IMG/VR virus record: IMGVR_UViG_3300022927_001391
Coordinates: 1-64,000 of that record
Strand: one strand, 5' to 3'
From: a virus
Length of the DNA: 64,000 nucleotides
Part shown: piece by piece, positions 1-64,000 of the stretch
How positions within the stretch are numbered: the first letter of the stretch is position 1
How the letters are laid out: each line of letters starts with the position of its first letter
Translations under genes and position numbers: made by a program
Notes under the pieces: model-generated
Database searches by the model: none
What the model saw: the letters and a program-made list of their open reading frames with translations, nothing else
Told to the model about the DNA's origin: nothing

Positions 1-506
1 ACCATCTCTTTGATGCTAGTATAAAGTTCCCAGTACTCGCTGTCACCCACATCCTTAAAGAAATGTTCACTGAAGTCTGCTATACCTGTTGTTTGAGCAG
101 TAAGTTGGTTACGTTTATAATGATCAAAGATGGTCTCTTTAAAGTTCTTAAAAGCATCTAAAATAACATTTTGATCACGTTCATGTGTCCAGGGAGTTAT
201 AGTACACCAAGGACTTTCATGTTCATGGGTATCATATCTAAAACGAAACTCATAGCGACTAGGATAACTCCACATTACAGTTACAAATATGTCGTGCCCT
301 TGTTCTATGTGTTTTTGACATGCTGTCATAGTTCTACGTGCTATAGCACTGTTACCATGTCCTCCCCAGGCAGTACAGTCATAGCTCATGCCTAAATGAG
401 TTGCGAGGTTAGCAGCCCATGTATATTCACTAAAACTTTTCGGAGTGCAGTCGTCTAGTTCATTACCATAGGTAAAACTGTCACCGCCTGAGATTAAAAT
501 TGTCAT
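1..506 (-). CDS. SGNH/GDSL-hydrolase-like protein (3' end runs off window; absent from ORF track)
   Basis: Manual translation from ATG at 506: MTILISGGDSFTYGNEL...AWGGHGNSAIAR; open to position 1; similar N-terminus to 54664..55437. Confidence 0.7.
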   Translation of the reverse strand, partial: MTILISGGDSFTYGNELDDCTPKSFSEYTWAANLATHLGMSYDCTAWGGHGNSAIARRTMTACQKHIEQGHDIFVTVMWSYPSRYEFRFRYDTHEHESPWCTITPWTHERDQNVILDAFKNFKETIFDHYKRNQLTAQTTGIADFSEHFFKDVGDSEYWELYTSIKEM

Positions 507-534
507 TGATTATGTAACCATTATATGCTACTAT

Positions 535-542
535 TATAAATA
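535..542 (+). promoter_or_regulatory. T4-type late promoter TATAAATA
   Basis: Exact motif 15 nt upstream of ATG 558. Confidence 0.65.
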
Positions 543-557
543 TTTAGTGGAGTCGAA

Positions 558-1235
558 ATGAACCTTAAAATTCTTAATGAAGTAGAACACATGTTGCAAA
601 CTAGCCCACAGGCTGTTCGTAATCATGCAAAACTTAAACAATTAGTACGTGGCATATTTGATGTTGAACTGGAAAGTTCCAATTTTACAACAGTATATGA
701 GTTAACTGAAGAAATTGACAGACTAGTATTACACAAGTACTTTGGAGAAGTTTGGCAACCCGAAACTAAGAAGTTCAAATACAGTGGTCTTAAAGTTATT
801 GAAGAAGTTAATAGTCTTAATCCCCGCAATGTTCTAGACATTGGTTGTGGTTATAATGAATTTAAGGGTAAGATTCACAATCTGATTGGTATTGATCCCT
901 ATAATACGAATGCTGACTTGCAAGTTGATTTGCTAAGTTTTAATACTGAATTAAAATTTGATGTTGTCATTGCATTGGGCAGTATTAATTTCGGTAGCAC
1001 AGACAAAGTATTTTCTGAGCTTGAAAAGGCAGTAAGTCTTTGTGCGCCAGGCGCAGTAATGTTCTTTAGAGTTAATCCTGGTCATCAACATGACAAACCA
1101 GAAGCACGTTGGATTACATTCTACCCTTGGAACTCAAACTTTATTATTAACTGTGCAGATCATTTTAACGTAGATGTACTAGACCTACGTAACGATTCAA
1201 ATAATCGTATGTACTTTGTTTGGCGTACTAAATAA
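558..1235 (+). CDS. Class I SAM-dependent methyltransferase
   Basis: VLDIGCG motif I, FDVVIAL, PGAVMFF. Confidence 0.8.
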   Translation: MNLKILNEVEHMLQTSPQAVRNHAKLKQLVRGIFDVELESSNFTTVYELTEEIDRLVLHKYFGEVWQPETKKFKYSGLKVIEEVNSLNPRNVLDIGCGYNEFKGKIHNLIGIDPYNTNADLQVDLLSFNTELKFDVVIALGSINFGSTDKVFSELEKAVSLCAPGAVMFFRVNPGHQHDKPEARWITFYPWNSNFIINCADHFNVDVLDLRNDSNNRMYFVWRTK

Positions 1236-1290
1236 AGTTGGTAACGCAGACCGCGGTCTAGTTCACTGACTAATAATCAACAGGAAAATT

Positions 1291-1821
1291 ATGCTCCCTC
1301 GAAGACATTTCTTCACGGGTGTGCCTGGTAGTCGCTGGAGTGGCGTTAGCCAAGACATAGAGTCAAGCAGACTCTACGACACATCAGACCGCATACCCCA
1401 AAGAACATATACTCATAACCAATATTCCGGTCATGTTGGTGCTTACTTTGGCACCGGCATGGAATTTCCTGCCAGTTTGGATCCAGCTGTACTGGATGCT
1501 CCATACACTGGTTCAGGATGTCGTTTACATAAAAGTCACGAGTGGGCTTACATGCTGGATGATATCATCAAAACATATCCGGACTGTTGGATTACTTTAA
1601 TTTACAGACCTGATGCTGCCAGTTTCGAGTGGTGGAAGCAGGCTGGTGGTTGGGATATAAGTTATCCTAACTATGACTTTTATGTGGATGATGCTGGCAT
1701 GCAACAGCATATTAAGCTAATGAACGAAGCTATGCTAGAGTTTTCTCATCGTCACAACTTAGTATGGCACCATGTAGGGAAACACGCAGATATATTAAAA
1801 ACCACGTGGAAGGGGAAATAA
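1291..1821 (+). CDS. P-loop/sulfotransferase-like protein
   Basis: N-terminal FFTGVPGSRWSG, later KSH and LIYRP segments. Confidence 0.45.
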   Translation: MLPRRHFFTGVPGSRWSGVSQDIESSRLYDTSDRIPQRTYTHNQYSGHVGAYFGTGMEFPASLDPAVLDAPYTGSGCRLHKSHEWAYMLDDIIKTYPDCWITLIYRPDAASFEWWKQAGGWDISYPNYDFYVDDAGMQQHIKLMNEAMLEFSHRHNLVWHHVGKHADILKTTWKGK

Positions 1822-2552
1822 TGGATATTTCTTTAAACTATTTTGGCGGAAGTGGCGGGTTTTATGCATTATGGCATATTCTTTTAGGAACCAACTATAG
1901 ATGTGTGTTTGATATAGTTACATCAGAGGATATAAACAAAAAATACAATGTTTTAAGGGGAAGTGATTGGCCTGAAAAACTTAACGATGCTAGTGAAGAG
2001 AATGTTGATGCAGATTTATGGCCTGCAGTAAAAATGTTAAAAGAAGCTAAGATCTGGGAGTTAAAGCCCGATAATTTGTGTGTATATACAAATCACTGGA
2101 ATATTGAGAAAAAACAAGAATGGAAAAAAACAGAAATTTGGCCAGACAATGAAACGACAGCATCACTAAAATGTGATAAAGTCTTCTTTTACTGCAACCC
2201 AACTTTAGAAGACTGGGAAGCTAACAAAAATAATTTTAGAATATTTTTATATACAGATATTGAATTGCAATGGTTATTAGCTAAAAACAAAAGAGCATGG
2301 GCATTTGTTAACCCAACAAGAGATTTTAATAAAATGGCAAATCATGTAAAGTTTTTAAACTCTAATGTATATTACCAAATTCCAGAATATAAGGAAGGCG
2401 ATCTATACATTAAATTACAAGATATTGTGAAAACCAATGGTGGTGCAATATTAGAACCTCTTGGACATTCAGTAACGCAACGTAATATAGATCACAATAC
2501 AATGTGGTTGAATTTGCACAACGAAGAAGAAAGAAAACTACTAATAGTATAA
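1821..2552 (+). CDS. Hypothetical protein (possibly sulfotransferase-like fold)
   Basis: TAATG overlap with upstream stop; YFGGSGGF N-terminal loop. Confidence 0.5.
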   Translation: MDISLNYFGGSGGFYALWHILLGTNYRCVFDIVTSEDINKKYNVLRGSDWPEKLNDASEENVDADLWPAVKMLKEAKIWELKPDNLCVYTNHWNIEKKQEWKKTEIWPDNETTASLKCDKVFFYCNPTLEDWEANKNNFRIFLYTDIELQWLLAKNKRAWAFVNPTRDFNKMANHVKFLNSNVYYQIPEYKEGDLYIKLQDIVKTNGGAILEPLGHSVTQRNIDHNTMWLNLHNEEERKLLIV

Positions 2553-3976
2553 TGGAAACCCTGATAGCACTCATAGCCGGAACTCTTTACGGACTTGTAA
2601 TTGGCATTATACCAAGTGCAGGTGCTACTACTGGTTTGGTTGCATTGTTTGGCGTAATACATTACTTTGTTAGTGAGCCTTACTTGGGTGTAGTTTTTCT
2701 AATGGCAGTAGTAGCAGCAAGTACAACAGGCGACAGTTTTACAGGTATACTACTGGGAATACCGGGGGCTAATAGCGCAGCCGCTACAATGGTAGATGGC
2801 TTCCCATTAGCACAACAAGGTAGAGCAAGTTATGCTATCAGTGCCGCAGTAACCACAAGTACAGTAAATGGCGTGCTGTGGGGATGTTTAGTATTCCTAT
2901 TACTGCCATGGTATAGTAAGTTATTAATGATACTAGGCATACCTGAGCTTTGGGCATTTATGGTACTAGCACTAGCAACCGTAGGATTTGTTAGCACAAG
3001 TAATTGGATTAAAAGTATTATAGCAATAGCACTGGGCATATTCTTAGGACTAGTTGGCGTTAATCCAGAAACAAATGCTGCACGACTTACACTTGGATGG
3101 TTTTACTTACAAGATGGAATACAGTTAATGCCTGTAGTTGCTGGTTTGTTTGCTATTCCTGAACTCGTATATGGGTTACGCACAGGTCAAACAGCTCGTA
3201 TTGCTCGCAATGAACTTTGGCTAGGTGTTAGAGCAACATGGGAAAACCGTTGGCTTGCTTTACGCGGCGGTTTAATAGGTGCGTTCATTGGACTACTGCC
3301 TGGACTTGGCGGTGCTATGGCAGACTGGATGGCATATGGCAGTGCAGTAGCAGCCAATCCAAAAGAACAGTTTGGCAATGGTAACATCAAAGGTGTAATA
3401 GGACCAGAGGGTGCAAACAACGCACAAAAGGCAACTAGCATGATACCAACAGTGCTATTTGGTATACCTGGTGCTCCGTTTGCCGCAGTGTTAATGGCAT
3501 TGTTCATGTACCTGAACTTTGAATTGGGCACACCCGACATTGCAGCAGACAAAGAATTTTTTACTAGTATGAGTTTTGGGTTCTTAGCAGCAACAGTATT
3601 AGTTGCGCTACTTTGCTTAGTATTCATTAAACCTATCACACGTATTTGTACAGTACCCTACAAGTATTATTTTCCGTTCCTATTATTTGTTATCATATGG
3701 GCATGTATGCAGTACACAGGAACACTAGCAGATGTAGCAGTATTAGCAGCATTTAGCGTATTGGGCATGCTATGCAAACACTATAAGTTTAGCAGACCAG
3801 CACTACTAATGGCGTTTATACTAGCAGACAAGATTGAGAGTTTTACCCTACAACTCGCAAGTCTTTATTCAGTAGGGGATTTAATAACGAGACCTATCTT
3901 TATGGCAGTGATGCTGTTTACTGTAGGTATCTTCGCATATAGTTTAAAAAGGAAAGGATCCATCGATTATGCGTAA
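2552..3976 (+). CDS. tctA: Tripartite tricarboxylate transporter large permease (TctA family)
   Basis: Multi-TM; GIIPSAG, LLGIPG..AAATMVDGFPLAQQG, GPEGANNA..IPTVLFGIPG; start moved to ATG 2552 (TAATG overlap). Confidence 0.9.
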   Translation: METLIALIAGTLYGLVIGIIPSAGATTGLVALFGVIHYFVSEPYLGVVFLMAVVAASTTGDSFTGILLGIPGANSAAATMVDGFPLAQQGRASYAISAAVTTSTVNGVLWGCLVFLLLPWYSKLLMILGIPELWAFMVLALATVGFVSTSNWIKSIIAIALGIFLGLVGVNPETNAARLTLGWFYLQDGIQLMPVVAGLFAIPELVYGLRTGQTARIARNELWLGVRATWENRWLALRGGLIGAFIGLLPGLGGAMADWMAYGSAVAANPKEQFGNGNIKGVIGPEGANNAQKATSMIPTVLFGIPGAPFAAVLMALFMYLNFELGTPDIAADKEFFTSMSFGFLAATVLVALLCLVFIKPITRICTVPYKYYFPFLLFVIIWACMQYTGTLADVAVLAAFSVLGMLCKHYKFSRPALLMAFILADKIESFTLQLASLYSVGDLITRPIFMAVMLFTVGIFAYSLKRKGSIDYA

Positions 3977-5012
3977 ATTATTTTTAGCACTCACGGTCAT
4001 GCTATTTGCAACACCAGCACTAGCAGACTACACACTTATTGTACCACAAAAGCCAGGTGGCGGTACAAGCGTCTGGGCACAGATTGTTGCTGCAGAATGG
4101 GAAAAGCACTTAGGCGAAAAGATTGTCATCAAGCACATTCCAGGTGCTCGTGACATTCCAGGCTTTAATGAGTACCACAATAACTTACAGAACGACCCAA
4201 AGACAATTATGGTATCACATGGTGGTAACGGTGTAAGTTTCCTACAGGAACAAGTAGATTACAACTATGCTGACTATGACAGTATAGGACTTATGAACTT
4301 GAATATTATTGCAGGTATCCGCAAGGACTATAAGGAGGGCGATAAGATCAAGTTCGCAGCAGGATCAGGCATGGTGCCAGAAGGACTTGCTATTGCACAG
4401 TTACTATGCGGTAACCTTAAGAGTATTGACGAGTATACAGCATGCTTTAAGAATAAGGTTGTATGGGTACCAGGTATGAGCGGCGGCGATCGCAGATTAG
4501 CTTTCAAGCGTGGCGAGCTAAATGGTACTAGAGAGAATCCAGCAGCATACAAAAAGCATGTTGAATCCAATCCTGATGCACAACTTTGGTTTACACACGG
4601 CATTCTACAAAAGGATGGCTCACATGCTGACGATCCAAACTATCCAGGCTATCAGTTCGAGATCCTATTTGAAAAGCAGTGGGGTGAGAAGCCCGACAAT
4701 GTTCTGTATCCTGCTTACAAGCTAGTCAAGAGTTTCCGTGATGGCTTACAAAAAGCACTATGGGTAGGCAAAGGCAATCCAAACATAGACCATTTGCGTA
4801 AGACACTTACAGCAATGACACGTGATCCAGCTAGTGTAAAGGCTATTCAAGCAAAAGTTGGTGACTATGAATGGCTAGTAGGTGTTGCTGGCAATCAACA
4901 GCGCGACACACTGATGACATTTGTTACAGCAGATGCCCTGAAAACACTTGTACAGTTCAACACAAGTGCTTTTGGACTTAAGAGTGTTTACAAACCTGAA
5001 CTAATAAAGTAA
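3969..5012 (+). CDS. tctC: TTT substrate-binding protein (TctC/Bug-like)
   Basis: Signal peptide (ALA-D), LIVPQKPGGGT, HIPGA; follows tctA. Confidence 0.8.
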   Translation: MRKLFLALTVMLFATPALADYTLIVPQKPGGGTSVWAQIVAAEWEKHLGEKIVIKHIPGARDIPGFNEYHNNLQNDPKTIMVSHGGNGVSFLQEQVDYNYADYDSIGLMNLNIIAGIRKDYKEGDKIKFAAGSGMVPEGLAIAQLLCGNLKSIDEYTACFKNKVVWVPGMSGGDRRLAFKRGELNGTRENPAAYKKHVESNPDAQLWFTHGILQKDGSHADDPNYPGYQFEILFEKQWGEKPDNVLYPAYKLVKSFRDGLQKALWVGKGNPNIDHLRKTLTAMTRDPASVKAIQAKVGDYEWLVGVAGNQQRDTLMTFVTADALKTLVQFNTSAFGLKSVYKPELIK

Positions 5013-5752
5013 TGAAAAATCAAACTAATAATAAGAAGCCATTAGCTGATCCCAATCAGTATAGTAGTAGTTGGGCATGGACACGAGCACATAGTGAATA
5101 CCATTTCAACAACAATATACAAGATCAGTATGGTGATTGGTTTGAAATTTTAGGAACTTTCCAGGGAGACTGGTCTACTGAACGTGATAATCTTATTGCT
5201 GGCAGTAGACCAGTTACTTGGGCAAGTAGAAAATATTATGACTTAATAAAAAGAATTTCTCCCATGCTTACTCAGGAAGAGTATGACATACAGCAGGCAG
5301 GAGTAGATCCTACTACATTAGAATTAACCAATATAGTAGATGACTGGGAAGAATATCCTACTCTATATAAAATGATGGACTATTTTGGATTAGAAGTTTT
5401 AGGTCCTGAACTTGGTATGAAGAAAAGAGCCCACATACAACTCACCGGGCAGATGTTTAACTATCATATAGACAAGTTATGGGATAGATGTCCCCAAGAT
5501 CCAGAACGTGTATGCCGTATTACTATAATGTTAGATGACTGGCAACCCGGGCAGTTTTACATGTATGGCAATTATCTATATAGTAAGTGGAAAGCAGGTG
5601 AGGCACATATATTTGATTGGGCTAGTGTTCCACATGCTACAGCAAACGCAAGTAATAGTCCTAGGGTAATATTACAAGTAACTGGTTTAAAAACTAATCG
5701 TACTAGAGAAATATTGGCTACAGCAAGCAAGGATAGAGTTTTTACTTTATGA
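5012..5752 (+). CDS. 2OG-Fe(II) oxygenase (Asp/Asn beta-hydroxylase-like)
   Basis: HID...PHATANAS..RVILQVTG. Confidence 0.7.
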   Translation: MKNQTNNKKPLADPNQYSSSWAWTRAHSEYHFNNNIQDQYGDWFEILGTFQGDWSTERDNLIAGSRPVTWASRKYYDLIKRISPMLTQEEYDIQQAGVDPTTLELTNIVDDWEEYPTLYKMMDYFGLEVLGPELGMKKRAHIQLTGQMFNYHIDKLWDRCPQDPERVCRITIMLDDWQPGQFYMYGNYLYSKWKAGEAHIFDWASVPHATANASNSPRVILQVTGLKTNRTREILATASKDRVFTL

Positions 5753-5976
5753 AAGAACATATAGTTTACATAAAGTATGCAAGTGCAGTAACTATCCTTT
5801 GTGCGATGGTCCTGCACGTTGCAGGTATTACTCCCTGGAATAGTATCCTACAAATGTTAGGCGCAAGTGGATGGGTATATGTAGGCTGGCGTTGGAACGA
5901 AAAGGCGCTCATCTTAAACTTCTTACCACAGTTTGCTATTATCATACCTATGCTAGTATACCTTTATTTCTTATAA
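5749..5976 (+). CDS. Small 3-TM membrane protein
   Basis: Hydrophobic 75 aa; resembles 29358..29582. Confidence 0.6.
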   Translation: MKEHIVYIKYASAVTILCAMVLHVAGITPWNSILQMLGASGWVYVGWRWNEKALILNFLPQFAIIIPMLVYLYFL

Positions 5977-5979
5977 ATA
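5972..5979 (+). promoter_or_regulatory. T4-type late promoter TATAAATA
   Basis: Exact motif upstream of 6004. Confidence 0.65.
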
Positions 5980-6003
5980 CACTATATACAAGGCAATATA
6001 CCC

Positions 6004-6528
6004 ATGGATGTTTTAGATATCGTTAAAAATAGCAAGCACATTTATATGAGCGAGAGCGCACTAGAGATTCTAACAGACTACGAAAGAGTGTTAGATGATC
6101 TAGACCTTTATGCTTTCAAGAACTGGAAACAGGGCGAGCTCGTAGAAGGTCCAATTAACAAGCGTTATTGGGTAGAATGCACATTTATGTGGCCCGAGCG
6201 TCTTATGCCCGATCCAGACGGTGCCCGTAGACTGTTAGACTATCGTGCAAAAGTTGAATACAGTAAGGATAAATTAACATCTCCTGTAAAAATTGAATCT
6301 CCTGATGACTATCGTCCTGGTACTCGTAAACCCGATCTCAAGGAAGAACCTGTTTGGCTAGTTAAAATTAGCATCCCCAGTGAGCTAATTACAGACTTTA
6401 AGCAAGGATTTATGGAACTAGAGGGACAGGAAATCGATCTTCAGGATATTGAAGATTCAGAGCAAGAGGAACTTGACGATACAAATAGTATGGAAGTACC
6501 AGGCGCTGAAGAGGAAACCAATGTATAA
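6004..6528 (+). CDS. Hypothetical protein, acidic C-terminus
   Basis: ORF after late promoter. Confidence 0.65.
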   Translation: MDVLDIVKNSKHIYMSESALEILTDYERVLDDLDLYAFKNWKQGELVEGPINKRYWVECTFMWPERLMPDPDGARRLLDYRAKVEYSKDKLTSPVKIESPDDYRPGTRKPDLKEEPVWLVKISIPSELITDFKQGFMELEGQEIDLQDIEDSEQEELDDTNSMEVPGAEEETNV

Positions 6529-7069
6529 GATTGTAGAAAACCTAGAAACACAAGACCTCGAGGGTAGAATCAGCCCAGTTATTCATTTTGATCAGTATGT
6601 TCCTAAAATGAGCAATGAAGATGAAGTTATTGTTAGTAGCTTCCGTGTATTTGGCAAGCATCCGGCAATCGATCTAGAGAACTTTATTGAAAAGGGGTAT
6701 GGTTGGGTATTGGATGCTGAAACATCGCCTGGTGAACTGAGTGAAGGTGATTACCTGGTATTCGTAGAAGCCAAGCGTCGTACCTATTTCGTAAGTGAGT
6801 TTATGAGTCTATTGGAAGACCTTAAGAATATTTGTGATGTCAAAGAGTGGCAAATGGTTTATTATAGTACACAACTAGATGAGCGTCACGTAAAGCCAGA
6901 GCCTGTCACAGAACAATCACTGAATACTATCCCACTAAGTCCGCGTGCTTACAGAGAAAGAAAAGCATCAAATAACGTTTTAGAGAGTATGCTAAACATA
7001 GCAAGAGTTCCAAGAAAACAGGGAGATATCGATGGATTTAAACCGTTTAAGAGAAGATTTAGAGACTGA
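6521..7069 (+). CDS. Hypothetical protein
   Basis: ATG 6521 after GAGG RBS, overlapping upstream gene end. Confidence 0.65.
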   Translation: MYKIVENLETQDLEGRISPVIHFDQYVPKMSNEDEVIVSSFRVFGKHPAIDLENFIEKGYGWVLDAETSPGELSEGDYLVFVEAKRRTYFVSEFMSLLEDLKNICDVKEWQMVYYSTQLDERHVKPEPVTEQSLNTIPLSPRAYRERKASNNVLESMLNIARVPRKQGDIDGFKPFKRRFRD

Positions 7070-7478
7070 CGAAGGTGTTAAGTACGAGATCTATTTGGAT
7101 CATCTTGGCTATCCTACTTTTGGGATCGGGCACCTTATTCGCGAAAATGACCCCGAACACGGATGGGAAGTCGGAACAGAAATATCAGAGTCTAGAGTGG
7201 CTGAAGCCTTCGAGCAAGATGTCCAAACAGTCCTGTCAGACTGCAACACACTTTATCCAGACTTCGACGATTTGCCAGAAGAAGCTCAACTCGTTATAGC
7301 AAACATGATGTTTAATCTAGGCTATCCACGTTTAAGTGCTTTCAAGGGTATGAAGGCGGGTGTTGATGCACGAGATTGGAATCGTGCAGCAGACGAAATG
7401 ATCGACAGTCGTTGGTACAAGCAGGTTACTAATCGTGCACAAAGGCTTGTAGATCGCATCCGTGCACTAGCATCTTAA
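7032..7478 (+). CDS. T4-lysozyme-like endolysin (GH24)
   Basis: DEG...YLDHLGYPTFGIGH catalytic E-D-T region; NMMFNLG; SRWYKQV..RA. Confidence 0.9.
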   Translation: MDLNRLREDLETDEGVKYEIYLDHLGYPTFGIGHLIRENDPEHGWEVGTEISESRVAEAFEQDVQTVLSDCNTLYPDFDDLPEEAQLVIANMMFNLGYPRLSAFKGMKAGVDARDWNRAADEMIDSRWYKQVTNRAQRLVDRIRALAS

Positions 7479-7513
7479 TAGTAAATTTTAACGTCTATAC
7501 GTCTGTATAATTC

Positions 7514-7521
7514 TATAAATA
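7514..7521 (+). promoter_or_regulatory. T4-type late promoter TATAAATA
   Basis: Exact motif upstream of spanin genes. Confidence 0.65.
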
Positions 7522-7540
7522 CAGCTATAGGAAGAAGATC

Positions 7541-8029
7541 ATGGGTTTAAAACTAGCAGGCATAATGTTTATACTAATGCTCGCAATGGGCGGAGGTGCT
7601 TATTGGTATTATACGGATACACAAGAGCGCATGCGTGTACTTGCGGAAAACAATGCCAAGCTAGAGATTGCTGTTCAAACACAACAGCAGGCTATAGAAC
7701 AGCAGAAGAAAGACATAGCCGCTGTTAATGCAGAAAAAAATGCACTTAACGCTGAGTTCCAAGCTAGCAGACAACAGGTTGAAGATCTCAGAGGTAAATT
7801 TAATAAAACAAGTAAGTTACTTGGTCAGCGTGACATTGGAGAACGTGCTATTGCAAAACCTGGACTTATAGAAAAGGTAATAAGCAAAGGCAGTAACAAT
7901 GTTATGCGCTGTTTTGAAATACTAAGTGGTGCTCCGCGCACCGAGAAGGAAGAAAATGCTGAGAAGAAAAGTCAGATCAACAGTATGTGCCCTGACGTGG
8001 CCAATCCTCACTACATTCCTACTCCTTAG
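7541..8029 (+). CDS. Inner-membrane spanin (Rz-like)
   Basis: N-terminal TM, long coiled coil, C-terminal Cys residues; next to lysozyme. Confidence 0.7.
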   Translation: MGLKLAGIMFILMLAMGGGAYWYYTDTQERMRVLAENNAKLEIAVQTQQQAIEQQKKDIAAVNAEKNALNAEFQASRQQVEDLRGKFNKTSKLLGQRDIGERAIAKPGLIEKVISKGSNNVMRCFEILSGAPRTEKEENAEKKSQINSMCPDVANPHYIPTP

Positions 8030-8438
8030 TTTGTCGGCATGTGGCTCAAGTGTTAAGCCAATTCAAATAGTTAGCGCACCACTAGAGCGTGTTCCACTTG
8101 ACTTACCACCAGTAGATGTGTTAAAGTTAGACGATGTCAATTGGATAATCGTAACAGAAGAGAATGTTCAATCAGTTTGGGAAGACCTTGAAAAGAAAAA
8201 GTACAGCGTAGTAATATTTGGACTTACTGACAAAGGCTACGAAGATCTAAGTGTAAACGTTGCTAAACTAAAGAAGCTAGTGCAGCAACAAAAAGCAGTA
8301 ATAGCAGCATATAAAAAGTATTATGAACAAACAGACAAGGCAGTAGAAGAGCGAAATAAAAAAATTGATGAAGAAAAAAATAACGTAAATAATAATGATA
8401 CGTCCATCTTTGATGGTATTAAAGGACTATTTAAATGA
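7956..8438 (+). CDS. Outer-membrane lipoprotein spanin (Rz1-like)
   Basis: Lipobox LSAC, Pro-rich region, overlaps i-spanin 3' end; ATG 7956 after AAGGA. Confidence 0.7.
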   Translation: MLRRKVRSTVCALTWPILTTFLLLSLSACGSSVKPIQIVSAPLERVPLDLPPVDVLKLDDVNWIIVTEENVQSVWEDLEKKKYSVVIFGLTDKGYEDLSVNVAKLKKLVQQQKAVIAAYKKYYEQTDKAVEERNKKIDEEKNNVNNNDTSIFDGIKGLFK

Positions 8439-8779
8439 AAAAATATGTAATTACAGGAATTGCAGCAGCAGCAGTTATTGCAGCAGGCAGCGCAACCTAT
8501 GCAGCAATGGGAGACGATTGCGGCTATGATGATAAAGGCTACTTCCACAGCGGTGGCAAGGTTTATGCTATGGGTACAATGAATGATGCTCAAGCATGTG
8601 CGGCCAAGGGTATCCTACCAGAAATAGTAGCCAAGCGTTTAGGTAAATGGGGCGATGCAGCCACTAAAAAGGAAGCACAAGCCATTAAGGATCTAGATGC
8701 AAAAGTAAAGGCTGAGAAAGAAGCAGCCAAGAAAGCAGCAGCAGAAGCAGCCAAAGCAAAAGCATTAGAAAGCAAGTAA
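8435..8779 (+). CDS. Secreted small protein with Ala/Lys-rich tail
   Basis: Signal peptide, two Cys. Confidence 0.6.
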   Translation: MKKYVITGIAAAAVIAAGSATYAAMGDDCGYDDKGYFHSGGKVYAMGTMNDAQACAAKGILPEIVAKRLGKWGDAATKKEAQAIKDLDAKVKAEKEAAKKAAAEAAKAKALESK

Positions 8780-8973
8780 TGACAATAGCAATAGGCGGGC
8801 CATATTGTCAAAACTGTGGCCGCCCAAGCCATTGTGGCGGCCCATATTATGAAGACTTTCGTAATTGGAAGCATGAGCATATGGGACAAATTAAAGTATG
8901 TGATAGTTGTAGATGCGAGTCATGCGCTCGCTCTAGTTATGATCTACCACCTCCGGGAGATACTGGGTGTTAA
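8779..8973 (+). CDS. Small Cys-rich (Zn-finger-like) protein
   Basis: CxxC...HC...CxxCxCxxC; translationally coupled. Confidence 0.55.
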   Translation: MTIAIGGPYCQNCGRPSHCGGPYYEDFRNWKHEHMGQIKVCDSCRCESCARSSYDLPPPGDTGC

Positions 8974-9182
8974 ATTTTCGTCATCCAGGTGATGTTGGAC
9001 AAAGTTATTTTCAGCATTTACTATTTGCACTAATAGAAGCAGTTAGGTGTATTGTGGTTGGAATATTGCTTATAATTCATGCTGTATTTCCGTTTGTATT
9101 TGATTACATTTACAGCAATCATATACGTAAAGCCAGTGAACGCATTAGTAAATTTGATAGGAAAAATGGAGATTCTAAATGA
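8967..9182 (+). CDS. Small membrane protein
   Basis: SYFQHLLFA...IIHAVFPF hydrophobic segment. Confidence 0.55.
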   Translation: MLNFRHPGDVGQSYFQHLLFALIEAVRCIVVGILLIIHAVFPFVFDYIYSNHIRKASERISKFDRKNGDSK

Positions 9183-10099
9183 ACGAACAAGGTTTACAAG
9201 AGAAATTAGCAACAGGATATAAAGTAGAAGACCCTGATGAGATGACACCACGTTATCGTGACGTTCTTGTAAATACTATTCATATTGCAGCAGACTTAGA
9301 AGTAGTAACACTGCCAACATATTTTCCTGCTATTAAAAACTCACCTACACTAGAAGATAAACTAGCAGTTGCAGCAGCTTGTCAGGACGAACTTGGACAT
9401 GCACAAGTTATGTACAGACTTCTGGAAGACTTTGGGTATGACACACACGAATTTTTGTTTGAGCGTGATCCAGAAGAATGGCGTACATTCCAAATGTTAG
9501 AATTCCCCCACGAAGACTATATCGAAACTGTAGTAAGTATGTGTTATGGCGATAGAGCGGGGTACATTACAACTGTTGACCTAGAAGAGAATTGCAGTTA
9601 CGCACCTCTTGCACGTGGTTTACGCAAAGTAAACTTTGAAGAAACCTTCCATGTTAGTCATGGAGAACGCTGGACAAAGTTCTTTTGGAATAAAGATGAA
9701 GACAGTAGACGAAGAGTGCAGGAGTGCGTTGACTTTTATTTCCCATTATGTGCTGCATGGTTTGGTTTGCCAGATGAACATAAGACAAGAACAGATCAAC
9801 AGACTTACAGAATTCGTGGCGGAACAAATGACGAGATGCGTCAGATTTGGTTAAGTAGAGTTGTTCCCTTTAGTGAAGAAGTTGGAATTAAAGTTCCAGC
9901 TCACTATGATGCAGAACTAGGCAAGTTTGTGTTAGATTATACTGCTCCTATACGTTTAAATGAAGATACACGTAAATGGGACTATGAAGACACAATGACC
10001 TGGGAAGAGCAACTAGCTATTTGGAAACGTGGCAGCAAGCACAAAATTCCTAGTATCACAGAGGTTCAAACAGAAACTTGGGGTACAGAGCTCTGGTGA
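9179..10099 (+). CDS. paaA: Phenylacetyl-CoA epoxidase PaaA/PaaC-family ferritin-like di-iron protein
   Basis: SPTLEDK..QDELGH, CSYAPLARGL..EETFH, WFG motifs; both ExxH ligand sets intact (PaaA-like). Confidence 0.8.
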   Translation: MNEQGLQEKLATGYKVEDPDEMTPRYRDVLVNTIHIAADLEVVTLPTYFPAIKNSPTLEDKLAVAAACQDELGHAQVMYRLLEDFGYDTHEFLFERDPEEWRTFQMLEFPHEDYIETVVSMCYGDRAGYITTVDLEENCSYAPLARGLRKVNFEETFHVSHGERWTKFFWNKDEDSRRRVQECVDFYFPLCAAWFGLPDEHKTRTDQQTYRIRGGTNDEMRQIWLSRVVPFSEEVGIKVPAHYDAELGKFVLDYTAPIRLNEDTRKWDYEDTMTWEEQLAIWKRGSKHKIPSITEVQTETWGTELW

Positions 10100-10407
10100 T
10101 TACAGAGCAGCAAATACGTCAATCCCTAGAACAAGTAAACGACCCACATGTGCCTGTTCCGATAAGTAGCATGGGCATGTTACGTGACATTACAGTTAAC
10201 AACAATAATGTTCACGTAGAAGTCTGTATACCATGTATGGGCTGTCCGGGCACTGGAGGACTAGTACAAGACATTAAAGATTGCCTATCAGCTATACCAG
10301 GCATAGGCACTGTAGATGTAGAGCTAGCATTTCATTTGCCGTGGGATAGAGACATGGTAACAGATGAAGTAAAGGAAAAAATGCGTCTTAACGGCATTCA
10401 AATTTGA
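10096..10407 (+). CDS. PaaD/SufT-like (DUF59) Fe-S/metal assembly protein
   Basis: LEQVNDPHVPVPISSMG...GCP...PWDRDM; GTGA overlap. Confidence 0.8.
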   Translation: MITEQQIRQSLEQVNDPHVPVPISSMGMLRDITVNNNNVHVEVCIPCMGCPGTGGLVQDIKDCLSAIPGIGTVDVELAFHLPWDRDMVTDEVKEKMRLNGIQI

Positions 10408-10418
10408 GGAGCAGGAAT

Positions 10419-10694
10419 GTGTGGGAAATGATTGAACGTATGGCGAGCGATCGTCTATGGATTTATACAAGTATAGCAGGTAGTATTGCAGGTGCTGCCT
10501 GTTTAGCATATCTGAGCACAACAAGAGTAGGCTTATGGGGATATGCAAAGTTTGATAAGATTGTTGATTTCTTAGTAGAACGCTGGGGACTAACCTGGCT
10601 AGAGCAACCAGAGGATGCTTGGCGTAAACGCTATCCAAAAATTACAGCTAAGATAGACGAACTTGAGGAACGCATCAAAAAATTAGAGAAGTAA
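10419..10694 (+). CDS. Small membrane protein
   Basis: One TM plus coiled-coil end; GTG after GAGGAG. Confidence 0.6.
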   Translation: MWEMIERMASDRLWIYTSIAGSIAGAACLAYLSTTRVGLWGYAKFDKIVDFLVERWGLTWLEQPEDAWRKRYPKITAKIDELEERIKKLEK

Positions 10695-10792
10695 CAAAAC
10701 TTTAACACTTTTTCCACACCCTTTTTTGTAAATAAAGTTGAAGCACGTATACAAATATAGTATACTCAATTATTAGCAGAGGGAGACACACA

Positions 10793-11752
10793 GTGGAATT
10801 AGTTACTTTTTGGATGGCCATAGGATTTCTCATGGCCGCTTACAGTGTTATAGCAAATGACAGTGTACAAACGCTAGGCACTTGGATTGCTAGCAATCAC
10901 GAACGTTTTAATTATAAAATTCTTTGGGCCGCCTCTTCGGCGGTTCTTTTATGGGCATTGTGGTACGGATGGTACGTCAATGGTGGGGATATTAGTTACG
11001 GGCGACTAACTAAAATTCCATTTATTGAGGTGCAATGGTATCATGCAGTAGCACCAGCAGTACTGTTATTAATGACAAGGGTGGGCGTACCAGTTAGTAC
11101 GTCCTTTTTAGTCTTAAGTGCATTTGCTAGTACGTTTGTATTAGAAAAGATGCTTATGAAATCAATCATGGGCTATGCTATTGCAGCAATCAGTGCATAT
11201 GCTCTGTGGCACATTGTCAGTAGACTTATTGATGAAAAGAAACCAATTGGTGATCACTGGAGTAGACCATACTGGCGTGTAGCACAGTGGGGAACAACAG
11301 GGTTGCTATGGTGGACATGGTTAAGTCATGACATGGCTAACATTGCAGTGTTCTTACCAAGACAGATTCCTGTAGACTTAATGATTGTTATTAGTGTCAT
11401 CTTTGTTGGCGGGCTAGCATGGATGTTCAAGGAGCGTGGCGGTAAGATCCAAAACATTGTGTTGGAAAAAAGCACCACACGATATATTAGAAGTGCTACG
11501 CTAATTGATCTAGTGTATTTTGTAATTCTCTACTTCTTTAAGGAACTTAACAGTATTCCAATGAGCACAACATGGGTATTCGTAGGCTTGTTAACAGGTA
11601 GAGAACTTGCTATTGCTACGGTTCATAATACTAAGATGAAGCAGGTATTCCCGCTGGTAACTAAAGACTTTATTAAAATGATGATTGGTTTAGGTGCTAG
11701 TGTAGGTATAGTTTTGTTCATTCATTACCTAGTTGTTCCAAACGGCTGGTAA
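10793..11752 (+). CDS. PiT/PHO4-related phosphate (or sulfate) transporter-like membrane protein
   Basis: Internal repeat ANDSVQT..GVPVSTS / HDMANIA..IPMSTT; about 9-10 TM. Confidence 0.65.
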   Translation: MELVTFWMAIGFLMAAYSVIANDSVQTLGTWIASNHERFNYKILWAASSAVLLWALWYGWYVNGGDISYGRLTKIPFIEVQWYHAVAPAVLLLMTRVGVPVSTSFLVLSAFASTFVLEKMLMKSIMGYAIAAISAYALWHIVSRLIDEKKPIGDHWSRPYWRVAQWGTTGLLWWTWLSHDMANIAVFLPRQIPVDLMIVISVIFVGGLAWMFKERGGKIQNIVLEKSTTRYIRSATLIDLVYFVILYFFKELNSIPMSTTWVFVGLLTGRELAIATVHNTKMKQVFPLVTKDFIKMMIGLGASVGIVLFIHYLVVPNGW

Positions 11753-12308
11753 TAAGTTCTACTACTCGTTTACTCTGTACGATCTCGTAGTGATTGCGGT
11801 CTATTTCTATAAACTGCATATCACTACGAGACATCATACTATCTCTAGTAACAATACCATCATTCTTCCCCATTATCCAGGGAACACTGCCTACAGTAGT
11901 AACAACCTGAGTCCAGGGAATGTTTATTGATATATTTCTACTGTATTCTATAAAAGAACTTTCTGGAGTTATATCTCTAAAAAGTTTATAGCCAGGATTC
12001 ATGAATCTAGCCCAGCTAGCTATTTCACTACCGTTATAAGGAGTAGCAAGTGTAACCCCACCCTTTACTCGTTCAGGGAATTCATCTAAAATATACAGAT
12101 TGTATATACCTCCCAGACTGTGGCCTATTAGAAACAACTCGTCATCATCATAACTAAGTTCTTCAATAAATCTGTCAATGTTATTACTTGCTGTTGAAGT
12201 AGAGCTATCATAATTACAAAAATGCGTTCTATCATAATCTATAGATTGCTGAATAAACGCAAAACTTCTTTCCGACCCATTGGCGCCGTGTGTGTAAACT
12301 ATTCTCAT
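11718..12308 (-). CDS. Alpha/beta hydrolase (lipase/esterase-like)
   Basis: THG, GHSLGG nucleophile elbow, TPYNGS, NDGIV, NH; start moved to ATG 12308. Confidence 0.8.
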   Translation of the reverse strand: MRIVYTHGANGSERSFAFIQQSIDYDRTHFCNYDSSTSTASNNIDRFIEELSYDDDELFLIGHSLGGIYNLYILDEFPERVKGGVTLATPYNGSEIASWARFMNPGYKLFRDITPESSFIEYSRNISINIPWTQVVTTVGSVPWIMGKNDGIVTRDSMMSRSDMQFIEIDRNHYEIVQSKRVVELITSRLEQLGNE

Positions 12309-12313
12309 ATGAA

Positions 12314-12325
12314 TATTTATAAATA
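12314..12325. promoter_or_regulatory. Palindromic bidirectional late promoter TATTTATAAATA
   Basis: TATAAATA on both strands between divergent genes. Confidence 0.6.
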
Positions 12326-12354
12326 CACAAAATAAGCAATCGAGGAGAGTAGAT

Positions 12355-12690
12355 ATGGCAGACGGAGCAGAACCAATTAGACGCAAGATTGAATTAGAAG
12401 TAGAATTAGATACTAGTGAAAAAGTAGTATTACCAAACAAGTATCAGAACATTATTGATCTTGCTAAAGCAGTAGACGCTTGGAGAATTTTCCCAAGACT
12501 ATTCCTAACAGTGTACATTATTTTATTGTACAAAACTGTGATTTGGTTTATGGCACTTGAAGATCCAAACATGAATCAAGCAGGACTTATCTCAGTAGTA
12601 GTAGGTGCTGGCGCAGCATGGTTTGGTTTATATACAGGCAGCAGTAAAAAGTTTGATGGCCCTGCTCCAACTGCTCCTGCTAAAAAATAA
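12355..12690 (+). CDS. 2-TM holin-like membrane protein
   Basis: WRIFPR followed by two TM segments; late promoter. Confidence 0.5.
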   Translation: MADGAEPIRRKIELEVELDTSEKVVLPNKYQNIIDLAKAVDAWRIFPRLFLTVYIILLYKTVIWFMALEDPNMNQAGLISVVVGAGAAWFGLYTGSSKKFDGPAPTAPAKK

Positions 12691-12696
12691 TAGCAG

Positions 12697-12724
12697 TTGA
12701 CAATATAATTCATTAATGTATAAT
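12697..12724 (+). promoter_or_regulatory. Sigma70-type promoter TTGACA-N16-TATAAT
   Basis: Consensus boxes; ATG 7 nt after -10 (probably leaderless). Confidence 0.65.
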
Positions 12725-12731
12725 TACATGT

Positions 12732-13586
12732 ATGGATTACTATGAAACTTTAGGTGTAAAGCCCACCGCCACTGATGATGAGATCAAGAGTGCCTTTAGA
12801 TTAAAAGCAAAGGAGTATCATCCTGATCGTGGCGGTGATAAGGCTAAGTTTCAGCAAATTAATGAAGCTTATGATACACTAAAGGATAATAGTAAACGAA
12901 AGCAATATGATTATACACGCAGTGGTGCAAGACATAACAATTTCCACTTTAACATAAATGGACAGGACTTTAGTGGTGATCAATTTGGAGATGTCTTCGC
13001 TGACTTACACAGTGTATTTGGAGATCGTTTCGGATTTAGAAAAGCCAGACACCCAGGTCGTAATAAAGATCTCAATGTAACAGTTGAACTAGAATTACGA
13101 GATTTAATTAATATAGTAAAAAAGACTTTAAGTATAAGACACACTACCGGTGAACGGAAACTTGTAGACATTACGCTACCTCCTGGTGCAGAAAATAATA
13201 CAACAATGCGCTACAGAGGTTTAGGCGATAGTGCTATACCTAATTTGCCGCCTGGTGATCTATTTGTGGGTGTAAGAATTAACCCCGAGCGAAACTTCGT
13301 TGCTCAAGGATTTAATCTTATGACAACTGCTACTATTGATGCCTTTATGGCAATGGTAGGTGGCAAGATATTAGTAAAAACAATCGATGGTAAAAATATA
13401 AGTTTAACAATACCAGAAGGTACACAGTACGGAACTGTAATGAGTGTGCCGGGATATGGATTACTTGATAAGTCAGGAATACGAGCAAATATGCTTGTAC
13501 AGATATTAGTTAAAATTCCTGAGAACCTAACTCAGGATCGGTTAAATACAATTAGAAGAATGATGGGAGTTAACATTGAAGTTTAG
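12732..13586 (+). CDS. dnaJ: DnaJ/CbpA-type co-chaperone
   Basis: J domain DYYETLG...HPD; C-terminal DnaJ_C domain; no Zn finger. Confidence 0.9.
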   Translation: MDYYETLGVKPTATDDEIKSAFRLKAKEYHPDRGGDKAKFQQINEAYDTLKDNSKRKQYDYTRSGARHNNFHFNINGQDFSGDQFGDVFADLHSVFGDRFGFRKARHPGRNKDLNVTVELELRDLINIVKKTLSIRHTTGERKLVDITLPPGAENNTTMRYRGLGDSAIPNLPPGDLFVGVRINPERNFVAQGFNLMTTATIDAFMAMVGGKILVKTIDGKNISLTIPEGTQYGTVMSVPGYGLLDKSGIRANMLVQILVKIPENLTQDRLNTIRRMMGVNIEV

Positions 13587-15861
13587 TAAAGACATAGAAA
13601 AAATTGTTGAGGCAGCTACCAACTACGCATTTGCTAACAAAAGCAAATATGTTATGAGCGAACATCTACTATTGGCTTTACTTGATAATAAAAATTTTTA
13701 CAAAATATTAGTTGAGTATGGCATTGAAGCAGAAGCATTCCATAATGACGTCAAAGACTATGTAGCAAATAAAATCATAAAGCAGCATGGACTTGTACCT
13801 AACGCCATTATAAAAACTCAGGTTATAGAACGTATATTTAACCGCGCCTACACACAAGTATTGTTTAGTGGCAGAGATAAACTAACATCTTTCGACCTCT
13901 TTATTAGCATAATGGGTGAGAATAACACCCATAGCAATTACTTTATTATGAAGTATGGCGTTAGTAAAGAAGAATTTATTACATTTGTACAAAACTATTT
14001 GAGTAAAGCACAAAACAATGCTGAGAAACGCAACTATTATGCTAATGTACTAGAGGAATATTGTACTAATCTAAATGTACTTGCTAAAGACAACAAGATT
14101 GATCCTGTAATTGGCAGAGAAGATGAGCTAGATGAGATTTGTCAGACTTTTGCTAAACGCAATAAGAGCAATGTTTTGCTTGTGGGTGATCCTGGTGTAG
14201 GTAAAACAGCAATTGCTGAGGGACTTGCCAAACGTGTTGTGGATGGGCAGGTACCCAAATATCTCAAAGGATATAAAGTTTTTAATCTTGAGGTAGGAAC
14301 ATTACTTGCTGGTACACAGTATAGAGGCCAGTTTGAAGAGCGAGTTAAGGAAGTTATCGAGGCTCTAACTGAAACAGAGAAATGTATTCTGTTTATTGAC
14401 GAAGCTCATACAATGGCAGGAGCCGGTGCTGGCGGAAATGGCGGTACTGACTTTGCCAATATGCTGAAGCCTGCATTGGGCAAAGGAAAACTTAAAGTTA
14501 TAGCCAGTACTACCTGGGAAGAATATACCAAGAGCTTTGAAAAAGACCGCGCACTAATGCGCCGCTTCTATCGTATTACTGTGGATGAACCCACAGCAGA
14601 AGTTGCCAAAAAAATATTGCTGGCAACGAAACCCTACTATGAAAAGTTCCATTCAGCCACTATTATGCCGGAAGCAATCATCAGCGCAGTTGATTTGAGT
14701 ATTCGTTATCAGGCTGATAAAAGATTACCAGATAAGGCATTTGATTTAGTAGATAGTGCTTGTGCTAGACAGCGCAGATTGGAAGTAATAAATCCGGTTA
14801 TTACAAAAGACAGTATTAAGCTAGAAATTAGCAAGAGTACTAATATTCCACTGGACAGTTTGGAAACCAAAGATGCTCCCATAACAAATGTTATGGAGAT
14901 CGAGGATAAGATTAAAGCTAAACTGTATGGACAGGATAGTGCTGTAGAAACTGTGATGGAACATGTTTATGTTAGCAAGGCTGGGCTTAGTGCTAGTGAT
15001 AAACCAGTGGGTAGTTTTGTGTTTATTGGACCTACTGGTACTGGTAAGACTGAACTTGCTAAACAACTTGCTGAAAATTTAAGCATGAAACTACTGCGCT
15101 ATGACATGAGCGAATATCAGGAAAAACACAGTGTTGCTCGTTTTATTGGTGCTCCCCCGGGATATGTGGGCTATGAGGACAGTAATTTGAGTGGTGGGTT
15201 GTTGATTAAAGATATCGAACGCAAACCACATAGTGTTATCCTGTTTGACGAAATCGAGAAGGCACATCCTGATGTAAGCAATGTTCTGTTACAGATGCTA
15301 GACGAGGGATATATCACAAGCAGTAATGGCAAACGAGCAGATGCTCGAAACTGTATCATAATTATGACTACCAACCTGGGTGCTGAAATGGCCGAACGTA
15401 ATACTATTGGTTTTGGTAGTCTGGAAAGAACTGGCGAGGAAGAAGCAGCCTTTAAGGAATTCTTCCGTCCGGAGTTCCGTAATCGTATATCAGGTGTTTG
15501 TAAGTTCAACAAGCTAGACGATCTGAGCAAGCGCAAGGTTGTTATGAAGTTTATCAAATCTCTTGAAGCACAGTTACAAGAAAAAAGTATTCGTATTATT
15601 GTAAATGAACAAGCAATTGACAAGCTCATTGAGATTGGTTACGATGACAAAATGGGAGCAAGGCCCTTGGATAGGTGTATCAACAAATACTTGCGAGTAC
15701 CTATTAGTAGACAAATATTGGTTGACAAAAACTTATCTAATAGTAAAATAAAGATAGGAGTTGAGGGTTCAAACTTTATCATAATATTTAGGAACAGTAA
15801 TGTCGACACAACCAAAGAAGACCCATCCGCCGGAAGTACAAGAATTAGCGTCCCAGTATAA
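13576..15861 (+). CDS. clpA: ClpA-like AAA+ unfoldase
   Basis: Clp N domain, two Walker A motifs ([16 protein letters not shown]), IGF ClpP-docking loop, no ClpB M-domain. Confidence 0.85.
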
Positions 15862-16441
15862 AGTATCTGTCAAACTAAGTGATAGAAAATTCTATGGCAA
15901 GTACCAGTACAGGTTTACCTACTGGTTTTTAAAAAACAATGGTTATGCTAGCTACTTACAGACGATATGTTTAATTAGAGATCAAGCAGTAGCAAATGGT
16001 TTAGATATCAAGGCAAGACACGAAGGTCGATATGGTAATTTCTATACAAATGACCTAGAACATTGCAATGTAATCACAAGCTGGCTAGGAGAAAATACTA
16101 GACTGTCTGAAATAGCATATAGTTTGGACATTACTAAAAATACTAGAATTAGAAAAACTAATTTGCCGTTCGGTGGATGTAGATGGCAGATAGAGTTAAC
16201 GAATGTTAATACACCTGAAAAGTTCCAGAATATTCTCCAGTTTTATAATAACTATCAGTCTGACATAGTGCCCAATAAAACATTTAATAAATCAATCGAT
16301 AGTCAAAGATTTTATAGGTGGTATCCAGGGTCATTATACTTTCTAAAAGAAGAGATCCTACAACTGTTTTGCCTGAGTCATCCGGATTCAGTTAGCAAAA
16401 TTATTGAATACAAACTACTATCCGAAATGGAAAACGTCTAA
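15800..16441 (+). CDS. Hypothetical protein
   Basis: ORF; TTGACA-N16-TAAAAT at 15722..15749 upstream. Confidence 0.6.
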   Translation: MSTQPKKTHPPEVQELASQYKVSVKLSDRKFYGKYQYRFTYWFLKNNGYASYLQTICLIRDQAVANGLDIKARHEGRYGNFYTNDLEHCNVITSWLGENTRLSEIAYSLDITKNTRIRKTNLPFGGCRWQIELTNVNTPEKFQNILQFYNNYQSDIVPNKTFNKSIDSQRFYRWYPGSLYFLKEEILQLFCLSHPDSVSKIIEYKLLSEMENV

Positions 16442-16707
16442 TGGAAAAACTATTTGCTACACTGATCGAACGCAATTTAATTAATACTAACACTGTAGTA
16501 ACGGCAACATTGCCTACTGTGATTTTTGGTGGTGCTGTAGTTGATAAGCGCAGGGAACTACACTGGAACTCAAAGATTCCCTGTGATAGTATTCATGAAA
16601 TCGAAGGCATGGACCCAGTTAGGTATGCTCGTAGTTATGATATTAAGCCTGATGGCAGTGTCAAAACCTATAAGAGACGAGGTCGTAAACCAAAAGTAAC
16701 AGCATAA
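16441..16707 (+). CDS. Hypothetical protein with AT-hook-like KRRGRKPK tail
   Basis: Coupled ORF. Confidence 0.6.
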   Translation: MEKLFATLIERNLINTNTVVTATLPTVIFGGAVVDKRRELHWNSKIPCDSIHEIEGMDPVRYARSYDIKPDGSVKTYKRRGRKPKVTA

Positions 16708-16730
16708 ATACTCTATATAGGAGTATTACT

Positions 16731-16895
16731 ATGGCTAAACTCAATGAAGAAATGGTAGTCATTAAAATCAGCAAGCTCTTAAGAGACGACGAAACAGTTA
16801 GTACTATGCTTGATGATGAAATGAGTGCCAGTCTAGAAGCAGTAATTCAGGAACTAGCAGGGTCAGACAAGCTCGTAGAAGTGATTAAAGAATAA
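16731..16895 (+). CDS. Small hypothetical protein (54 aa, absent from ORF track)
   Basis: CATAAATA promoter variant, GGAG RBS, MAKLNEEMVVIKISKLLRDD...; TAATG overlap with next gene. Confidence 0.65.
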   Translation: MAKLNEEMVVIKISKLLRDDETVSTMLDDEMSASLEAVIQELAGSDKLVEVIKE

Positions 16896-17269
16896 TGTCA
16901 GCAACAACCACTATCACCCTATTGACAACTACTTCACATGGAACCGCTGTGGGTAACTATGATGGTTCAAGTGAGAGTTTTAGTAGTGACAAAGTAAAGG
17001 GTGATGGTTATTACGGCTTTGCTGACGGGGTTCACACTGTACAAACTCGTGTAACTAACTTTGTTGGCACTATTAAAGTTCAGGCTACACTGGCAACTAC
17101 GCCAACAAGTACTGACTGGTCAGATATTAGTAATATTATTACTAGTGATGGTAGTACAGCAGTGACTAGTGGATACATGACCAACTTCACTGGAAATTAT
17201 GTTTGGGTACGTATTAGTGTAAGTAGTTTTACATCGGGTACTATTAACTTAGTACAAATGGGCCACTAG
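16895..17269 (+). CDS. Small beta-rich putative virion protein
   Basis: Thr/Ser/Gly-rich; late operon. Confidence 0.55.
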   Translation: MSATTTITLLTTTSHGTAVGNYDGSSESFSSDKVKGDGYYGFADGVHTVQTRVTNFVGTIKVQATLATTPTSTDWSDISNIITSDGSTAVTSGYMTNFTGNYVWVRISVSSFTSGTINLVQMGH

Positions 17270-17277
17270 GAACACTA

Positions 17278-17565
17278 ATGTTATCAGATAAGTTTATACG
17301 GATAACATTGCCTAGGCCACTAACAGTAAGTGAACAAACTCTACTGGGTTTGCTTGTTAACAATCATATTAACGAAAACTTGTATACTGAGTTACAGGAA
17401 GGCGTTGGTGATATTTTTACCGGCACCATTTTCGAAACAGAACTAGGACATTCAATTGAATTCGCCCTTAACCAGGATCTAGACGATACATCAGCAGATA
17501 GTATTGTTGAAGAAGTTTTTAATTACTTTAAAGACTGCGATGTTGAGGTAAGCGGCGGCAAATAA
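17278..17565 (+). CDS. Hypothetical acidic protein
   Basis: ORF with AGGA RBS. Confidence 0.55.
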   Translation: MLSDKFIRITLPRPLTVSEQTLLGLLVNNHINENLYTELQEGVGDIFTGTIFETELGHSIEFALNQDLDDTSADSIVEEVFNYFKDCDVEVSGGK

Positions 17566-17574
17566 AAGGTCGTT

Positions 17575-18774
17575 ATGATTACATGGTTATTTGACCATCG
17601 CACAGATTATGGATATATACCCAATCTTGTCAAGGACCTATCACTTAGGCCTAAAACTAATGCTTGGCATGATTTATGTATACAAAAACCCTACAGCTAT
17701 GAATTCCGCTTTTTAAAATACTGTGATCTGGATAAGGTACAGTACAACTGTGCTCTAGTATCAGAGGACTGGTCTGGGCCGGCTTACTATCCCATCAACT
17801 TAAATTTTTATGATCCTGAGATAGATTACTTTTCTTTAATGGAACCTGAAAGTTTAGCAAAACTAAAAGCAGGTGAGTTTAGAGTTTTATTTTACTATAG
17901 TGAGGGCGATGATCCTAAAATTGATATAGTACCCAGTCTTATAAAGTTGTGTAAACGGCATGATCTAACTTTTAATGATATTAGATTTGTACTGGCAAAC
18001 TGGTCAATTCACGACAAACCTCCGTTTATATACTTTCCAGATGATGAATTATACTATAGGTATCTTCATTCTTACAATAGCAATTTTGTTAGAGATATTA
18101 ATCTAGCCCCAAGAAGTAAAAAAACAACCTGTTTAATCCGAGCTGACAAACTCTGGCGCAGAGTATTTGGTAGTATATTCGTAGATCTTGGATTACATAC
18201 TGACAGTTATTTTAGTTACACTGGTTACAAATACGAAACAAGTAGTATAGATGAGGAAAAGCTATCTGACTGGGAAGCAATTGATGATGAGTTATTAATT
18301 ACATTATGTAGGTTTGAATTAGGAATACCCTACAAGGCTGACGCAAACACAGATCAGGAACACAACAACCATAAACTTATTGACAGAAAGTTCTTTAATG
18401 ACAGTTACTGGAACATAGTTGTAGAAACACATTTTCGTCAGAATACAATATTCCTGACAGAAAAGACATTTAAGCCTATACTAAACTTACAGCCTTTCTG
18501 CATTGTTGGTAACCCTGGAAGTTTACGATTATTAAAGCATCTTGGATATAAAACATTTGGGAATATTATTAACGAAGAATATGACGAGATAGATGATCCA
18601 GAAGCTCGCATGAAAGAAATGCTAGAAATAGCTTACAGCATACATAATAGAAATCACCTCGAACTTCAAAATATTACAGCAGCTATTGTTGATGTATTAA
18701 AACACAATCAGGAAAATTTCCTAAGACCTAAAACAAGTAGAATACAAAACCTACTAAATCAATTGGAATATTAA
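17575..18774 (+). CDS. Putative glycosyltransferase (GT-B-like)
   Basis: WNIVVET...FLTEKTFKPI..QPF motif resembling the GT10 donor-binding region. Confidence 0.55.
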   Translation: MITWLFDHRTDYGYIPNLVKDLSLRPKTNAWHDLCIQKPYSYEFRFLKYCDLDKVQYNCALVSEDWSGPAYYPINLNFYDPEIDYFSLMEPESLAKLKAGEFRVLFYYSEGDDPKIDIVPSLIKLCKRHDLTFNDIRFVLANWSIHDKPPFIYFPDDELYYRYLHSYNSNFVRDINLAPRSKKTTCLIRADKLWRRVFGSIFVDLGLHTDSYFSYTGYKYETSSIDEEKLSDWEAIDDELLITLCRFELGIPYKADANTDQEHNNHKLIDRKFFNDSYWNIVVETHFRQNTIFLTEKTFKPILNLQPFCIVGNPGSLRLLKHLGYKTFGNIINEEYDEIDDPEARMKEMLEIAYSIHNRNHLELQNITAAIVDVLKHNQENFLRPKTSRIQNLLNQLEY

Positions 18775-19488
18775 ATGTCAGAAGAATTAGAACAATCTAT
18801 AGATACAGTACACTTTTGTACACCCTGTTATGGTGGACAAATAAGCGAAGTCACATTTAGCAGTTACTTGCGATTTACCGTCTTCGCAATGCAGACTGGC
18901 GTTAACTTCATGGTAGATACTCTTAGCAATGAGAGTAACATCAATCGCGGACGTAATAGTTTAGTTGCTAAGTTTCTGCGTAATAAATGTTCTCACCTCA
19001 TGTTTGTTGATAGCGATATCCAGTTTAATAACATGGATATTTTAAAACTATTGGGTGCTAATAAAGATGTAATTGGTGGTATATATCCACAAAAAGTTAT
19101 TCCCACCAAGTATGTTGTAAACAGACTACCAGATGCAGAGCCAGAAGGGCGTGATGGTGAGATAATTGAAGTGGATACACTGGGTACTGGGTTTTTACTT
19201 ATTAAGCGTAGTGTATTTGAAAGGATGATTACTGAAGGTGTAGCACAAAAGTATCATGATAATATTGGTTTAGGTGCTGAATTTGATGATTATACTTACA
19301 ACTTCTTTCCAACACAGATTGGTGATGATGGATACTATTTGACTGAGGACTGGGCGTTCTGCCGCAACTGGCGTAAAATGGGTGGACAAATATTTGCAGA
19401 TACTAGTATCAATCTAACGCATGTGGGCTATCATAGATTTGCTGGAGATACTGAAATATTAAAGGAAACAATTAATGGAAACAGTTAA
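18775..19488 (+). CDS. GT-A fold (GT2-like) glycosyltransferase
   Basis: TPCYGG, RN, FVDSD (DxD), GTGFLLIKR, TEDWAFC, LTHVG. Confidence 0.8.
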   Translation: MSEELEQSIDTVHFCTPCYGGQISEVTFSSYLRFTVFAMQTGVNFMVDTLSNESNINRGRNSLVAKFLRNKCSHLMFVDSDIQFNNMDILKLLGANKDVIGGIYPQKVIPTKYVVNRLPDAEPEGRDGEIIEVDTLGTGFLLIKRSVFERMITEGVAQKYHDNIGLGAEFDDYTYNFFPTQIGDDGYYLTEDWAFCRNWRKMGGQIFADTSINLTHVGYHRFAGDTEILKETINGNS

Positions 19489-19933
19489 TTTAAAGTTAGT
19501 ATTAACAGGAACAGGTTGGGAAGATCACTGGCCAAGCTGTAGAGTATCTGTCAATGACACTGAATTCTACAACAATGAGATTATTGGCGAGCAGACAGTT
19601 GAGTTTGATTTAGATTTACAAGATGATAGTGAAAATGTTTTAAAAGTAGAATACTATAACTTAGACTTCCGTAAAGATATAGTACTAAATGACTCAGGCG
19701 AACAAATTAAAAGCAAATATGTTACAATTAATAAGTTATTTGTTGACGACATAGATTGTTGTAATATTCCCTACGATTTAAGCGAAGTATATGTAAATGA
19801 CGGTTGGTATACAAAACAGGATCCACAAGATTTTCCCAATCCACGTAAGAATGAAATGCAATTAAGCTGGAATAGCACCTGGTGTTTAAAGTTTAATAGT
19901 CCAGTCTATCTGTGGTTATTAGAAAACTTATAA
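19475..19933 (+). CDS. Hypothetical protein
   Basis: ORF overlapping upstream gene. Confidence 0.6.
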   Translation: METVNLKLVLTGTGWEDHWPSCRVSVNDTEFYNNEIIGEQTVEFDLDLQDDSENVLKVEYYNLDFRKDIVLNDSGEQIKSKYVTINKLFVDDIDCCNIPYDLSEVYVNDGWYTKQDPQDFPNPRKNEMQLSWNSTWCLKFNSPVYLWLLENL

Positions 19934-19936
19934 ATA
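19929..19936 (+). promoter_or_regulatory. T4-type late promoter TATAAATA
   Basis: Exact motif 4 nt before ATG 19941. Confidence 0.65.
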
Positions 19937-19940
19937 TGGT

Positions 19941-22900
19941 ATGCGTATTACAGAAGCAATCCAGCAAGTCGTAGCAATATATCCCGGGCGTTTTCACCCT
20001 TTCCACAAGGGTCACGCCAGTGTATATGGCTATCTTAAACAGAAATATGGCAGTGCTTATGTAGCAACAAGTAATAAAGTAGATCCACCCAAGAGTCCTT
20101 TTAGTTTCCCAGAAAAACGTGCAATGATGTTACATGCTGGTATTCCCAGTGATAGAATTGTACAAACAAAGAACCCCTATAAAGCAGAAGAGATACTAGA
20201 TTGGTACAATCCCGAAACAACAGCAGTAGTGTTTGCTGTTAGTGCCAAGGACATGGCTGATAATCCACGCTTTAGTTTTGCGCCCAAGAAGGACGGATCA
20301 GCCAGCTATTTCCAACCATTAGCTGGGCAAAAGAATTTAGAACCATTTAGTAAACATGCTTATATTGAAGTCGCACCAACTTTAGACTTTAAAGTCTTGG
20401 CTGAACCCATGCGCAGTGCTACAGAGTTACGCAAGAAATTTGCGCAGGCTGACACTGATACACAAAAGGATATAATAACAGATCTATATGGAACCTATAA
20501 TGCTCGTATTCACAGTATTATGGCCAATAAGATTAATGAAGCGTACTTGAAGTTTGAAGACTTACATAATATTATATTAGAGTTGTGGCGTTTAGACGTT
20601 GCTAAACCACTAGCAGAAGACGTAAAAGCTAAAATTATTGAACAAGTGCAGACAGCTAGAGAAGCCTGGCACAAAAAATACAAGCGCAATAAAAAAGTAC
20701 AGGAAGGTGATCTAATTCCATTTCCTGACAATACTATTGTCCTACAAACAACAAGTGATGAGGACTGGTATGAGCTGGGTAAAGACATTGCTAATTTAAG
20801 CAAAGCAGAAAAAGCAGAGTACGGACATGATGACTCTGATACACTAATGGTACTACCAGCACCTCTAGAAAAATATATTAAGGACAGAATAAAAAAGTTT
20901 ACTGGTTTGAAGTTCAAAGATACTAAACATCATGACAGTTACGAGTTAGCTGATATTGCTCACAAAGTATCAGAAGAAGATCAGCAACGCATTATTGAAA
21001 AGATTAGATCTCTTACTGAAACAATACGTAAGACTGGTAGTCAGTATACTGTTTACAGTAAAAAGGGTAAGCGCATGGGCACTTATCCAAGTAAAAAACA
21101 GGCTAAAGAACGTCTTAGACAGATTGAATACTTCAAGCATGTAAACGAAGCATTTGACAGTCCTTATCCACTAGTATGGGAAGGCAATCCAAATGGAGAT
21201 TCATCTGCTCTTGCTGAAATACCTACATCCAACGGCAACACTGCTTATTTGGATATAGAATTTAACACGTCAGGTGATAGTGGTCGTTTTGATATTAGCT
21301 TCACAAGAAATAGTAGAAGCAAAGCAGCAGGCACGGGCGATGAGTTTAGAGTTTTTGCTACAGTAATAGAAGCCATAAAGCAATGGTGGAATAAAGTTGA
21401 CCAGGATCGGGTTGTTAGTATAACTTTTAGTGCAGCAAAAAATACTAACGATAGTGCGATGTACCGTGGCGCTCCTGATAGTCCTCGTAGACACATACTC
21501 TATTCAAGATTTGCCAAACAATTTGCTAAACAAATTGGGTTTAAACTAAACATAGAAGATTTAGGTACTGGGGTTTATTTTTTCCTTACTAATCCAAAGA
21601 GCCTGTCAGATAATAAATTGGAGGAAGCATTTGACACCAAAGTTGAATGGGTCAAAGAGCTCGGACCAAGTGGGTCAACTGTATATGCTACTAAAGTAGA
21701 AGATGCTTATATAGAACTAACCTACAGGCCTGTGAGTAAGGGTGTATACATCAGTTTTACTCGTGGCGGTGTTATGAGTGTTACAGGTGAAGGTTCGCAA
21801 AATAAAATCTTTGGCGCTGTTATCAATCATATCAAACAATGGGCAGCAAAAAATAAACCAGAACAGATTATGTTTAGTGCCTTTAAACCTCGCACAGGCG
21901 CCTTTGGAAGTCAGGACAGTACTCGCAGTGGATTGTATCGCAAAATGGTACAACGCTTTGCTAACCAAAATGGTTATGAGTATGATGTAGAAGACACTGG
22001 AAACGAAGACACTTTTATTCTTAAAAGACAAGGTGTGGCGGAAGGTAAGAAAACAAACAAAGCATTTGTTAAACCACAGTTTGATGTAGAATGGGAAGAA
22101 GCAGCTCGCTATCCAGAGTTTCAAAAGATTGGCAAGGATGCCTGGATTGAACTTGCTAAGAAGGGCAAGTCAGTTACCATTAAAAGTGCTAAAGGTATTA
22201 ACAATACAGATGCCGCAGATCCTGATAGTTTTAAATCATTAGAACCAGAAAAACAAAAACGAGCTCTAGCACAACTAGAAAAAGGCACAGTTGAAATGCC
22301 CATTGTTGCTGTATACAGTGATGGCTACAAAGAATTAATTGGCGGCAATACAAGACTTACTGCTATGATGGCTAGAGACGGTAAGGCAACTGTGTGGGCA
22401 TTTAAAGTGCCAGACGAAGTTGCTAAACTAGCAGAAAACTTTGCGGAAGGTAAGAGTCCACATAAAAAAGGCACTAAGAAATACAAGGCACATATGGCAG
22501 CAATGCATGCTGGTATGAATGAAAGCTATAAACTACAACTAGAACGTGACGATGATCTACTCGTACTACACATTAAAGACACAAAGACTGGAAAGCGCAC
22601 TGAAGTAAGAGGAAAGCCCAACTACGAGGGCGATGGTTATGATGCCACAGATCCATTGCATCAACTCTTGGATAAGGTTGGCAAAGCAGCGAACATAAGT
22701 GAGCTTATGAATGGCGAGGTAGTAAGCATTAATCCACGTCATCCAGATGGACCACGTGCTAGAAAACATGCTGACAAGGCATTTAATGAAGACGTTGCCA
22801 AAGACTTAGAAGCAGAGTTTCCGGGTTTATACTTAGACTTATATAAAACAAAAGCAGGTTACATACTTGGCAAAATAGAACTACCTAAAGAAGAACGTGG

Positions 22901-23726
22901 TGAGGGCATTGGTACCCGAGTCATGCAACGAATCGTTGACATAGCAGACAGTGAAGGTGAAGTTGTTGCACTAACGCCCGATACAGCATTTGGTGCTAGC
23001 AGTAAAGGCAGACTCGAAAAGTTCTACAAGCGTTTTGGTTTCGTATTCAACAAAGGACGCAACAAAGATTATAGTTTTAGAGAAACAATGATTCGCTATC
23101 CTCAGGGCCCTCAAGCACGAGCAACAGTAAAAGATATAGCAGGCGAATCCATAGTTGAAATGGCCAAAAAGGTTCCAGGTGAACCTGGGTCCTATACAAT
23201 GAAACAGGGTAAAACAGAATATAAAATATCACCACAATTGAATAGTAATGATCGACCATCTGGTGAGTGGCAAATTTATGTGAAGGACAGAGGCGATTGG
23301 GAATGGGACAGGACAGTTGGTAGTAAAAGAGATGCTATTAATTGGATCAAAACCCAAAAAGACGAATCCATAAACGAAGCAGGTGTTGGGCGTATTACAA
23401 AACAGAACGCAACCAAAGACGCACCAATTGGTAGTGAGTTTGCAAATGTTAAGAAGCTAGGGTTGGGCAGTGGTAAGCCCAAAGAGCTACATGCTAAAGC
23501 AAGAAAGAATTCAGATCCCAATACACTATTCAATTTAGGTATTGGAGAATCTAAAGAACAAGAATTAGATGAAAGAGGCAGCATTACAGTACCATTTGCC
23601 AGTGGAACAAGTGTTACTATTGCGCCACATCGACCATTACGAGTTAAAAAGTCCACTAAAGGGAGACTACGTTATGAAAACCCTACAGCCAACACAAATA
23701 AATCTAAACGAGGAAAAACAGTATGA
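19941..23726 (+). CDS. Multi-module putative virion polyprotein: HIGH nucleotidyltransferase, two paralogous domains, ParB-like domain, GNAT and small modules
   Basis: YPGRFHPFHKGH; MPIV..ELIGGNTRL; ERGEGIGT..LEKFYKRFGF; modules separated by hydrophobic-x-E linkers. Confidence 0.75.
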   Translation: MRITEAIQQVVAIYPGRFHPFHKGHASVYGYLKQKYGSAYVATSNKVDPPKSPFSFPEKRAMMLHAGIPSDRIVQTKNPYKAEEILDWYNPETTAVVFAVSAKDMADNPRFSFAPKKDGSASYFQPLAGQKNLEPFSKHAYIEVAPTLDFKVLAEPMRSATELRKKFAQADTDTQKDIITDLYGTYNARIHSIMANKINEAYLKFEDLHNIILELWRLDVAKPLAEDVKAKIIEQVQTAREAWHKKYKRNKKVQEGDLIPFPDNTIVLQTTSDEDWYELGKDIANLSKAEKAEYGHDDSDTLMVLPAPLEKYIKDRIKKFTGLKFKDTKHHDSYELADIAHKVSEEDQQRIIEKIRSLTETIRKTGSQYTVYSKKGKRMGTYPSKKQAKERLRQIEYFKHVNEAFDSPYPLVWEGNPNGDSSALAEIPTSNGNTAYLDIEFNTSGDSGRFDISFTRNSRSKAAGTGDEFRVFATVIEAIKQWWNKVDQDRVVSITFSAAKNTNDSAMYRGAPDSPRRHILYSRFAKQFAKQIGFKLNIEDLGTGVYFFLTNPKSLSDNKLEEAFDTKVEWVKELGPSGSTVYATKVEDAYIELTYRPVSKGVYISFTRGGVMSVTGEGSQNKIFGAVINHIKQWAAKNKPEQIMFSAFKPRTGAFGSQDSTRSGLYRKMVQRFANQNGYEYDVEDTGNEDTFILKRQGVAEGKKTNKAFVKPQFDVEWEEAARYPEFQKIGKDAWIELAKKGKSVTIKSAKGINNTDAADPDSFKSLEPEKQKRALAQLEKGTVEMPIVAVYSDGYKELIGGNTRLTAMMARDGKATVWAFKVPDEVAKLAENFAEGKSPHKKGTKKYKAHMAAMHAGMNESYKLQLERDDDLLVLHIKDTKTGKRTEVRGKPNYEGDGYDATDPLHQLLDKVGKAANISELMNGEVVSINPRHPDGPRARKHADKAFNEDVAKDLEAEFPGLYLDLYKTKAGYILGKIELPKEERGEGIGTRVMQRIVDIADSEGEVVALTPDTAFGASSKGRLEKFYKRFGFVFNKGRNKDYSFRETMIRYPQGPQARATVKDIAGESIVEMAKKVPGEPGSYTMKQGKTEYKISPQLNSNDRPSGEWQIYVKDRGDWEWDRTVGSKRDAINWIKTQKDESINEAGVGRITKQNATKDAPIGSEFANVKKLGLGSGKPKELHAKARKNSDPNTLFNLGIGESKEQELDERGSITVPFASGTSVTIAPHRPLRVKKSTKGRLRYENPTANTNKSKRGKTV

Positions 23727-24000
23727 TGAACACTTACAGCGTTGTATTAAAGAACTTGAACAAATTGTGGAGGATCTCACAGGGTCAGAAAAACCAGGTA
23801 GTCGTCCAGGTAGTTTAAAACGGAAAGCAGCGCAGTATTTGGGCAAAGGAGCCGGAGAAGAACTAACTAGAACAGAACTAAAGCAGTTACGTGCCAAGGC
23901 AAACAAGATGAAAAAGTCCACCAAAAAGGACGAACGCGATCGTGGTATACAACTAGCTAGGCAAGTTAGTTTTGCTTTTAATATGCGAGATAGCAAATGA
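23674..24000 (+). CDS. Basic putative head-internal protein
   Basis: ATG 23674 after GGAG; LNEE and IVED motifs then Lys/Arg-rich region. Confidence 0.55.
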   Translation: MKTLQPTQINLNEEKQYDEHLQRCIKELEQIVEDLTGSEKPGSRPGSLKRKAAQYLGKGAGEELTRTELKQLRAKANKMKKSTKKDERDRGIQLARQVSFAFNMRDSK

Positions 24001-24233
24001 AACTTAACTTTGATATCAAATGTAGTGATTACACGAACACACCAGCGTACAGAGTATTTGTAAATGGTGAACTCATGCTTGAACGTGATTTTGTGATACC
24101 CAACGACGAGTTCAGTCACTATAACTTTACTGGATTTATTGATAGTGAAACAGCAAATATACAAGTTGAGAGCGTTACACCAGGCATTACATTTACATAC
24201 GACAATGTGAGATTGACCAATGAGAGCGAATGA
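23997..24233 (+). CDS. Hypothetical protein
   Basis: ATGA-coupled ORF. Confidence 0.55.
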   Translation: MKLNFDIKCSDYTNTPAYRVFVNGELMLERDFVIPNDEFSHYNFTGFIDSETANIQVESVTPGITFTYDNVRLTNESE

Positions 24234-24417
24234 ATTTATTAAAGAAACAGCAAGTGCTGGTGCTACCACAAGCGGAAATATTGCTGTAGTAGTAAATCCA
24301 GCAGTTGCTCGCAGTAAGAAAAAAGCAAAGAGTGTGAGTGCTTTGGATACAAACTATAGTTTGTTTGGCGCTGGTATGATCAAGCGCAATCCTAAAAAGC
24401 CGCTAGCCGCATTATAG
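24220..24417 (+). CDS. Small putative head-internal protein
   Basis: MRANEFIKE-TASAGATT, capsid-targeting-like N-terminus. Confidence 0.55.
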   Translation: MRANEFIKETASAGATTSGNIAVVVNPAVARSKKKAKSVSALDTNYSLFGAGMIKRNPKKPLAAL

Positions 24418-24451
24418 CATAAATATAATATATGTTTTTGAGGTTTTAACT

Positions 24452-24847
24452 ATGAATGATATTGCTAATACACGCAAAAAATTAAAACAGATTGCTGAAG
24501 GCAGCTTGGGCGATATGGCCAATCGCTGCGAAACAGATCACGAAGTTCAAATGGCACGTGCAGATCTATACAAGATCGGCAAGTACGCAATTGAGCTACA
24601 CGATATGCTTCGTAACGTAAGCGAAGAACAGGGATTAGAAGGCTGGGTACAATCTAAGATCACCAAGGCAGCAGATTACATGGGCAGTGTTAAGCATCAT
24701 CTCGAGTATGAGATGAGCGGAATGAATTCTGACAATCAGGAAGCGATGCCAGCAGATGCATTAGATGCACTTGAATCTACAGAAGCAGACCAAAACAAAA
24801 AGAATATGAAAGCCGAAAGTAAATTTAGCGATTGGAGTAAGAAATGA
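24452..24847 (+). CDS. Putative head-internal protein
   Basis: IAEG site; LEGWVQSKITKAADY..VKHHLEYE; CATAAATA upstream. Confidence 0.6.
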   Translation: MNDIANTRKKLKQIAEGSLGDMANRCETDHEVQMARADLYKIGKYAIELHDMLRNVSEEQGLEGWVQSKITKAADYMGSVKHHLEYEMSGMNSDNQEAMPADALDALESTEADQNKKNMKAESKFSDWSKK

Positions 24848-25449
24848 GCGATTTTTCAGACCTAGTAAAAAAACTAAATGCAATCTCAAATAACGAGGAA
24901 ACAGTAAGTGCAACAGGCGATACTGTTTATAAGCCAGTTGAGGAAGCAGTCGCTGGAACACGTGAAACAGCAAGTATTCTCAAAGCGTTTAATGAACTTG
25001 AAGAAGCAGCAAAGCCAGACTATATTGATTTAGATGGCGATGGCGATAAAGAAGAATCCATGAAGAAGGCTGCCGCTGACAAGAAAGCCAAGAAGGAATC
25101 TGTAGCTGAAGACAAAGCTAACGAAGATGTGCTAGGTGATATTGCTAGTCGATATCGTGACTTTATGAAGAGTGAAGTAGCACAGGGTAATGATCTAACC
25201 ACAGTTGATAGCGCAGTTAAAGAAGCCACAAGTTCTGCAACAGCAATCGATGATAGTTTTCAAAAGATGTTTAATATGATGGGCCGTCTTATGAACGTTA
25301 CAGCAGAAGGTGCAGTGCTTAGTAAAATGGTAGAACGTGAAGGTGGTGATGCTGCATGGATTGCAGATGCACATCAAAAACTAATTGAAGCTATGGAAGC
25401 TCTAGAAGAAGCACATATGTATAGCAACCCACCAGGGGAAGATGACTAA
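24844..25449 (+). CDS. Acidic prohead core/scaffold-like protein
   Basis: Many xxE sites; DLDGDGD EF-hand-like motif. Confidence 0.55.
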   Translation: MSDFSDLVKKLNAISNNEETVSATGDTVYKPVEEAVAGTRETASILKAFNELEEAAKPDYIDLDGDGDKEESMKKAAADKKAKKESVAEDKANEDVLGDIASRYRDFMKSEVAQGNDLTTVDSAVKEATSSATAIDDSFQKMFNMMGRLMNVTAEGAVLSKMVEREGGDAAWIADAHQKLIEAMEALEEAHMYSNPPGEDD

Positions 25450-25454
25450 TTATT

Positions 25455-25646
25455 ATGCGTTCCTCAGAATTTATTTCAAAAGCAATTACTGAGGCTGAGT
25501 TTGATGAAGCAGCCGGCGAAAAGGATGCCTGCTATCATAAAGTAAAATCACGTTACAAAGTTTGGCCAAGCGCATATGCTAGCGGTGCACTTGTAAAGTG
25601 TCGCAAGGTTGGCGCAGCTAACTGGGGCAATAAGAGTAAAAAGTAA
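25455..25646 (+). CDS. Small basic putative head-internal protein
   Basis: MRSSEFISKAITE-A; KDACYHKVKSRYKVWPSAYASGALVKCRK. Confidence 0.6.
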   Translation: MRSSEFISKAITEAEFDEAAGEKDACYHKVKSRYKVWPSAYASGALVKCRKVGAANWGNKSKK

Positions 25647-26056
25647 TGCGGGTCCACGAGTTTACAACCAACGAAGATCTACGCAAGTGGTTTAAGGACA
25701 AATGGGTTCGTTTCGGTCCTGATGGTAAAATTCGTGGCGACTGTGCTAGGGATAGTAATAGTGAAGGCAAGCCCAAGTGCTTACCACAAAGTAAAGCACA
25801 TGCACTGGGCAAAAAGAAGCGTGCTACAGCAGCAGGCCGCAAGCGTAGAGAAGATCCTAATAAAAATCGTAAGGGTGCAGCAAAGAACGTTGCTACCGAA
25901 GGCCCAATTGGTAAAGCAGTTGGTGCTACAGTAGGTGCGGTTACTGGCACAGCAGTAGGTACAGTAGGTGCCGCAGTGACAGGAAAACCAAGTAAGATAT
26001 ATAAGGGTGCTAAAAAAGGTGCCAAGCTAGGTAAAAAAGCACTAGGGTGGGCATAA
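25646..26056 (+). CDS. Basic putative head-internal protein with glycine-zipper tail
   Basis: MRVHEFTTNE-DLRKWFKDKWV; GAVTG repeats after a TEG site. Confidence 0.6.
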   Translation: MRVHEFTTNEDLRKWFKDKWVRFGPDGKIRGDCARDSNSEGKPKCLPQSKAHALGKKKRATAAGRKRREDPNKNRKGAAKNVATEGPIGKAVGATVGAVTGTAVGTVGAAVTGKPSKIYKGAKKGAKLGKKALGWA

Positions 26057-26901
26057 TGAGATTTACTGAATTTGATTTAACTCCAGCGCAACGGGCTATT
26101 AGAGAACACATTAAGCGTGGCGTTCCTTTTAGTGAATGCATGTTCCGTCCCGGTAGTGAAGCATTTACAGAGTTTTATACTCGTGTACGTGAGATGCGTG
26201 AAAATCTTGACCTAGACTGGCAGGATGCTGAACTACTTGATACAAACATTGGTGAATGCATTATGGTAGAGGGCGAGAGTGTTCCTCTTGATGTTCCTAT
26301 AGAAGAGATACCAGATGATGCGGTATCCGACAGTGATCCTTTTAACGATGTTGCAAGAAAAGAAATGAAACAAATGATTGCAACTCGATTAAATGACTTG
26401 GCGCCTGTAGAGCGACAGGTAGTTTTATTAAGATATTGGGAAGATATGTCAGTAAAAGAAATAGGCGAATACACTGGGTTAGGAACAAGACTTGCAAAAT
26501 CTAATCTAACCAAAGCTCTTCATAAAATGTATAAAAATTGGGGTAAGGGCAAACACAGCGTAAATTTAAGGCAACTTATACAAAAAGAGTCTGTTGACAT
26601 TGACGAAGCAGAGTACCAGGGACGCAAAGTTAAACTAAACTCACCCAAGCGTGGTGGTCCTAAGAAGTTCTATGTATACACTAAGAATGACAAGGGTAAT
26701 GTTATTAAAGTAGCATTTGGTGCAAAGGATGGTGGCGGCAATCTTGCAGTTAAACTAAAAGATCCTAAAGCACGTAGAGCATTTGCTGACAGACATAACT
26801 GCGAGAAAAAGAACGATAAAACCAAGCCAGGTTATTGGGCTTGCCGGTTGCCACGTTACGCAAAGTCGCTCGGACTGAGTGGTGGTGGTACCTGGTGGTA
26901 A
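26056..26901 (+). CDS. Putative head-internal protein with inserted sigma70 region-4-like HTH
   Basis: LNDLAPVERQVVLLRYWEDMSVKEIGEYTG between acidic N-terminal and basic EAEYQGRKVKL C-terminal modules. Confidence 0.65.
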   Translation: MRFTEFDLTPAQRAIREHIKRGVPFSECMFRPGSEAFTEFYTRVREMRENLDLDWQDAELLDTNIGECIMVEGESVPLDVPIEEIPDDAVSDSDPFNDVARKEMKQMIATRLNDLAPVERQVVLLRYWEDMSVKEIGEYTGLGTRLAKSNLTKALHKMYKNWGKGKHSVNLRQLIQKESVDIDEAEYQGRKVKLNSPKRGGPKKFYVYTKNDKGNVIKVAFGAKDGGGNLAVKLKDPKARRAFADRHNCEKKNDKTKPGYWACRLPRYAKSLGLSGGGTWW

Positions 26902-27164
26902 AGCCCTATACTGAAACTCGTAATAATAACGTAATTATAAGACGTTTCTCCGCAGACATTAATAGTGAAGAACTAGTCTGGCACAGAGATCATTCTGATC
27001 GTTATATAAGTATAATTGAAGGTACAGGCTGGCGCTTACAAATGGATAACCGGTTGCCTATGATATTGGAGCCCGGTGATAGTTTGCCTATCCCTAAAAA
27101 TACCTATCACAGAGTATTAGCCGGCAGTACAGACCTACTAGTAGAGATAGTAGAGTATAAATAG
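26895..27164 (+). CDS. Cupin-domain protein
   Basis: ELVWHRD...IPKNTYHRV. Confidence 0.7.
   Translation: MVKPYTETRNNNVIIRRFSADINSEELVWHRDHSDRYISIIEGTGWRLQMDNRLPMILEPGDSLPIPKNTYHRVLAGSTDLLVEIVEYK
27156..27163 (+). promoter_or_regulatory. T4-type late promoter TATAAATA
   Basis: Exact motif upstream of 27181. Confidence 0.6.
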
Positions 27165-27180
27165 TATAGAGGGTAATACA

Positions 27181-27492
27181 ATGCGAGCAGATCTTATTCG
27201 TCAGACACTATCACTACTAGAAGAAGTAGGCATGGAGTATGTAGCAGGCCGTGACTTTAACAAAGTCATGGATTTAGCTGATTACACACTAGGTTCCTTC
27301 TCACACGATGAGCCAGATGTTCGTAAGGTGGATTATGAAGTATTCCAAAAGACACGCGATGGTGGTTTTGAATATAACGATAAATTTTATCCTCAGGAAT
27401 TCTACAAGAAGGTAGCTGATCTCAAACTCAGCCCCTATGTAAAACCACAAGAAGCCGTCGAAGCTTTCAAAGCCTGGGTAGCAGCCCATTAA
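27181..27492 (+). CDS. Hypothetical protein (possible head-internal)
   Basis: MRADLIRQTLSLLEE leader. Confidence 0.55.
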   Translation: MRADLIRQTLSLLEEVGMEYVAGRDFNKVMDLADYTLGSFSHDEPDVRKVDYEVFQKTRDGGFEYNDKFYPQEFYKKVADLKLSPYVKPQEAVEAFKAWVAAH

Positions 27493-27517
27493 ATAAATAC
27501 ATAAGCAGGAGACGGCT

Positions 27518-28000
27518 ATGTTATCAAACACCACATTTCTGAAATGGTGGGTTCAACTCACCATTACTGTATTCTCTGTAGCAGTCATTACACATCTTGG
27601 CTGGTGGGAAGCACTATGGAATGCTGATCAAACTAAACTCAGCCTGGCTATTCTAGCTATGTTTGTATTTGCAACTGGTTTAACAGGTGTTATGAGCAAA
27701 AATCCAAATAGACAGGATCTTAGACCTCTAGGTAACTATGTCTGGTTTTGCAGTGAAGGTATGATTACGCTGGGTATGATTGGAACAGTCGCCGGCTTTC
27801 TTATGATGTTGGGTACAGCATTTCAAAATCTAGATGTTAGTAACATAACACAGATCCAGGGTGCTATGAAAGACATGGCTGTAGGTATGAGCACAGCCCT
27901 TAGCACCACACTAGTGGGCCTTGTTTGTAGTATTCTTACTAAGGTACAGATGGTAATCTTGGAGAACAGCTGGGACAATGGCGAACAAACCAAGATATAA
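27518..28000 (+). CDS. MotA/TolQ/ExbB proton-channel family protein
   Basis: TLGMIGTVAGF...GMSTALSTTLVGL. Confidence 0.8.
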   Translation: MLSNTTFLKWWVQLTITVFSVAVITHLGWWEALWNADQTKLSLAILAMFVFATGLTGVMSKNPNRQDLRPLGNYVWFCSEGMITLGMIGTVAGFLMMLGTAFQNLDVSNITQIQGAMKDMAVGMSTALSTTLVGLVCSILTKVQMVILENSWDNGEQTKI

Positions 28001-28598
28001 AACTAGCTTTGGATTTATAGACCTACTGTTTAACCTACTGGTTGGGTTTACATTTCTGTTCATACTAGCATTTATTCTTATCAATCCAGTAGCAAAAAAA
28101 TATGACTTTGATCCCAAGGCTGAATATCTAGTTATAGTAAACTGGAACCCTGAAAGTTCTAGTGATATAGATTCTTGGATAAAAGATAACAATGGCAATG
28201 TGGTTGGGTTTAGAAACAAAGATTTTGCACTAATGAATTTAGATAGGGATGACCTTGGGTTTTCTAATGATACGATAATTGATCCAACTGGAAAAATATC
28301 ACAAATAAAGATCAATCGTGAAGTAATTAGTATACGCAGTAATGATCCCAGGACTTATACAGTTACAGTACACTGGTATAGAAACACAATAAAATCAGTC
28401 ACACAAGAAGAAGTAACTGTAGAGTTAATAAAGGTAAATCCATATTTTATAGTTAAAGAAAAAAAAATTGTGTTAAGTAAGGAAGGTCAAGAAGTTCACC
28501 TGTTCAATTTGAAAATTAACGCTGATAAATCTATAGAAATAACTGAAACAGGTGAGTTAATCATTTATAATCCTAACAACCTAAGAAAGAAATTTTAA
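27978..28598 (+). CDS. MotB/ExbD-like partner
   Basis: Single TM with Asp (FIDLLFNLL), then periplasmic domain. Confidence 0.6.
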   Translation: MANKPRYKTSFGFIDLLFNLLVGFTFLFILAFILINPVAKKYDFDPKAEYLVIVNWNPESSSDIDSWIKDNNGNVVGFRNKDFALMNLDRDDLGFSNDTIIDPTGKISQIKINREVISIRSNDPRTYTVTVHWYRNTIKSVTQEEVTVELIKVNPYFIVKEKKIVLSKEGQEVHLFNLKINADKSIEITETGELIIYNPNNLRKKF

Positions 28599-29047
28599 TG
28601 AACAGTTATCTATTAATGGTATGGGTTGGAGTAGGCATAGTTTGCTTTATACCTTTCTTTAGCAAAAGCAAAGCAGCATTGTTTCTTGCTCCACTTATTA
28701 TGCTAAGTGTATACGGAAGTTTTTACTACAGTGAAAGTCAGATAGGTAGACCCTATTACGACAAACCGGTGAAATTTCTTTACCAGTATCATAAAGTTGA
28801 TACTATAGATAACCAAAAATGGATTACACTACTAGCAATAGTAGATAACGACGACAGACTTTATAGATTTCCATACGATAAGAACACAGAAGAAGAACTA
28901 AAACGGGCACAGGATCGAAGCAAGAGCGGAACTCCGCAAGTTGGAGAGTTTAAGAACAACAAAAAGAAAAAAGGGGTTGATCGCAACATGCAGGATCTTA
29001 AAATGTATGATCTGCCACACACCAAAATAGTTCCCAAGGCTGGTTGA
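28598..29047 (+). CDS. Membrane protein (2 N-terminal TM)
   Basis: Coupled third gene of the operon. Confidence 0.55.
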   Translation: MNSYLLMVWVGVGIVCFIPFFSKSKAALFLAPLIMLSVYGSFYYSESQIGRPYYDKPVKFLYQYHKVDTIDNQKWITLLAIVDNDDRLYRFPYDKNTEEELKRAQDRSKSGTPQVGEFKNNKKKKGVDRNMQDLKMYDLPHTKIVPKAG

Positions 29048-29072
29048 CAAACTACAGCGTTACAAGTATAAT
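29044..29072 (+). promoter_or_regulatory. Sigma70 promoter TTGACA-N17-TATAAT
   Basis: Perfect consensus ahead of the DsbA-like/DNA polymerase genes. Confidence 0.75.
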
Positions 29073-29094
29073 ATATTATCATAAGGAGATATTA

Positions 29095-29361
29095 ATGAGC
29101 AACGGTGATCGTGTTTTCAATCAAGAAGAAAAAGGTAAACTAACACAACTAATTAACGAGGGCCTGTCAGTTTTACAGGAAGTTGACGACCTCAGTGGCG
29201 GCCTAGATGACACAGTAAAGGCTATTGCAGAAGAAATGCAGATTAAGCCAGCAGTACTTAAAAAAGCAATTAAAACAGCATACAAGGCCGACTTTGCACG
29301 CCATAGTGAAGACCTAGCAGAACTGGAAAACATTCTAGCAACTGTTGGCAAACTTCAGTGA
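29095..29361 (+). CDS. T4 DsbA/GapR-like dsDNA-binding protein
   Basis: 88-aa helical protein; AAGGAG RBS before ATG 29095. Confidence 0.55.
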   Translation: MSNGDRVFNQEEKGKLTQLINEGLSVLQEVDDLSGGLDDTVKAIAEEMQIKPAVLKKAIKTAYKADFARHSEDLAELENILATVGKLQ

Positions 29362-29582
29362 ATCAAAAGAAACCTTATCAACAACTAGCATGGTTGGGAA
29401 CTGCTGCAATTCTAGTAGGATCAGTTCTTGCAGCCTTTAATGTTTTTCCGTTATACTTGTATGTGTTTCTGGTAGCTAATGCTATCTGGGCACTCGTAGG
29501 ATGGCTGTGGCGGGAACAAAGCCTAGTAGTACTAAATGCTGGTATTACTGTGGTTTATATAGCAGGGTTGGTGTTTAAGTAA
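29358..29582 (+). CDS. Small 3-TM membrane protein
   Basis: Hydrophobic; coupled. Confidence 0.6.
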   Translation: MNQKKPYQQLAWLGTAAILVGSVLAAFNVFPLYLYVFLVANAIWALVGWLWREQSLVVLNAGITVVYIAGLVFK

Positions 29583-32257
29583 TGTATGTAGATGCATATT
29601 TTGATAGGGGACATGATCGTATAAATGTAGTAGAACGTGTGGATGGCAGAAGAGAGTATAGAGAGTTTCCTGCTAACTACGTGTTCTATTACAACGATCC
29701 ACGTGGCAAATTTCAGACTATCTATGGAAATAGAGTAAGTCGTTTCAGTACACGTAACGGCAAAGAGTTCCAGAAAGAACTTAAAATGCATGGCAAACAA
29801 GGAATCTGGGAGAGCGACATCAATCCAGTATTCCGCTGTTTGGCAGAAAACTATTTGGGCGTGGATGCTCCTGAACTACAAACCTGCTTTTTTGATATCG
29901 AGGTAGACTTTGATCCCGAACGTGGCTATAGCAGTACAGACGATCCCTTTAATGCTATAACAAGTATCAGTCTTTACTTGAACTGGATCAATAAACTAGT
30001 TACACTGGCTGTACCTCCCAAAAGTTTGAGTATGGAGAGTGCTAAAGATATTGTGAAGGATTTTGACAACACGATCCTGTTTGAACGTGAAAGTGAGATG
30101 CTGGAGGTATTCCTAGATCTCATTGATGACGCAGATATCCTAAGCGGTTGGAACTCAGAAGGATACGATATTCCTTACACAGTTAATCGCATTATCCGTG
30201 TGCTCAGCAAAGATGATACACGCCGCTTTTGTTTGTGGGGTCAGTTACCACGTGAACGCAAGTTTGAACGTTTTGGTAAGGAACAGTTTACTTTTGATAT
30301 TATAGGCAGACAGCATCTGGACTATATGCAGTTGTATCGCAAGTATACATATCATGAGATGCACAGTTACAGTTTGGATGCTATTGGCGAGTATGAACTA
30401 GGTGAGCGCAAAGTTGCCTATGAGGGTACGCTGGATCAGTTGTACAATCAGGACTTTTACACGTTTATTGACTATAACAGGCAGGACACCATGCTCCTGC
30501 ATAAGTTGGATACCAAGCTAAAGTTTATTGATCTTAGTAACGAGCTAGCTCACGCTAACACTGTTTTACTTCCTACTACAATGGGCGCGGTTGCTGTTAC
30601 AGAACAGGCAATTATTAACGAAGCACATGAACAGGGTTTGATTGTTCCCAATAAAAAGGACGCAGGTGAAAAGCATACAGCAGCAGGTGCATATGTTGCA
30701 GATCCTAAAAAAGGTATTCACGAATGGATTGGTTCAATTGACTTAAACAGTCTATATCCTAGTGCAATTCGTGCTCTTAACATGGCACCAGAAACTATCG
30801 TGGGCCAACTACGTCCCATAATGACAGACAATGAGTTAGGCAGACGTATATCTGAAGATGGTGCTTCATTCGCTGGTAGTTGGGAAAACATGTTTGGTAC
30901 GCTAGAGTATAAGGCAGTGATGGCTGGCGAGCGTGGAACGGAAATTACTATTGATTGGGAAACCGGCGGATCGGATACTCTTAGTGCTGCTGAAGTTTGG
31001 CGTTTAATCTTTGACAGTAATAATCCCTGGATACTTACTGCTAATGGTACAATCTTTACATACGAGAAAAAAGGTGTAATCCCAGCACTCCTAGAACGCT
31101 GGTATGCTGAACGTAAAGAACTGCAAGCGAAAATGCGTGAAGCAACTGGCGAGGAACGTGCGTTCTGGGACAAGCGACAGCTAGTTAAGAAGATTAACCT
31201 TAACAGTTTGTATGGCGCTATTCTTAATCCATACTGTCGTTTCTTTGACCGTCGTATTGGACAGTCCACTACACTCACAGGCAGATGTATTGCAAAGCAT
31301 ATGAGTGCAAAGACTAACGAGCTACTCACAGGCAAATACGATCACGTGGGTGATACAATCATATATGGTGACACTGACTCTGTATATTTTAGTGCTTGGC
31401 CAGTAATTCGTGATCAAGTTGAACGTGGAGAAATGCGCTGGGGCAAGGATGAATGTGTAGCATTATACGATACTATTGCAGATGAAGTGAACACTACATT
31501 TCCAGCATTCATGGAAAAAGACTTCCACTGTCCGCGTAAAAATGGCGAGATCATTGCTGCCGGCAGAGAAATCATTGGCAGCCGCGGCATCTTTATTACA
31601 AAGAAGCGTTATGCAGTACTAGTGTATGATCAGGAAGGTTATCGTACAGACAAAGATGGCAAGCCTGGCAAAGTAAAGGCTATGGGACTGGATCTCAAGC
31701 GTAGTGATACACCTAAGGTTATGCAGGACTTTATGAGTGAGCTACTTGAAGAAGTACTGGATGGCAAGGGGTCCGAACATGCCGTGGAACGTATTCTAGA
31801 ATTCAAACGTGATTTTGCTAATCTCCCAGGCTGGGAAAAGGGCACACCCAAGCGTGTTAATAACCTAACCAAGTTTACTAACCTAGAGTGGGGCAAAGAA
31901 GACGGCAAAGAAGTATACAAGGGCAAAGCAAACATGCCCGGACATGTCAGGGCCGCTATTAACTGGAACCGTCTAAAGAAAATGCATGGCGACAACTACA
32001 GCATGAATATTGTGGACGGTATGAAAACTATCGTATGCAAACTCAAAGACAATCCCTTGGGTTACACCAGCGTTGGCTATCCAGTGGACGAACTAAACCT
32101 ACCTAACTGGTTTAAAGAACTTCCGTTTAATCATAAGGAAATGGAAGCAACTATTGTAGATCAGAAGCTAGATAACTTGTTGGGAGAGCTTGGCTGGAAC
32201 TTAACACAAAAGACACAAATACATAGCACGTTTGAAAGTTTATTTACATTTGAGTAA
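29582..32257 (+). CDS. Family B DNA polymerase (gp43-like)
   Basis: ExoI FDIE, DLNSLYPS, KINLNSLYG, YGDTDS, KKRY. Confidence 0.97.
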   Translation: MYVDAYFDRGHDRINVVERVDGRREYREFPANYVFYYNDPRGKFQTIYGNRVSRFSTRNGKEFQKELKMHGKQGIWESDINPVFRCLAENYLGVDAPELQTCFFDIEVDFDPERGYSSTDDPFNAITSISLYLNWINKLVTLAVPPKSLSMESAKDIVKDFDNTILFERESEMLEVFLDLIDDADILSGWNSEGYDIPYTVNRIIRVLSKDDTRRFCLWGQLPRERKFERFGKEQFTFDIIGRQHLDYMQLYRKYTYHEMHSYSLDAIGEYELGERKVAYEGTLDQLYNQDFYTFIDYNRQDTMLLHKLDTKLKFIDLSNELAHANTVLLPTTMGAVAVTEQAIINEAHEQGLIVPNKKDAGEKHTAAGAYVADPKKGIHEWIGSIDLNSLYPSAIRALNMAPETIVGQLRPIMTDNELGRRISEDGASFAGSWENMFGTLEYKAVMAGERGTEITIDWETGGSDTLSAAEVWRLIFDSNNPWILTANGTIFTYEKKGVIPALLERWYAERKELQAKMREATGEERAFWDKRQLVKKINLNSLYGAILNPYCRFFDRRIGQSTTLTGRCIAKHMSAKTNELLTGKYDHVGDTIIYGDTDSVYFSAWPVIRDQVERGEMRWGKDECVALYDTIADEVNTTFPAFMEKDFHCPRKNGEIIAAGREIIGSRGIFITKKRYAVLVYDQEGYRTDKDGKPGKVKAMGLDLKRSDTPKVMQDFMSELLEEVLDGKGSEHAVERILEFKRDFANLPGWEKGTPKRVNNLTKFTNLEWGKEDGKEVYKGKANMPGHVRAAINWNRLKKMHGDNYSMNIVDGMKTIVCKLKDNPLGYTSVGYPVDELNLPNWFKELPFNHKEMEATIVDQKLDNLLGELGWNLTQKTQIHSTFESLFTFE

Positions 32258-32290
32258 TAATAGCATATAAATACCCATGGAGATAGTGCC

Positions 32291-33229
32291 ATGGAAAGCA
32301 GATTTATACAAAAGTTTCTAAGACTAGACCTAGTAAAAAGGTCAATAAGCAAGCTTGGGTTCGACTTTTCCCAGGAACTAATCCAGGATCGCGAACTAAT
32401 AAATTATAACAAAGAATTTTTTGCTAATAACGAGAATTTCCACGCAGCACTTGTAGCATTAGATAACCTAGAAAAAGCTAAATCTGAATATGATAACTCT
32501 ATTTCCAAAATTTGCAATGATGTAGAAGATATATTTAGAAGGCGTGAGCTCCGCATCTTACAGACCGATTATCATAACTTCGAAACTCGCACACTGACCT
32601 TTGAAGAGTACATTAGCAGTAATAATGTTTTAAGTCTGGCAGCTAAAGATTTTATAATATCAGAAATACAAAGTAAAAGTGATTGGCAGTTTGCAGCAGT
32701 AGACCTTAATCCAGTAGATGGTGAATTTACTAGAATGATGACTGCTAATGATCCACTATATGTAATTTATAGAGACGAAAATCATAAAGAAATTGTTAGA
32801 AAAAAGTTTAATGAATTCTATGGCACACGAAGGTTAAGAGCATACACTGATATTAACGAACTTCCAGATAACCAACTCGGTTTAGCATATTGCTTCAATA
32901 TGTTCGAGCTTATGCCTTTAGACCCTATTAAAGAGTTTTGTAAAACGCTGTTCCAAAAAATGCGTCCGGGTGGTACATTCATTTTCAGTTATACAGACTG
33001 TAGCCAAAGGGCAACTATAGAAATGTTACCTTATGAAGGGCGAGCTTACAACACCAAAGAAGCAATGAAAGGTACGATGTTTAGTTTAGGCTGGGACATT
33101 GTAAGTGCTGACAGCATCGAACAAATATTCAGTTATATGATTTTTAAGCGTCCGGGCGAGCTAGGATCTATTAAATTAAACACACCGAGTGTTGATATCG
33201 CAAAAGTTATTGACTCACAATCCAAATAA
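32291..33229 (+). CDS. Coiled coil plus divergent SAM-methyltransferase-like domain
   Basis: MRPGGTFIFSY motif; TATAAATA at 32266..32273. Confidence 0.5.
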   Translation: MESRFIQKFLRLDLVKRSISKLGFDFSQELIQDRELINYNKEFFANNENFHAALVALDNLEKAKSEYDNSISKICNDVEDIFRRRELRILQTDYHNFETRTLTFEEYISSNNVLSLAAKDFIISEIQSKSDWQFAAVDLNPVDGEFTRMMTANDPLYVIYRDENHKEIVRKKFNEFYGTRRLRAYTDINELPDNQLGLAYCFNMFELMPLDPIKEFCKTLFQKMRPGGTFIFSYTDCSQRATIEMLPYEGRAYNTKEAMKGTMFSLGWDIVSADSIEQIFSYMIFKRPGELGSIKLNTPSVDIAKVIDSQSK

Positions 33230-33238
33230 TCTTACAAT
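33210..33238 (+). promoter_or_regulatory. Sigma70-type promoter TTGACT-N17-TACAAT
   Basis: Upstream of clamp/dpdA genes. Confidence 0.65.
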
Positions 33239-33269
33239 AAACTATCAACTTTAACAAAAGGAACAATCT

Positions 33270-34001
33270 ATGAAAGATTATCTACTTGATGTTGTGCAGC
33301 ATACGCACAGCCTAGGCTTTATTGATCTGGTTAAGATCACAGGAACTGACGACGAAACACTTGTTGAGGGTCTAGCAGAAGACCGTTCAGTTATTCTCAA
33401 AGGCAAGTTTCACAAGCCAGTACCAGAGTTCATGGGTACATTTGGTATGCCCAACTTGAGTACCCTAAACACAATCCTCCGTATTACTGAGTATGCTGAA
33501 AACGAAAAGATTTCAATTAACACACAGGAACGTAATGGTGAGACAGTACCAGTTGGCGTACACTTTGAGAACGCTACCGGCGACTTCCAGAACGATTATC
33601 GTTTTATGGCAAGTGAGATTGTAAATGACAAGCTCAAGACAGTACAGATGAAGAACGTAAACTGGGGTGTAGAGTTTGAACCCTCAGTAGCAAGCGTACA
33701 GCGTCTCAAGATGATGATCAGTGCTAATAGTACCGAGACTGTGTTCGTTGCTCGTACCGAAGGCAAGGACCTCAAGTTTACTTTTGGTGATGCTAGCACA
33801 CATGCCGGTAACTTCGTATTTCAACATGATGTTGGTGGTAAACTAAGCAAGGGCTGGGCGTGGCCAGTTGAGCAGGTTAGCAAGATCCTAAGCCTAAGTG
33901 GTGATGTAAACTACAAGATCAGTGATGACGGTGTTAGCCAGATTAGTGTTGACAGTGGACTTGGTGTTTATGACTATCTACTACCTGCACAAACAAAGTA
34001 A
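33270..34001 (+). CDS. DNA polymerase sliding clamp (gp45-like)
   Basis: 243 aa, FG.PNL..L, YRFM, C-terminal YDYLLPA; near polymerase. Confidence 0.7.
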   Translation: MKDYLLDVVQHTHSLGFIDLVKITGTDDETLVEGLAEDRSVILKGKFHKPVPEFMGTFGMPNLSTLNTILRITEYAENEKISINTQERNGETVPVGVHFENATGDFQNDYRFMASEIVNDKLKTVQMKNVNWGVEFEPSVASVQRLKMMISANSTETVFVARTEGKDLKFTFGDASTHAGNFVFQHDVGGKLSKGWAWPVEQVSKILSLSGDVNYKISDDGVSQISVDSGLGVYDYLLPAQTK

Positions 34002-34627
34002 TGCACTTTTCCGTAAAACTTCTGCCCATACTGATAAGTCCACAACTAGACTGCATTTGGATTAATATTCCAAAGAACGCTAGCAGTTTTATGCAGAAGA
34101 TACTACAGGATAATGGCTGGCGTGAGCCAGATTCTAGTATACGGCTTGATCTATTAAACAGCAGTATTCGTAAACTTTGTATTTTTAGAAATCCTGTTGA
34201 AAGATGGATCAGCGGTTTTGCAGAATGTTTTATGGATATGCCGGAGATCATTGATTTATTAGACACCCCAGCATTTATAAAAGTCGTAGAGCGTTCTCCA
34301 ATATTTGATAATCATACAGAATTGCAGAGTACATTTGTAATTAATTCCACAAATCTAGAATATATTCATTTAAGATCTGTAGTCGACGCCAATAGTTTTT
34401 TTACTAACGTGGAACAGTGGATAAAAGAGAACGGTGGTCAGGCTGACTGTGGTAGATGGCAGGATCCAATAAACCCCAGTAGCAATGACGAAATAAAGCA
34501 TATGATTAACAAGAAATTGAAAAAAATAGTCGAACAGAATACACTTCTAAGAGCATCGTTAGATAATTTTTTCTCTCCTGATGTAGAATTGATTAATAAA
34601 GCAAGAAGAATATCCTATGGAAACTAA
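34001..34627 (+). CDS. Sulfotransferase family 2-like protein
   Basis: IPKNASS (5'-PSB) and FRNPVERWISG (3'-PB). Confidence 0.7.
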   Translation: MHFSVKLLPILISPQLDCIWINIPKNASSFMQKILQDNGWREPDSSIRLDLLNSSIRKLCIFRNPVERWISGFAECFMDMPEIIDLLDTPAFIKVVERSPIFDNHTELQSTFVINSTNLEYIHLRSVVDANSFFTNVEQWIKENGGQADCGRWQDPINPSSNDEIKHMINKKLKKIVEQNTLLRASLDNFFSPDVELINKARRISYGN

Positions 34628-36074
34628 CCTAACTGCACAACAATCAGACTATGCTGTGTTCCTCCCAGCACTCAGTAGTTTTTATTCTACGTTTGTGGGT
34701 AGACAGCGATATGAAAACTATGTTGATCCAGCACGTATTCCCAGTCACTTTACTAACGGTTTAGAGAGTGGTAACTGGTTGAGTAATGATGGTCTGTTTA
34801 ATTACAAGTGGAGTCTGTATAGTTCAGGACATGTGGACTTAGACACTACCAAGCATCTCCCTAAAGAAGCAATGATACGTGAACGTGATCGTAGCACAAG
34901 TTTTATTGTTGGTGACTCAGGTGGATATCAGATTGGTAAGGGTGTATGGGAAGCAGACTGGAAGGATCCCAACTGTCCTAAAGCTCACGCCAAACGTGAC
35001 GCTGTTCTAAAGTGGATGGATGCCTATATGGATTACGGCATGACACTTGATGTTCCAAGTTGGTTACAGCGTAGTAGTCAGGAAGCCAGAGATCGTACCG
35101 GCATTCATAGCTATGAAGATGCGTGTTCAGCAACTGAGATCAATAATGAATATTGGATACGTAATCGCAAGGGGGAATGTCGTTTCCTAAACACACTTCA
35201 GGGTGAGAATCATACAGAGGCAGATGACTGGTACAACCGTATGAAGAAATACTGTGATCCAAAACAGTATGAGAATCACTTTAATGGTTGGGCAATGGGT
35301 GGACAAAACGTAAGTGATGTGCACCTTATTCTAAAGCGTATAGTTACTCTAATGCGTGATGGCTTACTTGAAAAGGGACTACACGATTGGATGCACGTAC
35401 TAGGTACTAGTAAACTAGAATGGGCGTGTCTACTAACAGATGTTCAACGTGCGGTACGCAAACATTACAACGAGAACTTTACTGTCAGCTTTGATTGTGC
35501 CAGTCCTTTCCTTGCAGTAGCAAATGGTCAAGTATACTATCAGCTTACAATGGAAGATCGCAAGCGTTGGAGTTATCGTATGACGAAATGCTTTGACGAT
35601 AAGAACTTGAGCAAGGATACTACACCGTTTGGACAGGCATTTGTGCGCGAAGGCTGCGCAGAGTCATTCCATGAAACAGTTGTAAGCAAGGGACTTACAG
35701 CAGCAGACATTTGTGCATATAGTCCTGGTGACCTAAATAAAATAGGCAAGGAAGGACGCACAAGCTGGGATAGTTTTACATACTTCCTACTAATGGCGCA
35801 CAGTGTAGCCCTTCATATTGAAGCGTGTCAGGAAAGCAATAGACGTTACGATAAGGGCATTATTCCCAGTATGTTGGTGCAAGAAGACTTTGATCGTGTA
35901 CTAATGCGTGACATAATTAATGAAATAATTGGTTGCGCGGATTCAGATAAGGCGTTACAATTAGTAGACGAGTACAGCAAATTATGGATGGAAGCAGTGG
36001 GTACTCGAGGTTATACCGGTAAACGTGCTATAAATTCTAATACAAAATTTTATGATCTTTTCCAAGAGGTTTAG
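34617..36074 (+). CDS. dpdA: TGT-superfamily deazaguanine transglycosylase (DpdA-like)
   Basis: GDSGGYQ, MTLDVP, LQG, HVLGT, SFDCAS; no TGT C-terminal Zn CxCxxC; same genome as folE/queD/queE. Confidence 0.75.
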   Translation: METNLTAQQSDYAVFLPALSSFYSTFVGRQRYENYVDPARIPSHFTNGLESGNWLSNDGLFNYKWSLYSSGHVDLDTTKHLPKEAMIRERDRSTSFIVGDSGGYQIGKGVWEADWKDPNCPKAHAKRDAVLKWMDAYMDYGMTLDVPSWLQRSSQEARDRTGIHSYEDACSATEINNEYWIRNRKGECRFLNTLQGENHTEADDWYNRMKKYCDPKQYENHFNGWAMGGQNVSDVHLILKRIVTLMRDGLLEKGLHDWMHVLGTSKLEWACLLTDVQRAVRKHYNENFTVSFDCASPFLAVANGQVYYQLTMEDRKRWSYRMTKCFDDKNLSKDTTPFGQAFVREGCAESFHETVVSKGLTAADICAYSPGDLNKIGKEGRTSWDSFTYFLLMAHSVALHIEACQESNRRYDKGIIPSMLVQEDFDRVLMRDIINEIIGCADSDKALQLVDEYSKLWMEAVGTRGYTGKRAINSNTKFYDLFQEV

Positions 36075-36296
36075 ATGAATAACATTGATAGGCTAACTGA
36101 ACAACACAATCGCCTACATGCCAGTGTTGAAAAGCTAGAAAAAGAACACGAGCAGTTTCCAGATGATACGGAAATCAAAAACAGGCTTATGGATCTTAAA
36201 AAGAAAAAGCTACAAGTAAAAGATAATATTAACCAGCTAATGCGTGAAGAATATAAGTCACGTGAGCAATTTAATTTCGAGGAATATGACCGATGA
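36075..36296 (+). CDS. YdcH/DUF465-like coiled-coil protein
   Basis: H..L....E...LKKKKLQVKD. Confidence 0.6.
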   Translation: MNNIDRLTEQHNRLHASVEKLEKEHEQFPDDTEIKNRLMDLKKKKLQVKDNINQLMREEYKSREQFNFEEYDR

Positions 36297-36943
36297 GATA
36301 CTATCGTATTCTAATTCAAGGATATGGCGGTGAGCAGTGCTTCGGTAGCCTTACCAAGGAACAGTACGACTTCTGGAAGGACATGGAAGAAGAACATATC
36401 ATCTCTCATATGATTGATCCCCATGAAGAATGTGATGAAAATCCTGTGTTTGATGATACTGATCCACGATGGATCGGTGAGTACTATGAACAAGAAGATA
36501 TTATGTGTCTTAGTGCAGCCGCACTAGATACAGCGTACATTACTATCGAGGAGCACGATGGTGCTGAATATGATAGCAAGCACGTTAAAGATATCCTTGA
36601 TGCAACAGACTGGAGCGAGTTATTCAACAAGTATGAAGAACAGGGTATCGAAGATAACATTACTTACGAATGGGTAAACTTTCCCAAGGATTATCCTGAG
36701 GTTAAATATGTTTTCTATGGTGCTAGTATCGAGAAAGGGTGCTTTGGAGACTATACTGTAGAGCTACCCGATGACGAAGAGTTTGACTTTATGAAACTAA
36801 AGTGGTGTCAAACTGAAACACCTAATGGTGAAGACTTTATTGAGTTACTGTCTTATGGTGAGCAGGAACTGGACAACTGTGGCCACGATACAAATGGAAA
36901 AGGCATGGCCGCTGCCGTATGGGAACTAAACAAAAGTGAATAA
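36293..36943 (+). CDS. Acidic hypothetical protein
   Basis: GYGGE, EKG and TNGKG motifs; coupled. Confidence 0.6.
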   Translation: MRYYRILIQGYGGEQCFGSLTKEQYDFWKDMEEEHIISHMIDPHEECDENPVFDDTDPRWIGEYYEQEDIMCLSAAALDTAYITIEEHDGAEYDSKHVKDILDATDWSELFNKYEEQGIEDNITYEWVNFPKDYPEVKYVFYGASIEKGCFGDYTVELPDDEEFDFMKLKWCQTETPNGEDFIELLSYGEQELDNCGHDTNGKGMAAAVWELNKSE

Positions 36944-37094
36944 AAAACAGTACACAGAATGGGCGTATTCTCAAATGAAAAAGTATGGTATTCCAATGCC
37001 CGAAACATATTCAGCTGAGGAAATTAAAAAGTATTGCCCGGATATCCCGTCTAAGTTTATTAATAATCATGTAAGGGAAAGAGACAATGGCTGA
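36936..37094 (+). CDS. Small hypothetical protein (52 aa, absent from ORF track)
   Basis: GTG start bridging adjacent genes: MNKKQYTEWAYSQMKKYG... Confidence 0.5.
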   Translation: MNKKQYTEWAYSQMKKYGIPMPETYSAEEIKKYCPDIPSKFINNHVRERDNG

Positions 37095-37542
37095 AACAAG
37101 AGAGAGTCATGACGAGTTTATCCTACGTAGTATGCGTGAAGAAGGTCTAAAGGATCGAGTACGCAAAGCCTCACGTATGGTATGGGTTAAGTTTGAAAAG
37201 GAAGGTATGCATCGCTATCCAGCGGCTGCTGATGATCCTAAACTAGCAACAGGCGATGAATATGATGTAAGTTTCCTTGCACATCCTCATCGTCACATCT
37301 TCAAGTTCCGTGTATGGATTGAAGTATTCCATGATGATCGTGACATTGAGTTTATTCAGTTTAAACGTTGGATGAATAAACTTTACGAAGGTGAACTTGA
37401 CGTAGACTTTAAGTCATGTGAAATGCTTTCAGATGACCTTTATTTAACCATCCAGGATCGCTATCCAGGTCGTGATATTTGGATTGACGTATCCGAAGAC
37501 GGCGAAAATGGCGCACTAACACAATATTCAAAGGACGTATAA
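37087..37542 (+). CDS. QueD-paralog T-fold protein (DpdL-like, putative CDG decarboxylase)
   Basis: LAHPHRHIF (LxxxHRHxF), SCE, VSEDGE; lacks QueD catalytic Cys. Confidence 0.65.
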   Translation: MAETRESHDEFILRSMREEGLKDRVRKASRMVWVKFEKEGMHRYPAAADDPKLATGDEYDVSFLAHPHRHIFKFRVWIEVFHDDRDIEFIQFKRWMNKLYEGELDVDFKSCEMLSDDLYLTIQDRYPGRDIWIDVSEDGENGALTQYSKDV

Positions 37543-37754
37543 TGAAAAACGAAGTGCAAAAGGTATTTGATGACCTAGACGATTACAAGCGTTTCTGCAC
37601 AGTATTTGGTCATCCTTATAATGAGGCTGACCTTTATCGACAGAGTTCACCAGCATATGCTGAATATGCCGCATTTAAAACTGGCAAGCGTATAAGTAAT
37701 AACTGGATCAGGGACGCTAAAGTTTTTGGTCGTAACATCTTTGGATCACGATAA
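37542..37754 (+). CDS. Hypothetical protein
   Basis: Coupled ORF. Confidence 0.6.
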   Translation: MKNEVQKVFDDLDDYKRFCTVFGHPYNEADLYRQSSPAYAEYAAFKTGKRISNNWIRDAKVFGRNIFGSR

Positions 37755-37760
37755 GAAGTT

Positions 37761-38810
37761 ATGACTGTCTACTTAATAGATTTAGAAGCTGTTGAAACCC
37801 GGTATACTTCCGAGTGGAAACAGTATCTACCTAAACAAATTAAACAGAAAACTAAAGAAGATACTGTAGTTATTTCCGGTGGTGAAGTTCCTCAGGCGAC
37901 TACTCCTGGAGCCTTCCTAAACTTTGCTGGTACTAACAACTATAAATCCCAGCAAATGTTAGAAATTAGTACACTGTTTGCCAATGGAGAAGTGAAAGAT
38001 GGAGATTATTTCCTATATACGGACGCTTGGAACCCAACTGTTATCCAGCTTCGTTACATGGCTGAGCTACTGGGCGTTAATATTAGAATCGGTGGTCTTT
38101 GGCATGCTGGTAGTTATGATCCTGCTGACTTCTTAGGTAGACTGATTGGAGCAAAGGCATGGGTAAGGCATGCTGAAGCAAGTATGTTTGAATGTTACGA
38201 TGATAACTTCTTCGCCAGTGAATTCCACATTGACCTGTTCTGTAGTGCGTTTACAGCAAATAAAAGTGAGAAGTTTGTTCGAACAGGCTGGCCAATGGAA
38301 TATGAAAAGAAGCAGATGTCAGCATTTAAGGACATGGAAAAGACTAATACTATCCTGTTCCCACATCGCATTGCTTCTGAAAAGCAGCCTGAGATATTCC
38401 GTGATCTGGCAGAGAGTATGCCAGAATATGAATGGATCACATGTATGGAAAAGGGCTACACAAAGGATGATTATCACCGCGCATTAGGTACAGCAAAATT
38501 AGTGTTTAGTGCAAACCTACAAGAAACTCTAGGCATCAGTTGGTATGAAGGCCTTCTAGTTGATACTATACCAATGGTTCCAGATCGTTTGAGCTATAGT
38601 GAAATGGCAATGGATGAGTTTAAGTACCCAAGCGAGTGGACAGAAAGCTGGGATAAATACTTGGAGCATAAGAACAGCATAATCGAAAGAATAAACGATT
38701 ATATTCATAACTATGATAGTTATCTTAGTATTATGTCAAAACAATCCAAACAACTTTCTGAAAATTATTTCAGTGGCAAACTAATTTACGAACGAATTAA
38801 GAATAGATGA
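37761..38810 (+). CDS. GT-B glycosyltransferase (possible DNA glycosyltransferase)
   Basis: FPHRIASEK, QETLGISWYEG (E-x7-E). Confidence 0.8.
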   Translation: MTVYLIDLEAVETRYTSEWKQYLPKQIKQKTKEDTVVISGGEVPQATTPGAFLNFAGTNNYKSQQMLEISTLFANGEVKDGDYFLYTDAWNPTVIQLRYMAELLGVNIRIGGLWHAGSYDPADFLGRLIGAKAWVRHAEASMFECYDDNFFASEFHIDLFCSAFTANKSEKFVRTGWPMEYEKKQMSAFKDMEKTNTILFPHRIASEKQPEIFRDLAESMPEYEWITCMEKGYTKDDYHRALGTAKLVFSANLQETLGISWYEGLLVDTIPMVPDRLSYSEMAMDEFKYPSEWTESWDKYLEHKNSIIERINDYIHNYDSYLSIMSKQSKQLSENYFSGKLIYERIKNR

Positions 38811-39646
38811 ACATTCTTTTAATCGGCGGCGCCGGATTTATAGGAAAACACCTAGAGCGTGACCTTGTACAAGATCATACTATATGGAGTATCGATAAAA
38901 GTTTTGGTACCAATGTAAACAATAATCAGGACTTGGAACTAATTAGCCCTGATTATGATTGTGTTATATTTCTAGCAGCGGAACCAAACCTAGCCGCAGT
39001 AAAACGCAACCCTATTGAAGCTACACATACACTTACAACAGGACTTATAAATTGCTTAGAGCGTTTTAAAAACAGTCATTTCGTTTATTTTAGTAGCAGT
39101 ATGGTTTACGGTAATTGGGATGGGCATTCCACAAAATTGGAATATGACCATCCGGCACCAATTGACTTGTACGGCAGACTTAAACTAGTAGGTGAAGGAC
39201 TAGTTAAAGAACTACACGATAACTGGACTATTGTTAGACCCACAGCAGTTTATGGTGTGGGCGATGATCCAAAACGTGTACTACCTACTTTTATCCGCAT
39301 TGCTCGCAGTGGTGGAGAAATTGAAGTAAAAGGTGTAGATAACTGTTTGGACTTTACTCATGTAAGTGATGTGGTTCAGGCTGTTAGACTTATTATCGAA
39401 AAGCATGACAGTTTGTCCTACAACAAAAATATTTTCAATGTAAGTTATGGTCAAAGTCACGCACTGGATATTATTGCAGAATATATCTGCACACTGGTTG
39501 GATCTGGATCTTATAAGATTGTTGACCGCGATTATGACTACCCTAAACGTGGCGCACTTGACATTCAAAAGGCTAGAACAGAACTTGGTTACCATCCCAA
39601 GGTTAATGTTCAAGCAGGTATTAAAAAGTTATTGGAGGAACTATGA
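38807..39646 (+). CDS. NAD-dependent nucleotide-sugar epimerase/dehydratase
   Basis: GGAGFIG, SSSMVYG, YGRLK. Confidence 0.9.
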   Translation: MNILLIGGAGFIGKHLERDLVQDHTIWSIDKSFGTNVNNNQDLELISPDYDCVIFLAAEPNLAAVKRNPIEATHTLTTGLINCLERFKNSHFVYFSSSMVYGNWDGHSTKLEYDHPAPIDLYGRLKLVGEGLVKELHDNWTIVRPTAVYGVGDDPKRVLPTFIRIARSGGEIEVKGVDNCLDFTHVSDVVQAVRLIIEKHDSLSYNKNIFNVSYGQSHALDIIAEYICTLVGSGSYKIVDRDYDYPKRGALDIQKARTELGYHPKVNVQAGIKKLLEEL

Positions 39647-40860
39647 AAGTAGGATTTATTGGATTAGGAAAGCTAGGTCTGCCTTGTGCAGAAGCAATGG
39701 CTGTAAAATACTCAGTTACGGGGTTTGATATTGAAGACCGTGCTAGTGATAATATAAAAGTTGTCACAGATGTAAAAGATGCAGTACAAAACAAAGATCT
39801 AGTTTTTGTTGCTATTCAAACACCACATCATCCACAGTATGATGGTAGCATGCCTTGTATGGACTATGAGCCGCAGGACTTTAACTATGATCAAGTAAAG
39901 CAGTGTTTAACTGAAGTAAACCAGTATGCGAATGAGCATACTCTTATAGTTCTTATTAGCACAGTATTGCCCGGCACTGTACGCAGAGAACTTGCACCTT
40001 TAATTACACAAGCACGTTTTATCTATAACCCATATCTAATTGCTATGGGCAGTGTAGCATGGGATATGGTCAATCCAGAAATGGTTATCATTGGCACAGA
40101 GGATGGTAGTGAAACAGGTGATGCAAGTCTGCTTATTAACTTCTATAAAGAACTTATGCAGAATAATCCTCGCTATAGTGTAGGAACATGGGAAGAAGCA
40201 GAGAGTATAAAGATATTCTATAACACATTTATCAGTGCAAAACTCAGCCTTGTTAACATGATCCAGGACGTTGCAATGAAACTGGGCAACATGAATGTTG
40301 ATGTAGTTACAGATGCTCTCGCTAACAGCACCCAACGTATTATGGGCCCAAAGTATATGACAGCGGGGATGGGAGATGGTGGTCCTTGTCATCCACGTGA
40401 CAATATTGCACTACGTTACATGGCTAAGGAATTAAATTTAGAATATGATCTGTTCCATGCTATTATGAACAGTAGAGAAGTACAAGCACGTAATCTTGCA
40501 AACTTTCTATGTGATCTTGCCAAGGAACATGAACTGCCTGTACTCATACACGGCTATGCATACAAGCCAGATGTGCCATATACTGAAGGTAGCTACAGTA
40601 GTTTGGTTGCACATTACTGTAGCGAACGAGGGTTTCATCCTATGATTGTTGATCCTCTTACACATCCAGATCCTGGTCCTTATAGTGCAGTTGTACTTCT
40701 TGCTCACAATCCAAGTGTTACTTATAACTACATTAACAATCAACAATCTAACAACTTATATTGCAAACTTAATGAGGACAGCGTTATTGTTGATCCTTGG
40801 CGCAGTTTTTCAGACACTAGTTATAAGGTGATTCATTATGGCAACACCCGTATTACATAG
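39643..40860 (+). CDS. ugd: UDP-glucose/GDP-mannose dehydrogenase
   Basis: GLGKLG, STVLPG, AESIK..N, GGPCHPRD, AYKP. Confidence 0.88.
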   Translation: MKVGFIGLGKLGLPCAEAMAVKYSVTGFDIEDRASDNIKVVTDVKDAVQNKDLVFVAIQTPHHPQYDGSMPCMDYEPQDFNYDQVKQCLTEVNQYANEHTLIVLISTVLPGTVRRELAPLITQARFIYNPYLIAMGSVAWDMVNPEMVIIGTEDGSETGDASLLINFYKELMQNNPRYSVGTWEEAESIKIFYNTFISAKLSLVNMIQDVAMKLGNMNVDVVTDALANSTQRIMGPKYMTAGMGDGGPCHPRDNIALRYMAKELNLEYDLFHAIMNSREVQARNLANFLCDLAKEHELPVLIHGYAYKPDVPYTEGSYSSLVAHYCSERGFHPMIVDPLTHPDPGPYSAVVLLAHNPSVTYNYINNQQSNNLYCKLNEDSVIVDPWRSFSDTSYKVIHYGNTRIT

Positions 40861-41359
40861 TCATATTGATCCTTTTTGGGACGACGAATATAAAAGTTTG
40901 TCGTATAAGTTAGAACCTTTTAACAATCGAGACGATCTAACTGAGTGGAAACGACAAGGATATGTACATCCTGAAAGTCATTACACAGGCTTCCTATGTG
41001 ACATGCGTAGCCCTCAACCTGGTTGGAATGACAAGGTTATGCACTGGGCAGAGGATCAATTTGGTCTTAAAGACATAGGTACAAGTTACTATAGAATGGG
41101 TACAGGTGTAATATTGCCTTGTCATAAGGATACCTATGCAAAGTATTGTGAGTTGTTTGATTTAAAAGTCAGTGATTGTGAACGTATTGTCGTATTCCTT
41201 GAGGACTGGCAGAGTGGTCATTACTTCGAGATAGATGGCTGTGGAAAAGTAAATTGGAAAAAGGGTGACTATGTTTACTGGAAAGGCGACACAGAACATA
41301 TGGCTGCAAACTTAGGTACCACAAAGAGATACACACTTCAAATAACAGGACACAAATAA
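40838..41359 (+). CDS. 2OG-Fe(II) oxygenase-like protein
   Basis: PCHKD...[13 protein letters not shown]; paralog of 5012..5752. Confidence 0.7.
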
Positions 41360-42534
41360 TGAAACGTATATTATTACTAGGTAGCGGTGAACTTGGCAAG
41401 GAGTTTGTTATCAGTGCTAAAAGACTTGGCTGTTATGTTGTTGCTTGTGATAGCTATGCAGGTGCGCCGGCGATGCAAGTAGCAGATCAATATGTTGTTT
41501 TTGATATGTTAGATGGCGAAATGTTATCTAATATTATAGATGAATACAAACCAGATCTCATAGTACCAGAGATTGAAGCTATCCGTACAGAAGTCTTACT
41601 GGAAAAGGAAACACAGGGTTATACAGTTGTTCCTACAGCAAGAGCAACTAACCTAACAATGAATCGAGATCGTATTAGGGATCGTGCAGTTGAACTTGGT
41701 TTGCGTACAGCAAAGTTTGAATATGCTGAGGATTTAGAAATACTACAAAGTGCTTGTAGACGGATTGGGTTTCCCTGCGTTGTAAAGCCTGTAATGAGCT
41801 CAAGCGGTAAAGGACAGAGTGTAATTGATGAGGAGCGTGAGGTGGATGCTGCATGGAAATATGCAGTATCAGGCATGCGTGGCGACAGGCAGCGTGTTAT
41901 TGTAGAAGAGTTTATTGATTTTGATTTAGAACTTACACTGCTAACTGTAAAGCAACATGATGGACCTACGCTTTTCTGTCCACCAATTGGTCATTATCAG
42001 GAGCGTGGAGACTATCAGTACAGTTGGCAACCTGCACTAGAACAAACTTTTACAGGGCATATTATCGAAACACATGCACAAGAGATGGCAAAAATCATTA
42101 CAGATGATTTGGGTGGTGCTGGTATATTTGGTGTAGAGTTTTTTGTTAAGACCAAAGGCAATAGTCCTGAGGTTATCTTCAGCGAACTGAGTCCACGCCC
42201 ACACGATACTGGAATGGTAACCATGTTTACGCAAAACCTAAGTGAGTTTGACTTACATGCAAGAGCTATACTGGGATTACCAATTGGTGAAATTAAACTG
42301 GTACGTCCGGGCGCAAGTCACGTTGTACTAGCACATGAAACTATACATGAGTTTATTATAAGCGGTATTAACGATGCACTTAAAATACCAGACGTTGATG
42401 TAAGAGTGTTTGGTAAGCCTACGACTAGACCATATCGTAGAATGGCAGTTGTACTTGCACCTAGTTTAGAAATTGCAAAAGAAGCAGCCGGTAAAATTAG
42501 TGTGATAGATATTGCAAGTGATGCAGGTGCATAA
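41359..42534 (+). CDS. purT: Formate-dependent GAR transformylase (ATP-grasp)
   Basis: [51 protein letters not shown]. Confidence 0.92.
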
Positions 42535-43136
42535 TGGAATACAAAATTTTAGATAAGTTTGAACATGCGCTTAGTGTATATACTGGTGCACCATTTGTTG
42601 TACTCACTGATAGTTGTACTCATGCTATTGAACTTTGTCTACGACTAAAGCATCCCAAAGGACCTGTAATACTTCCCAAACACACCTACATTAGTATCCC
42701 AATGACAATACACAAGTTGGGATTAGAGTTATATTGGGACAAGGATTATAACTGGGAGTATGAATATCGTATTGCTCCTACAAATATCTGGGATAGTGCT
42801 AGAGCATTTGATGAAAATATGTATGTCAGCGGTCGTATGCAATGTCTAAGTTTTGGCTGGGATAAACGTTTGGCTATTGGTCATGGCGGTGCTATTCTAC
42901 TTGATAGTAGGAGCGATTACTTCCAGTTAAAGCGTATGGCGTATGATGGCAGAACGTTAGATACTTCTCCTTGGGAGAATCAAACTTATTGGCGTTTAGG
43001 GTTTCATTACAATATGAGACTAGAAGATGCAGCAAAGGGCATAGATATGATGTTTCATCCAGAAGAAATGCCAAACAAAGAAAGTCAGTTAAAGACTTAT
43101 CCAGACTGTAGCAATATTAAAGTTGACTTATCTTAA
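42534..43136 (+). CDS. Short DegT/DnrJ/EryC1/StrS PLP aminotransferase-like protein
   Basis: DSCTHA, DSA, SFGWDK..IGHGGAI. Confidence 0.75.
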   Translation: MEYKILDKFEHALSVYTGAPFVVLTDSCTHAIELCLRLKHPKGPVILPKHTYISIPMTIHKLGLELYWDKDYNWEYEYRIAPTNIWDSARAFDENMYVSGRMQCLSFGWDKRLAIGHGGAILLDSRSDYFQLKRMAYDGRTLDTSPWENQTYWRLGFHYNMRLEDAAKGIDMMFHPEEMPNKESQLKTYPDCSNIKVDLS

Positions 43137-43151
43137 TTTATATCTTATAAT
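43123..43151 (+). promoter_or_regulatory. Sigma70-type promoter TTGACT-N17-TATAAT
   Basis: Upstream of folE. Confidence 0.65.
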
Positions 43152-43178
43152 TAAAAAAATTACAAAGGAACACAGTAC

Positions 43179-43859
43179 ATGAGAAAGACTTCCGATATTA
43201 TTCGTAATCGCATTCGCGAGACAAACACACGTTTTCATTCTAATGATAACATTAGTGAGTTCATTGAAGAAGGTGAACTGACACTACTTCAACAAGAAGT
43301 TGAAGATAGATTCCAAGAAGTTCTCGATGCACTAATAATTGATACAGAGAACGATCACAATACACAAGAGACAGCCAAGCGTGTTGCCAAGATGTTTATT
43401 AATGAAACATTTGGCGGCCGTTACGCACCAATGCCACGGGTTACGGCATTTCCTAATATGGGTTACAAGAGCATGTATACCAGCGGCCCTATTAGTATCC
43501 GTAGTACCTGTGCTCACCACTTCCAAAACATCGTGGGCAACTGCTGGGTCGGAATTATCCCAGAAGATGAAGTAATTGGTCTTAGTAAGTTCAATCGCAT
43601 CATTCACCATATCGCTGAACGCCCACAGATTCAGGAAGAAATGACTACACAGATTGCAGAAGCATTAAAAGAATATGCAAAGACAGAGCATATCGCTGTA
43701 GTAGTTAAAGCTGAACATCATTGTATGACACATCGTGGTGTTCGCGAACATGAGAGCGATATGACTACCGCAGTGATGTGTGGTGGATTTCTAAATGATC
43801 CAAGTGTAAAGCAGGAGTTTTACAACATCTGTTTGAGCATGAAGGGTCATAGTAACTAA
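43179..43859 (+). CDS. folE: GTP cyclohydrolase I
   Basis: TAKRVAKM, CAHH, GLSKFNR, QIQE, HHCMTHRG. Confidence 0.95.
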   Translation: MRKTSDIIRNRIRETNTRFHSNDNISEFIEEGELTLLQQEVEDRFQEVLDALIIDTENDHNTQETAKRVAKMFINETFGGRYAPMPRVTAFPNMGYKSMYTSGPISIRSTCAHHFQNIVGNCWVGIIPEDEVIGLSKFNRIIHHIAERPQIQEEMTTQIAEALKEYAKTEHIAVVVKAEHHCMTHRGVREHESDMTTAVMCGGFLNDPSVKQEFYNICLSMKGHSN

Positions 43860-43873
43860 TCAGGGAGAAACAT

Positions 43874-44497
43874 ATGTTGAAGTTACTAGAAGGTGTAGAT
43901 CGCAAGTTGGTTAATCAGCTTGTTATCATGCACGTAATCGTAATTGCACTTTCAAATTACTTGGTGCAGTTCAAGTTTAACCTGTTCCCAGGTGCTAACT
44001 TGCCATTCTTTGGTGAGTTTCCACTTGCAGTTGCAGCATTTACATTTCCAATTGTAGTTGTTGCCACTGACTTGACCGTCCGTATGGTGGGCAAGGAAGC
44101 AGGCAGGGCAGTTGTTGCCCTAGCAGTCATCCCAGCAATCATTGTAAGTATTTTGGTTGTTTGGGGCGGCGGTGCACCAGTTGAGAAGGCACTACGTATT
44201 GGTGCAGCAAGTGGTGTTGCATATGGCGTTGGTACAATGCTAGACGTTTATGTATTCCAGCATATTCGTGAGAAGTTCACAGAGATGTGGTGGGCTGCTC
44301 CAGCATTTTCAACAGTCTGTGCAAACGTACTAGACACTTATGCGTTCTTCTATACAGCATTTTATCCAGCACCTTGGGTACATGCTGTTGCGTTCAACCA
44401 AACAATTACAAAGATCGTTGTAGGGTTGATTGTGTTCCTACCAGCATATGGTTTCCTACTAGGCCATCTGCGTAAGAAACTAGGGCGTACTCTATAA
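43874..44497 (+). CDS. yhhQ: Queuosine-precursor (preQ0/preQ1) transporter, YhhQ/VUT family
   Basis: SNYLVQF, AFTFP..ATDLTVR..G..A, DVYVF, WW.AP..ST....DT..F. Confidence 0.85.
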   Translation: MLKLLEGVDRKLVNQLVIMHVIVIALSNYLVQFKFNLFPGANLPFFGEFPLAVAAFTFPIVVVATDLTVRMVGKEAGRAVVALAVIPAIIVSILVVWGGGAPVEKALRIGAASGVAYGVGTMLDVYVFQHIREKFTEMWWAAPAFSTVCANVLDTYAFFYTAFYPAPWVHAVAFNQTITKIVVGLIVFLPAYGFLLGHLRKKLGRTL

Positions 44498-44506
44498 CAA
44501 TAACGC

Positions 44507-44546
44507 TATGAAACGGAGGGTCCGTGTTGGGCCCTCCGTTTTCATA
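44507..44546 (+). terminator. Strong hairpin / intrinsic terminator after yhhQ
   Basis: AAACGGAGGGTCC-GTGTT-GGGCCCTCCGTTTT. Confidence 0.7.
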
Positions 44547-44559
44547 AAGGACAACTTTA

Positions 44560-44862
44560 ATGCCAAAAATATATGAATCACCAGACGGTGGTATTACTAT
44601 ACGTGCAAGAGAAATAGGCGATCCTATTTCAAGTACTATTACAATCGGGGGCTCGACCTCAACGGTGACAAGTACTGGATTTGGAAATGCAGCTAACATT
44701 ACCATAACTCCTCCAACTGATCCTCTTGAGGAATATTTGCAACAAAGACTTGATATGATGGACAAGTATCCAGAATTAAAAGAAAAATGGGAAGAGTTTG
44801 CAGAGTTAGAACGCCATTACAAAGCCTGGGATTTACTTAATATAAAGGAAAGTAAAGTATGA
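44560..44862 (+). CDS. Hypothetical protein
   Basis: IYESPDGG.TI N-terminus. Confidence 0.6.
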   Translation: MPKIYESPDGGITIRAREIGDPISSTITIGGSTSTVTSTGFGNAANITITPPTDPLEEYLQQRLDMMDKYPELKEKWEEFAELERHYKAWDLLNIKESKV

Positions 44863-45179
44863 AATGGTTTGATAAATGGTTTTATAAACAAAGTAAAAAG
44901 GCGTGGGAATCGCAATCTTGTAATTCAACCCCTAGCGTCGACGCTAGGAGTATTCCTAACGTCCCTACTCATGGTAGGCCTACTCCCAGTAATATAGGGG
45001 TAGAAGGATTAAATATGCAAGTTGCTAGAGCTACAGGTGGATATATAATTCAATTCAATAGATATGATGGTCTTAACGACGTTAATAATAGTAATCTTTA
45101 TATTATCAATGACGAAGATGATTTTGATACAAAAATTAGTAGTATTATTAAGTTGGAAATGTTTAAACTTCCACATTAA
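44859..45179 (+). CDS. Hypothetical protein
   Basis: ATGA-coupled ORF. Confidence 0.6.
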   Translation: MKWFDKWFYKQSKKAWESQSCNSTPSVDARSIPNVPTHGRPTPSNIGVEGLNMQVARATGGYIIQFNRYDGLNDVNNSNLYIINDEDDFDTKISSIIKLEMFKLPH

Positions 45180-45198
45180 CAAAAAATTTAAGAAACGG

Positions 45199-45226
45199 TA
45201 GACAAGTCTAGACTCTGTGTTATTAT
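45199..45226 (+). promoter_or_regulatory. Early-type promoter TAGACA-N16-(TG)TATTAT with A-tract
   Basis: Same architecture as the promoters at 59.4-60.6 kb. Confidence 0.55.
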
Positions 45227-45281
45227 AAGAGTATGTTCAAGGTGAACATGCTCTTTTTAGTCAAACTAACACGGGGTTAAA

Positions 45282-48200
45282 ATGACTTATAAGACACTAG
45301 CAAGCGCATTGCTCGCCACTACAATGCTGACAGCGTGTCAGGGTGGCGGAAGCGCAGTTAACACAGTAAAGCGTGAACTTAGTCCTACAGCGAATATCAA
45401 TTTTGCTGCTATCTCAGGTGAAATTTCTGCTCTAGAGGCAGCAGTAATGGAAGCACAGGGCGCATCAAGCCTTAGTGCAATCCTTAATCCTACACAAGCA
45501 GACAAACATATGGCAGGAGACATTGTCAGCAAGATTGACAATGTTATAGCTAGTTGGGATAGCCATAAGGCAGAAATGAATGCCAAACTCTTGGCAGTAA
45601 AACTAGCTGATCCTGACTTTCAGAAAGCTGAAGCTGTAGTAAACATCCTCAAAAATCAGGTGCGTCCACTTGTTGTTAACGTAACTGAAGGCAAGGCTTA
45701 CGATACTACCAAGTTTGTCTTTATGGAAAAGAAAGAATCACTGGATAAGGTTATTGAAGATACTAAAAAGGATATCTTTAATAATGTTGTACCAACTCTT
45801 ATTAGCTCAAGCACAAGCGCAGTAAAGGTATCTGAAACTACAGCTACAAGTTCGGCAGAGCGTATTAGTGAAACCGTTGTTACAGACGGTGAGCAGACAG
45901 TGCGTGGCGGCACTGGAATTAGTGACCTAACTCGTACTGCTAGCTGGACACGCACTACAACTAAGAAGATGGTATATGATCGTAGCTGGAGTGTTACATT
46001 ACAGAACGTAACAACCTCTGTATTCAGCGATGGTACAACTAAGACTGAAAATGGTGCAGAACGAGAAGTTCCTTATAAGGTAACTCTTGATGCATCACCG
46101 CAGGTAAGTACTGAATCGCTATCTAAAACTATTGCTTACAGTGTTAAAGAAAATAACGATCCTGCAATTACGGTTACACGCGGTTCAGCGTCAGTCGAGA
46201 ATGTATACGAAGATCGTGTAGAGAAGGTTACACAGAGTGATGGTAGCATTCTACACAATACGATTCGTAAGACAACTACAACGACTACCACGCCAGTTAC
46301 TACTACTAAAACTTATCCTAAGATCAGCGTCTATACATATGAGGATGGACACTCGTTCACTCATGATGCTACGGATGAAGTTATTAGTAGTGTGGAAAAC
46401 GAAGTAGTAGTAACTACTAGTGAGTCCACTATTAACTCAACTACTGAACATGTGGTTACCAAGGAAACAACAACAAACGAAATCATTACTGAAGTAGTAG
46501 AGAGCGAGCCGGTATTTGATACTGTTTATGAGGATAAAACTACAACTGAAACAGTTGATAGCAAAATCATTACAACAGTTACTCGTTACTATACCACTAC
46601 AGCCACAGTAACAACTACTACTACCACAAAAACTACTCCAGTCACCAAGCAGATTTGGACTGATGGTACTGAGAAGATTATTCGTGGTGACACTGTTACT
46701 GATGTAAAGACTGCTAGTACTGTTGCCAAGGATACCTGGACCAAGGTAATGAGCACCACAACCACAGATGCGCCGGCTGATACTACGCCTATTGCTGACG
46801 ATCACCCGGATATGGGAACTCGCACAGCAGGTTATAATACTGATCCAACAAGTTATCGTACATCAGAATTTACAGGCACTAAAGGCGTAAACTTTCTGAG
46901 TGCTGTTAAAGCAGATGTTGCTTACTCACGTGGTTGGACAGGTAAAGGCAGTCTAATTACCATTGCTGATACTGGCTGGGACAGAGATCATACAGATCTT
47001 TCTAGTGCGGTGAAGCATGAGTATAATACACTAACTGGCGGCACTAACACTTTTATGGATGACAACGTTGGTCACGGTAGTCATGTGTTGGGCATCGCGG
47101 CTGGGCGTAAGAACGGGTCAGGCATCCACGGTGTTGCATTCGATGCAGACGTAGCTGTAGTTAAGGTGACTGACAGCACTGTTTATAGCTTCCAGCGAGC
47201 TAGAGCTGGCGCAGCATGGGCCAGAGATTTGGGTAGTATTGCTTTCAGTGCCAGTGCAAACTGGAATGAAGACAGTGCGTTCAGAAGCAGTATCGTAAAT
47301 ATCGGTTCTGGAATGAATTACAGTAATCACTGGTACTACGGTGAGAATGGATACAATGGTGCTGTAGACGAAGCCAAGTTGTGGGCGACTGCACTAGGTA
47401 GCGAACAGATCCTTGTGAACAGTGCTGGTAACTTTGCTAAAGACTATGTATCAGGCAGTGCACAGATGGCCCATGCTACTGATGCAAATGGAAACCTTAT
47501 TATGGGCGGACGCATGCTGATTGTTGGTAGCTATGATGTTACTAACAATAAAATCTCTAGTTTCAGCAACAAGGCTGGTACTGTTTGTGCCACCTGGGAC
47601 TTTACAAATAATCTCTGTAAAGATGCTGCAAGGGCTAGCGACTTCTATATCCTTGCTCCAGGCGAACGTATTGAAAGTGCTTACAAGGATGGCACAACTG
47701 TAACAATGAGTGGTACAAGTATGGCTGCTCCTGTGGTTACAGGATCACTTGCTATCCTACACCAGATGTGGCCACATATGAAAGGTGAAAACCTCGTTAA
47801 ACTTGTTCTGCAGACTACTAACAAGGACCTGCCAGGTTACACTGTGGAAACACATGGACAAGGCATGTTGGACTTGGACAAGGCTACACAGCCTGTAGGT
47901 GCAACAGGTATTCCAACAAGCGGGCGTACGAGTGGTGCTATTGCTAACCTTGAAACACTAAGTGGTGGCGCTGCTGTCGGAAGTATTAGTAGCGATGCAT
48001 TTGCGGCACTAAGTAATGTTACGGTGCTTGATAGCTTTGAGCGTGATTTTACAATCAATCTAAACAACACTCAAGCTATTGATACTCGTCCTGGATCGTC
48101 AACAGAAGCACTAAGTTTTGGTGCAAACTATGACGGTTATTGGAATCTTGCTAATGCCGGCGAAGGCACTAGTGACTTGTTTGGTATTAGGACATCATTC

Positions 48201-48830
48201 AAGTTTGACCCAGATGCTAAAGCCAATGGCGACTGGGGCATGCGTACAGAGTATGATGTGCATAGTAGCGAAGAAACTACTATTACTGCCGCACTTGGAA
48301 TGATTAAGGAGACAGGTAAGTTCCTTAACAACGTTCAGGAAGGCTTTATGGGAGTTGGTGAGTCACACACCACAAACTATGCAGGCTTGCGTCTCAATCA
48401 CAAGTTTGATGAGAACTGGTTTGGGTTTGGTAACTTCCAGTTGGGCATGACAGACGTTGAGTCATCCAAGGAGTTTAGTCTAGTAACTGGGTACAGCACC
48501 CTAGTAAGTAACAGTTGGGGTGTCGGTGCAGGTTACAAGTTTACTAACGGGTGGACTGTTGGCGCTAACTTTAGTCAGCCAATGACAGTTACAAGCGGTA
48601 AGATGAACTACAAGGTTCCAGTAGGACGTACACTTGACGGACAGGTATTATTTAATGAAGGAAGTGCTGATGCAAGTACGAAAAATATTGAATATGATAC
48701 CGGTTTGTTTGTAAAATATAATGTAAACAATGTTGCACTTGCTGGCTATGCAGAGCATCGTAGCAATGTTGCAGGTGTCTCAGGTAACAATGAAGTTAAC
48801 CTAGGCATGAAAGTGAACTTGAAGTTCTAA
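45282..48830 (+). CDS. Lipoprotein subtilase (S8) with Thr-rich stalk and C-terminal beta-barrel (autotransporter-like)
   Basis: Lipobox LTAC; triad IADTG/HGSHV/GTSMAAP; amphipathic strands ending KVNLKF. Confidence 0.85.
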   Translation: MTYKTLASALLATTMLTACQGGGSAVNTVKRELSPTANINFAAISGEISALEAAVMEAQGASSLSAILNPTQADKHMAGDIVSKIDNVIASWDSHKAEMNAKLLAVKLADPDFQKAEAVVNILKNQVRPLVVNVTEGKAYDTTKFVFMEKKESLDKVIEDTKKDIFNNVVPTLISSSTSAVKVSETTATSSAERISETVVTDGEQTVRGGTGISDLTRTASWTRTTTKKMVYDRSWSVTLQNVTTSVFSDGTTKTENGAEREVPYKVTLDASPQVSTESLSKTIAYSVKENNDPAITVTRGSASVENVYEDRVEKVTQSDGSILHNTIRKTTTTTTTPVTTTKTYPKISVYTYEDGHSFTHDATDEVISSVENEVVVTTSESTINSTTEHVVTKETTTNEIITEVVESEPVFDTVYEDKTTTETVDSKIITTVTRYYTTTATVTTTTTTKTTPVTKQIWTDGTEKIIRGDTVTDVKTASTVAKDTWTKVMSTTTTDAPADTTPIADDHPDMGTRTAGYNTDPTSYRTSEFTGTKGVNFLSAVKADVAYSRGWTGKGSLITIADTGWDRDHTDLSSAVKHEYNTLTGGTNTFMDDNVGHGSHVLGIAAGRKNGSGIHGVAFDADVAVVKVTDSTVYSFQRARAGAAWARDLGSIAFSASANWNEDSAFRSSIVNIGSGMNYSNHWYYGENGYNGAVDEAKLWATALGSEQILVNSAGNFAKDYVSGSAQMAHATDANGNLIMGGRMLIVGSYDVTNNKISSFSNKAGTVCATWDFTNNLCKDAARASDFYILAPGERIESAYKDGTTVTMSGTSMAAPVVTGSLAILHQMWPHMKGENLVKLVLQTTNKDLPGYTVETHGQGMLDLDKATQPVGATGIPTSGRTSGAIANLETLSGGAAVGSISSDAFAALSNVTVLDSFERDFTINLNNTQAIDTRPGSSTEALSFGANYDGYWNLANAGEGTSDLFGIRTSFKFDPDAKANGDWGMRTEYDVHSSEETTITAALGMIKETGKFLNNVQEGFMGVGESHTTNYAGLRLNHKFDENWFGFGNFQLGMTDVESSKEFSLVTGYSTLVSNSWGVGAGYKFTNGWTVGANFSQPMTVTSGKMNYKVPVGRTLDGQVLFNEGSADASTKNIEYDTGLFVKYNVNNVALAGYAEHRSNVAGVSGNNEVNLGMKVNLKF

Positions 48831-48842
48831 GGAGAAAAGGTA

Positions 48843-49301
48843 TTGAACCTAACTACGCTGACATATGAAAATGTAGAAGCACTACAGTTTGATACCAACC
48901 ACGACCCCGTGAGACCCGAGCTTGACCTTAATTTTAGGTTGGGCCCGGGTCGTCGGGTTTATGTGTTGGAAACGGACGGTAAGTATCAGGCAGCAATTTG
49001 CGTTGCCTATACTAATGAAGTACCAACTACTGTAAAGGAACTTGACCTTATGAGTCAGGCTGCTTGTCAGGAAGATCAACACGGTTCTATTTGCGTAGCA
49101 TATACAGTTTGGAGTCGTGCGCCACGTGCTGGCAGAGACGTTGTTTTTCGTTTGCTAGATGAATGTCGTGCAAATGATAAAGTCAAACGTCTTATTACAC
49201 TAAGTCCAAAAACGGATATGGCACGGAGGTTTCACTTAAACAATGGAGCAGTTACTTTGCAGAACAATACTGCAACTGATAACTACGAATACAGTTTATG
49301 A
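48843..49301 (+). CDS. GNAT-like hypothetical protein
   Basis: YTVWS..RAGR...TLSP...RRFHLNNGA. Confidence 0.5.
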   Translation: MNLTTLTYENVEALQFDTNHDPVRPELDLNFRLGPGRRVYVLETDGKYQAAICVAYTNEVPTTVKELDLMSQAACQEDQHGSICVAYTVWSRAPRAGRDVVFRLLDECRANDKVKRLITLSPKTDMARRFHLNNGAVTLQNNTATDNYEYSL

Positions 49302-49735
49302 ATATGTTCAAAGATAGGAAACGTGTAATCCTAGATCGCATTGGGCAGAAGCCCTACTTGGTTAGGTATTACTTGTTTCTAAAAGATCGTAAATGGTTTC
49401 CATTTAATGTATTTTTACATAAGTTTTTACAAAGCGATCCGGATGAACTACACGATCATCCCTGGCCCTACTTCACGCTAATCTTACGTGGGGGTTATTG
49501 GGAGACTACTCCTAAAGGACGCTTCTGGCGTGGTCCAGGACACATGCGTTTTAGCGGTCCTAAGAGTCTACATCGTGTAGAACTAGAACCAGGAGTATGT
49601 GCTTGGTCACTATTCATTCCTGGTCCTAAACTACGTGAGTGGGGTTTCATTGTCAACGGCAAATGGATGCACAATGAAAAGTATTTTGAATGGCGTAAGC
49701 AAAAGGTGAGAGATGAAAAAATTATATCTGTCTAA
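49298..49735 (+). CDS. Cupin-like protein
   Basis: LHDHPW...GGYWE...HRV. Confidence 0.65.
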   Translation: MNMFKDRKRVILDRIGQKPYLVRYYLFLKDRKWFPFNVFLHKFLQSDPDELHDHPWPYFTLILRGGYWETTPKGRFWRGPGHMRFSGPKSLHRVELEPGVCAWSLFIPGPKLREWGFIVNGKWMHNEKYFEWRKQKVRDEKIISV

Positions 49736-50225
49736 TCGAGATATTGAAAAGGGTGTACATAACGTTATAAAGCAAATGTATGCTGACAACTGGCGGCCCG
49801 ATTATATTGTAGGTATTACCAGAGGTGGATTAATTCCTGCTGTTCTAATGAGTCATCTTACAGGTATTAAAATGCACACACTGGATGTTCGTTTGCGTGA
49901 TGGCGATGAACAAGAATCCAACTGTTGGATGGCAGAAGATGCATTTGGTATTTTCCAAATGGGTGGCATATATGAAGATAAGAAAATTCTTATCCTAGAC
50001 GATATTAACGATAGTGGTGCTACATTCCAATGGATTAAAGAAGATTGGCCGGCAGGCTGTCATCCAAATGAACACCGATGGGATAAAGTTTGGAATCAGA
50101 ATGTTCGCTTTGCAACTATTGTAAACAATCTTGCAAGTCCATTTAACATCGATTATACAAGCATTGAAATTAACAAAGCTGAAGAAGATACATGGGTCGT
50201 ATTCCCCTATGAGGAGTGGTGGTGA
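49713..50225 (+). CDS. Type I phosphoribosyltransferase (xanthine/guanine PRTase-like)
   Basis: GITRGGL, ILILDDINDSGAT, WVVFPYE. Confidence 0.85.
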   Translation: MKKLYLSNRDIEKGVHNVIKQMYADNWRPDYIVGITRGGLIPAVLMSHLTGIKMHTLDVRLRDGDEQESNCWMAEDAFGIFQMGGIYEDKKILILDDINDSGATFQWIKEDWPAGCHPNEHRWDKVWNQNVRFATIVNNLASPFNIDYTSIEINKAEEDTWVVFPYEEWW

Positions 50226-50587
50226 TGATTGAACTCTTAATAGCACTGCTAGTTAAGCACTGGCTCAGCGACTTCTGTTTACAAACTCCGTGGATGATCC
50301 AGGCAAAAAGTAAACCATTTGGTCTAGGTGGACTGATCCATGCAGCTATACACGGTGTCTTTACATTTGTTATTTGTTATTATTTTATTGGTTGGCCTTT
50401 TGCTCTATTTGTTGGATTAGCTGATTTCGCCGTACACTACACTATTGATTATTGTAAAGAACTAGTATCGCGTGTTATGAAACTGACACCAGCACATCAG
50501 CAGTATTGGATATTGTTTGGTTTTGATCAACTATTACATATGTTAACATATGTTGCTATTTGGAGTTATGCACGTGGCATTATTTGA
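50225..50587 (+). CDS. DUF3307-like membrane protein
   Basis: H..SDF.LQ, H...H, H..ID, DQLLH. Confidence 0.7.
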   Translation: MIELLIALLVKHWLSDFCLQTPWMIQAKSKPFGLGGLIHAAIHGVFTFVICYYFIGWPFALFVGLADFAVHYTIDYCKELVSRVMKLTPAHQQYWILFGFDQLLHMLTYVAIWSYARGII

Positions 50588-51149
50588 AACACACAAAGAC
50601 TGGATCTCAGAGGATGAACATGGCATGTTACAAGCATTGGTGTTGTATGCTCCACGCTGGCGTTTTGGTCAGGTAAGCGACAATACAATCCAACCAAACT
50701 ATCCCATGTGGTTCCAAAACTTTTGGGATATTAGAACATTTGAGTTCAAACCAGATCAAGAGATAGTGACCAATCTGTTACGTTCACTAAAAGATAGATT
50801 TTTAGAGTTATGCCCGGGCAATTATAAACTTGTTAGGTTTATGGCCAGTAGTAATACGTTTGGCATTGATGGTGATATCCATACAGACTGGCCACATCCT
50901 GATGTAAGTATTACAGGTGTACTTTATACAGACAAGGTATGGGAACAGAACTGGGGCGGGGAAACGGCCTTTTATAAGGATGGTGTCGTAGAAGCTAGCG
51001 AATATGAACCCAGAAAGCTTATTACATTTGATAGTAGTATTGCCCATGTAGGCAAAGGGCCGCAGCGACGTTGTAAGGAAATGAGAACAATTATAGCGTT
51101 TCAAGCAGTTAGCGAAGATGCTCTAAATGCTAAAATGAGAAAGAATTAA
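50574..51149 (+). CDS. 2OG-Fe(II) oxygenase (prolyl-hydroxylase-like)
   Basis: HTD, WGGET, FDSSIAH, R. Confidence 0.8.
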   Translation: MALFETHKDWISEDEHGMLQALVLYAPRWRFGQVSDNTIQPNYPMWFQNFWDIRTFEFKPDQEIVTNLLRSLKDRFLELCPGNYKLVRFMASSNTFGIDGDIHTDWPHPDVSITGVLYTDKVWEQNWGGETAFYKDGVVEASEYEPRKLITFDSSIAHVGKGPQRRCKEMRTIIAFQAVSEDALNAKMRKN

Positions 51150-51970
51150 TGATCATAACTGGCGATGGTGGATTAGATAACTGGTATAATGTCACTGTAA
51201 ATACGTCATTGAACACATTTGAGGTTAATTTTAATCACAAGTCTCCGGCTCGACAACTGAATTTTTTTGAAGCTGCTGATTACACTGCAAGAACAATAGC
51301 TGAAAAATACAAAGATATCTTCCTAGGACTTAGTGGAGGCATGGATAGTCAATTTGTTGCTGAAACTTTGTATAAAAATAATATTAACTTTACACCATTA
51401 ATAGGAATAAACCCTACTAATAATGATCATGAATTTGCTATAGATTGGTGTAATGCGCGGAATATAAAATCTATCATTCTTGACTTAGAATTTTATTCAC
51501 AAGATATTTTAAAAATTTATACGACCTTTTTAAAAAAAGTTCCGTTTGTTAATATAGGAAATTGCATAGATCTTTTTTTAAGTAGTATTGCAAAAAAACA
51601 TTCTGGTCATTTAATAGTCGGTGGTCCTACACTTCCTTTAACACCTTATCACCCAAAGCAAGCTAGTAAAGAACCCATTTATTCTGTAGAGATAAGTGAA
51701 TTTGCTCTTGAGTTGACCAATCAACTAATTGGTGGATTCTTCTTCTTTACTCCCGAAATTCTACTATCACAGGCAATCAATCTAGATATTACAAAGACGG
51801 ATGATTACTCTCGAGCTGCTTTATATAATTTTCCTGTCAGACATAAGACACTAGAATATAGATTATTTCCAGATTCTATTCATCTTAAACTAGTACATAT
51901 AACTAAAAATAGAAAAATCAATAACCAAGATTGGTCAAAAACTAATCTCATTAACTTACTTCAGAATTAA
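51149..51970 (+). CDS. PP-loop (adenine-nucleotide alpha-hydrolase-like) protein
   Basis: LGLSGGMDS; very AT-rich. Confidence 0.55.
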   Translation: MIITGDGGLDNWYNVTVNTSLNTFEVNFNHKSPARQLNFFEAADYTARTIAEKYKDIFLGLSGGMDSQFVAETLYKNNINFTPLIGINPTNNDHEFAIDWCNARNIKSIILDLEFYSQDILKIYTTFLKKVPFVNIGNCIDLFLSSIAKKHSGHLIVGGPTLPLTPYHPKQASKEPIYSVEISEFALELTNQLIGGFFFFTPEILLSQAINLDITKTDDYSRAALYNFPVRHKTLEYRLFPDSIHLKLVHITKNRKINNQDWSKTNLINLLQN

Positions 51971-51971
51971 A

Positions 51972-52000
51972 TTGACTCTCAATCATAAATATCTTACAAT
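51972..52000 (+). promoter_or_regulatory. Sigma70-type promoter TTGACT-N17-TACAAT
   Basis: Places +1 about 5 nt before the riboswitch candidate. Confidence 0.7.
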
Positions 52001-52011
52001 GTAATTACATT

Positions 52012-52069
52012 AGAGGACTAAGGTGTTCGACCCTCTTTAAATATTCCGCACACTCCATAACCAAGGAGT
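52012..52069 (+). ncRNA. Candidate preQ1-I-like riboswitch with anti-SD hairpin
   Basis: P1 AGAGG/CCUCU, loop ending AC, A/U-rich linker, possible loop-tail pairing GGUGU/ACACU, ACUCC/GGAGU hairpin over the RBS. Confidence 0.55.
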
Positions 52070-52075
52070 ATAAAC

Positions 52076-52549
52076 ATGGCAAAATATATTAGTACAAAAA
52101 CATACAGGCATTTAGGTCCAGTAGCATACAGACAGTGGAGAGCAGATTCACACTGCAATCTTATCCACGGATACGCATTAAGTTTCCATTTTGAATTTGA
52201 AACTGATGACCTAGATGCTCGTAACTGGGTAGTAGACTTTGGTGGATTACGTCCACTAAAGGATAGCTTAGAAGATTGGTTTGATCACACTCTGCTAGTA
52301 GCACAGGATGATCCAGACCGCGACACGCTACTAGAACTAGGCAAGAAAGGCCTAGCAAAGATTACAGAAGTTGAAAAGACTGGATGTGAAGGTCTGTCAG
52401 ACTTTTTGTATGAATACGTAAACACAATATTTTTACCTAGTTGGGAACCTGGCACTAGGGTATGGTGCTGTAAGGTTGAGGTAAGAGAAACTGACTCAAA
52501 TATGGCTATGCGAGTTGGTCACAGAGAAGATGGAGAATTCGATGTTTAA
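52076..52549 (+). CDS. queD: 6-carboxy-5,6,7,8-tetrahydropterin synthase
   Basis: HCNLIHGY, VVDFG, FDH, GCE, VRET. Confidence 0.9.
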   Translation: MAKYISTKTYRHLGPVAYRQWRADSHCNLIHGYALSFHFEFETDDLDARNWVVDFGGLRPLKDSLEDWFDHTLLVAQDDPDRDTLLELGKKGLAKITEVEKTGCEGLSDFLYEYVNTIFLPSWEPGTRVWCCKVEVRETDSNMAMRVGHREDGEFDV

Positions 52550-52730
52550 ATGCATTATGAAATGGCTAGGAGTTGGAGACACACCTGCTGTTATTACAGA
52601 AGCTGAGCTTAACAAGATGACAAAGAAGCAAGTTGATGACTGGGCAGCAGATCATGGTATCAACCTCGATCGTCGTCTTACAAAGGCTAAGATGATTGAT
52701 GAACTAAAAAAACACGTAACTGTAGACTAA
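52542..52730 (+). CDS. Small HeH/SAP/Rho-N-like protein
   Basis: LNKMTKKQV..WA..HGI.L..RLTKAKMI. Confidence 0.55.
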   Translation: MFKCIMKWLGVGDTPAVITEAELNKMTKKQVDDWAADHGINLDRRLTKAKMIDELKKHVTVD

Positions 52731-52739
52731 GAGGCGTCA

Positions 52740-53603
52740 ATGAAAGTAAGATATACTGAAGCGTTTTATTCAGTTCAAGGAGAAGGTCGCTGGACAGGTG
52801 TGCCCAGTGTATTCCTTCGTATGTATGGTTGTAACTTTACTTGTCCTAAGTTTGGTATTGCTAGGAACAGTAACGAAACAGCAGAGCCTCAGATCCAAAA
52901 GATTGTAGATGAGATTGATAACTATGATACACTTGAGGATCTCCCACTTGTGACTGTAGGGTGCGATAGCTATGCTGCTTGGCACCCTGCATTCAAACGT
53001 TTTCAACATGATGTAGACATTGATCAGCTGGTTGATGATCTACTTGCACTTACACCAACAGGTGCATGGTCATTGGATAATGGTCAGGATATCCATTTGG
53101 TAATCACAGGCGGTGAGCCTCTATTAGGTTGGCAACGAGCATATATACAGTTGCTAGAACATCCACGCATGAAGGACTTGAAGAATGTCACGTTCGAAAC
53201 TAATACTACACAATCTCTGTCAGAGGATTTCAAAACGTACCTCACAGATAATCAACAGGTACACATTACATTCTCTTGCTCCCCTAAACTATCGGTTAGT
53301 GGACATACTTGGGTTGATGCTATCAAGCCTGATGTTGCTGTTAAGTACGCTAGTGTTCCTAACAGCCACTTGTATCTTAAGTTCGTTGTTTCTGATGATG
53401 TTGACGTGGCAGAAGTTGATAGAGCTGTTGCAGAATATAGATCTGCGGGACTTGAAGCGCCGGTTTACCTCATGCCTGTTGGCGGTACGACAGACAGTTA
53501 CTTCAAAAACGGTCGTCAAGTCGCAGAGCTCGCCCTCGAAAAAGGCTACAGATATAGCCCACGCCTCCACGTCGACGTCTTCGGTAACGCCTGGGGAACC
53601 TAA
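52740..53603 (+). CDS. queE: 7-carboxy-7-deazaguanine synthase (radical SAM)
   Basis: FYSVQGEG, FLRMYGCNFTC...CDS, ITGGEP, ETN, SPK, RLH. Confidence 0.92.
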   Translation: MKVRYTEAFYSVQGEGRWTGVPSVFLRMYGCNFTCPKFGIARNSNETAEPQIQKIVDEIDNYDTLEDLPLVTVGCDSYAAWHPAFKRFQHDVDIDQLVDDLLALTPTGAWSLDNGQDIHLVITGGEPLLGWQRAYIQLLEHPRMKDLKNVTFETNTTQSLSEDFKTYLTDNQQVHITFSCSPKLSVSGHTWVDAIKPDVAVKYASVPNSHLYLKFVVSDDVDVAEVDRAVAEYRSAGLEAPVYLMPVGGTTDSYFKNGRQVAELALEKGYRYSPRLHVDVFGNAWGT

Positions 53604-53636
53604 CTTAGAAAATAAGTTACGTAAAGCTGGTGCAAT

Positions 53637-54194
53637 ATGAGAACAGTTTGGGTAAGACACGGACAAAGCGAATATAATGCTAAAAATTTAGCAACGGGTT
53701 GGCACGATCCTGATCTTACCCAACTTGGGGTAGAACAGGCATTTGAAACAGCTAGAATTTTAGCTCAAAGATACACAATGATCGCTAGTATACATACTAG
53801 CGATCTTCGTAGAGCAGTACAGACAGCTAGTATAATTTTACAAAGCTCGCCATGGTTTGTTGAGACAGAAATAGATAGTAGATTGCGTGAACGTGACTAT
53901 GGTGATTGGAGCGGTAAAAACAAGGATGAAAACCGTTTAAGTGTAGGAGATGAAAGATTTTTATCTATACGCCGAGGCTGGGACATTGCTCCCCCTAACG
54001 GTGAGAGTTTGAAAGATACTGCTAGTAGAGTAGCAAATTATTTGGACAATATAGAACAAAGTAATCTTCCGATTATTTTTGTTTGTCACGGAAATACTAT
54101 AAGAGCAGCAAGTGTGATTTTTGGAAAAAATACACCGGAATCTGTTGTAGATTGGGAAATAGAGACTGGAGGTTTCATAGAATGGGAATACTAG
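53637..54194 (+). CDS. Histidine phosphatase / dPGM-like protein
   Basis: RHGQS, SDLRRA..T, LRERDYG, PPNGES, CHGN. Confidence 0.85.
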   Translation: MRTVWVRHGQSEYNAKNLATGWHDPDLTQLGVEQAFETARILAQRYTMIASIHTSDLRRAVQTASIILQSSPWFVETEIDSRLRERDYGDWSGKNKDENRLSVGDERFLSIRRGWDIAPPNGESLKDTASRVANYLDNIEQSNLPIIFVCHGNTIRAASVIFGKNTPESVVDWEIETGGFIEWEY

Positions 54195-54550
54195 ACGACG
54201 CAAAAAGTGCTATGGGTTTGGGTAAAGCCAAACGTGTTGAGGAACCTAAGCCACGCGCACCTAAAAAATCAGAAAAGGAAATTGCTACAGAAAAGGGTGA
54301 GCCCTGGGTTAGTGTCCTTAGTGTAGAAGTTGATCAGGAAAATCCTGGCAATGGTGCTTTTGAATTAGACTGGAACCAACCTTTTATTAAATTGCTTTGG
54401 AAAAAAGGTTACCGTGACGAAAATGAAAACGATATGGTAGATCGCTGGTTTCAGGATGTCTGCAGGCACGTGGTTATGGAAAGCTATGAAAAAGATGAAG
54501 CTATGGTAACTCGTAACGACTTAGGTGATGGCAGAGTAGAGTATAAATGA
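54182..54550 (+). CDS. Hypothetical protein
   Basis: ATG 54182 after GGAGG. Confidence 0.6.
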   Translation: MGILDDAKSAMGLGKAKRVEEPKPRAPKKSEKEIATEKGEPWVSVLSVEVDQENPGNGAFELDWNQPFIKLLWKKGYRDENENDMVDRWFQDVCRHVVMESYEKDEAMVTRNDLGDGRVEYK

Positions 54551-54663
54551 TACGAGCAGTTCCTGCTGAATATGCAAACCACTATTTAAATGGTAGCTGG
54601 GTTTTTAATTCTCTTATCACATTTTTAATACATAATGCCCTGCTATAAAAGAAGTAAATTATA

Positions 54664-55437
54664 ATGCTTGTCTATGTTAATGGAGATAGTCATAGTGCAG
54701 GAGCAGAGCTAGTAGAAGATTTCTGCTTTGCCATGGACGACAGAAGATACATTCATCTAGGTCGCACACCACACCCTGAAGCTATACCCTATACCTTTGG
54801 ATATTTTCTCAGCCAGAGTTTAAATGCTGGTTACTTCTTAGATGCAGAAAGTGCAGGTAGTAACCAGAGAATACTAAGAACTACAACTACATTCTTAGAA
54901 GAAAAATATAGTTCTCATACCACCATAATTATTGGCTGGAGTACATGGGAAAGAGAAGAATGGCTACACGAAGATTTATACTATCAGGTTACAGCAAGCG
55001 GTACTGATAGTGTTCCAGCAGAACTTGTAGACAAATATAAACAATGGGTAACAGAGCAAACCCAACAAGAGTTGGCTAAAAAACAAAGGTACTGGCACAA
55101 TAAAATCTATGAATTCCATTTAGATTTACAAAGTAAAAATATCTCACATTTGTTTTTTAATAGTTACAATCACTTTAATATGTCTGATGCAGAAAAGTTT
55201 GATTGGCAAAACTGTTATATAAATCCCTATGAAGACGCAGGCACTTATTTTAACTGGTGTAAGGAACACGGCTTTAAAACAGTCAACAATGGTTTACATT
55301 ATGGAAGAGATGCCCAAATAGCCTGGGGAAAGTATCTGTTGCCCTGGTTGACAAACACCAATCAAAGTAGTATAATACAAGCAGTAAAGGTTAATCCCAA
55401 CCAACAAGTAAAATTTGGACCTACGAGGACTGGATGA
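54664..55437 (+). CDS. SGNH-hydrolase-like protein
   Basis: NGDSHSAG, GSN.RI, IIGWS..R, C-terminal H. Confidence 0.65.
   Translation: MLVYVNGDSHSAGAELVEDFCFAMDDRRYIHLGRTPHPEAIPYTFGYFLSQSLNAGYFLDAESAGSNQRILRTTTTFLEEKYSSHTTIIIGWSTWEREEWLHEDLYYQVTASGTDSVPAELVDKYKQWVTEQTQQELAKKQRYWHNKIYEFHLDLQSKNISHLFFNSYNHFNMSDAEKFDWQNCYINPYEDAGTYFNWCKEHGFKTVNNGLHYGRDAQIAWGKYLLPWLTNTNQSSIIQAVKVNPNQQVKFGPTRTG
55348..55376 (+). promoter_or_regulatory. Sigma70 promoter TTGACA-N17-TATAAT
   Basis: Perfect consensus upstream of RNase H, inside the previous gene. Confidence 0.65.
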
Positions 55438-56438
55438 CGACTTATCTACTAGTTGATACCGCTAACACATTCTTTCGTGCAAGACACGTTGCCCATCGTG
55501 GCATGGATTCATGGACTAAACTGGGCTTTGCAATTCATGTAACACTTAATGCTGTAAACAAAGCACACAGAATCGCCGGGGCTGATCATGTAATATTTGC
55601 GCTGGAAGGCAGAAGCTGGCGTAAGGACTATTACACACCTTATAAGCGCAACAGGTCAGATGCAAGAGCAGCACTAACAGAAGCAGAGCAGGAAGAAGAT
55701 AAACTGTTCTGGGAGGCATATGATGAACTTACGACATTCCTAAAAGATAGTTCAAATTGCAGCGTCCTTAGATGCGAAATTGCGGAGGCTGACGATATTA
55801 TCGCACGGTTTATTAATATGCACCCTAACGACAACCACGTTATTGTTAGCAGTGATACTGATTTTGTTCAGCTAGTTAGTGATAACGTTCGTCAATACAA
55901 CGGTATTCAAAATCATATGATTACCCTAGAGGGTATCTTTGACGATTATGGCAAGCCTGTTAAGGATAAAAAAACTGGGGAAGCAAAGATTGCTCCAGAT
56001 CCAGAGTGGCTGCTATTTGAAAAATGCATGCGTGGTGATCCTACTGACAATGTATTCAGTGCTTATCCAGGTGTCCGAACCAAAGGCAGTAAAAATAAGG
56101 TAGGACTATTAGAAGCATATGAGGATCGTGCCAATCGCGGTTATAACTGGAATAACATGATGCTACAGCGTTGGGTAGATCATAACGGTGAAGAGCATCG
56201 TGTTCTCGACGACTACGAGCGCAATCGCACACTGGTGGATCTCACAGCACAGCCTGCAGAGATCAAAGAGTATGTTGACGAAACAATCCGTTCGCAGGTT
56301 ACGGACAAGCACATGGGTATGGTTGGTGCTAAGTTCCTAAAGTTCTGCGGTAAGTATGAACTCAATAGGCTAGCTGAAGACGCTACAAAGTTTGCAGAAT
56401 GGTTGAACAAAGGCTATGAATATGAAGTTACAAGCTAA
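55434..56438 (+). CDS. rnh: T4-type RNase H / 5'-3' flap exonuclease
   Basis: LVD, SWRK..Y..YK.NR, EADD, SSDTDF.QL, GDPTDNV. Confidence 0.88.
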   Translation: MTTYLLVDTANTFFRARHVAHRGMDSWTKLGFAIHVTLNAVNKAHRIAGADHVIFALEGRSWRKDYYTPYKRNRSDARAALTEAEQEEDKLFWEAYDELTTFLKDSSNCSVLRCEIAEADDIIARFINMHPNDNHVIVSSDTDFVQLVSDNVRQYNGIQNHMITLEGIFDDYGKPVKDKKTGEAKIAPDPEWLLFEKCMRGDPTDNVFSAYPGVRTKGSKNKVGLLEAYEDRANRGYNWNNMMLQRWVDHNGEEHRVLDDYERNRTLVDLTAQPAEIKEYVDETIRSQVTDKHMGMVGAKFLKFCGKYELNRLAEDATKFAEWLNKGYEYEVTS

Positions 56439-56892
56439 AGCTATTGTAGATAATACCTTCTGGATTATCGAACGCAATGGCGAAAAGGTAGGTACCCTTC
56501 GCCACAGTAATGACTATGTGCTAACAGTAAATAGTAAAAACTTCCGTTATCCGGATTTGAAATCGCTGAGTACTAAGTTGGATATAGACTTTCAAAATAA
56601 TTTAGTGAGGATTGAACCTGCCGGCAAAAAGCAGTTTGATGTACATGGGTATCCATGCAAGACATTACCATTTAATGGTATTTTTGACCTAAAGCGTAAA
56701 CTACCATTGTATACCAAGACTGAAAAAAGCCAATGCTTCTACTGCGCTGGATATTATGCAATCAATTTTGAGAACGGCTGGGTTCCTGCATATTGCCCTA
56801 AACTTATTACTTTGGGTAGAAACGAACATAAGGGACCATACAAAACAAAGTTAGAGATGCAGGAAGTTATTAGAAACCTATCAAATGGCTAA
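56416..56892 (+). CDS. Hypothetical protein
   Basis: ORF in operon. Confidence 0.6.
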   Translation: MNMKLQAKAIVDNTFWIIERNGEKVGTLRHSNDYVLTVNSKNFRYPDLKSLSTKLDIDFQNNLVRIEPAGKKQFDVHGYPCKTLPFNGIFDLKRKLPLYTKTEKSQCFYCAGYYAINFENGWVPAYCPKLITLGRNEHKGPYKTKLEMQEVIRNLSNG

Positions 56893-57100
56893 AATCCCAC
56901 ACTTCGGCAATCTTGAAAAACTAGCAAGCAAATGTGCTTTAATTAAATCAGAAAATCTGATAATTAATAAAACTGAAGCACAACACATTGCAATGGAATA
57001 CCAGAAGCTTATTGGATACATAACTCAGATACAGGATGAGTTATTAGCTGAGCGAGAACGTCAGGCTACTGAGATAGAGATCTTAGGTCCAAATTTTTAA
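56885..57100 (+). CDS. Hypothetical protein
   Basis: Coupled ORF. Confidence 0.55.
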   Translation: MAKIPHFGNLEKLASKCALIKSENLIINKTEAQHIAMEYQKLIGYITQIQDELLAERERQATEIEILGPNF

Positions 57101-57152
57101 TAAACTACTCATATTTCCAGATAAATAATATTGTATTATAATTGGAAAATCC

Positions 57153-57449
57153 ATGAGTAGACCCAAGCCCACAGTTTTATTAGAAAAGGTTGATAAGCAG
57201 ACTTACAAGTCTGATCAGGTCCTTGCTAGCGAAGGAATCTGGAGTGTATTCTATAAAAACCAACCTATTAATCTAAAGAGTAGTAATATGCTTATTAGCT
57301 ATCCTGGTCCTAAATATAAGAAGGTCTCATTCAGCAATCCAGGCCATGCTATAAATCTTGCCAAAAAGCTTAATAAGAATTTCAACTGCTCTGACTTCAC
57401 GGTAGTATTACTGAGCAGTGGTGAGATCATCTACCCAGATGCCCAATAA
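57153..57449 (+). CDS. Hypothetical protein
   Basis: MSRPKPTVLL; GATAAATA upstream. Confidence 0.6.
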   Translation: MSRPKPTVLLEKVDKQTYKSDQVLASEGIWSVFYKNQPINLKSSNMLISYPGPKYKKVSFSNPGHAINLAKKLNKNFNCSDFTVVLLSSGEIIYPDAQ

Positions 57450-57807
57450 ACAAGAATACACACAAGCATTTCTAAAAAACATTGAAACTACTACTGTGCC
57501 CGCCGGTGACGAGCTTGCATTCTTTTGGCTTAATATTAGAGATACTGGAGGGTTAAGGCTAACTGAAAATGGGTATTTTTGTCTAGTAGAAGATATTAAG
57601 TTAGAAAGCTGGGAAATAGACATCCGTGAACAAAAGATAACCCAAAGGTTCCTTTTAGACTTGGATCGTTTTATGAACTGCCCCTACTATGTGCAGCGCG
57701 GCCGGTGGCCCAAAGTTATCCTGTTTAGTGAACAAACCTATTTCTGGCTGGTACTACATAACCAGGATTTTGAAAGGTTCTTAAATGCCAACAAAATATC
57801 GTCTTAG
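57439..57807 (+). CDS. Hypothetical protein
   Basis: ORF overlapping upstream gene; GGLRLT..G. Confidence 0.6.
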   Translation: MPNKQEYTQAFLKNIETTTVPAGDELAFFWLNIRDTGGLRLTENGYFCLVEDIKLESWEIDIREQKITQRFLLDLDRFMNCPYYVQRGRWPKVILFSEQTYFWLVLHNQDFERFLNANKISS

Positions 57808-58099
57808 ACACAATAAGCACCTAGAAAACTGTCAGTGGTTACATCTAATAAGTGTAGATTTCCCTGAAACTCGTCATAGGCCTTATGATTATGATTACTG
57901 GGGATATCGTAACGTAGAAATAATTGACAGTGTAGAAGAACAAAAGGAAACCATCCTGGGCCTACTACACGAAAGTTATGGGCCGCAGGATGGTTTATGG
58001 AATATAAGATGGAGTGACGCAGGTGCAGACATCAGATTTAAAACTGAATCTGATGCTGCTAGTTTCCTGATGCTGTATACCCTTCAGCCTATTAGTTAA
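57785..58099 (+). CDS. Hypothetical protein
   Basis: Last + strand ORF before the convergent gene. Confidence 0.55.
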   Translation: MPTKYRLRHNKHLENCQWLHLISVDFPETRHRPYDYDYWGYRNVEIIDSVEEQKETILGLLHESYGPQDGLWNIRWSDAGADIRFKTESDAASFLMLYTLQPIS

Positions 58100-59384
58100 C
58101 CTTTTTGTCGTAATAAGCCCAGTTACCAAATGCTGGCTTGATGTTATCCGGACCATGGATAATAAACACAGTATCGCAGTAGAATTCGTCACCCCAGGTA
58201 CCACAGGGATAACCATCAGTAAACATCACAAACCGGTTAGGCTGGATGTCGTTGTCCTTCATAAATTTCCAGTTACATTCAAACATCGTACCGCCACCGC
58301 CCTGGGGCTCATATGTCATGATGTCGTCGATGTTGGTAGCGTCAAACTCAGCGTAGTTATAGACTTCGGTATCGAAGCACCAGAGCTTGATCTTGAAGTC
58401 TGTGTACATATCCATGATGGCCTTAATCTCGCTAAAGAAATCACGGGCCTGTTCGTTGCTGATGCTGCCGCTCATATCCACAGCAACCGCAATATCAATG
58501 GTAGTCTCAGGAACCATGCCGGGCAGCAGGAAGTCACTGCCCCAGCTCTTACGGCTACGGCGCATAAAACTGTAGTCGCTTTTGATTGAGCTTTCAATGC
58601 TCATCGCAAGCATGCTGCGCCAGTCCATCTTGGGCTCAGTAAGATCCTTAACAATGCGAGCAACACCTGCAGGAAGGTTACCAGCGCCACCAGCCTGCTT
58701 GGCACTGTTGATTAATGCTTCCTTAATCTCATCACGGATCTTCTTGCGCTCTTCGTCAGAATAAGTGGGCTTACCCGAGCTCTTGAGGTTACCGTTCTCG
58801 TCCTCACTAATGCCGCCAGAACCGCCCTCGCCATCATCGCCTTCAAGATGCTCGTCCAGCAGCATATCAATATACTGCTCTAGATCAATCTTTTCAGCGT
58901 TGTCATAGAGATCGTCGTAAATCTCCTCCATGCTCATATTGTAGTACTTACGGTCATGTAGAGCAGGCACTGTAGTAATAAGCTCACCAATGCGGCTCTG
59001 CACCAGATCTCCGTTTACAGCAAAGTCAGCAGCAATGTTCGCAATCTGAGCGTCATGTTTGTTGAGCTTGCTACGGCCCAGATGCTCGTAGACATTGTGA
59101 AGTACCTCATGCCCAAACAGGAACTCTACTTCCTTGCTCTTGAGCATGTTGATGAACTTGCTATTATAATAGAAGTGGCGACCGTCAGTAGCTGCTGTGG
59201 GCAACCACTGATCTGCATTCACAAGCGGCAACCGAGTTGCCATATTACCAAACCATGCTGCCTTGAGAAGCAGGCTAACGCGAGCAGTAGTGAGCTTCTC
59301 GCGAGCATCTAGATCTTCCTGACGAACTGTCTCGAACCCCACAGGGAGGTTTACGTGCTTCTTGTTTGCTGTAGTCGTGGTCAT
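58092..59384 (-). CDS. Metallopeptidase (HExxH) + VWA domain protein (DUF2201-like)
   Basis: TAATDG, HEVLH, MIDAS DMSGS, GGGGT, FTDG. Confidence 0.85.
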   Translation of the reverse strand: MTTTTANKKHVNLPVGFETVRQEDLDAREKLTTARVSLLLKAAWFGNMATRLPLVNADQWLPTAATDGRHFYYNSKFINMLKSKEVEFLFGHEVLHNVYEHLGRSKLNKHDAQIANIAADFAVNGDLVQSRIGELITTVPALHDRKYYNMSMEEIYDDLYDNAEKIDLEQYIDMLLDEHLEGDDGEGGSGGISEDENGNLKSSGKPTYSDEERKKIRDEIKEALINSAKQAGGAGNLPAGVARIVKDLTEPKMDWRSMLAMSIESSIKSDYSFMRRSRKSWGSDFLLPGMVPETTIDIAVAVDMSGSISNEQARDFFSEIKAIMDMYTDFKIKLWCFDTEVYNYAEFDATNIDDIMTYEPQGGGGTMFECNWKFMKDNDIQPNRFVMFTDGYPCGTWGDEFYCDTVFIIHGPDNIKPAFGNWAYYDKKVN

Positions 59385-59403
59385 ATGTATCTCCTATATG
59401 TAT

Positions 59404-59431
59404 ATATTAACATAAGGACAGCGGCTGTCAA
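59404..59431 (-). promoter_or_regulatory. Early promoter TTGACA-N16-TAATAT
   Basis: Upstream of VWA gene. Confidence 0.6.
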
Positions 59432-59435
59432 CCGC

Positions 59436-59726
59436 TTACCCCCCAATTTGCAGAGGGGTAAGCATGTTAGCAGGAACCTTCCAAACAGTGTTGGTATTGC
59501 CTTCGAACACATTCACCCACTTGCGACCAACCTTGCGGACCTTGCCCGTTACAGTTGAGCCAGTGCGGGTGGACTCAAAGCTGACAATATCACCAACCAT
59601 CAGCTTGCGAATGTTCTGCTTAGTGAGCTGCTGACGACGCATCTTAATAGCATGGACGACATCGTCCAGCTGGCGGTCTGTCATCTGCTGAATATCTGCT
59701 ACGACACTGTCTACTACGTGGATCAT
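59436..59726 (-). CDS. Small early protein (SH3/KOW-like barrel)
   Basis: LMVGDIVSF...GKVRKVGRK..V...WKVPANML. Confidence 0.65.
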   Translation of the reverse strand: MIHVVDSVVADIQQMTDRQLDDVVHAIKMRRQQLTKQNIRKLMVGDIVSFESTRTGSTVTGKVRKVGRKWVNVFEGNTNTVWKVPANMLTPLQIGG

Positions 59727-59756
59727 CTCTTGCTCCTCAATTTCAACTTATAATGT

Positions 59757-59784
59757 ATAATAGCACGGATGCTATTATCGTCAA
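59757..59784 (-). promoter_or_regulatory. Early promoter TTGACG-N16-TATTAT within a 22-bp palindrome
   Basis: ATAATAGCA-N4-TGCTATTAT. Confidence 0.65.
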
Positions 59785-59794
59785 CCAAAAAAAC

Positions 59795-59846
59795 CCGCAG
59801 AAAACTACGATTCTATTATTTTTTTAAACCGCAGAAAACTGCGATT
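59795..59846. repeat. Two 18-bp direct repeats CCGCAGAAAACTRCGATT
   Basis: 59795..59812 and 59829..59846, 1 mismatch. Confidence 0.75.
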
Positions 59847-59864
59847 TTTTTAGGTTAGAAACGG

Positions 59865-59892
59865 TTGACTATCTGGTTACCCGTGCTATTAT
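59865..59892 (+). promoter_or_regulatory. Early promoter TTGACT-N16-TATTAT
   Basis: GTGC before -10; GAGGAG RBS downstream. Confidence 0.65.
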
Positions 59893-59923
59893 GAAGCATA
59901 AGTTGGAAATGAGGAGCAAGCAT

Positions 59924-60151
59924 ATGTTTATAAGCGAATGGAAGAAATCGGATTGGCGTACCACAGAAACGTGGGAGTCGATCAACTGTTCGAGCGGTGA
60001 TGTAACAATCACCAAGATTGGCGATGGATTCATGGGTCGCGACCCTAACGGCATGCTGGTTTCACAGTTTCCTGATACCTGGGAAAACACTGTTCGGATG
60101 ATGGAATCTTGCTTTGATTGGCGTATAGATTTAGGTGAAAAAATAGCCTAA
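59924..60151 (+). CDS. Small early hypothetical protein
   Basis: ATG 59924 after GAGGAG. Confidence 0.6.
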   Translation: MFISEWKKSDWRTTETWESINCSSGDVTITKIGDGFMGRDPNGMLVSQFPDTWENTVRMMESCFDWRIDLGEKIA

Positions 60152-60156
60152 AACGG

Positions 60157-60184
60157 TTGACGAAACCCTTATACGTGCTAATAT
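60157..60184 (+). promoter_or_regulatory. Early promoter TTGACG-N16-TAATAT
   Basis: Same architecture as neighbours. Confidence 0.65.
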
Positions 60185-60212
60185 GTATATATAGGAAATG
60201 AGGAGCAAGCAC

Positions 60213-60554
60213 ATGGACAAGATGTACAAAGTTATCGAAGATTTGGACAACAAGCGCAACGAGCAGGGTTTTGAGACTCGTTGGAGCATGTTTGGCGAAG
60301 AGATTGTTGATCTCAACGACCGTGTTGTTAACGAAGAGCGTGATATGTATCGTGTAACTTATCGTGCTTTTGACGAGAACCTGCAGGAATATGAGTTTAG
60401 CTCGTTCACTGCTACGAACACTGTAGAGGGTTTTTGGGCAGCGGCTGAGTCCGTTTTCCAGCAGGCCAGACGTGAAGTTGGTGATTGGCATGTGTTTGTC
60501 GAAGGCTTTAATCTCGTTGAGGATGGTAGCTTCCGGCTTACCACTGGCTCGTAA
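60213..60554 (+). CDS. Small early hypothetical protein
   Basis: ATG 60213 after GAGGAG; DWHVFVEGF...LTTGS. Confidence 0.65.
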   Translation: MDKMYKVIEDLDNKRNEQGFETRWSMFGEEIVDLNDRVVNEERDMYRVTYRAFDENLQEYEFSSFTATNTVEGFWAAAESVFQQARREVGDWHVFVEGFNLVEDGSFRLTTGS

Positions 60555-60557
60555 AGG

Positions 60558-60585
60558 TTGACACATAGCACAGATGTGCTATGTT
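60558..60585 (+). promoter_or_regulatory. Early promoter TTGACA-N16-TATGTT overlapping a 22-bp palindrome
   Basis: ACATAGCACA-GA-TGTGCTATGT. Confidence 0.55.
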
Positions 60586-60613
60586 TAGATATTAGTTAAA
60601 CAAGGAGAAAGAA

Positions 60614-61723
60614 ATGGCAGACATTGATGCCCGTACTGTTACTCTTGCAGAAGCCGAGAATCGTATCGTTCGTGCTTTCCGCAATAAGCTTCCGGTTTTC
60701 CTCTGGGGGCCTCCGGGTGTAGGCAAGAGCGAGCTTATGGCTGGCATTGCTGACAAGGGCACCTTGGGTAATACTGCCCTGGTAGATATCCGTGTTGCTC
60801 TTATGGAGCCTACGGACCTGCGTGGCATGCCGTTCCTTAGCAAGAGTCAGGATAACATGCTCTGGGCTCCCCCTGTGGATCTGCCCAGCGAGGAGATGGC
60901 TGCTGAGTATGATACTGTCATCCTGTTCCTGGATGAAATGAACTCAGCCGCGCCGGCTGTGCAGGCCGCTGCCTACCAGCTGATTCTCAACCGTCGCATC
61001 GGCACCTACAAGCTTCCCGATAACGTGGTTATCGTTGCTGCTGGTAACCGTGAGAGCGACAAGGGTGTTACCTACCGTATGCCCACTCCGCTGGCCAACC
61101 GTTTCGTCCACCTTGAGGTCCGTCCGGACTATGAGAGCTGGCTGAACTGGGCTGTTAACAACCAGATCAATGAAGATGTGGTGGGTTATATCAGCTTCGC
61201 CAAGCAGGATCTCATGGACTTTGATCCTCGCTCTAGCGGCCGCTCGTTTGCTACGCCGCGTAGCTGGACCTATGTTAGCCGCTTCCTGGAGGACGACGCA
61301 ATCTCTGACAGCGAGCTCACTGACCTAGTCAGCGGTTGCGTGGGTGAGGGTGTTGCGATTAAGTTTATGGCGCACCGTAAGGTTGCCAAGGACATGCCGC
61401 ATCCTGCGGATATCCTTGCTGGCAAGGTTAAGGAGCTCAAGATTAAGGAGATCAGCGCCCAGTATGCCCTGACTATTGGCATGTGTTACGAGCTCAAGAA
61501 TGCCTACGACGACTTTGGTAAGAAGGACGCCAAGCGGTGGCACGAGATGGCTGACAACTTCTTCCGGTTCATGATGGACTTCTTCCCCACGGAGATGACT
61601 GTTATGGGTGCTCGTACGGCTATCACCAACTACAACCTGCCCTTCCAGCCGGACAAGCTGGCGAACTTTAAGGAGTTTTTTGACCGGTTTGGCAAGTATG
61701 TTGTTAAGGCTATGGAGAACTAA
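60614..61723 (+). CDS. MoxR/CobS-like AAA+ ATPase
   Basis: GPPGVGKS, LFLDEMN, AAGN, LANRF, TPRSW. Confidence 0.88.
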   Translation: MADIDARTVTLAEAENRIVRAFRNKLPVFLWGPPGVGKSELMAGIADKGTLGNTALVDIRVALMEPTDLRGMPFLSKSQDNMLWAPPVDLPSEEMAAEYDTVILFLDEMNSAAPAVQAAAYQLILNRRIGTYKLPDNVVIVAAGNRESDKGVTYRMPTPLANRFVHLEVRPDYESWLNWAVNNQINEDVVGYISFAKQDLMDFDPRSSGRSFATPRSWTYVSRFLEDDAISDSELTDLVSGCVGEGVAIKFMAHRKVAKDMPHPADILAGKVKELKIKEISAQYALTIGMCYELKNAYDDFGKKDAKRWHEMADNFFRFMMDFFPTEMTVMGARTAITNYNLPFQPDKLANFKEFFDRFGKYVVKAMEN

Positions 61724-61724
61724 G

Positions 61725-61994
61725 ATGACTGACCTTACACTCGCGGAAGACTTTGCGCCCTGGTGGGAGTTGTACAAGTACAAAGATCGTGAAATTCCAG
61801 CCAGGGAGTTTGGTGACCAAAAGGTTGTTTATAAGCATGGTAGCAACCGCGGATGGCCTGGCGATGAAGAGGATGTACAGTATTGGGTGGAACTTGAGAA
61901 CGGATTTGCTGTAGGTATGCGTCATGGACGTGGACCCAGCGGCGCTCGTAGAGCACAGTATGCTGAATTTCCTGTGGTTAGAATGAAAGCTTAA
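61725..61994 (+). CDS. Hypothetical protein
   Basis: ATG 61725 after GGAG. Confidence 0.55.
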   Translation: MTDLTLAEDFAPWWELYKYKDREIPAREFGDQKVVYKHGSNRGWPGDEEDVQYWVELENGFAVGMRHGRGPSGARRAQYAEFPVVRMKA

Positions 61995-62000
61995 CCAAGT

Positions 62001-62468
62001 CTAATTTTTAAGAAGTTTGGTTAGTTCCTCTATAACTTTGGAACACTGAGCGCTTTTGTGGAATAACATCTGTATCTGCTCCTTAGCAGGTACAGATTCC
62101 ACAATTTTTTGTAATAACGTAGTTTGCTCTAAGGTGTACAGCGCCATAATTTGATCGTTAGTAATGCTATTAGATTGAATAAGTATGTTGCCTATCTCTA
62201 CGGATATCTTTTCGCCGGCATCCCAGTCAGCTTTAAGATTTTCCTTTATAGCATTGGCACTAGCGGCAGGTTCAGTTTTTTCTAGGTCCTCCTTAAACGC
62301 CTGGTAAATATCAACATAAACTGCTGCTATTTTATATGAGGCCTGGCAGGATATTATAGAACTTAGTCCGTTACGTAACGTGTCTATTTTAGATTGAGCA
62401 TACGCCATATTACTAAAGAGAAAAAAAGACAATAAAGTTAAGATTAATTTTGACTTCATGATAAACAA
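62001..62468 (-). CDS. Secreted helical protein
   Basis: Signal peptide (AYA), two Cys; lone minus-strand AT-rich gene. Confidence 0.55.
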   Translation of the reverse strand: MFIMKSKLILTLLSFFLFSNMAYAQSKIDTLRNGLSSIISCQASYKIAAVYVDIYQAFKEDLEKTEPAASANAIKENLKADWDAGEKISVEIGNILIQSNSITNDQIMALYTLEQTTLLQKIVESVPAKEQIQMLFHKSAQCSKVIEELTKLLKN

Positions 62469-62507
62469 CCTTTATCATATACTTATACATATATCTAGGA
62501 GATAACA

Positions 62508-62780
62508 ATGACAGATGAAACACAAGTAGAAACAAGCGAGACAGAAGCAGAAGCAGAACAGGCCGAAGCGCCTGCTGCACCCAACTTAGAAATTAATGAC
62601 CTAGTTTTGGTCGCTAATGTAATCCAGGCAGTAGCACAGAGGGGCGCCATTCGTGCCAACGAGATGGCTACTGTAGGCAATCTATACAACAAACTAATGG
62701 CATTTCTAACAGCTAACGGTGCGATTGCTGCGCCACAGGCTGATGAGGCTGAAGAACAAACAGGAGATACTGATGCTTAA
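62508..62780 (+). CDS. Hypothetical protein
   Basis: AGGAG RBS; RGAIRANEM..VG.LYNKL. Confidence 0.65.
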   Translation: MTDETQVETSETEAEAEQAEAPAAPNLEINDLVLVANVIQAVAQRGAIRANEMATVGNLYNKLMAFLTANGAIAAPQADEAEEQTGDTDA

Positions 62781-63405
62781 ACATGTTGGGAGACAAGGTG
62801 GGGAGAACGTCGTAGTAGTTTTCCGTGAAGTTCCCGGTGAGGAACATATGTGCCTGGTAGTTTACCCAGGTCAACTACCCACATCATTTCATGATGACCT
62901 TATGCGGTGTATTGAGAGTAACGCAGGACAATCATCAAGTCATCTAGGCGAAGCAATGAGTCGTGTAGTAGGTACTGATGGTCGTAATCTGCTACAAGCA
63001 GTACATGCAGAACGATGGATGAAGAAGATTCGTTGTCAGGATGTTATCATGACTCCAGTACCAAATAAACCAGGCGCTCGGTTAGATGAAATTAACAAGA
63101 TCATTGCTGAAATGGAATCAGGTGCAGATGCTGCCAAGCGTATGGCAGAGATTGATGCACAAGCTGGTCTAGCAGATCCGGCTAAGACTATTGACAATAC
63201 AGCATATGCTGCAAGTGCTCAGGGTGTACTAACTGATGCAGATATTGCTGCAGACCTGCTGAAGCAGGCAACACAAATGGAATCACAGATTGCAGGACTA
63301 CAGGCAGAAGTTGCACGTCTTACTGAAGAAGCAACTGCACTTGATCCGAGTGTTGCTCCAGCACCTGCTCCTAAGAAGCGTGGCCGTAAGAAGGCTGCTG
63401 CCTAA
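62773..63405 (+). CDS. Hypothetical protein with basic KKRGRK tail
   Basis: ATG 62773 after AGGAG; MLKHVGR. Confidence 0.65.
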   Translation: MLKHVGRQGGENVVVVFREVPGEEHMCLVVYPGQLPTSFHDDLMRCIESNAGQSSSHLGEAMSRVVGTDGRNLLQAVHAERWMKKIRCQDVIMTPVPNKPGARLDEINKIIAEMESGADAAKRMAEIDAQAGLADPAKTIDNTAYAASAQGVLTDADIAADLLKQATQMESQIAGLQAEVARLTEEATALDPSVAPAPAPKKRGRKKAAA

Positions 63406-64000
63406 TGAAGGTAAGCCTGGTTAGTTTTAGTCAAGCCAGTCCAGAGTTTTTAACTGAACACGGTCTTACTGACGCAGATGTGCAGGACCTTATTGCGTTC
63501 TGTGCTAGAGTCAGCAACCCTAGTGGACAGTTAAACATGGAAACTAGCGCCAAGCTCATCAAATATCTCATCAAACACAAGCACTGGTCTCCCCTAGAAA
63601 TGGTTAGTGCTTGTATGGAGATTGAAACTACTCGTGACATAGCAAGGCAGATCCTACGTCACAGGAGTTTTAGTTTCCAGGAATTTAGTCAACGCTATGC
63701 TGATCCCACAAAGGATTTAGAGTTCGTTACCCGTGAAGCACGTTTGCAGGATACTACAAACAGGCAGAACAGCATTGATACAGAAGATGCTAGTCTACAA
63801 GCAACATGGGAAAATAAACAGCTCAATGTTATCGAAGCTGCTCAAAAGGCATATGCGTGGGCTATTGAGAATGGTATTGCTAAAGAACAAGCCAGAGCTG
63901 TATTGCCTGAGGGCAATACAGTAAGCCGCATGTATATGAACGGTACGCTACGTAGTTGGGTACACTACATTGAACTACGTGGTGCTAATGGTACTCAAAA
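63405..64000 (+). CDS. thyX: Flavin-dependent thymidylate synthase (truncated by window end; absent from ORF track)
   Basis: ARVS, HWSPLE, RQILRHRSFSFQEFSQRY, ARAVLP. Confidence 0.93.
   Translation, partial: MKVSLVSFSQASPEFLTEHGLTDADVQDLIAFCARVSNPSGQLNMETSAKLIKYLIKHKHWSPLEMVSACMEIETTRDIARQILRHRSFSFQEFSQRYADPTKDLEFVTREARLQDTTNRQNSIDTEDASLQATWENKQLNVIEAAQKAYAWAIENGIAKEQARAVLPEGNTVSRMYMNGTLRSWVHYIELRGANGTQ

Follow-up and report, generated by a model that had tools for sequence, protein, structure and literature searches.

A modular phage protein with head-protease-type joints is a probable precursor of capsid cargo

Relatives of a 1,261-residue protein from an uncultured marine phage reshuffle their modules at joints that carry the motif of a T4-type head protease, suggesting that the chain is probably packaged, cut and injected. 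We favour the reading that this protein, encoded in the 64,000-nucleotide stretch of viral DNA analysed here (the window), is a capsid-cargo precursor that would be cleaved by such a protease and enter the host with the DNA. Somewhat less firmly, and at slightly better than even likelihood, we propose that T4-superfamily phages, above all marine jumbo phages, own a large, undescribed plug-in capsid-cargo system of thousands of protein clusters, assembled from a shared pool of protease-bounded modules, with an address peptide at the head of each chain. Through it, a single gene would suffice to load, cut free and inject any mixture of enzymes and ultra-conserved basic peptides, and that mixture could be rapidly re-assorted. 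In the literature we found no paper describing a protease-punctuated capsid-cargo polyprotein.

Gene context and module map

The open reading frame (ORF; positions 19,941–23,726, plus strand, like all features with coordinates in this section) translates without a stop into 1,261 residues, and a separate 7.9-kb contig carries a record of an identical protein. The gene lies on a 105-kb contig that amounts to 29% of the expected genome. It comes from an uncultured marine giant phage related to T4, and its DNA polymerase is closest to those of T4-superfamily jumbo phages (43–50% identity). Megablast of the polyprotein gene against 50,697 phage records returned no match, and in protein-level searches cultured phages match single modules only.

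A T4-late-promoter-like motif, TATAAATA (19,929–19,936), ends 4 nt 5′ of the polyprotein ATG. All nine copies of TATAAATA in the 105-kb contig sit 12–37 nt upstream of an ORF start, and the genes 3′ of them include those for a virion structural protein and an Rz-like spanin. The orthologous gene has the motif at the equivalent upstream place in L002 and L010, and a variant, CATAAATA, in L003. Two aspects of this setting count against the capsid-cargo reading: with TATAAATA only 4 nt from the ATG, the mRNA would be almost leaderless, and the polyprotein gene, whose neighbours are non-structural, is not part of a head-gene cluster.

The protein consists of approximately 13 modules (M1–M13), joined at hydrophobic-x-Glu (h-x-E) tripeptides. 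Both the ORF and the 12 linkers listed in the initial annotation (INEA, VQEG, LTET, VNEA, LEEA, VAEG, FAEG, MNES, FNED, IVEM, INEA and LDER) are in place, and profiles, self-comparison and structure matches bear out its calls of a HIGH nucleotidyltransferase, two paralogous domains and a ParB-like domain. The leader, MRITE|A (19,941–19,955), has the h-x-E pattern at the N terminus and resembles a capsid-targeting sequence (CTS). It is followed by M1 (residues 6–200, ending INE|A; 19,956–20,540), a predicted HIGH-motif adenylyl- or cytidylyltransferase that scores 26.2 bits against PF01467 (cut-off 21) and 30.4 against TIGR00125 (cut-off 27.7) and whose motif, HPFHKGH, contains the H-x-G-H of HIGH-motif nucleotidyltransferases. 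Its likeness to NMN adenylyltransferases is weak, those models scoring far under their cut-offs. M1 is N-terminal in all 23 relatives that have it, and 14 homology ends fall at site 200.

M2 (residues 201–255, ending VQE|G; 20,541–20,705), with 19 homology ends near 255 and no family match, and M3 (residues 256–360, ending LTE|T; 20,706–21,020) have no known function. M4 is a 43-residue basic peptide (residues 361–403, ending VNE|A; 21,021–21,149) that matches phrog_3684 and phrog_2859, with 33 homology ends at 403. The paralogous domains M5 (residues 404–562, ending LEE|A; 21,150–21,626; phrog_6387) and M6 (residues 563–701, ending VAE|G; 21,627–22,043; 36 homology ends at 701) share 31% identity (E = 1e-14). 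M5 has weak DUF6934-type relatives, viral without exception, and homologues of it with a leader occur in KVP40-group vibriophages.

M7 (residues 702–836; 22,044–22,448) carries a GGNTR motif and has no Pfam match in the window's protein. Its AlphaFold model (pLDDT 86, pTM 0.80) retrieved nearly only ParB, Noc, PadC, KorB, Srx or SbnI structures among the Foldseek top 30 (probability up to 0.99, E ~8e-3, TM ~0.4), and N-T-R-L is invariant inside G-x-N-T-R-L in an alignment of 15 homologues. Sequence profiles are weak (PF02195, E = 0.011 in 4 of the 15 members; PDB ParB, E = 0.48). The predicted fold and the conserved Arg-bearing loop place M7 in the ParB/sulfiredoxin superfamily. It is found in 79 of 160 relatives and ends in two sites, LAE|N (832) and FAE|G (836), with 52 homology ends at each. 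M8 is a basic peptide of 25 residues (837–861, ending MNE|S; 22,449–22,523). Residues 836–858 are 100% identical in many marine phage contigs that otherwise differ, where the peptide is often C-terminal in short ORFs.

The commonest of the query's modules among relatives is M9 (residues 862–950, ending FNE|D; 22,524–22,790), modelled by AlphaFold as a small alpha/beta domain (pLDDT 87) with an internal ISE|L at 921 that falls inside the folded unit. No clear fold match was obtained for it, either with Foldseek (PDB and BFVD) or with VIA-align against 48,161 chains (Z ≤ 3.5). M9 occurs without its neighbour M10 in 134 viral loci. For M10 (residues 951–1,073, ending IVE|M; 22,791–23,159), the earlier GNAT call has weak support. 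Pfam scores fall below their cut-offs (PF13508, 23.6 bits against 27; PF00583, 19.6 against 20.7), but the module shares 42–49% identity with a domain found in phage proteins that carry a DarB-like antirestriction annotation, matches the 3,925-position profile phrog_10691 (E = 4e-30) and has relatives with precomputed GNAT matches; M10 is a putative GNAT-like acetyltransferase. M11 (residues 1,074–1,146, ending INE|A; 23,160–23,378), of no known function, is a separate ORF in L002 and L009. M12 (residues 1,147–1,211; 23,379–23,573) has a conserved tail, ...LFNLG-h-x-E|, with 91 homology ends at IGE|S (1,203) and 75 at LDE|R (1,211), and the basic C-terminal module M13 (residues 1,212–1,261; 23,574–23,723) always has x-x-E upstream of it in relatives. 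Module by module, Pfam and NCBIfam gave no match for M2–M9 or M11–M13, and Atlas look-ups with M5 and M12–M13 returned viral hypothetical proteins only. No peptidase family was found in any module with Pfam, PHROGs or NCBIfam, and several modules have no known fold.

Breakpoints, leaders and protease among relatives

Residues 256–1,261 retrieved 4,540 cluster representatives at E ≤ 1e-3, and domain content in this family is not fixed. The initial annotation had proposed that modules are gained, lost or swapped with breakpoints at the h-x-E sites, and this passed our sequence-level tests. Among 256 related proteins, the query's modules occur in 152 arrangements. An 88%-identical orthologue lacks exactly residues 951–1,143, the M12 tail is followed in relatives by at least eight different modules, and M13 is C-terminal in 33 of its 73 occurrences. 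Relatives also carry additional modules (lysozyme, chitinase, ParB, kinase and nucleotidase), a cargo-like content.

On the window's protein, 355 of 770 internal homology ends (46%) fall no more than 6 residues from one of the 12 named sites, intervals that cover 12.4% of the sequence; 5,000 random placements gave a mean of 95 and a maximum of 331 (p < 2e-4). These ends support 11 of the 12 sites, the exception being LTE|T at 360, at which the present set has none and where another family member has a different h-x-E before the module that follows. Family-wide, h-x-E is approximately fivefold over chance at the ends of high-identity segments: among 671 unique right junctions of high identity, the motif closes the shared segment in 36%, compared with 6.8 ± 0.9% of random positions, and on the left side it is present in both of the unrelated upstream partners in 25.7% of cases, compared with 0.8%. 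We used high-identity junctions in place of a logo of raw BLAST ends from all HSPs, which was noisy (E at 18% of last aligned residues against a 6.7% background). A second set of 137 further proteins, chosen by similarity to the window's protein, showed weaker recurrence (24% versus 6.7% on the right, 15.8% versus 0.8% on the left). As family proteins share kinship, the breakpoint counts are not fully independent of one another.

The junction logo (P3 L>V>I>F; P2 N/A/T/S; P1 E; P1′ A/S/G/N/D) fits the gp21 rule, L/I-x-E with the cut after Glu (PMC9026906; PMC5694885). Against the capsid-cargo reading, 10% of junctions in relatives have h-x-D in place of Glu, and in T4 an Asp at that position blocks processing (PMC9026906). 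Motif counts within the window's protein are mildly raised, with 28 [LIVMF]xE where 20.9 are expected (p ~0.05) and 10 [LIVMF]xE[AG] where 3.3 are expected (p ~5e-4 for a pattern picked post hoc). Decisive support comes from the breakpoint test, which is independent of such counts.

An h-x-E lies in the first 16 residues of 173 of 197 distinct family N termini (88%), compared with 25% of internal 16-mers and 23% of the contig's other ORFs. Many of these leaders read M-[KR]-x-x-E-F-I-x-E, like the T4 CTS, MKTYQEFIAE (PMC8442874), and ones such as M-R-A-x-E-F-I-x-E directly precede different modules. In pattern, these are N-terminal leaders of the T4-type head-cargo kind. The window's own leader fits less well, with 5 residues before the enzyme fold against 10 in the T4 CTS.

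A gp21-type protease (Peptidase_S77) is encoded in relatives G001 (87% complete), G005 and G007 (100% complete). In G001 the protease, scaffold and gp23-type capsid genes lie together, and the capsid protein has L-S-E|A N-terminal to its conserved core. Neither an S77 protease nor a gp23 capsid gene was found in the window's 105-kb contig; this absence is uninformative because the contig is a fragment, as are eight further large related contigs.

Proposed pathway and alternative readings

From these patterns we infer targeting, cutting, capsid retention, ejection and a role for each module. The gene would probably be transcribed late, yielding one 1,261-residue chain whose T4-CTS-like leader would carry it into the prohead scaffolding core, by analogy with T4 internal proteins and Alt. 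There, cleavage by the gp21-type (S77) prohead protease on the C-terminal side of Glu at approximately 15 h-x-E sites would free approximately nine folded domains along with several short basic peptides. Recognizable products would include the putative adenylyl- or cytidylyltransferase, the ParB/Srx-fold domain and the GNAT-like acetyltransferase. All would remain in the head alongside the packaged DNA and be ejected into the host, where they would serve in takeover or anti-defence. Because each module would have its own cut site, it could be gained, lost, duplicated or moved in frame without harm to its neighbours, which fits the extreme mosaicism of the family.

That the chain is instead an uncleaved polyvalent protein, a single multi-domain effector that may or may not be packaged, seems unlikely to us. 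The h-x-E sites would then be domain ends or structural linkers such as helix caps, as might be said of the LAE site at the end of the C-terminal helix in the M7 model, and site 921, which falls inside the M9 fold, speaks for this reading and against the capsid-cargo one; polyvalent proteins of 2–15 domains are known, some of them packaged unprocessed, such as the N4 virion RNA polymerase (PMC5512222). However, the junction motif persists whatever the flanking modules, recurs after N-terminal leaders, where domain capping cannot explain it, and agrees with the cleavage specificity of the protease family encoded by the lineage. We give still less credence to processing in the cytoplasm by another phage or host protease, with products that act during infection and are never packaged. 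A gene for an AAA+ 'ATP-dependent protease' (13,576–15,861) lies 4 kb upstream and the neighbourhood is non-structural, as this alternative would have it, but AAA+ proteases lack site specificity, and both the CTS-like leader and the late-type promoter motif speak against it, as does the joint motif, which is that of S77 prohead proteases, enzymes active inside proheads (PMC9026906). Ribosome skipping of the 2A type was dropped, as the junction peptides are unlike the 2A motif and such skipping is not known in bacteria.

Very improbable, in our estimate, is that the junction codons serve chiefly as a signal for recombination at the DNA level, with microhomology driving in-frame cassette exchange and the peptide motif a by-product. 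Several modules are flanked by exact in-phase repeats: the four pairs reported earlier (21,147/21,624, 22,038/22,443, 23,144/23,363 and 21,142/23,371) are present, with all spacings in phase. One 13-nt pair (21,147–21,159 and 21,624–21,636, plus strand) encodes E-A-F-D at the homologous starts of M5 and M6, so paralogy accounts for it. The others encode recurrent junction peptides, such as A-E-G-K at two junctions for the 13-nt pair flanking M7 (22,038–22,050 and 22,443–22,455, plus strand). The synonymous-codon shuffle proposed in the initial annotation gave a divided answer: in-phase 10-mers are in excess (31 versus 14, reached in 0 of 300 shuffles), whereas exact 13-mers are not significantly so (3 versus 0.85, p ~0.08). 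Identity across the 16 junctions of the ORF is slightly raised (mean run 3.65 versus 2.86 ± 0.36 in synonymous shuffles, p ~0.03), and GAA is used at 15 of them compared with 78% overall. Yet relatives that are just 40–50% identical still share the motif as protein sequence, and silent sites at the edges of M7 and M9, two well-sampled modules, were not consistently more conserved than interiors after correction for amino-acid type. With repeats barely over shuffles and silent sites not consistently conserved, the suggestion that cleavage-site codons act as microhomology for in-frame exchange is not established, and the DNA-level idea appears weak. The breakpoints can be explained without it because selection for intact, separately releasable modules suffices.

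Implications and relation to known systems

If the capsid-cargo reading is true, large phages would be able to broaden and reshuffle their injected protein repertoire by using a protease site as a standard connector that turns any small protein into a cargo cassette. A leader plus h-x-E joints would become a sequence criterion by which injected proteins for anti-defence and host takeover could be recognized in uncultured phages, most of the proteins so found lacking known function. The chain would also suggest a natural way to load multiple proteins into T4-type capsids with a single construct, and would link two ideas, T4 internal proteins and polyvalent proteins. The family reaches cultured KVP40-group vibriophages, which opens it to bench testing.

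The T4 proteins IPI, IPII, IPIII and Alt are alike in having a short leader that ends in hydrophobic-x-Glu, an L/I-x-E cut motif with a gp21-type protease in the lineage, and diverse, non-essential-looking cargo thought to act on entry. T4-type payloads behind a common leader differ greatly between related phages, as here (PMC9026906; PMC12373910; PMC3012670). In T4, however, cargo proteins are separate genes, the IPs being cut once beside the leader and Alt also at its C terminus, whereas here approximately 13 modules share one frame with a predicted site per joint. Beyond the leader pattern, T4 cargo proteins have no sequence similarity to the window's protein.

By its predicted domains, the protein also resembles the polyvalent proteins (Iyer et al. 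2017, PMC5512222), with at least two unrelated effector domains and domains shared with known members. The likeness covers many unrelated effector domains per phage polypeptide, ParB/Srx and GNAT domains in common, a DarB-like domain shared by M10, extreme mosaicism and proposed delivery with the DNA. In polyvalent proteins an internal peptidase domain (MPTase), frequent but not universal, was proposed as the processor (PMC5512222); here no internal peptidase is detectable, and the joints instead carry the motif of a separate prohead protease, behind a CTS-like leader. A third parallel comes from the inner-body and ejection proteins of phiKZ, 201phi2-1 and SPN3US, giant phages in which a gp21-related protease cleaves numerous head proteins behind the Glu of a short motif, in some of them at several sites, and cargo is ejected into the host (PMC5694885). 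Those phages belong to a different lineage, their motif has a small P3 residue (A/S/G-x-E) where the one described here is hydrophobic, and their cuts mostly strip propeptides rather than separating unrelated modules.

The polyprotein gene and its modules

The polyprotein gene (19941–23726, plus strand) is open throughout its 1261 codons, and a second contig on record carries an identical 1261-aa protein. All 12 hydrophobic-x-Glu (h-x-E) linker peptides and all four DNA repeats listed in the initial annotation were found in place, the linkers in phase and the repeats at in-phase spacings. The window covers the first 64 kb of the source contig, which is viral, 105 kb long and 29% complete according to CheckV, so the phage genome is likely to be ~360 kb. 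Its family-B DNA polymerase is closest to those of T4-superfamily jumbo phages (43–50% identity), namely Phosso, Atu_ph07 and jumbo phages of Yersinia, Erwinia, Xanthomonas and Escherichia. The final 158 nt of the polyprotein gene overlap an ORF of 143 aa (23569–24000) that is read in a different frame; this ORF has no family match and its upstream part is probably non-coding. Elsewhere, the 761-aa product of 13576–15861 contains two AAA+ regions and matches phrog_4871, 'ATP-dependent protease' (E = 1e-233), an unusual cargo for a phage.

Several domain assignments made from the sequence were supported. Residues 6–200 (module M1) are a HIGH-motif adenylyl/cytidylyltransferase, with PF01467 and TIGR00125 both over their cut-offs and a weak resemblance to NMN adenylyltransferases. 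The presumed paralogues M5 (404–562) and M6 (563–701) are 31% identical (E = 1e-14), and their relatives are viral proteins without assigned function. The ParB-like call for M7 (702–836) found no match in the Pfam search but is supported at the level of fold, since the best structural matches of a model built on 15 homologues (pLDDT 86) were without exception ParB, Noc, PadC, KorB or sulfiredoxin. M10 (951–1073) is GNAT-like but stayed under Pfam cut-offs; this module matches the giant profile phrog_10691 and shares 42–49% identity with one domain of phage proteins that carry a DarB-like antirestriction annotation. M9 (862–950) is predicted to adopt a confident small alpha/beta fold (pLDDT 87), for which structure comparison gave no recognisable relative. 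The remaining modules are short, for the most part basic, and matched no known family.

Two short elements recur. A 23-residue basic peptide starting GKSPHKKG (residues 836–858; window 22449–22523) is 100% identical across many otherwise unlike marine phage contigs (loci L026–L058), where it frequently forms the C-terminal end of short ORFs; identity of this degree suggests a partner under very tight constraint. The M9 tail (22704–22790) and the start of M13 (23574–23660), which BLAST aligned to each other across relatives, share the pattern G-x-x-V-x-I-x-P-x-H/R-P, which may be a recurring short element.

Module exchange at Glu junctions

Relatives were collected by a scan of viral contigs (57 loci), a word-indexed protein search (263 proteins of 693–2207 aa) and an exhaustive search with residues 256–1261 (4540 cluster representatives of 164–1884 aa at E ≤ 1e-3). 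Their domain content is not fixed: query modules occur in different order, and we counted 152 module arrangements in 256 related proteins. Partners include lysozyme, chitinase, canonical ParB, sigma region 4, deoxyribonucleotidase, zeta-type kinase, superoxide dismutase and poly(A)-polymerase-type transferase. An orthologue at 88% identity is missing residues 951–1143, and in its phage M11 (1074–1146) sits in a separate gene. M11 was also seen in a 492-aa ORF of a related locus (L009), inserted between parts that match the N- and C-terminal parts of a sigma-region-4-like 284-aa protein of the window (26047–26901), which places the latter gene in the same mosaic pool.

Homology to these relatives often breaks at the h-x-E linkers, as the initial annotation had proposed. 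Of 770 internal ends of homology on the query, 355 lay no more than 6 residues from one of the 12 named sites, which together account for 12.4% of its length; this count was not attained in any of 5000 random placements. Eleven of the 12 sites were supported in this way, the homology ends added three more (832, 921 and 1203), and h-x-E tripeptides elsewhere within modules drew almost none. Across the family, we took as junctions the ends of segments that two proteins share at 65% identity or more, beyond which their flanks are unrelated. Among 671 distinct right junctions, 36% had [LIVMFYW]-x-E in the last three shared residues (random positions, 6.8 ± 0.9%), and at left junctions h-x-E ended both unrelated upstream partners in 25.7% versus 0.8%. 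The corresponding values in a second set of 137 proteins, itself chosen by similarity to the query, were 24% versus 6.7% and 15.8% versus 0.8%. At least 8 different modules occur behind one conserved tail, ...LFNLG-h-x-E, and the ends of M7 and M9 behave in the same way. The junction logo reads L>V>I>F at P3, N/A/T/S at P2, E at P1 and A/S/G/N/D at P1'. The T4 prohead protease gp21 cleaves after Glu in L/I-x-E (PMC9026906), and related giant-phage proteases likewise cleave after Glu (PMC5694885).

The least secure element of the initial annotation was its proposal that the junction codons double as DNA microhomology for module exchange. In-phase 10-mers exceeded synonymous shuffling (31 versus 14), DNA identity across 16 junctions of the ORF was a little above the shuffled level (p about 0.03), and 15 of the 16 junctions use GAA, versus 78% overall. 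However, exact 13-mers did not clearly stand out (3 observed versus 0.85, p about 0.08), and one of them is the homologous start of the two paralogues M5 and M6. Codon alignments of 13 M7 and 30 M9 sequences did not bear the idea out either: same-codon use was not consistently higher at module edges than in the interior when amino-acid type was allowed for. Selection for whole, separately releasable modules is enough to put surviving breakpoints at these sites.

Probable late promoter, leaders and capsid genes

The motif TATAAATA, the consensus of T4 late promoters, occurs nine times in the 105-kb contig, each time 12–37 nt upstream of an ORF start; the copies inside the window are at 535, 5972, 7514, 12318, 19929, 27156 and 32266. 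A virion structural gene (6004) and an Rz-like spanin gene (7541) are among those that follow it, and it directly precedes the polyprotein gene and its orthologues. In this jumbo clade it is likely to be a late promoter of the T4 type.

In nearly all family proteins, a short leader ending in h-x-E stands directly ahead of whichever module comes first (for example, M-R-A-x-E-F-I-x-E or M-K-I-x-D-I-L-V-E). Of 197 distinct N-termini, 173 carry such a leader, compared with 25% of internal 16-mers and 23% of the contig's remaining ORFs. The query starts MRITE/A, the slash marking the predicted cut after Glu. The T4 capsid-targeting sequence is MKTYQEFIAE (PMC8442874).

Downstream, four or five small genes (24220–27492) have starts resembling the family leader: MRANEFIKE/T at 24220, MRSSEFISKAITE/A at 25455, MRVHEF at 25646 and MRFTEF at 26056. 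Several are stand-alone forms of modules fused in polyproteins elsewhere, and the region looks like a cargo-gene zone. In KVP40-group vibriophages, which are cultured phages of the T4 type, the tandem genes KVP40.0115 and KVP40.0116, as well as VPHD485_0152 of phage D485, encode a leader M-K-F-S-E-Y-Q...h-x-E and, behind it, a domain resembling M5; Vibrio phage 6E35.1a is a further cultured phage with leader-bearing homologues. KVP40.0116 (locus L145, KVP40 67469–68353) is annotated as starting 11 codons upstream of this leader, which matches the starts of its neighbour KVP40.0115 and the D485 homologue; translation probably begins at the internal Met.

A Peptidase_S77 protease is encoded in both of the most complete related genomes. 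In G001 (87% complete), it occurs together with genes for a Glu-rich scaffold and for a gp23-type capsid protein; the latter carries L-S-E/A ahead of the conserved core.

Proposed delivery and known systems

By analogy with T4 internal proteins and Alt, on which every step past translation is modelled, we consider it rather probable that the polyprotein is a precursor made late, that its leader would take the chain into the prohead core, that a gp21-type protease would cut it at ~15 sites and that the pieces would be ejected with the DNA. Several observations speak against this scheme. The query's own leader is short, TATAAATA stops 4 nt ahead of the start codon, and site 921 falls within the folded M9 model. 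Relatives also have Asp at some of their junctions, a residue that in T4 blocks processing when it stands in place of the Glu (PMC9026906). Head genes were also not found in the query's own contig, which we attribute to its being a fragment.

Full-text literature searches returned no published description of such a combination. In its working, the polyprotein would resemble the T4 internal-protein/Alt system, from which it differs because its cargo units, separate in T4, are joined in a single frame. By content, it belongs among the polyvalent proteins of Iyer et al. (PMC5512222), but it is set apart from these because no internal peptidase was found in it and it instead carries a prohead-protease motif at every joint.

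Follow-up and report, generated by a model that had tools for sequence, protein, structure and literature searches.

A phage-specific pseudoknot with a preQ1-I-like layout in queD leaders: a candidate translational ON riboswitch

Introduction

The queD-like gene of an uncultured jumbo phage is preceded by a short leader that can be drawn as a small pseudoknot. The question raised by this locus is whether the leader is a riboswitch, how it relates to known classes and in which direction it would act. To our knowledge, phage-encoded riboswitches are rare, and we know of none that controls DNA hypermodification. The window, i.e., the whole stretch of 64,000 nucleotides analysed here, comprises positions 1 to 64,000 of a 105,168-base IMG/VR virus record (IMGVR_UViG_3300022927_001391; estimated completeness 29%). 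A sequence-only reading of the window had proposed a variant of the preQ1-I riboswitch in which the loop of the first stem (P1) pairs with the tail in one of two registers. The 5-bp register GGUGU/ACACU would exclude the hairpin that buries the Shine-Dalgarno sequence (SD), giving an ON switch, while the register GUG/CAC(52049-51) would be compatible with that hairpin, giving an OFF switch.

Results

The leader and its transcript

The sequence of 51972-52078 agrees with that reading throughout: the promoter, the AGAGG/CCUCU stem and the GGUGU/ACACU and ACUCC/GGAGU pairings all lie where it had placed them (Table 1). The promoter is the top sigma-70-like site within 50500-54500, and its position puts the transcript start approximately 5-10 nt 5' of P1. 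A -35/-10 pair ending 5-16 nt 5' of P1 was found in 70 of 208 other instances of the motif. The stem encloses a 15-nt loop with AC at its end. A terminator of the upstream gene was considered for this stem, and was ruled out by the 15-nt loop, the lack of a terminator-like call and the position after a promoter.

The proposed queD-queE pair downstream was borne out by profile matches. The queD-like product matched PF01242 (PTPS/QueD family, 2.6e-14) and phrog_2389 (8.7e-41), and the queE-like product matched phrog_2076. A terminator-like site was looked for on the + strand between queD and queE and none was found; the queE-like gene is probably on the same transcript as the queD-like gene. The nested minimum free energy fold of the single leader sequence was no better than chance (z = -0.07 vs shuffles), the pseudoknot being outside that model. 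The case thus rests on comparison with other sequences.

Table 1. Positions of the leader elements and of the pathway genes in the window
Feature	Position	Strand	Remarks
485-aa protein, TGT-fold	34617..36074	+	predicted structure only
Second T-fold protein, LAHPHRHIF	37087..37542	+	DpdL-like
FolE gene	43179..43859	+	
YhhQ/Vut_1 transporter gene	43874..44497	+	PF02592, 3.8e-21; directly 3' of folE
Promoter TTGACT-17-TACAAT	51972..52000	+	sigma-70-like, 10/12 matches
P1 5' strand AGAGG	52012..52016	+	pairs with 52032-36
Loop 1 ACUAA	52017..52021	+	WCU first, remainder variable in length
P2 5' strand GGUGU + U52027 + C52028 + G52029	52022..52029	+	covariation
Loop 2 AC	52030..52031	+	C52031 abuts the P1 3' strand, at the position of the preQ1-I specificity base
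P1 3' strand CCUCU	52032..52036	+	covariation
Loop 3 UUAAAUAUUC	52037..52046	+	10 nt, consensus N-W-A-H-A-H-A-Y-U-C
P2 3' strand C52047, G52048, C52049, ACACU 52050-54	52047..52054	+	covariation
Anti-SD arm ACUCC	52052..52056	+	A52052, C52053 and U52054 common to P2
Shine-Dalgarno GGAGU	52065..52069	+	6 nt 5' of AUG 52076
QueD-like T-fold gene, 157 aa	52076..52549	+	candidate regulated gene; CNLIHGY replacing canonical CxxxHGH
QueE-like radical-SAM gene	52740..53603	+	phrog_2076, 9.2e-53

Collection of related leaders

Related leaders were gathered by protein and by RNA. A search with the QueD protein only yielded 80 viral loci (80-100% identity), and 47 of these carried the same leader motif, with compensating changes visible. 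An RNA-only pattern in which all variable positions were left free was run against IMG/VR and returned at least 239 stretches (at least 119 plus at least 120), with 214 distinct motif sequences among the matches listed. The bases fixed by this pattern (GG, CU, UC, CCC, the alternating A's, UC and GC) are invariant there by construction; the independent test of base invariance is limited to the 27 distinct sequences derived from the protein search, in which the pattern-fixed columns are likewise invariant. Because a MAFFT alignment (A1) misregistered the second helix (P2) in the GGCG group, the pairing statistics were computed on a gapless alignment of 53 sequences (A2) and a CM-guided alignment of 97 sequences (A3).

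The motif occurs once per locus. Its covariance model found a single copy in the window, at 56.5 bits against 13.6 bits for the runner-up, and one in the entire 105-kb record. Across 100 loci, one copy per locus was found in 97 of 100 sources, and no locus had a second copy. When the queD region was compared with GenBank phages by blastn, three distant coding matches and no leader match were obtained; going by this search, the phage appears to have no close relative in culture.

As a cellular control, a pattern of the same kind was run against 596 Gb of bacterial and archaeal genomes. Of the 59 matches, 52 had neither P1/P2 pairing nor a downstream queD. The remaining seven had the pairing, stood before queD and were all on MAG contigs, which are probably binned phage contigs or prophages and might serve as pointers to hosts. 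These contigs were assigned to Haliscomenobacter (183 kb), Rickettsiales MED657, Bacteroidetes, Crocinitomicaceae, Nitrospira and Chitinophagales.

Covariation supports a pseudoknot with an extended P2

Next, we compared the pairing of the proposed helices with that of shuffled alignments and slid registers. For the 12 proposed pairs in A2, 93.9% of the cells were paired, vs 72.4% in shuffles and only 32-55% in slid registers. The covariation score was 0.60, vs 0.185 in shuffled alignments, and none of 500 shuffles scored as high. A3 gave similar values (94.9% of cells paired; covariation score of 0.58 vs 0.166). Overall, P1 and P2 were 94-95% paired, vs 72% in shuffles and 32-60% in slid registers. 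Individual pairs vary in a compensatory manner: among the 97 sequences, the third pair of P1 (A52014-U52034) is C-G in 40, A-U in 36 and U-A in 21, and the second pair (G52013-C52035) is G-C in 91, C-G in 3 and U-A in 2. Each of the inner P2 pairs occurs as four to six pair types, and five variable pairs covary.

P2 extends beyond these pairs. The loop purine (R) that follows an invariant UC and the pyrimidine (Y) of a tail block, UCYGC, were both left free in the search pattern, and they form A-U in 160 and G-C in 54 sequences, with 0 exceptions. Since R and Y covary without exception, P2 is longer than the sequence-only reading drew it. In the window it consists of 5'-GGUGU-U-CG-3' (52022-29) against 5'-CG-C-ACACU-3' (52047-54), in which the invariant U52027 lies opposite the invariant C52049, C52028 pairs with G52048 and G52029 pairs with C52047. 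The general layout is 4-7 variable pairs, followed by a U.C mismatch, a C-G pair and the R-Y pair. The C-G pair is invariant, and so is the UCYGC block apart from its Y. This fold decides between the two registers: the 5-bp GGUGU/ACACU pairing covaries and excludes the anti-SD hairpin, giving an ON switch, while the GUG/CAC pairing of the OFF switch fails, its C52049 standing opposite U52027 and the adjacent C52047 and G52048 being paired with G52029 and C52028.

The loops are also constrained. Among the matches listed, loop 1 starts with WCU (UCU in 109, ACU in 104 and CCU in 1). Its C and U are fixed by the pattern, yet they are invariant in the protein-derived loci too. Loop 2 is UC in 102, AC in 52 and CC in 34 sequences, with longer forms in 26; its final C is present in all 214 of the matches listed and, though fixed by the pattern, is invariant in the protein-derived set as well. 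Judged by this comparison, the leader at 52012-52054 (43 nt) is a real, strongly conserved and phage-specific H-type pseudoknot. Its preQ1-I-like layout, as proposed for the single sequence, was recovered in the covariation of P1 and P2, the conserved C and the A-rich start of the tail.

Expression platforms and the direction of the switch

The sequence 3' of P2 varies by clade, and four unrelated platform designs were seen. In all four, a helix burying either the SD or the AUG draws on nucleotides of the P2 3' strand or of the adjacent tail. Platform A, that of the window, is the ACUCC/GGAGU anti-SD hairpin, whose arm has three nucleotides in common with P2. Platform B is a CCUAUG/CAUAGG helix, in which the two C's that close P2 pair alternatively with the GG of the SD. 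Platform C buries the start codon, the final 3-4 nt of the P2 3' strand and CAUC pairing with GAUG plus the second codon. In platform D, found in short leaders, CUCC of loop 3 and the tail pairs with the SD.

The 7-bp helix of platform C could be examined in 56 distinct pairs of strands. One end is U-A in 27, A-U in 9 and G.U in 5, and the other end is C-G in 40, U-A in 7 and A-U in 2. Covariation was observed at both ends, neither value being reached in any of 300 shuffles. Moreover, when the second codon switches from GCA to ACU, its match to the P2 strand is preserved. A platform-swap control gave 63% vs 49%, a weak result on related sequences.

Since P2 3' or tail nucleotides are shared with the helix that buries the ribosome-binding site, formation of the knot should switch translation on. 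In the structural model, the SD has an accessibility of 0.35 when the leader can fold freely and of 0.70 when the aptamer is engaged, and the value goes up in 168 of 209 leaders, some of the rise being built in because the model blocks the entire aptamer. The SD never lies within P2 or the aptamer, and it is separated from the P2 end by 8-18 nt (class medians). In silico, aptamer and expression platform are thus predicted to be mutually exclusive, as for riboswitches generally. On balance, we think it somewhat probable that the leader pseudoknot is a phage-specific riboswitch aptamer of preQ1-I-like form, acting as a translational ON switch.

Association with QueD-like genes

Although queD was no part of the RNA pattern, 208 of the 211 distinct instances with a downstream ORF, among the matches listed, directly precede a QueD homologue. 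Among the three exceptions are leaders in which a small ORF stands between the motif and queD (L065). The canonical QueD signature is CxxxHGH (PMC10516641), while 203 of the 211 motif-linked QueD-like proteins have CxxxHGY. By this signature, the CxxxHGY proteins are a distinct T-fold subfamily, and their chemistry may differ from that of CPH4 synthase.

Such near-exclusivity to one protein subfamily is the pattern expected of an autoregulatory site. The pseudoknot could then be a protein-binding operator, bound by a phage protein that sets queD translation, e.g., the QueD-like enzyme or a translational regulator of the T4-like or jumbo-phage kind. RNA operators and pseudoknots do serve translational autoregulation in such phages, as for gene 32 and regA of T4. 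However, a few QueD genes of the canonical CxxxHGH type have the motif in front of them as well, and it persists although QueD identity falls to approximately 39-43%. The knot is small, and its invariant bases are concentrated at the junction of the helices and within the loops, a distribution seen in small-molecule aptamers. Furthermore, a protein would need to stabilise the knot and thereby activate translation, which is rare. We therefore regard an operator as unlikely.

A ligand-free equilibrium

In the window, the two competing structures are nearly iso-energetic, with -5.2 kcal/mol for the P2 duplex and -5.5 kcal/mol for the anti-SD hairpin, which falls to -0.4 kcal/mol once its ACU is taken by P2. 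Such a balance would also suit an element that binds no ligand at all, in which a fixed or physically tuned equilibrium of knot and hairpin (by temperature, Mg2+ or co-transcriptional folding) sets the level or timing of translation. The A-rich loop 3 and the short loop 1 could then be conserved for triplex contacts that stabilise the knot, as loop triplex contacts do in frameshifting pseudoknots. Against this stand the invariant U.C mismatch, the C-G pair, the ever-present cytosine preceding the P1 3' strand and the UC in loop 3, which exceed what helix stability needs, and the four platforms rebuilt around the same aptamer, which are typical of sensors. A ligand-free element is distinctly unlikely in our view, and the candidate riboswitch remains the preferred reading.

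Comparison with known RNAs

The sequence-only reading had placed the leader near preQ1-I, and membership in that Rfam family was not upheld. The preQ1-I model (RF00522) gave no match at 52010-52057 even at E<=10 and none on 15 other motif leaders; its best match in the 105-kb record (13.6 bits) is not at the leader. The search itself works, as 1 of 14 control genomes exceeded the gathering score of 39 bits. None of all 4227 families of Rfam 15 matched at the motif, either in the window at the gathering score, in the leader at E<=10 or in the 15 other loci at E<=5. Full-text literature searches found no description of the motif.

The nearest family is nevertheless preQ1-I (types I-III, represented by the B. 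subtilis queC, T. tengcongensis and E. coli yhhQ leaders). The B. subtilis riboswitch has the same AGAGG/CCUCU stem. In both the motif and the family, a small H-type pseudoknot is built from a 5-bp P1 and a P2 that joins the P1 loop to the 3' tail, and a C preceded by U or A lies directly 5' of the P1 3' strand. Loop 3 is A-rich at its start and placed along P1 in both, the two G-C pairs on top of the phage P1 are part of the same layout, and the FolE/QueD/QueE 7-deazaguanine pathway is the setting of each. For preQ1-I, the UC/AC rule and the part played by the specificity cytosine have been described (PMC11625349).

There are also differences, and the expectation that loop 1 and the tail would be unlike those of catalogued preQ1-I aptamers proved correct. 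The phage P2 has 7-9 layers, with the U.C mismatch, C-G and R-Y extension, vs approximately 4 bp in preQ1-I. Loop 2 has 2-3 nt instead of 4-6, and loop 1 begins with WCU and varies in length where preQ1-I has UU. In preQ1-I, the A-rich loop 3 leads straight into the P2 3' strand, whereas in the phage motif the invariant UCYGC block intervenes, its Y and G pairing with bases drawn as loop 2; this block is absent from preQ1-I. The phage motif has its SD outside the aptamer and ON wiring, while the ligand-bound state of preQ1-I is OFF, with the SD occluded or a terminator formed. A table of representative preQ1 riboswitches has SD occlusion or transcription termination only (PMC11625349). Unlike preQ1-I, the motif is found almost only in uncultured phages, most of them QueC-less.

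Other classes are more distant. PreQ1-II and preQ1-III (HLout pseudoknots) serve the same pathway and are likewise pseudoknotted, but they are larger, have an embedded hairpin and bury the SD in the knot. In the adenine (add) riboswitch, the ligand-stabilised aptamer withdraws the strand that buries the SD or AUG. The phage motif shares this ON logic, whereas the add class is a three-way junction rather than a pseudoknot and has no sequence relation to it. The manA and wcaG motifs are likewise structured RNAs that regulate in cis, known mainly from marine metagenomes and T4-like phages (cyanophages), where they precede auxiliary metabolic genes (PMC2864571). They have other folds and other genes than the phage motif, and that paper, a 2010 catalogue, neither describes the phage motif nor mentions queuosine, pterin or PTPS genes.

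The second register of the sequence-only reading would make the motif a diverged but otherwise ordinary preQ1-I riboswitch, with preQ1 or preQ0 as ligand and queD turned OFF. This agrees with the topology (5-bp P1, A/U-preceded C, A-rich tail start and a queuosine-pathway gene) but is very improbable, given the silence of RF00522 at this and 15 other leaders, an SD that stays 8-18 nt (class medians) beyond P2, the clash of the GUG/CAC register with covarying pairs, and genomes mostly without QueC, in which preQ0 and preQ1 are probably not phage-made. As a conserved, covarying, structured aptamer ahead of a metabolic gene, the leader has a general trait of riboswitches. Most likely, it is a new variant of riboswitch that combines an architecture like that of preQ1-I with ON logic.

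Pathway context in the phage

By its gene content, the phage carries de novo synthesis plus a putative 7-deazapurine importer. The signature LxxxHRHxF has been proposed for the CDG decarboxylase DpdL (PMC10516641). The LAHPHRHIF of the DpdL-like protein in the window points to 7-deazaguanine (dDG) as the DNA base.

At the sequence level, the 485-aa protein matched nothing in Pfam, PHROG or PDB. Its AlphaFold model (pLDDT 82), however, had tRNA-guanine transglycosylases as all of its best 50 PDB matches (E 3e-7, TM 0.4-0.5). More than 7000 metagenome homologues exist, and the 120 listed had no Pfam domain and were annotated only as 'hypothetical protein'. Going by the predicted fold, the protein probably represents a DNA transglycosylase of the DpdA type that has diverged very far. 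In G014, the gene of the TGT-fold protein lies less than 10 kb from folE, queE and the DpdL-like gene. PDB sequence searches with three neighbouring proteins gave nothing useful.

The same set of genes recurs. Nine large motif-bearing records were compared, five of them complete (236-382 kb). All nine had FolE, QueE and the DpdL-like protein, and eight had the TGT-fold protein; the Pfam TGT model matched none. On the 105-kb record, neither the QueC model (PF06508) nor the Pfam TGT models had a match. A strong QueC match was found in only 1 of 48 records, the remaining matches being short and partial. As most of these phages are without QueC, they probably do not make preQ0 and preQ1. The switch would thus probably sit on the committed step of a QueC-less route ending in 7-deazaguanine in DNA.

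Discussion

Herein, we propose the following mechanism for the candidate ON switch. In the knot-free state, the P2 3' strand would pair with the region of the ribosome-binding site, which in the window means that the ACUCC/GGAGU hairpin buries the SD. Stabilisation of the knot at the P1/P2 junction, most likely by a small ligand, would free the SD, whereupon the queD-like gene, and probably queE too, would be translated. We infer that a small molecule tips the balance of knot and hairpin from the invariant unpaired bases around the P1/P2 junction and from a platform that was repeatedly re-invented around one aptamer.

The candidate ligands would be guanine itself or a pathway heterocycle with a guanine face (dihydroneopterin triphosphate, CDG, 7-deazaguanine or preQ0). 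ON wiring is unusual on a biosynthetic gene, and it makes end-product feedback unlikely. Feed-forward sensing would be easier to rationalise, speculative as this is, with a purine as the signal or with dihydroneopterin triphosphate, the substrate of QueD, one face of which resembles guanine; no obvious metabolic logic singles out one ligand. We put at nearly even chances the further reading that the motif is a new riboswitch class, confined to large aquatic phages, which senses a metabolite of the QueC-less 7-deazaguanine route of DNA modification (candidates include dihydroneopterin triphosphate, CDG and 7-deazaguanine) and turns translation of the committed enzyme ON.

If this last reading is true, the motif would be a first in two respects, as a riboswitch devoted to DNA hypermodification and as an activating switch of the queuosine/deazaguanine pathway. 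It appears to invert the logic of the preQ1 switches tabulated in PMC11625349, all of which are repressing. The identity of its ligand would reveal which intermediate is monitored while these phages replace guanine in their DNA, and how a preQ1-I-like scaffold is rebuilt for a new specificity. The motif is abundant, with hundreds of distinct sequences, mostly from jumbo phages (236-382 kb where records are complete). Its size of 43 nt suits structure determination, and it could supply a compact ON switch for synthetic biology. It also marks a large, uncharacterised QueC-less pathway with the HGY QueD-like, DpdL-like and TGT-fold families.

Neighbouring reading frames

An ORF of 273 aa (51149-51970, +) ends 2 bases 5' of the -35 hexamer of the queD promoter. 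It has a weak PP-loop/NAD-synthase resemblance (Pfam E 0.008; PDB 3fiu E 0.016) and, on that resemblance, could be a QueC-like ATPase; of 189 other instances of the motif, only 5 have this ORF upstream. Farther upstream, an ORF of 1182 aa (45282-48830, +) matches the phage protease family phrog_3677 (1.1e-28). Between queD and queE lies an ORF of 71 aa (52515-52730, +) with weak PHROG matches to a prohead protease inhibitor (3e-07) and to endonuclease VII (3e-05), and small ORFs resembling it were found 3' of queD in 15 related instances.
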